NCBI GenBank assembly: GCA_951406725.2
Contig: OX597821.1
Span: 73,904,001 to 73,968,000, forward strand
Source: Octopus vulgaris
Lineage: Eukaryota
DNA length: 64,000 nt
Reading direction: 5' to 3'
Shown: positions 1 through 64,000 of the stretch, one piece after another
Position numbering within the stretch: position 1 is the stretch's first letter
How the letters are laid out: every line of letters starts with the position of its first letter
The notes under the pieces: model-generated
Databases searched by the model: none
Told to the model about the DNA's origin: nothing
What the model saw: the letters and a program-made list of their open reading frames with translations, nothing else
Position numbers and translations under genes: made by a program

Positions 1-19506: not shown

Positions 19507-19665
19507 AGGCGTGGGTGTGTGATAAAAAGCTTGCTTCCCAACCACATAGTTCCGGGTTCAGTTCCAGTGCGTGGAACCTTGTATAAGTGTTGTCTACTGT
19601 AGCCTCGGGCCGACCAAAGCCTTGTGATTGGATTAGGTAAACGGAAACTGAAAGACCCCGATGTG
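19507..19665 (+). mobile_element. SINE family A 5' half (a 3' half lies at 20228-20430)
   Basis: Similarity to other copies. The halves are separated by ~560 bp of other sequence. Confidence 0.7.
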
Positions 19666-21734
19666 TGTATATATATCCAAAGAACGGAACAAGAACGCAA
19701 CGGTCGACAGTGAAAACATTTATGGCTCTATTCATCAGTCAAGCTTCCAACTATCATTACAGTTTTGACCTATTACACTTGAGACTGTTTAAAATTGGTA
19801 GGCCCCAAAAATATAAGCTAAGGGCGTTAAACTTTTGGAAGAAAGCGGGCGAATATGTGCGACAACACGGATAAAAAGAACGAGAAAACGGAGAAAATGT
19901 TACACGATTACAAATACAAACAAGAATAACAAAGGTGTATTTCGACTAAAATGACAAGTTAAGCTGGCATAGATGAAAGTCAGGACACAGGAAAATAAGG
20001 TGTTGTGTGAGCGGTGGTTAAACCAAGAAAGAAAAATCATGCGTGGCCGAGCACTGATCACGTGGGAGGAACAGAGAGCGGTAGGGAGCAGAAACATTGA
20101 TGAATTAGGGAAGGAACTAGCGAGAGAAAAAAGGAGAAAGAGAAAGGGAGGAACTGAGGGAAAGGTACAAAGGAGATAAAAGAGGAAAGTAAAGAGTTTA
20201 AAGAAAGAGAATGGCAAGAAATATTTGTGTGTTTTTGTCTGGCCCTCTTCGCCATTGCTTGACAACCGATCTTTGTGTGCTTACATCTCCGTAACTTAGC
20301 GGTTCGGCAAAAGTGACCGATAGAATTAAGTACCCGGCTTACAAAAAATAAGTCTAGGGGTCGATTTCTCCACCTATCAGGCGGTGCTGCAACATGGCCG
20401 CAGCCAAAATGACTGAAATGAGTAAAAGAATAAAGGAACACACAAATGAACTATTTTTCTTTCTTCGATCACATTGTTTACATTCGTCGCAACTAAGTTG
20501 GAATTTGATAAATGTTTACCAAATCTTAATCTTGAGAGGAGAATAACCAGGCCATGAGTACATTGAATAGATTTCTCCTTTTCTGTTTTTAGAATTCTGT
20601 GAAGTGTGAGTGCACGATCTAAAATATGGGAATTTTATGTCCATTTTTCGAAAAGGACATCAATGACAGAATTTGAATGAATTGGCCTGAAACGGCAATG
20701 GAGAAACTGTCTTTGAACCTGACTCAACGAAATCGTAACATTTTAGATTCAATGATTGACAATATTAAAATAATTATTGTATAATTACCGCGCGCCGTTC
20801 GAACGCGCGCGTGCGTGTGTGTGTGAATACGTAATATGTGTGCCTTGGTGCGTAATAGATGTTCTTGTTTTTCGGCCTCTTTTATAGCAGCTGTCGTTTT
20901 AATTAACGACCTCAAATCAACCTGTTTACCTCGGCTTTAATAATCAACAAACATTGACTAAAAGAATGTTTTCAATGTAACTGAAGCATGACGAGGTTCT
21001 AATTAAATTCGTTATTTAACTGACTTAGAATTTATTGACTGCGGGAGTTGTATTAAGACCACGGCAGCTAATTTAGTAGTTTGCAGTACGGGTTCGATTA
21101 TCGATAGATTAGGGATACAGGATATTGAAGGATTGAAGGTCGTGGTCAGTTAGCGGAGACAGAAGGCAAAGAATAATATTTTATATATAAATTATGTGGA
21201 ATTATGTGTTGTATATATTTTATAGACAACTACATATATATTCTACTAGAATGTTCGCCATGGTATGCTCCAGAGATTCATAGACGTCCATCTTTGGCTT
21301 CTGTAGTCTCAAACAGTATTTTTAATATTATTAGTATTATTAAAAAGCATTATTAGAGCAGCTGAGAAGAAACCTTGTGGTAATTGTTCAAGCTCTTTAC
21401 GCTATCAGCTCAAATTTCGTCGATTTTAATTTTAGCTTTCATCCCTTTGGGATCGATAAAATAATCGTTCAGTCGAGTAGAGATTTTGACAAAATTAATT
21501 AAACCCTCAGTCTCAGATTTTGGCCCAATATGTCTGTTTCAGAAGCATTTATTGTTTCTGATGGAGTGCGGTGAGCTGGAAGAAATGTTAGCACGCCGGT
21601 CAAAATGTTTAGCAGAATTTCGTCCGTCTTGACGTTTTGAATTCAAATTCTACCGAAGTCGACTTTGCCTTTCATCATTTGGACACTGGGACTTAGCTCT
21701 GCTCCAAAATTGCTAGCATTGTGTCAAAATTTCA

Positions 21735-22455
21735 ATTGAGAACCGATTACATCAGATACAGAATAGACAACACATCAGAAAGTGGTAAGTGCAGAATCTG
21801 TGGACAAAATAGTGAAACCGTATGGCATATTACCGGTCAATGTACGCTACCAGAAAGAATATAGAAGACTAGAAAGAATATAAAAGACGTTATGACAATA
21901 TAGCATTGGATACATTGCAACGAGTATGGACTTGACAGAGCAAAAAAAAAGTGATACGAACATAAACCTGAAGGTATCATCGAAAATCATAATGCAAAGA
22001 TCCTGTGGGATTTTATAATTCAGTGCGACCATGAGATAGTGAATAGGAAACCAGACCTAGTGTTAATTGAGAAAGAAAGCAAACGATGCTGGATCATAAA
22101 TATAGCATACCCAGCTGACAACAAGGTATGCGATAAGGAAGGCATGCGATAAGGAAAGTCGATAGATATGACAGGTTAGCTTGGGAGGTTAAGCAGCTGT
22201 GGTCGATAAAAAAGGTGGTAGTAGTAACAATAATTGTTGGAGCCCTGGGAACAGTGAGTAAAAATCTTGAGAAGTACATGGAACAAATAGGGGCTGCAGC
22301 ACTTGCAAAAAACAGCACCGCTTGGAGTCGCTCTAATACGCCAGATGATGCTGGAAAAATAAGAGGTGTTACCTTAGTTTACAATAGTGAACAGCTGACA
22401 CTGTAATACATCTCCAGCGTTAGAAGCTGTGCAAAGACAATAAATATTAATAACA
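21735..22455 (+). mobile_element. R4/Dong-clade RLE non-LTR retrotransposon 3' fragment (decayed)
   Basis: KCRICGQNSETVWHITGQC zinc knuckle, ILWDFIIQCD, NRKPDLVLIEK (PD-D/ExK nuclease), IIVGALG, and a TAA-rich end. Confidence 0.85.
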
Positions 22456-23426
22456 CCTGTTATAAAAGTTTTAGCTCCTTGGCACGGTCAAAATCACGAG
22501 AAAAGTATTAGGAAGTTGAAACAAAGAGATAGGATGGTACAAGTCCAATACTTAGGCAAGACTCTGGGAGTCCCAAAGCCTGAGTGAAAGGAAGGAGGAG
22601 GAGAAGCTTATACATTCTGCAACTACGCAAAGGGCATATAAAGATCGTGGTAAGCTTATTAAATAGGAAAAACAAAAAAGAAAATTAATGGAAGCAGAAT
22701 GTATGAAAGTACCAAAGATATCATTCTGCTGCCAGTTCTGTAGGCAACACAACTAAAACTACGGAATAGAAGTGAAGGTACAAATCCTTTCTAATATTCG
22801 CAAGAAGCCGTGGAACGAAACAGAAGATAATGAATTATAAAGACATTTTTATTTCAAAAATAGATCATACATTTAATGAATCGCTAGAATTTAAAAAAAA
22901 ATCTTATATATATATATATATATCACAGAGCTTGTGTGCGTGCGTATGTTCCTTATGGATTCGAAAACCGAGCTGTTGATTTTGACATATATGGTATCAA
23001 AACATTCAGTAATCTTTCGTCTACCAAATGCAGTAGGTTTTGTGCACAACTCTTTTTTACTAGAGAAATAACCTTGAAAACGAGGTTGGGTCGCAAAATT
23101 TTGAGGTCTTTAGCGAAGGGAGGCAACTCTGCCGAAACATAAACACAAACGCGCACACATTATGTGCAAGAATAACTGGGCGATTGAGAGGTTTGCTTCC
23201 CAATCACATTTTTCCACGTTCAGTCCCTCTGCATCGTACCTTAGGCAAGTACTTTCTACTATAGGCCAACCACAGAATAGTGACTGAATATGGTATGCGG
23301 AAACTGCAGCGTTGTTGATCGGATAATGACCAAAAATCGTGTGCCGATTCTGCTCATAAGAAAGGAAGAAATAATACAATGTGGCTGTAGCTCATAACAC
23401 ACGGGCAACACCAAGGTGCGTTGCTA

Positions 23427-23522
<96 letters not shown>

Positions 23523-23527
23523 TTTTA

Positions 23528-23731
23528 CTCTTTTACTTGTTTCAGTCAATTGACTGCGGCCATGCTGGAGCACCGCCTTTAATCGAGCAACTCGACCCCG
23601 GGACTTATTCTTTTGTAAGCCCAGTACTTATTCTATCGGTCTCTTTTGCCGAACTGCTAAGAAACGGAGACATAAACACACTAGCATCGGTTGTCAAGCA
23701 ATGCTAGGGGGACAAACACAGACACACAAAT

Positions 23732-23762
<31 letters not shown>

Positions 23763-23927
23763 CATATATACGACAGGCTTCTTTCAGTTTCCGTCTACCA
23801 AATCCACTGACAAGGCTTTGGTCGGCCCGAGGCTATAGTAGAAGACACTTGCCCAAGGTGCCACGCAGTGGGACTGAACCCGGAACCATGTGGCTGGTAA
23901 ACAAGCTACTTACCACACAGCCACTCC
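23528..23927 (-). mobile_element. SINE family A, full length
   Basis: Reverse-complement match to other copies. Confidence 0.9.
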
Positions 23928-24145
23928 TTTACTTCAGAGAAGGAACGCCCCTCATTTACTTCTTGCACAGGTCATGGTTCCTGGATACCCTTCTGCTGAC
24001 ACTTTTTAGGCACTTGGACCTCGGAGACCTGTGCATTGAAAGCGCCTAGTTGTAAACCATAGATATATTTGGCATCTGGGCTACAAGCATCACAAGAAAA
24101 CTGAAAACCAAACGATATGAGTAAGTGAATAAATACCACCACCAT

Positions 24146-24146
<1 letters not shown>

Positions 24147-24216
<70 letters not shown>

Positions 24217-24223
24217 GTACTAC
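24147..24223. repeat. (ACT)n microsatellite
   Basis: Directly visible. Confidence 0.95.
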
Positions 24224-25125
24224 TATCTCATGGACCCAATAAATGGAGCCTAAATATGGTTGCCAGATATAGAAACAAGACATCATCCTAGTCTCATTGT
24301 TGCTTTGAAAAAAATGGGAAGAGCAAATTGGAAAGATGTGTTTCTAGATACAAACGGGCTTGAAAAAAAAAAGGGACGGGATTGGCGTGGCTGGAATCGC
24401 TTTTGATGCTAGGGCAGTTGGATGGGATTGGGCAGCGAGTGAACAACAACACTAACAAAAACAAACTACAAATATGAATACATCGACCACCACCACCACC
24501 GCCAACATTTCTTCTGTTACTTCACATCTCATACATATACTCCTCTACAAACATTCACACACACCACCGCCACCACTTACACATATAAAATTGATACACT
24601 CATTACTACTACTACTACTGCATAGACAAAAATCAACATAACCACTACGAACTTTGCTATCATATAAATACACACTTATTAAAATTACACACACACACAC
24701 ACATCAGCACCACACTTACCACCACTAACAGGCACTGCATCAATACACACGCGCTTGTACACACCTACTTCATATGCAAACACACACACACATGCAGAGA
24801 TACAGTGATAAGGTTGGTCAGCATATACGAAGCACTGACCATTTGAAATCTAAACAAATGCATAGAGATCAGCGAATGGGTCATGTGAGTGTGACGAAAT
24901 ACTTTGATATTCGCAACCATATAATTAATTAATTAAATGTAAACATGTGAATTACGACTACAATCAGTGCGGGACTTCTTGTAGTGGTATTGATAAAGGT
25001 TACTCGCCCAAAATGCGGCCATATTTGATTATACATACACACGATGTCAGATAAAAACACTTGCTAAAATCAGGCATAATTTATATACATGTATTCAGGG
25101 ATATATATATGCATATATATGCATA

Positions 25126-25166
<41 letters not shown>

Positions 25167-25934
25167 ACACGTATGCATGTGTATAAGTACATATACACAC
25201 ATATATTCATAAACATGTATATATATACATGTCTACATATGTATATATGTGTACTTATATATATATGTAGAGAGAGAGAGAGAGAGATGCATACGCACAT
25301 ATGTACACACACACACGTGAATGCGCACACACACATACGCACAGACAGAGTCACATTGCATTGCTTTATGCTGCCATTATTTCGATTTCCAACGGCCGCC
25401 TTCTCTTTTACATTTATCGGCATTTCCTCCTGCATTATCTGCAAAACAGCCTCCCCCTCCCCTTCTCTTTTTCTGTCCATATATAGCGCTGTCTGTGTGT
25501 GAGTGTGTTTCTATTTGTCAATGAATTTACATTTGTATAAACACACTGAGACGGACACATACAAATACACACGCACGAATCATTCCATTTCCGTCACACA
25601 CACACACACAGCTATTTTAGACACACAACCACCCCCAGACACGTACACTCAAACGCATACATACACAGACGATCGTTATAAGCGCCACAACACAGCATAA
25701 TTTATAAAATATATCTTCTTATCAACAAGTCACAAGCGTGCAAGCGACTGAATAAACTTGTGAAGACTGATGCAATAGATTCAGGAAAGTTGTAAACTGG
25801 ATGACTAACGTTTATATTGGGAAGACAACCACCACACTTTTTTGTCATGTGACCATGCACCTAGAATGAGGAGTCATTACGACGTCATATTTGTTTTACA
25901 ATTAATGAGACAGACCTTTGTTGAAAAACGTAAA

Positions 25935-26380
25935 TGCACACTGACTCATAGACACAAGCTCGACAAATGGTAATGGTGAACTGGCGATGATGTAGCTATT
26001 TCTCTGCAGATTAGTCTTGCTTCTGCCTATCAAATCATCCACGTTGAGCTCGGCTTCCATAAAGTCTGTGCAAGATGGGTGTCAAGAGAGCTCATGGCAG
26101 AGAACAAGCGCAAACGTCTTTAAGGTCTGCCAACGCTTACTCGACAAAGAGGGCGACGAATTTTTGAGCAGAAAAGTCACAGGAGATAAAATGTGAGACA
26201 GGATCCAAAACAGAGTATGGAGTGAAAATACCCTGGCTCGCCAGCTACGAAGGAATTCAAGACAAAGTCTTTGGTGGGAAAGGTGATGCCTACCCATTTT
26301 TGGGACTCAAAAGGGCCTATACGGGAAGACTGCCTGGAAAAGGGGTGAACGATTTGTAGTGCAAGATACAGTGCTGGACA
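25935..26380 (+). pseudogene. Mariner transposase remnant
   Basis: ELGFHKVCARWVSREL (WVPREL-like), VTGDK and GKVMPTHFWDSKG motifs with disruptions. Confidence 0.8.
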
Positions 26381-26389
26381 ACAAACTGA

Positions 26390-27181
26390 ATAATAAGGTC
26401 AGTCGGGCACCATTTATGAGAAAGACAGCACCATGACGCAATTCACTCTGCCAGATATTTGGAAATGACATGTTGTACGACTTGTCATTTGCACCGGAGG
26501 CTCCAATACGAACAGATATTGAACGCACAGAACAACCGTTGGCTTGTCGTGTCCACAAAACATGTAGCAAGAGTGATAAAAATCAAAGATTCAATCAACG
26601 CCATGGAGTTTGGAGTGAACACAAGCGATGGCGGTGTTATGCCTCCATTCATCTTCCCACATGACCTTACACTCAACACGGAGGCCTACATCAAGTGCCT
26701 AGAAGAAGTAGTGCTGCCCTGGGTGAAGGGTGGCTACCGGAAGACTCTTTGTCTGGCAACATGTCTCTGCAACATGTCACACAAGCAGGAGAACCCAATC
26801 ATGGATGTCAGACAATTTCTGCGACCACATCAACCCTAACATCTGGCCAACTAACTTCCGCGACTGCACTCCCCTTGATTATTATGTGTGGGGTGCATTC
26901 GAGCGAGGGACCAACGAAACACCTTGTAACACCAAAGATGAAGTGAAGGCAAGGATTATGGCAGCATACATCAACTTAAACAAGGAGATCGTCCAGAAGA
27001 GTTGCAGGATATTCTGAAGTCGTCTGGAGACAGTTGTTGAAGCTAATGGCGATAGAATAAATTTACTCTTTAGTATTTCGAAATATTTTTGTGTGATTTT
27101 GGTAAATATATCTGTTAAAAATGAGATGTCAGTGATATTTTCATTTTTGCATATTTTAGACAATTTATTCACCGCACCCCG

Positions 27182-27183
<2 letters not shown>
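26390..27183 (+). pseudogene. maT/DD37D-like Tc1-mariner transposase remnant with right end
   Basis: FGVNTSDGGVMPPFIF, YIKCLEEVVLPW, and WPTNFRDCTPLDYYVWG (SPDxNPLDY type). Confidence 0.8.
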
Positions 27184-27238
<55 letters not shown>

Positions 27239-27284
27239 ATGCGTTGTGGCAATTAAGATAAACACCGATATAAATATTTAGTTC

Positions 27285-27377
27285 ATACATACGTTTCACC
27301 ATTGAGGTCATTTAGAACTCTGCATTGGATGTTTCATGTGTATTTAAATGCTTAACCGCAACGGATCATCAGAGCAC
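27285..27377 (-). ncRNA. Degenerate hammerhead motif with extended stem II
   Basis: gtgct-CTGATGA-tccgttgcggtta...tgacctcaatggt-GAAA-cg-TA-tgtat. Stem II pairs over ~11 bp; stem I is weak. Confidence 0.5.
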
Positions 27378-27632
27378 TTATGTGCAGCCTTATACAGATA
27401 TCCTGTACCTGGATAATGATAATCTACATAGAACTCTAACTCATACGATGTAAGGAAAATATCTTATATTAGCGTGTCTGTAGATTAATGATATTGCTGA
27501 AAACCTACACGGAGATTGTTGATTATGATAGGGAAAATGTAAAAAATATTGGTTGATAGAGAAATTTCTCCTATTTCTAAGTTGAGAAACAAACAAACAA
27601 TATATAATCAGGGTGATGTTCTGTCTTTCCAG

Positions 27633-27964
27633 GCTGGTTACCATCGAGCGACAACTGTCTTCTCTGGCAACATGGAACCGGCCAAACTTTGGTGAGAGAA
27701 ACTCGAGAGGCCGAAGCTGTATTGAAACTGTTTGAAGATAAAGAGAGTCTTAGTGTGTTAGAGACGGTTTTACACCAGTCTCTGGTCTTTCGAGGCTTTT
27801 AATGGAATTTACTTTGCTTTAAGTATTGGCGACGGTATGCAGTTTAATTTTAATTTCATCCCTCCAAACTTGCAAATACTGAATCGAATCACGGGCGCGG
27901 CACTTGCTCCTATGATCGAACCAGTCATTAGAGGAGAGACAACCGTTTTTATGTTTGTAATAAT
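27633..27964 (+). CDS. Candidate host exon (unknown protein) with one apparent frameshift
   Basis: Acceptor ctgtctttccag| and donor |gtaagt. Reads [14 protein letters not shown]...HQSLVF then [13 protein letters not shown]...TTVFMFVI if one base near 27790-27800 is removed. Confidence 0.45.
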
Positions 27965-28031
27965 GTAAGTACATATATCTGTGTATAGGTATAAGTATAC
28001 GTGTGTGCACATGCATACGAATGTGTGTATA

Positions 28032-28110
<79 letters not shown>

Positions 28111-28248
28111 TATATATGCATGTAGGTGTGTATCTGTACACGTATATGAAGTAAGTGTTCAACTAAAAGTCGCAATATTGTCCTCTTGTTTAATTTATCG
28201 ATAGCGACCTGTAAGACATTGTTAATTCAATAGTACCTACTCTCTCTC

Positions 28249-28279
<31 letters not shown>

Positions 28280-28612
28280 TGTATGTATGTATGTATGTAT
28301 GTATGTATGTATGTATTATGTATGTATGTATGTATGTATGTATCTATCTATCTATGTGTATGTATATATCGACACCGACAGGATGAAAGGCAAAGTCGAC
28401 CTCGGCGGAATATGAACTCAGAACGTAAAGACAGACGGAAAACCGCTAAGCATTTCACCTGGTGTGCTAACGATTGTTGTATAATGTTGCATAATATATA
28501 GTTTCATAGAATCGTGTGGGTATCACAGAAAACTCCTCCAACGGACTCGGTTAGCAGACCGCATAGTAATCCAGTACAAAGGAATATATTGTCTAGGCAC
28601 ACACATAAACAC

Positions 28613-28773
28613 AGGCGCAGGCATGGCTGTGTGGTAAGAAGCTTGCTTCCCAACCACATGGTATCATGTTCAGTCCCACTCTGTGGCACCTTGGGCAAGA
28701 GTTTCTACTATAGCCTCGGGTTGAACAAAGCCTTGTGAGTGGATTTAGTAAGCGGAAACTAAAGACCGTCGTA
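28613..28773 (+). mobile_element. SINE family A 5' half
   Basis: Head and core match other copies. Confidence 0.8.
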
Positions 28774-29671
28774 TATATGTCTACGACATACGAGGGAAAT
28801 TCTGTCTGCGGGTTTGTTTGTGGAGTTATTAGCCAACTCCTCCTACATCGTTTAATCGATTTTGATTAACCTTGACATATGAGTAGAGCTCATGTCTGGA
28901 AACCTCATGGCATACTCAGATTGTTGAAAAAAACGATAATAGGGACCCTAGAAGGGATCCTTATATATATAATATATTTCATTTTAAAAGCCAAGGGAAC
29001 TAAACTATTCGCCCCTGGAAGGGATACTTATATATAGCCAAGGGAAATAATTCATTTTCCTAAATTATTTGGTATAAATCAAATTGAGTATGCTTATTTC
29101 TTAGTATTTGAACTGTCAGAGTAATTTTCACAATTTATTCAGTACAACCCTTAAACAAGTAAATAGTATTTTCCTAAGCATTAGATCCACTTATTTCGGT
29201 TAGTGACTTATCCACGAACATACCGACCCGAAGGTAATATTCTCAGGGAACGCACAAAAGCCTTTTTCAGAATTATTTACTTTGAATTGTTATTGTCTCA
29301 TATCTGATTAGCCTGTTATTAGGTAACATGCTTCACGATTTTAGTATAAATACCTTATTAGTATTTCCTCCTATGTTCTATATACTCTAGGAACGCATTA
29401 AAGCCCTTTTCGGGGCTACTTTATTTGAATTCTTACTATCGGCTAACTAATTTCATGTTATTACATAACTGACTTTACAATTTGGGTACTTATAACTTAT
29501 TGGGAATTCCTAAAAACAAGATCTTGTGTAAAACAGTTCGGTATTCTCTGTAAATGCACAAAAATCGTTTTAAGGGTTACGTACTTTGTATTGTCATTGG
29601 ATTAGAGAAACATGAGAACGGAACCAAGGGATAAGCGCTGCTTTCCCGGGAATTACCGAGTACGTCAGCTA

Positions 29672-29712
<41 letters not shown>

Positions 29713-29714
<2 letters not shown>

Positions 29715-30135
29715 TCTTTTCGGTTTGAACGGCAGTTTTTTGAAAATAATTTCCACGCAACTAAACACTTTTAAACTTCGTATACTGGTAGAATGTGTTT
29801 ATAAAACATCTTTTTCTCTTGGCTTTATTGAGAAAATTCTATAGTTTGTAAGATATTTGTTGTTTTTTTTTCTTCAATTTCTGCAATTTCAACCAATCAG
29901 TGACGTCTATTGAGGTAAAAAAACCTTCTGTACCGTATGAATATGTCCCTCGTATAAGAAACAGATTGGGTTTATTTACATTTGTGAAGAAAAAAAAGAT
30001 ACCCTTACCCCCAACCCTAACCAACCCTAACCCTAAAACAGATTGAAATGCAATAGATCGATACTAAGGTCATAATTATGGGTGACAATTTCATATGACA
30101 CCGCTAGAAAAAACTGCCGTTCAAACCGAAAAGAT

Positions 30136-30136
<1 letters not shown>
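29713..30136. mobile_element. MITE with perfect 28 bp TIRs and internal CCCTAA repeats, inserted in (TA)n
   Basis: gatcttttcggtttgaacggcagttttt / aaaaactgccgttcaaaccgaaaagatc, with ccctaaccaaccctaaccctaa at ~30015-30036. Confidence 0.85.
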
Positions 30137-30212
<76 letters not shown>

Positions 30213-30377
30213 CGTGCGTGTGTGTGTGTACATATATATATATGTATGTATGTGTGCAGAAACCTCTTCATCGGCCAGGTATAAATGGGTGTTTTGTAGC
30301 TTCTAGAAGCTTCAAGAAGAGTCACCTAGAAAACTAAACATTCAAGACAAAAGCAATAATAACTATTAGTAAAGATT

Positions 30378-30722
30378 AGGCGCATGCGTGGGTGTGTGGT
30401 AAGAAGTTTGCTTCTCGACTACATGGTTCCGGTTTCAATACTACTGCATGGCACCTAAGGAAAGTGTCTTCTATAACCTCGAACCGATAAAAGCCTTGTG
30501 AGTGGATATGGTAGACGGAAACTGAAAGAGACTCATCGTATATATATATTTGTATGTGTGTCTGAATGTCTGTGTTTGTCCCCGCCAGCGTTTGCAAACG
30601 ACGTTGTTGTGCTTACGTCCTCGTGACATAGCGCTTTGGCAAAGAGATCGATAGAATAAGTGCTAGGCTTCCACTGAAATTCTTCAAGATGCTGCCCCAG
30701 CATGGCCGCAGTCTAATGAATA
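30378..30722 (+). mobile_element. SINE family A, diverged
   Basis: Head, internal microsatellite and tail ccccagcatggccgcagtc. Confidence 0.8.
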
Positions 30723-30842
30723 AATATAAGCACACACAAATACATACACATATACAAACACACTATACTACTATTTCTTCTGATCAATTTCCTACTTTTA
30801 TTGTAATCCATAATTCCGGTGGTTACTTTTTATGAACGCGGA

Positions 30843-30899
<57 letters not shown>

Positions 30900-31243
30900 A
30901 AGAGAGAGAGAGATTTAGAAAGAAAAAGGAGAGAGAAGCGGCGAGAAAACTCCTGGAAAAGACTCCAGTGCGTCATAGCTCACTTCCTCCACTGTAAAAA
31001 TTAAAGCCAATACTACAGGCTAATAAACTATTCCTCGATATTTTAGATTATGGTCTGTTCTAATCGTTTGGTACCTGCCTATATCTAAGTGGATTTGGTC
31101 ATTTGATTTCAGGATTGTGGTTATAAAAAACAAAAAACAAAAAACAAAAATAGCAAAGAAAGAAAAGTAAAGGCAGTGCTAGAGTTAAGATACTCCCATC
31201 ATTGCTATTTTCATTTCTGTTTACCATTCTTTGACAAAATTAG

Positions 31244-31523
31244 GTTTTCCTCACATTTCAATTCCTGCAATGTCATTCGTTCTCTTGCCAACACGAACTC
31301 TTGGCCTGGTCTAGAAGCTTCCAAACAACTCCTTCTAACTCCGCCCAACATTTCACAAGATGAACACGAACATTTAATAAGACAAGAAAACACCCAAAGA
31401 CCTCGACTGAAAGAGGCAGACTGCGCAAAGGCTGCCTATTCGGATCAGACAACCATTCCACTGGGAGAGATCAATGTCCGATCTCACTATTTGCTGACGT
31501 GTGAAGAAACGAAACTAGTCTAA
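31244..31523 (+). CDS. Candidate terminal coding exon (unknown protein)
   Basis: Pyrimidine-rich tract plus ttag| acceptor, then 92 open non-repetitive codons FSSHFNSC...CEETKLV*. Phase is compatible with the 27633-27964 exon. Confidence 0.45.
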
Positions 31524-31834
31524 AGGGAATTGTTCAATAGGAAGTCAAACGGAAAATGTTGCAAGATGGCAAAGTGGAGATAGCAAAGAATATTTGTAAG
31601 AGTGAAGGTTTGGTGACAGAATAGTAGTTCTGATGGTGGTGGTGGAGGCGCGGGGAGTTTACGTATAAGCTTCAGAAAGAAGTGAGAGACAAAGAGAAAA
31701 TGAGTGGAGGGGAGAGGTAGAGTGGGAAGAATGGCAACAGCAGAAGGTGGGCGTTGGAGAGGGGGTGCGGTAAGGTTGATTGTAGAGAGAAAAATATTGT
31801 TGGTAGAAAAATATACATACATACATGCATACAG

Positions 31835-31885
<51 letters not shown>

Positions 31886-31963
31886 GACACACATATATGT
31901 ATGTACGTATGTACATATATATATGTATACATGTACAGATATATGCATATATGTGCGTGCATG

Positions 31964-32014
<51 letters not shown>

Positions 32015-32344
32015 CACATATATGCATATATGTGTGCGCATGTATATGTATATATATACACATATGTAGAAATATGTGCATATATGTGTGTATATATATA
32101 TATGCATACATGTGTATATATGCATATATATATGTAAGTACATACACATGCATGTATATATATATATATATATATATATACACGTATGTATGTATATATA
32201 TATATATACACGTATGTATGTATGTATGTATATATACACGTATGTATATATATATATACATACACGTATGTATGTGTGTGTATGTGTATGTATATATATA
32301 TATATATACACGTATGTATGTGTGTGCGCATGTGTAGGTGTGTG

Positions 32345-32397
<53 letters not shown>

Positions 32398-33329
32398 GAG
32401 AGAGAGAGAGAGAGAAAGAGGGAATGGAGTGAGTTAGAGACAAAGAGGGACGCACAGAGAAAAAGGGAGGGAGAAAAAAACTTAGGGAAAAGTAGGAGAG
32501 AGAAAGAAAGAATTCGTGGAACAATGTTGAATGGAGAGAGAGAGAGAGAGAGGAAGAGAAAGAGAGAAAATGAAATAATGGAAGAGCTAGGGAACAGATG
32601 AAAGATGGAAAGGAAGCTGGAAGGTGGTGACATACAGGTCCCGTAAAATGAAGGAGACAGAGAGCAGAGAAAGAGTGTGCGAGTGTAAGTTGAGAGAAAC
32701 AGTGGTTCATTCCCTGCATGGGGCCTTTGATCAGTCGCTTGACTGAAACCATCAACTTTCACCTGCTACATTGCCAAAATTATGTTTTGCTCTGTACTTT
32801 CATTTTGTTTTTTGCCACCACAAAAACAAAGTCAATGTGTATACATACATACATACCCCACCAAACACACAGAATATATACGACAGGCTTCTTTCAGTTT
32901 CCGTCAGCCAAATCCTCTCACAAAAGTGGACCGAGGCTATAGTAGAAGACACCACTGAACTCGCCAAAGATGTCACCGAACCTGCATCCATGTAGTTGGG
33001 AAGAAAGCTTCTTACCTCACAGCCGCGCCTGCGCCAATACAAACACACACACACATATATACATATATATATATACACACACATACCAGATTAGAAGAGA
33101 CGAACGTAAAGTGTGTGTATTGACTGAATATGAAAGGGAATTGTACATAGTCTTAAGGGAGAAAGATCTATTGTAGTCTGAGTTGAGGAGGTAAAAGATG
33201 ACTGACATCTGCAAACTCTGGTTCGACGTGTCTCTGAGCTGTGTTCTTAAGAAGGGTCAGAATTCCATTCTAGATAAGGGGAATTTGGTGCATTTATGAT
33301 ATGGTTTGGGCTAGAGTGTTGCGGCCCGT

Positions 33330-33625
33330 AGTCATCTCTTTCACCAATGTTCCGAGGAGATCAGAACGACCCAGGTTAATGCTCATCCCAAATAACTGAA
33401 AATCGACGAGAAGCGGAGGGGGGGGGGGAACCTATGAGTCACGTCCTACGGTGGAATGTGTTAACATGGAAATGAATGCGTATGTGCCGAGGAACTGGGT
33501 TGTGGTCAGAAGATGGGTGAGAAGATGATGAGAAACGAGTCTGTAGTGATATGGTACCAGTTATTACAGAGGGAAGACTAATGTTGTAGCGGTAGAAAAG
33601 CCAAAGAGAAGCGGAAGGACATTTG
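33330..33625 (-). mobile_element. Degenerate Jockey/CR1-group LINE 3' fragment
   Basis: ASLWLFYRYN...TRFSSSSHP resembles LINE C-terminal motifs. Confidence 0.4.
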
Positions 33626-33871
33626 TGCTACAGAGATTACAATTTCATAAGTGTGTCCAAGTTAATCAGGTTATCTCATTTTTGTGGTGCTTCTACGAAC
33701 AGCCCTCGGAAGTCTCCACCTTTAGGGGGTTTACTTGTTATAATTTTCATTGTTATTCCCTTTTTTTACACGACTCAGTACCACTCTATCTGTACTGTAT
33801 TGTCTCGTACCGTTCCCAATCTTTCTTATATAAACGTTGAGTGATTAATAAAGAAAAATTACTATTATTAT

Positions 33872-34430
33872 TGAGTGAGAGAGCAGTGCATGCCATCAAA
33901 GTGATACTAGGGTAAAATATAGGAAGCCCAGTATACCCATCATGACTACCCGTCTGATAAGGGTACACCAGGCACATTGCATCACAACCATATGTGTGCG
34001 ACATGGTGATCTCATATCAAGATTAACAGCACATGAACTTGCAGGTGGAAACCAGTTAGAATTTTCTTCCGGTCGAGTAACCCATCCCGCTCAAATGGTC
34101 TTTGAATAAGGGTTAAAGATGATGAATGAAGGACCTATGTTTCCAGAGGTGAATTATCCAAACCCTCCAAAATTCCTCTCAACACATGGCTATGATGTTC
34201 CCCCACTACTTCTGCTCGTGATCAGAGATGCATATATCATCAGCCAACAAGAGACATGCGCAACAGGTTAAGGTCAACCAACTGACAAGCAAATCTGTTA
34301 TGTTGAGCAGAATATTTGCTGCAGCCCATCTTTTTGTACCAAGACAAAACAATGTACATGATAAAACTTCCAATCAGTTAAGATCAGAAACCACGAAAGC
34401 CACAGCCTGGTACAGCATCAGGGCATTTAT
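33872..34430. repeat. Unclassified interspersed element bounded by (TTA)n
   Basis: Higher-GC block with short TTA repeats on both sides. Family not identified. Confidence 0.35.
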
Positions 34431-34453
34431 TATTATCATCATTATTATTATTA

Positions 34454-34670
34454 AGGCGGCGTGCTGGAAGAATCGTTAGCACAGTGGAGGAAATGTTTAG
34501 CGGTATTTCGCTTGTCGCTAAGTTCTGAGTTCAAATTCCGCCGAGGTCGACTTTACCTTACATATTTACGGGGTCGATAAAATAAGAACCATTTGAACAG
34601 GGTGATCATGAGGGTTGATATAATCGACTTATCCCATTCTTCGAAATTGCTGACCTTGAGCCATCATTTA
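34454..34670 (+). mobile_element. SINE family B
   Basis: gttctgagttcaaattccgccgaggtcgac...ggggtcgataaa core. Confidence 0.8.
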
Positions 34671-34692
34671 GAGTCATCATCATTCCCCGCAC

Positions 34693-34744
<52 letters not shown>

Positions 34745-34847
34745 CGCAGGCTGTGTGGTACCTTGGGCAAATGTCTTCTACTATAGCCTCGGGTCGACCA
34801 AAGGCTTGTGAGTGGATTTGGTAGACGGAAACTGAAAGAAGCCTGTA

Positions 34848-34878
<31 letters not shown>

Positions 34879-35086
34879 TTTTGAGTAGTTGAATGAATTA
34901 TCTTATTAAGGATAATTCGAAAGGTAACCGATACCTGGGTAGCAAATTCACATCAGAAAGAACACGGTTGAAGCTACGTCCCTAGGGCATAGACTACGTG
35001 TCTTCGTGCGGAAATTTGTATGTTTATTTTAAAATTATAAGTATATGAAAGAATGGAGTTGAACGACTAGTTAACAAATATCCTTA

Positions 35087-35171
35087 ATTCTCGACATATG
35101 TTTCGAAGGCTGCATATTCCTAATTCCGAAGGAATAAGGAGTACATTATGCAGATTTCTCATCAGGAAAAT
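35087..35171 (-). ncRNA. Type I hammerhead ribozyme, canonical core (minus copy)
   Basis: Reverse complement of 35278-35362. Confidence 0.85.
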
Positions 35172-35277
35172 CAAGGAACTTATGTCGACATCAAAATGCA
35201 CAAAAAACTTTTAGCTGACCGCTCTCAAGGAGCCCATGGCGTTTTTTGTGCATTTTGATGTCGACATAAGTTCCTTG

Positions 35278-35362
35278 ATTTTCCTGATGAGAAATCTGCA
35301 TAATGTACTCCTTATTCCTTCGGAATTAGGAATATGCAGCCTTCGAAACATATGTCGAGAAT
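35278..35362 (+). ncRNA. Type I hammerhead ribozyme, canonical core
   Basis: attttc-CTGATGA-gaaatctgcata...tatgcagccttc-GAAA-catatg-TC-gagaat. Stem I is 6 bp, stem II is gaa/ttc plus ctgcata/tatgcag, stem III is palindromic acatatgt, and the predicted GUC cleavage is after 35356. Confidence 0.87.
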
Positions 35363-35407
35363 AAAGGATATTTGTTAACTAGTCATTCAACTCCATTCTT
35401 TCATATA

Positions 35408-35474
<67 letters not shown>

Positions 35475-35743
35475 TTGTGTGTCTGTACTTGTCCACCCAC
35501 CATCGCTTGACAACCGATGCTGGTGTGTTTACGTTCCCCTAACTTAGCGGTTCGGCAAAAAGAGACCGACAGAATAAGTACTAGGTTTACAGAGAATAAG
35601 TTATGGGGCCAATTTGTTACCGAAGAAAGTAAAAGAGTAATAGTCATCATAAAAAACAGCTTACATACAAACAAATATATGCACGAACAAGAAGCAAACG
35701 CTGCACCACATGTAGGCATATATATATACTACACCACAAAGTT

Positions 35744-35803
<60 letters not shown>

Positions 35804-35888
35804 ATCCAAACAAGAAAACACAAAAAAACACAACAACGCGAGGACGTGGAACAAATATAGTATTATTGGACGCTCAGGAAAGAAGGAG

Positions 35889-35925
35889 TGTTTAACGTTT
35901 CGAGCGGAGCTCTTCGTCGGAAACA
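35889..35925 (-). ncRNA. Minimal hammerhead motif (CCGACGA core) in a ~200 bp repeated module (35800-35997)
   Basis: tgttt-CCGACGA-a-gagc-tcc-gctc-GAAA-cg-TT-aaaca. The same module recurs at 56150-56345 and 61836-62040. Confidence 0.7.
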
Positions 35926-36734
35926 TAGGAGAAGGAAAGATCCAGAGAAGGGAAGACAGAGGAATAAAATCGCCAACGGTACACACGAGGTCACATTTTG
36001 AAAGACCGGAAGAACCGTATATATATATACGGTTCAGAATTCGAACTCCGAATCCTGGTTTTTGGTTTCACCAAAATTGGCCACACACAAAACATGGCCT
36101 CACAAATTTGGTTTTTCAAAAATATGCCTTCCAAAATTTGGATTTCCATTTTAGTAGAAATTCGGTTTTCGAAACCTTGGACCTAAACATAATTAAATCT
36201 AATGTCAAAGCAACCATTTAAACTAAAAATTCATGACACAAAACGGCTGCCAGACTACATCAATAATTATTGTTAAAATTAAATAGTCAAACAAAAAGCT
36301 AGTTTGCTTTAAATCACACAAGGCTGCTTCATACAAGCATGCTGAGTAATCATTAGACAAAATTTACAGTTAGATGTCTAATACAAAAAAATTGGTCACG
36401 TGAAAAGTTAATTCATACACTCTAGTTATTTATACAAATTTTAACATTTATCTTAACAGAAAATAGCTAGCAAAATTACTACACAACCTGCCACACATGC
36501 AGGATTCAAAATTCACATAAATATTATAACATAACTTTTTCTATACTCACCCAGATGTGACTCAGAAATTATTTCCAATGTCACAAAAGTTCTGGCGAAT
36601 TCCTGGAGCATAAAATAAATCCATAAATGCCTCACACAAAGCACAATGTCCATAAACTAAACAGGAAGTCATAGCTTCCAGAATCCAATTTTGTCTCACA
36701 GAAAAAAAACTGTCAAAAAAAGACAAAAACTGCG

Positions 36735-36817
36735 TTTTATGTATTGTCCCCTATGTGATGTCCTGTCTGTCCTTGTTTGTCCCCCTCTATTTTGGGCCCT
36801 TGTGGCTAATAAAAAAA
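36735..36817 (+). mobile_element. Tx1/SINE-B-type 3' tail (a second copy lies at ~37140-37215)
   Basis: tgtcctgtctgtccttgtttgtccccct...cccttgtggctaataaaaaaa. Confidence 0.55.
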
Positions 36818-37271
36818 CAGAGACTGTGAAAGCGATTCTGGTTGTCAAGGTAAGGTACAGCGCAGGTAGAAGGAAAAATGCAGATTCGAACCACCAACTA
36901 CCATCAGTGGTCGAACTAAATGAATTAAGGTTGTATGTAAAAAGGATTTTTAAAAAAAGAGAGAGTAACTTGTGTTTATAAAAAAAGAGTAAAACAAAAG
37001 AAGTAAAGAGACTAAAAACACTAATTATAAACGGACAGTAAGAACGTTCAAATGGTACGGCATGTGAGTGGGGCGCATGCAGCCATTTCATCTTCAACGA
37101 TTTCATTGTGCATTTTACCATTTTTCATTCGTTTTATGTTTTTGTCCCCACTTTGTCCTGTCCTGTCTGCCTTTGTATTGTCTCCTCTGTGTTAGGCCCT
37201 TGTCTGAAATAAAAATCATTATAATTTATAATTTCCTAACAATATCATACATACATACATACATACATACA

Positions 37272-37304
<33 letters not shown>

Positions 37305-37334
37305 TATATATATATATATATATATGTTTGTGTG

Positions 37335-37525
37335 CTTGTGTTTGTCCTCCCACCATCGCTTGACAACAGATGGTGTGTTTACGTCCATGTAACCTAGCTG
37401 TTCGGCGAAACAGACCGATAGAATAAGTACTAGGCTTACAAAGAATAAATACTGGGGTTGATTTGTTCGACTAAAGGCGGTGGTCCAGCATGACCACAGT
37501 CAAATGACTGAAACAAGTAAAAGAG
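37335..37525 (+). mobile_element. SINE family A 3' half
   Basis: Tail match. Confidence 0.8.
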
Positions 37526-37556
37526 TATATGTATATATTCTGCGTATATTTGAATG

Positions 37557-37626
<70 letters not shown>

Positions 37627-38205
37627 TGTGGTTGTGTGCGTGTGTATTTCGCATAAATTATGATATTAGGAGAGAGAGAGGACGAAGGGAAATGATCTGG
37701 CGTATGTTTTAGAGAAGCGGTTGAGCGCTCTGTCCGGATGTGCAGCGTTTTGTGCTTGCCAAAAGAATGCCTGGGATGAGAAATTAAATAAGTGACAGAA
37801 GTATGCTTGCAATCAGATTCCACCAGATAAGGCCAAACTGCTGTAGTTTTACAGTGTGTCGATTTAAGCTGTGTGTAGAATTGTTAATGCAAACCGTACC
37901 GAGAAAATAGCTGTGTTGACTCGCTAAATATATGTAATGTCACATGCTGTTATTTTCTGACACTAACTTAACAGATCTGTCTCGATGTCAGACTTGTTAA
38001 AACAGCAATTTTGCAGTTTAACTACAATGTGAAAACCACTTTCACTAATGCGATTTATACCTGCGCATATTCTATGCACATATTTTACAGTTTATCATAT
38101 ATACACGCGTGTGTGTAAGTATTGTGGTGTCGACATTCCATTTTGTTACGATACATTTCCCATATTGAATGGAAACATTTACATATGAAACTTGGCATTT
38201 ACATC

Positions 38206-38266
<61 letters not shown>

Positions 38267-38458
38267 TGGCCTGCTCGCTTAGCCAGCGTGATGTCGTCAT
38301 TTGAAGGCTAAAACAATGCGAAGTGCATTGCGACCAGCGATGTGTAGCAACATAGTCTGGTCGGTCACGGGGATCACGGTGATATATATATATATATATA
38401 TATGCATGTATATATATATGTATATGCATGTATATATGTGTGTGTGTGTGTGTGTGTA

Positions 38459-38489
<31 letters not shown>

Positions 38490-38549
38490 ATGTGGTGTCT
38501 GATCAGTTATTAGGGGAAAACGAGTCAAATGAAAATTAATGGAAGATCT

Positions 38550-38768
38550 ACTTTTCTACTCTAGGCACAAGGCCCGAAAAAGTTTTGGAGGAGGGGGCCA
38601 GTCAATTAGAACGATCTCAGTACGCAACTGGCACTAAATTTATCGACCCCGAAAGGATGAACGGCAAAGTCGACCTCGGCGGAATTTGAACTCAGAACGT
38701 AAAACCAGACGAAATATCGCTAAGCATTTCGCCCGGCGTGCTAACGGTTCTATCAGCTTGTCGCCTTA
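38550..38768 (-). mobile_element. SINE family B
   Basis: Reverse-complement core and head. Confidence 0.85.
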
Positions 38769-39951
38769 TTAACGGAAAATACTGCGAAACGATCTAACCA
38801 TGCATACATACGTGCATACATCAATCCATACATTACATGAGTATAGAACAATGACAGGGAACGCTTACACAGACGTTTTTAAACGCAACAAAATACGTCA
38901 CAACAGTCATACATTGAAATGGGTGCTACAAGGAATTTTCTCAAATCACTCACTATCTCACTATATATATATATGTGTACACACACACGCACGTACACAC
39001 ACACATATATGTGTGTGTGTGTGAGTGTACATGAATATATGTTATGTAATATATATGTATATATATGTACATATATCTATATCTATATATATCTCTCTCT
39101 CTCTATATATATATGCATGTATAAAATATATATATATACTATCAGCCACATAGTTAACTTACAATCCTAAAGTATTTGCCGGTAGGCTGCGATTTGGCAT
39201 GGTGGAGATGACTCTCACTCAAAGCGCCGTGTGTTAGAACACCTGAAAGTTATGGACGGGCGAGACAATGCACCTCGAATCCCATTCAGGAGTCATGGAC
39301 ATCGATGTTTCGCCATTTTGTGGCTTATCTACATCACGTACCCGACCCGGATCGGAGATGGATTATTTCGTCAGTCCAACACTTGTATGCATATAGCGTG
39401 CAATCTATGTGCAGGTATGCATATTGTTTGCCCGTCAATGCGTTATTTGACAGATTAGATTACTGATGCATTTGATATCTACGTATTGGATCACGGGACA
39501 TTATGCAAAATAATCGTAGTAAAAGTCAAAACCGTGTTAATCCAGTGAATTTATTATGTGATCTTATGAATAACAGTTCGTCAGATTAGCTAGAAATAGG
39601 AAAAAGAAAACCGTTTTTGTCTTACCATATAGCTGTAGTTAGTTTTATGTTGAGTTGCTTATATTTTTTATGTGAGAAAGTGAAGCATAATTATGTTTTA
39701 TAGCTTATTAAGTTGTAGTTTATAATTTTTAATAAACATATTTTCTTTATTTTCCGTGTCTGACCTGTGTTTTTTTTTTATGAAACAAAGGTAAAATGGG
39801 AATATAGCAATTGGATGCATAACCGCCTCATTTATGAAGGACATTTTCATAGTCTAGTTACAATCGAGACATATACGCCACAACTTGAAATTCGTACACC
39901 GCACTACATTTGCAAATCACTTGTTTTCTTAAAATTTTCACTCTTGTGAGT

Positions 39952-39982
<31 letters not shown>

Positions 39983-40277
39983 TACATACATACATACATA
40001 CATACATACATACATACATACATACATACATACATACATAACATACATAACATACATACATACACTCATACACGCACGCACATACACACACACACATATC
40101 ATATGTCTTAACTTGGTGTGATGAATAGAGTCAATAGAATACATTATGAAATAATTAGTGGAAGTGATCTGCTAAAACTATTGAAATTTATGAAAGCAGT
40201 GTGATAATAATATAAAGCCATCTGATTTACTCTACTTGGTATAATATGCTCGTAAACGTAGTACGAATTATTAAATA

Positions 40278-40646
40278 TTCTTTTCTACTCTAGGTACAAG
40301 GACCGAAATTTTGGGGGAGGGGACCAATCGATTAGATCGACCCCAGTATGCAACTGGTACTTAATTTATCGACCGTGAAAAGATGAAAGGCAAAGTCGAT
40401 CTCGGCGGAATATGAACTCAGAACGTAAAGACATACGAAATACCTATTTCTTTACTACCCACAAGGGGCTAAACACAGAGAGGACAGACAAGGACAAACA
40501 AACGGATTAAGTCGATTATATCGACCCCGAAAGGATGAAAGGCAAAATCAACCTCGGCGGAATTTGAACTCAGAACGTAAAGACATACGAAATACCACAA
40601 AGCATTTCGCCCGGGAGTGCTAACGTTTCTGCCAGCTCGCCGCCTT
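40278..40646 (-). mobile_element. SINE family B, tandem dimer
   Basis: Two cores joined at atacctatttcttta. Confidence 0.85.
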
Positions 40647-41994
40647 GTGGTTCTACATTCTGAGCTCAACTTTGCTTTTCATCCTTTTGTTGCTCCTATT
40701 AAATATTAAATACTTTATCAATTGATCTCAGGCACATCCGTGTGTCTTATATAACTGATCCTCATCAGTGAGATGCACAACACTCATTGTGTACCCTTAG
40801 TTTAATTCTCATTTAGAATCAACATGTTAACGTCAGGAAGCTTTGATTTCGGGTACAACCCGTCCGATGGGTCCTTATATAGTTTCCGTCTGCTCAATTT
40901 CACTCATAAAGCTTAGGTCTTGCGAACATTTGCGTGTGTGTGCATGACATCCTAGCTTATAGATGAGGGAGATAACTCGCAACGAAACGAGTGCATTGCT
41001 CCTTAAAAAAAGACAATCAAAAACAAAGCAAAAGCGCAATGTAAACATATATTTATATTGATAAATACGAATGTCTGCGCGCGTTACTCTGTGGCTTTCA
41101 GGCTTATAAATTCCGCTCTTCGACATAAAATCCTACATATTCAGAATCAGGGTAACACCAGAAGGATTTCTATACTGCTTTAGTTCTCCAGTCTGCACGT
41201 AAATCCAATCCACCCTGTAACGCCTTTAGTTCCTACAACAACCAAGAAGTGTAACAAGAAGTGTAACAATGGAAGAAAACAAAATAAACAATTTGGATAT
41301 TAATTGGCGAATTATATTGAGTTTGTTTATAAATTGGATGAGAAGCAGTGAGAATATCACATGTAGATATGCTTCATCGCTGAAGAAATCTTTATGTTCG
41401 TTTGGAATAAGATTCCCTTGAGTAGCAATTTTTTTGTTGATCAAATTCTTTTCCTCCAGGGACCATGAAGTGATCTTCAGTTTCCTTATATTGAGTCTAT
41501 TCTTCCAGAAGGAAAAATTCTTCCCTTGTACCATGAGCCAACTTAATATTTCTTTCAAGCGAACATAGGATTTATATAAATTTTGTTCATCGAAATGTCA
41601 TGAAGACTGCTATACGTATCGAAATCAAGACAAGATTGTTTTGTTATGACAAAACAAAATTGAAAGCTAGGAGAAACAATATATGTTAAGGGAAAAGCAT
41701 CAAAATCCAGAACTGCAACAAACAGTGAATTTCAGTCAAAATAAATTAACAAACAATAAGGTAGTCAAAAATCGAATGAAGTTTGGATTCGCAATGATCA
41801 TGTGGAATATTACAAATCGTTAAAACACAAAACTCCAGAAGATCGGGTGAAGTTTTCTTACGACAAAGTTTTGCGTGATAAATTATATTTAGGCAAATAA
41901 GGTGTTGTTTGATGTTATTACATGTCTTATTAAACCTCTTTCCAGTTTTACGATCTTAGGCCAAACGTCTAACAACCATTCACAGAATAATAAT

Positions 41995-42384
<390 letters not shown>

Positions 42385-42624
42385 TGCTTAAATTAACATG
42401 TATATATTTTAAACCAAGGAGCTACCTGCTTCGCTCGTTTATGACTACTCCTTTATACTGGAGTAAAATAGAAAAAAATGAAACAAATTAATATCACTTC
42501 TGAAAGTTAATACAGACGCATGTGCTGGTAGCAAAACAAGCAGACAACAATTTTTCCTGTATAAATTTGGTGATAATACAACTCAACGCCAACACCATTA
42601 ACAAAGAATTGTTCTTCCTTATCA

Positions 42625-42862
42625 AATACCTATTTCTTTATTACCCACAAGGGGCTAAACACAGAGGGGACAAACAAGGACAGACATAGGTATTAAGTCA
42701 ATTACATCGACCCCAGTGCGTAACTAGTACTTAATTTATCGACCCCGAAAGGATGAAAGGCAAAGTCGACCTCGGCGGAATTTGAACTCACAACGTAACG
42801 GCAGACGAAATACCGCTAGGCATTTCGCCCGGCGTGCTAACGTTTCTGCCAGCTCGCCGCCT
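42625..42862 (-). mobile_element. SINE family B, full length
   Basis: Near-consensus. Forms an inverted pair with 43278-43508. Confidence 0.9.
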
Positions 42863-43277
42863 TTTCAATTCCTTATCAAATACCAACCATGCCTAAATTC
42901 TGTGGCGGAGAAAGGGAAACAATATCAACAGCAACAACACAGCAACCCTAACTGGGGAAGCCAATACAACTACTGCTAGCTAGATTAAAGACAGCTGCTA
43001 GGGTACCACAGGGTACCCTAACTCTTACTGTTGCTCCTACTGTCATTCCTTCCACCACCAACAAACTCACCTACTACTACTCATTAACCGAGGGTTTCAA
43101 CAACCACCACCAACAATACTATGGCTATTACTACTGTCCCTCTTGTCACCACCCGTAGACTTACTTGCTGCCGCTTTTATTAACCAGCCGTCACTGCCGA
43201 AAAGCCAAAAAAAAAAAAAACAGAAAGATACGAAACACAGCACCACGTGATCGTTATAAGAAAAATACTTGAACTTT

Positions 43278-43508
43278 GGCGGCGAGCTGGCAGAAACGTT
43301 AGCGCGCCGGGCGAAATGCGTAGCCGTATTTCGTCTGCCGTTACGTTCCGAGTTCAAATTCTGCCGAGGTCTACTTTGCCTTTCATCCTTTCGGGTTCGA
43401 TAAATTAAGTACCAGTTACGCACTGGGGTCGATATAATCGACTTAATCCGTTTGTCTGTCCTTGTTTGTTCCCTCTATGTTTAGCCCCTTGTGGGCAGTA
43501 AAGAAATA
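43278..43508 (+). mobile_element. SINE family B, full length
   Basis: ggcggcgagctggcagaaacgttagc...agccccttgtgggcagtaaagaaat. Confidence 0.9.
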
Positions 43509-43773
43509 TATAAGAAATATATGCGAACTTCTGGAACTGATATTATAAAAGTTGAATTTAATTTATTTCAATTTTTCTTTCCATTTTATTCCAGCATGAA
43601 AAGGTTGCCTTAAACGACAGAAACCGGTAGCTACTTTATTAAAAATATGCATATTGTCTTTATGTGTTCAACGATAAAGTTCTTTCCGTGTTTTCTTCTT
43701 ATTTTTACACTGCATATTTATCCGTGTGTAACCTCTTAACCATATAAATATGCATATATGGACACATATCTAT

Positions 43774-43844
<71 letters not shown>

Positions 43845-44422
43845 TACAGACACATAAATATGCGTGTATTTCTCGGACTTGTTTTGTTTAGTAAGTTACA
43901 TGATCTGAAGCATGCGTTGAAAGTGAAGCAATCCCATTACGGTAAGAATCGTGATAGCCATTTCAAACTCCCAAATACATAGAAATTATTGCGTTTTATC
44001 TCCTCATAGTATTGTATATCATCAATCATTATCTTTGAGATGCAGGCTAATTGTGGCAGTGTCCACACTGTCCACAATGTGCGACGATATCGAGAGACAC
44101 TTTATTGAATAAAATTCTAACAGGGAAGAGAAAAAGAGATAATAGATATTATAAGCAATAGTCTAAAATTGGAAAGAATAAAAAAAAAACAAAAAACAAA
44201 AAAAAAAAACAAAACAAAACAAAAGACAGTGACACTGAGGAGATCCGAACCTTAGATCCATCACTTGCCGAGCGACAGTTTTACCGATGACACATAAGAA
44301 CGCACCTGCCAATCTCGATAAAACGCAAATTAAGCGCCTCAAACTATTTTCGCTGCTGCTACGAATTTTTATTTAATAACAAAATAGACACGAAGAGGCA
44401 CTTTATACACACACACACACGC

Positions 44423-44460
<38 letters not shown>

Positions 44461-44550
44461 ACACACATATATATTTATGTATATATATATATATATACAC
44501 ACATACACACATATATATATATTTATGTATATATATATATATGTATACAT

Positions 44551-44585
<35 letters not shown>

Positions 44586-44613
44586 AATATATATAAATAT
44601 ATATATATTTATG

Positions 44614-44645
<32 letters not shown>

Positions 44646-44667
44646 AATATATATATTTATGTATATG

Positions 44668-44699
<32 letters not shown>

Positions 44700-44729
44700 A
44701 ATATATATATATATTTATGTATATATATG

Positions 44730-44779
<50 letters not shown>

Positions 44780-45399
44780 CACACACACTCTCTCTCTCAC
44801 TCACACACACATCTCATATTATATGTATGTGTGGCGTGTGTGTGTGTGCGAGTTTATGTGTTTCCTATTTACCGCCATAACTACGTTAAAATCAATTGTA
44901 TTGTTGAAAAATTCAACGAAACAGCTGCAGTGTATTTAAATTAAAGAGTAATAAGGCTGTAGTTTAGTAGAATATATGTCACCATGTAATAATGGTTTAT
45001 TTTTAGGAAGACCATTACGTTAAACTATTTTACAATATTACCCAGAGCTTATTTGAATTTAGATTTACTGCTGTTGTAGAGGATTTATGTGTAATACTTA
45101 GGACGTAGAACGACTGAGAAAAGGTCAAATATACAGGGAGAGCAGAAAAAAATTTTAGCCGCTAAGTAATACTGCTGTTTCACTGGATTGGTGTAAACGG
45201 TAGCGTAGCAGACGAAATGCATTGAAGGTTTTTGTTTCAATTCTTTTTACGTCCTGAGTTCAAATCTCGATGAGGTCAACATTGGTATTATCTTTCACTG
45301 GTCGATATTTTAAAGTACCACTAAAATATTGGCGCTCATATAAACGACTCGAATTATACGCTCTTTTCTTTCGTCTACGAGATTTTCTTCCTTTTTTTT

Positions 45400-45621
45400 T
45401 TACTTTTGTTTCAGTCATTTGACTGCAGCCATGCTGGAATATCGCCTTTCATCGAGCAAATCGACCCCAGGAATTATTCTTTGTAAGCCTAGTACTTATT
45501 CTATCAGTCTCTCTTGCTGAACCGCTATGCGACGGGGACGTAAGTATACCAGCATCGGTTGTCAAGCGATGTTGAGGGTGGGGACAAACACAGACACACG
45601 AACATATACACACACATACAT

Positions 45622-45684
<63 letters not shown>

Positions 45685-45825
45685 CATATATACGATGGGC
45701 TTCTTTCAGTATCCGTCTACCAAATCCACTCACAAGGCTTTGGTCGGCCCGAGGCTATAGTAGAAAACACTTATTCCGGGACTGAACCCGGAACCATGTG
45801 GTTGAGAAGCAAGCTTCTTACCACA
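45400..45825 (-). mobile_element. SINE family A
   Basis: Reverse-complement match. Confidence 0.85.
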
Positions 45826-46107
45826 CACACACACACACACATATATACATATGCATATTTACATACATACATACATACATCGATGTATATATACTCTTCG
45901 ACAAAAAGGGTTGAGAGGCAAAAATAGAGAGAGAAAGAGTAAAAATGACAGAAAAAATATATAGGGATTAACGGTTCAACATAATGAAATGTTATATATA
46001 TATATATATAACGGGAAGCTTTATGAAAATAAACAAAAGACGAAAGCAGGTGGAGTACAAACAAACAATTGTATTAGTATGGCGCTCAGGAATATAAATA
46101 AAACAAG

Positions 46108-46145
46108 TCTTTTACGTTTCGAGCCTACGCTCTTCAACAGAAAGA
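46108..46145 (-). ncRNA. Minimal hammerhead motif (CUGUUGA core variant)
   Basis: tcttt-CTGTTGA-a-gagc-gtag-gctc-GAAA-cg-TA-aaaga, with perfect stems I and II. The module (46010-46200) abuts (TA)n. Confidence 0.68.
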
Positions 46146-46239
46146 TACACAGAAAAGAAACACGGAGAGAAACAAGGAGAGAAAAAAAGCGTGCAGAAAA
46201 ACAAAAGAGAGGGTGTAATTCAACGCAGGAAAAACATAG

Positions 46240-46493
46240 GCAAATATTAGGGATCGTGTGTGTTTATGAGCGAAACACCTAAGCTCCACGCGGCTCCGGC
46301 AGAAGGTAATGGCAAACTTCTGCTGACTCTTTCACCACAATTTTCTCTCACTCTTTCCTCCTGCATCTTGCAGCTCACCTGTGACGGAACGGCGTCCCGT
46401 CCAGGTGGGGAACCTATACGCCAATGAAACCGGGAAACCGGCCCTCATGAGCCAGACATGGCTCGAGAAGGAACAGACAACAAAAACAACAAC
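46240..46493 (+). mobile_element. Composite SINE 3' part (V-domain-like and RTE-like tail)
   Basis: gaaggtaatggcaaac, cctgtgacggaacggcgtcccgtccagg and a (CAA)n end. Domain names are from recalled consensus. Confidence 0.45.
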
Positions 46494-46661
46494 ACACACA
46501 CACATATATATGCTGATATATGACCTACGTTGGACTCATTCGCATAATCACCGAACCTGCAGCGTAACTATGGTCTGTCCATAACACTTAGCATTACCTG
46601 ACACCTTTGGGTTTTATTGACACCATTAGCTCTCATAACCTCTCACTCTCTTTCTCTCTTT

Positions 46662-46710
<49 letters not shown>

Positions 46711-47379
46711 CATACGCATACATACGTACATACATATATATCGTTTTTGGATTTGGTTTTACCGGTGAGTGAATTACATAATAAGGCACAAAAAGAAAAT
46801 TACTCACCCCGGACACATTCTCTTTTTTTTTATCATAAAATAATATAGAATTTATTTCATTCTACGAACATTCTGTATTTATCGATGCTGTCATTTGTTT
46901 TTTCGGAGTCCAATGTTTCCCTAATTGGTTATAGTTTGGCGCCAATACCACTGACGTATTGGACCTATTCATTGAAGACCTATTCTTGAAATATTGTTTC
47001 AAGAAGGCAAAAGACGAGTGGTTTGTGGTTACGTCCTCAACTGCGACAGGCTAGCTGCTGCTAAACAGCTTGCTAACGTTGCACAGAAGCCGACTGGACA
47101 AGTAGATCCTACAGTCCCAGTCTTTGTCAAATTGGATTGCTATTCTTATAGTTTTTCCTCGACTTGCACTCACGAATTCAATCGCAATATCACAACCATT
47201 TAAACGGTGATGTATTCGATTGTGAAGAATTGAGATACTTCGATATTGATTCGGTGTAAAGGCACTCACGGGGTACGAACCACTATCTTTTCGTTTGTTT
47301 GTAAATCTTAATACTTTCACCAATGTCGTTGTTGTTGTTGTTACTGAAGCTAATAAATACTGGTTTCAAACTTTTGCAT

Positions 47380-47573
47380 GAGGTCCGCAAGTTCGGAGGA
47401 GAGGGTCAGTCGATTACACTGATCCCAGTAAACAGCTGGTACTTATCTTATCGACCTCGAAAGGATGAAAGGCAATGTCGATCTCGGCGGAATTTGAACT
47501 CAGAACGTAAAGACGGTCGAAATGCTTCTAAGCACTTTGTCCAGCGTGCCAACGACTCTACCAGCTCACCGCC
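47380..47573 (-). mobile_element. SINE family B, diverged
   Basis: Core match. Confidence 0.75.
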
Positions 47574-62821: not shown

Positions 62822-63300
62822 TGATTGATTGATTGATTCTAGTTTCAGCTCATGAGCTGTGGCCATGCTGGGGCACCGCCATTTGGTGTTGCTACTTGGT
62901 TTTACTTCACGAAAGCTTTTTAGCAACTGCCATTTGGTGCATGAGAGAGTTCGATGCAGCTGCCCTCATCTGCACCTCCTGCCGTGAAGTTGGTTCATCT
63001 GGGACACCTGACAGGAAGAGATCCAGTTTCATTTTAAAGACATCTGCATCCACCCCATACAGGTCTCTCAGGTTCTTCCGGAGGATATTGAAGAGCTGTG
63101 GGCCTCGGAAGCCCAGGCTATCACAGTATCTTGTCCTACATCTTGATGGCAAATTTGGAGTCCTAGGCACCACGCAGTGGCGCCCAGTTCTGGCATTTGT
63201 GTAACTCTCGATGCCAAAGTTTGGGACACGTCCCTCCAGGATCTTCCAGATGTATATTATGGCATATCTTTCCCGCCTACGCTCCAAGGAATATAGTTTT
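62822..63300 (-). mobile_element. CR1/L2-group LINE 3' end with (AATC)n tail
   Basis: LYSLERRRERYAIIYIWKILEG...GPQLFNIL...FKMKLDLFLSGVPDEP, with 3' UTR ggcggtgccccagcatggccacagctcatgagctgaaac. Confidence 0.85.
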
Positions 63301-63655
63301 AGGATTAAAGATGATAACATAATGAGGTATTCTTTTTTCTTTTTCTTTCTTTCTGATATACTTTCATTTTAAAAAAAACAACAAAAAACATGATGGTTTC
63401 TTTTTTTTTTATCATACATATCTCTCATTCACACAACTGTTACTTCTTTACGTACATTATTTTATATTTGTTAAATCTCTCTCTCTCTCTCACTCTCTCA
63501 TTCGAAATACCGATTCATGACATTATAAAGGACATTGTATTTGTAAGATTCTTCAGAGTTCCCTAAACGTGGGATATAATCTCTTTCTTGTGAAGACATT
63601 GGGGCTGGGTGCTGGGTAAGTTTACCTGCAGCTGAGTACTGCCTGTCATCCATAA

Positions 63656-63707
<52 letters not shown>

Positions 63708-63764
63708 TATACATATTAGCACACACGTACACGCACACATACACACGCGCATATATACATTAAG

Positions 63765-63809
63765 ATGGTCCGACGATGGATTAACTGCCCGAAACTTCGA
63801 AGTCACTAT
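63765..63809 (+). ncRNA. Minimal type I hammerhead motif (CCGACGA core, GUC site)
   Basis: atggt-CCGACGA-tggattaactgccc-GAAA-cttcgaag-TC-actat. Stem I is 5 bp, stem II gg/cc, and stem III palindromic acttcgaagt. Confidence 0.72.
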
Positions 63810-64000
63810 TAATAATATTCTATAAGTATATATATATGCGTGTGTCTGTGTGTTTGTGTGCATTTGTGTGTGTATGCACAGCTATGCCTGTATGCATGTA
63901 TGTGTATCTATATATGTCCATGTATATCGACCTCTGTATTTCTCTGCGTGTACAAGTATGTGTCTATTCGCAGCACAGAAGCAACGACAAGTAGATTAAC

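What the first reader, a model, noticed from the sequence alone, without database searches (positions are those of the whole stretch)
35036..35413. Hairpin with 173-bp arms carrying a canonical hammerhead on each strand, nested in a SINE microsatellite
Seen: a near-perfect inverted repeat places an intact CUGAUGA/GAAA/GUC hammerhead with a ~52 nt stem II in both polarities. A transcript in either direction therefore contains a ribozyme plus its full antisense. The unit lies within the internal (TA)n of a SINE A copy. Established: inverted partial terminal repeats occur at Penelope 5' junctions. Inference: this is a young insertion whose fold-back could mask cleavage or yield long dsRNA for ADAR or Dicer.
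Basis: partly seen in the sequence, partly recalled or inferred. Interest (0 to 1): 0.72.

Follow-up and report, generated by a model that had tools for sequence, protein, structure and literature searches.

The report
Twin-armed Penelope insertion with long hammerhead
This hairpin is two head-to-head end pieces of one young Penelope-type jumping gene pasted into a TA repeat, a layout already described for such elements and common in this genome, so the mirrored ribozyme motif is likely a by-product of how the element inserts rather than a designed RNA switch.

Summary
Observation confirmed: 173-bp arms (2 mismatches), a type I hammerhead motif on each strand, inside the (TA)n of a SINE-like repeat. 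Stem II is 54 nt, not ~52. The insert (about 34871-35413) is the 3' end of a young, protein-coding Penelope-like element (PLE) resembling the Hydra clade: a long arm plus an inverted short arm, ending at two fixed sites 156 nt apart. The layout is routine: 558 long ends, 128 short ends and 279 exact motifs genome-wide; 9 close head-to-head pairs among the first 100 motifs listed. Opposite-strand hammerheads are published (PMC4209133; Penelope-13_HM in PMC8557442), and this scan found the same layout before on other DNA (e.g. e1-10339263). In 15 of 22 two-armed copies the short arm carries sequence that the long arm lacks, so simple fold-back is excluded there; both cut target strands are likely primed separately. 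Folding predicts full masking if transcribed, but no locus-specific RNA was found. Unusual family traits: a covarying 54-nt stem II, a 156-nt tail, and loss of the Hydra zinc linker (0 of 9 copies; 117 of 120 homologues keep it) while TA targeting persists.

The parts
34743..34845 (+). 5' half of host SINE-like repeat; about 60 nt of its head (A/B-box-like part, labels recalled) deleted in this copy
34846..34870 (.). left part of the target (TA)n
34870..34882 (-). A13 run at the long end (family end normally has 3 A); slippage or assembly homopolymer error, unresolved
34880..35240 (-). long arm: 361-nt 3' end (pseudo-LTR) of the PLE, 5'-truncated at 35240, ending at the fixed long site
35077..35187 (-). 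type I hammerhead motif of the long arm (CUGAUGA 35165-35159; predicted cut between 35093 and 35092)
35209..35240 (-). 32-nt hairpin loop: native element sequence present in the long arm only
35241..35413 (+). short arm: inverted copy of element positions 33-205, ending at the fixed short site; 1-nt microhomology at the junction; junction unique in the assembly
35272..35368 (+). type I hammerhead motif of the short arm: stem I, CUGAUGA 35284-35290, 54-nt stem II 35291-35344, GAAA 35345-35348, 2-bp palindromic stem III, predicted cut after 35356
35410..35456 (.). right part of the target (TA)n
35457..35640 (+). (TG)n and 3' half of the host SINE-like repeat

Best explanation
The hairpin is one recent insertion of a Hydra-like Penelope retrotransposon whose two head-to-head end pieces were likely copied from element RNA onto the two cut strands of a TA repeat, so the mirrored, predicted hammerheads are likely a by-product of insertion. 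Shown: both arms are pieces of the element's end repeat, which lies downstream of an RT + GIY-YIG-type ORF and also runs into the ORF start in partial tandems; arms stop at two fixed sites (about 55 and 212 nt after the predicted cut) next to (TA)n; inner junctions vary from copy to copy. Inferred: the endonuclease cuts both strands of a (TA)n; reverse transcription starts at the long site from one strand and at the short site from the other; the two cDNAs stop early and are joined. When both run past the hammerhead, as here, a perfect hairpin results. The hammerhead's likely job is in the parent element's RNA (cutting tandem transcripts as a dimer or with protein help), not at this locus, where any read-through RNA is predicted to bury it because the antisense arm is made first in both directions.
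For: Family: 40 places scored of 2781 candidates, all 98-100% identical over about 360 nt. ORF upstream with DKT, RT motifs, GIY-YIG-like and CxxC/CxH motifs; the same 361 nt runs into the ORF start in L038-L047. Genome-wide exact counts: long end + TA 558, short end + TA 128, hammerhead motif 279, with 9 minus-then-plus pairs less than 250 bp apart among the 100 listed; controls 0. Of 30 loci picked by the short end, 22 have an adjacent opposite arm reaching the long end, 2 have an interrupted or three-armed partner, 6 none. In 15 of those 22 the short arm reaches further 5' than the long arm, in 10 they do not overlap at all. Both ends recur in subfamilies 68-90% identical, in either role. 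Hammerhead core invariant except N7 and H17 in 10 of 10 aligned copies; 10 of 29 pairs show two-sided changes, 0 of 500 shuffles reach this. Published: PAc cuts and extends both strands from two internal start sites (PMC11167929); inverted 5'-truncated copies and (TA)n targets in PLEs, and a hammerhead on both strands of Penelope-13_HM (PMC8557442 passages, section 11, supplement part 2); dual hammerheads 100-700 bp apart on opposite strands (PMC4209133).
Against: For this copy alone the short arm (33-205) lies inside the long arm (1-361), so a fold-back origin is not excluded here; 7 of the 22 pairs are likewise nested or equal. Long+short pairing is not absolute: L073 sits beside a long-long pair and the short-end list holds a possible short-short pair (C15:1518613/1518918). 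Much of the covariation comes from one divergent sequence (L062), and the 10 rows are related. Pfam gave RVT_1 only below its cut-off and no GIY-YIG match; the endonuclease call rests on motifs compared by eye with the paper's alignment and on homologues. No cleavage or priming was tested.
Confidence: 0.85

Rival explanations
1. Fold-back: one cDNA made from the long end snapped back at 35240 and copied itself to give the short arm.
For: In this copy the short arm is nested in the long arm and the arms differ at only 2 of 173 sites; arms of one locus share non-majority variants at 8 sites over 19 arm pairs.
Against: No pairing at the turn (1-nt microhomology); the short arm stops at a fixed site used 128 times; 15 of 22 paired copies have short arms with sequence absent from the long arm. 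Shared variants also fit one RNA source.
Confidence: 0.08
2. The hairpin is functional at this locus: it is transcribed, edited by ADAR or diced into small RNAs that silence the family.
For: A 173-bp, 99% duplex is predicted and is the kind of substrate these enzymes use (own knowledge); many such hairpins exist in the genome, so a collective silencing effect is possible.
Against: Nothing marks this copy out from its sisters; the host repeat's promoter-like head is deleted; no host exon was recognised among ORFs of 120 aa or more in the window (by eye; small exons would be missed).
Confidence: 0.05
3. The inversion is an assembly or library artefact.
For: The junction occurs once in the assembly.
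Against: The arms differ at two sites, each arm carrying one change against its sisters; the outer ends fall on the family's fixed sites; joints between other inner points of the same two arms occur in contigs of an independent run (table 5).
Confidence: 0.02

Closest known systems
Hydra clade of C-terminal EN+ PLEs (Craig et al. 2021, PMC8557442), including Penelope-13_HM and Hydra-1_Obim
   Same: DKT and RW motifs, CxxC and CxH around the nuclease end, hammerhead in the 3' repeat with short palindromic stem III, (TA)n targets; Penelope-13_HM has an inverted 5'-truncated copy with a hammerhead on both strands (supplement part 2).
   Different: No CxCx5C linker (replaced by a 160-185 aa Asn/Ser-rich span); ORF about 900 aa, element above 3 kb; stem II 54 nt against about 10-24 nt in the 26 Hydra rows of File S2; sequence differs clearly from Hydra-1_Obim (by eye).
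PAc (Poseidon) of Anolis carolinensis (Frangieh et al. 2024, PMC11167929)
   Same: Two fixed internal start sites that define insertion ends; AT-rich targets; both strands cut and extended; hammerhead near the pLTR-ORF junction.
   Different: Other clade; tail quoted as 30-40 bp there, 156 bp here; both ends here share 4 nt with the TA target, whereas PAc was reported to start at a site not homologous to the cut DNA.
PLE minimal hammerheads of Schistosoma and other animals (Cervera and de la Pena 2014, PMC4209133)
   Same: Type I, weak palindromic stem III, dual motifs on opposite strands 100-700 bp apart.
   Different: Their helix II is 6-8 bp; here about 20 bp in two segments.
PLE-X1_sMoe hammerhead (PMC8557442, File S2)
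   Same: Stem II plus loop of about 53 nt, so a long arm in a PLE hammerhead has a printed precedent.
   Different: Spike-moss, endonuclease-less, rDNA-targeting element of another clade.

Membership tests
EN+ Penelope-like element | Single ORF with RT followed by GIY-YIG endonuclease | tested here: met
   Open 904-aa and 891-aa natural frames in L110, L109 and a 713-aa part in L100; RVT_1 E=0.002, below cut-off; 458 homologues at E<=1e-20; GIY-YIG by motif only, no Pfam match
EN+ Penelope-like element | Pseudo-LTR formed by partial tandem: 3' end repeated ahead of the ORF | tested here: met
   The 361-nt end runs into the ORF start in L038-L047
EN+ Penelope-like element | Hammerhead motif in the pseudo-LTR | tested here: met
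   activity untested
EN+ Penelope-like element | Inverted 5'-truncated copy at the 5' end and a one-sided tail | tested here: met
   22 of 30 short-end loci; tail 156 nt rather than the usual 30-40
Hydra clade | DKG changed to DKT; N-terminal RWK motif | tested here: met
   SDKT and RIRWLAFF (RWL, a variant) in L099, L102, L109, L110
Hydra clade | [quoted passage not shown] | tested here: met
   CGICNSE..N..CLH in L031, L033, L098, L100
Hydra clade | CxCx5C linker before the nuclease | tested here: not met
   0 of 9 natural copies; 117 of 120 homologues have it, the 3 misses end or shift frame before it. Filed therefore as a Hydra-like variant, not a strict member
Hydra clade | Insertion into (TA)n | tested here: met
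   30 of 30 loci end in TA runs; 558 and 128 exact end+TA matches (these patterns demand TA)
Hydra clade | Placement in the clade on an RT tree | not tested
   Reference proteins were seen only in a paper's supplement and were compared by eye
Type I hammerhead ribozyme | CUGANGA, GAAA, UH core with stems I-III | tested here: met
   Core intact in both arms; conserved in 10 of 10 aligned copies; isolated motif 2.2 kcal/mol above the MFE when forced; no Rfam hammerhead match
Type I hammerhead ribozyme | Self-cleavage | not testable with these tools
   Only contigs were available
Non-LTR retrozyme | Non-coding tandem monomers | tested here: not met
   Upstream sequence is a coding PLE, not a repeat of the unit

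The most novel reading that the evidence does not exclude
This lineage has lost the zinc linker proposed to steer PLEs to microsatellites yet still lands in (TA)n, and both fixed start sites end in four bases that match the TA target; targeting would then come from RNA-target pairing at two start sites 156 nt apart, primed on both cut strands, with the 54-nt stem II as a possible protein handle. Its hundreds of near-identical copies would be a natural record of PLE twin priming.
Probability: 0.25. Interest if true: 0.6.

Novelty: new variant of a known kind. Interest (0 to 1): 0.27.

Why it matters
The hairpin itself matters little: it is one of dozens made by routine insertion. The family is of some use because it bears on two open points named in PMC8557442: how inverted PLE ends form and what directs PLEs to microsatellites. 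Non-overlapping arm pairs argue against fold-back, and loss of the zinc linker with TA targeting kept argues that the linker is not required. Collectively such hairpins could feed ADAR or Dicer, which is untested.

Tried and rejected
Rfam: 0 matches at gathering score in the window; at E<=10 only generic miRNA-hairpin and low-complexity matches, no hammerhead. A short-stem hammerhead pattern (gap 10-40) missed the motif and gave chance-level counts. No RNA holder listed. Contigs of 7 runs were laid in two calls (43: four runs; 52: four runs, one repeated): none bridged the 35240/35241 junction, runs guessed to be RNA went on into native element sequence at 35241, and no A>G or T>C change was listed; contigs cannot show absence, editing, ends or strand, so this is no evidence either way. 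Shared inversion point: 1 match only. Retrozyme reading rejected (coding upstream sequence). miRNA reading rejected (all matches far below gathering score). Target-site duplication cannot be read inside (TA)n. Search of earlier findings by sequence and nearby place gave nothing, nor by words for linker loss. Paper searches: octopus + Penelope + hammerhead gave 5 papers, 4 listed, none on this family by title; Penelope-like + twin priming + inverted gave 2 unrelated titles; the ADAR search was seen as a listing only. These searches do not cover subscription papers or Repbase. Supplements of the bioRxiv retrozyme preprint were not opened.

Full report
Observation. The inverted repeat is real: arms 35036-35208 and 35241-35413, 99% complementary, 32 nt apart, with two mismatches and a fold 42.7 standard deviations below shuffles. 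Each strand carries CUGAUGA, a 54-nt insert, GAAAC-AUAU-GUC and a closing stem I. Stem III is two pairs around a palindrome. Rfam finds no hammerhead here. The flanks are two halves of a dispersed repeat that are joined by a short TA/TG run in most other copies; this copy has lost about 60 nt of its head. Calling it a SINE is recalled.

What it is. The stretch 34871-35240, read on the minus strand, found 2781 candidates in the own genome; the 40 places scored are 98-100% identical. All 30 fetched loci end at the same point in a TA run and are cut off at different points upstream. Upstream sequence encodes a reverse transcriptase and a GIY-YIG-like nuclease, and in partial tandems the same 361 nt runs into the ORF start. 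It is therefore the end repeat of a Penelope-like element. Motifs match the Hydra clade as described in PMC8557442 (section 11 and supplement passages), except that the CxCx5C linker is missing in 9 of 9 natural copies, while 117 of the 120 listed homologues have it and the other 3 break off before it. Pfam supports RT only weakly and the nuclease not at all.

How common the layout is. Exact patterns give 558 long ends and 128 short ends beside TA, and 279 intact-flank hammerheads, with reversed-pattern controls at 0. Among the first 100 motifs listed, 9 head-to-head pairs lie under 250 bp apart and 5 more under 4 kb (counted from the table). Of the 30 loci chosen for a full long arm, 12 (this one included) have an inverted partner covering the hammerhead. 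The junction of this copy occurs once. Other family copies sit in the same host repeat (L025, L019). Published precedents: dual hammerheads on opposite strands 100-700 bp apart (PMC4209133, part 1 and passages) and a hammerhead on both strands of Penelope-13_HM. Earlier notes of this scan report the same layout and long arms on other DNA.

Mechanism. Of 30 loci chosen by the short end (the first 30 of 128), 22 have an adjacent opposite arm that reaches the long end, 2 an interrupted or three-armed partner, 6 none (three of the 22 completed). In 15 of the 22 the short arm reaches further 5' than the long arm and in 10 the arms do not overlap, which a fold-back of the long arm cannot give. Both ends recur, about 50-70 and 205-225 nt after the predicted cut, in subfamilies down to 68% identity, and either can end the full-length element. 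With the report that the Anolis PLE protein cuts and extends both strands from two internal start sites (PMC11167929, parts 1-2 of 4), the likely model is separate priming on the two cut strands, then joining of two truncated cDNAs. This is inferred. In this copy the short arm is nested, so fold-back is not excluded for it alone. Both native start sites share four bases with the TA target, which leaves the exact break ambiguous and suggests, without proving, pairing-assisted priming. Exceptions exist (a long-long pair at L073, a possible short-short pair on C15).

The ribozyme. In 10 aligned copies chosen from several subfamilies the core changes only at N7 and H17; 89% of cells pair, 10 of 29 pairs change on both sides, 7 of 12 in lower stem II, and no shuffle of 500 reaches this, with slid controls at 37-46% paired. 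Many of these changes come from one divergent row. Stem II is over twice as long as in the 26 Hydra rows of File S2, though PLE-X1_sMoe has a similar span. Alone, the active fold lies 2.2 kcal/mol above the minimum; in the hairpin it costs about 122 kcal/mol in either direction, and the antisense arm is transcribed first both ways, so masking is predicted. Cleavage is untested, and monomer inactivity would be expected from PMC4209133.

Age and expression. Arms differ at 2 of 173 sites; 19 arm pairs differ at 48 of 2964 sites: recent, undated. No RNA run on record holds the stretch and no contig bridged the junction; this says nothing either way. No host exon was recognised in the window (by eye).

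Verdict. A real, ordinary two-armed insertion of a Hydra-like PLE. The mirrored hammerhead is known and frequent; the family's long stem II, 156-nt tail and lost zinc linker are modest variations worth recording. Interest 0.27.

Noticed in passing
L062, L112-L126: A sister subfamily about 68% identical in the hammerhead region has many 100% identical copies (1260 candidates): younger still, same two ends, 55-nt stem II, GUA cut site.
   Followed up: partly
L035:4882-5956: Tandem of about 540 bp (98.5% identical) carrying another hammerhead-like motif with a 51-nt stem II (5154-5259); retrozyme-like.
   Followed up: no
L026:1051-1150; L126:1077-1188: Unrelated hammerhead-like motifs with 45- and 57-nt stem II, so long arms are shared by several families here.
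   Followed up: no
L109:966-3638; L110:962-3673: Natural open frames of 891 and 904 aa in an older subfamily, with a 177-179 aa cysteine-poor span in place of the zinc linker.
   Followed up: partly
window 34870-34882: A13 run at the long end where sisters have three A (L002 has about eight); slippage or homopolymer error.
   Followed up: no
window 51272-52439 (-): Decayed RT and cysteine-linker pieces of another Penelope-like element (label recalled).
   Followed up: no
window 13540-14439 (+): Fragment resembling the C-terminal zinc-binding part of a non-LTR retrotransposon between two long microsatellites (label recalled).
   Followed up: no
window 4356-4757 (+) and 26420-26839 (+): Fragments resembling Tc1/mariner transposases (label recalled).
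   Followed up: no
window 17286-17775: 2.6 tandem copies of a 185-bp unit, 96% alike, resembling a second dispersed repeat also seen near 34455-34690.
   Followed up: no
window 8307-9306: A (TA)n array of exactly 1000 bp; may be an assembly-limited length.
   Followed up: no
G000:C11:77462434-77462712; G000:C15:1518613-1518948: Clusters of short ends that may be short-short or three-armed insertions.
   Followed up: no
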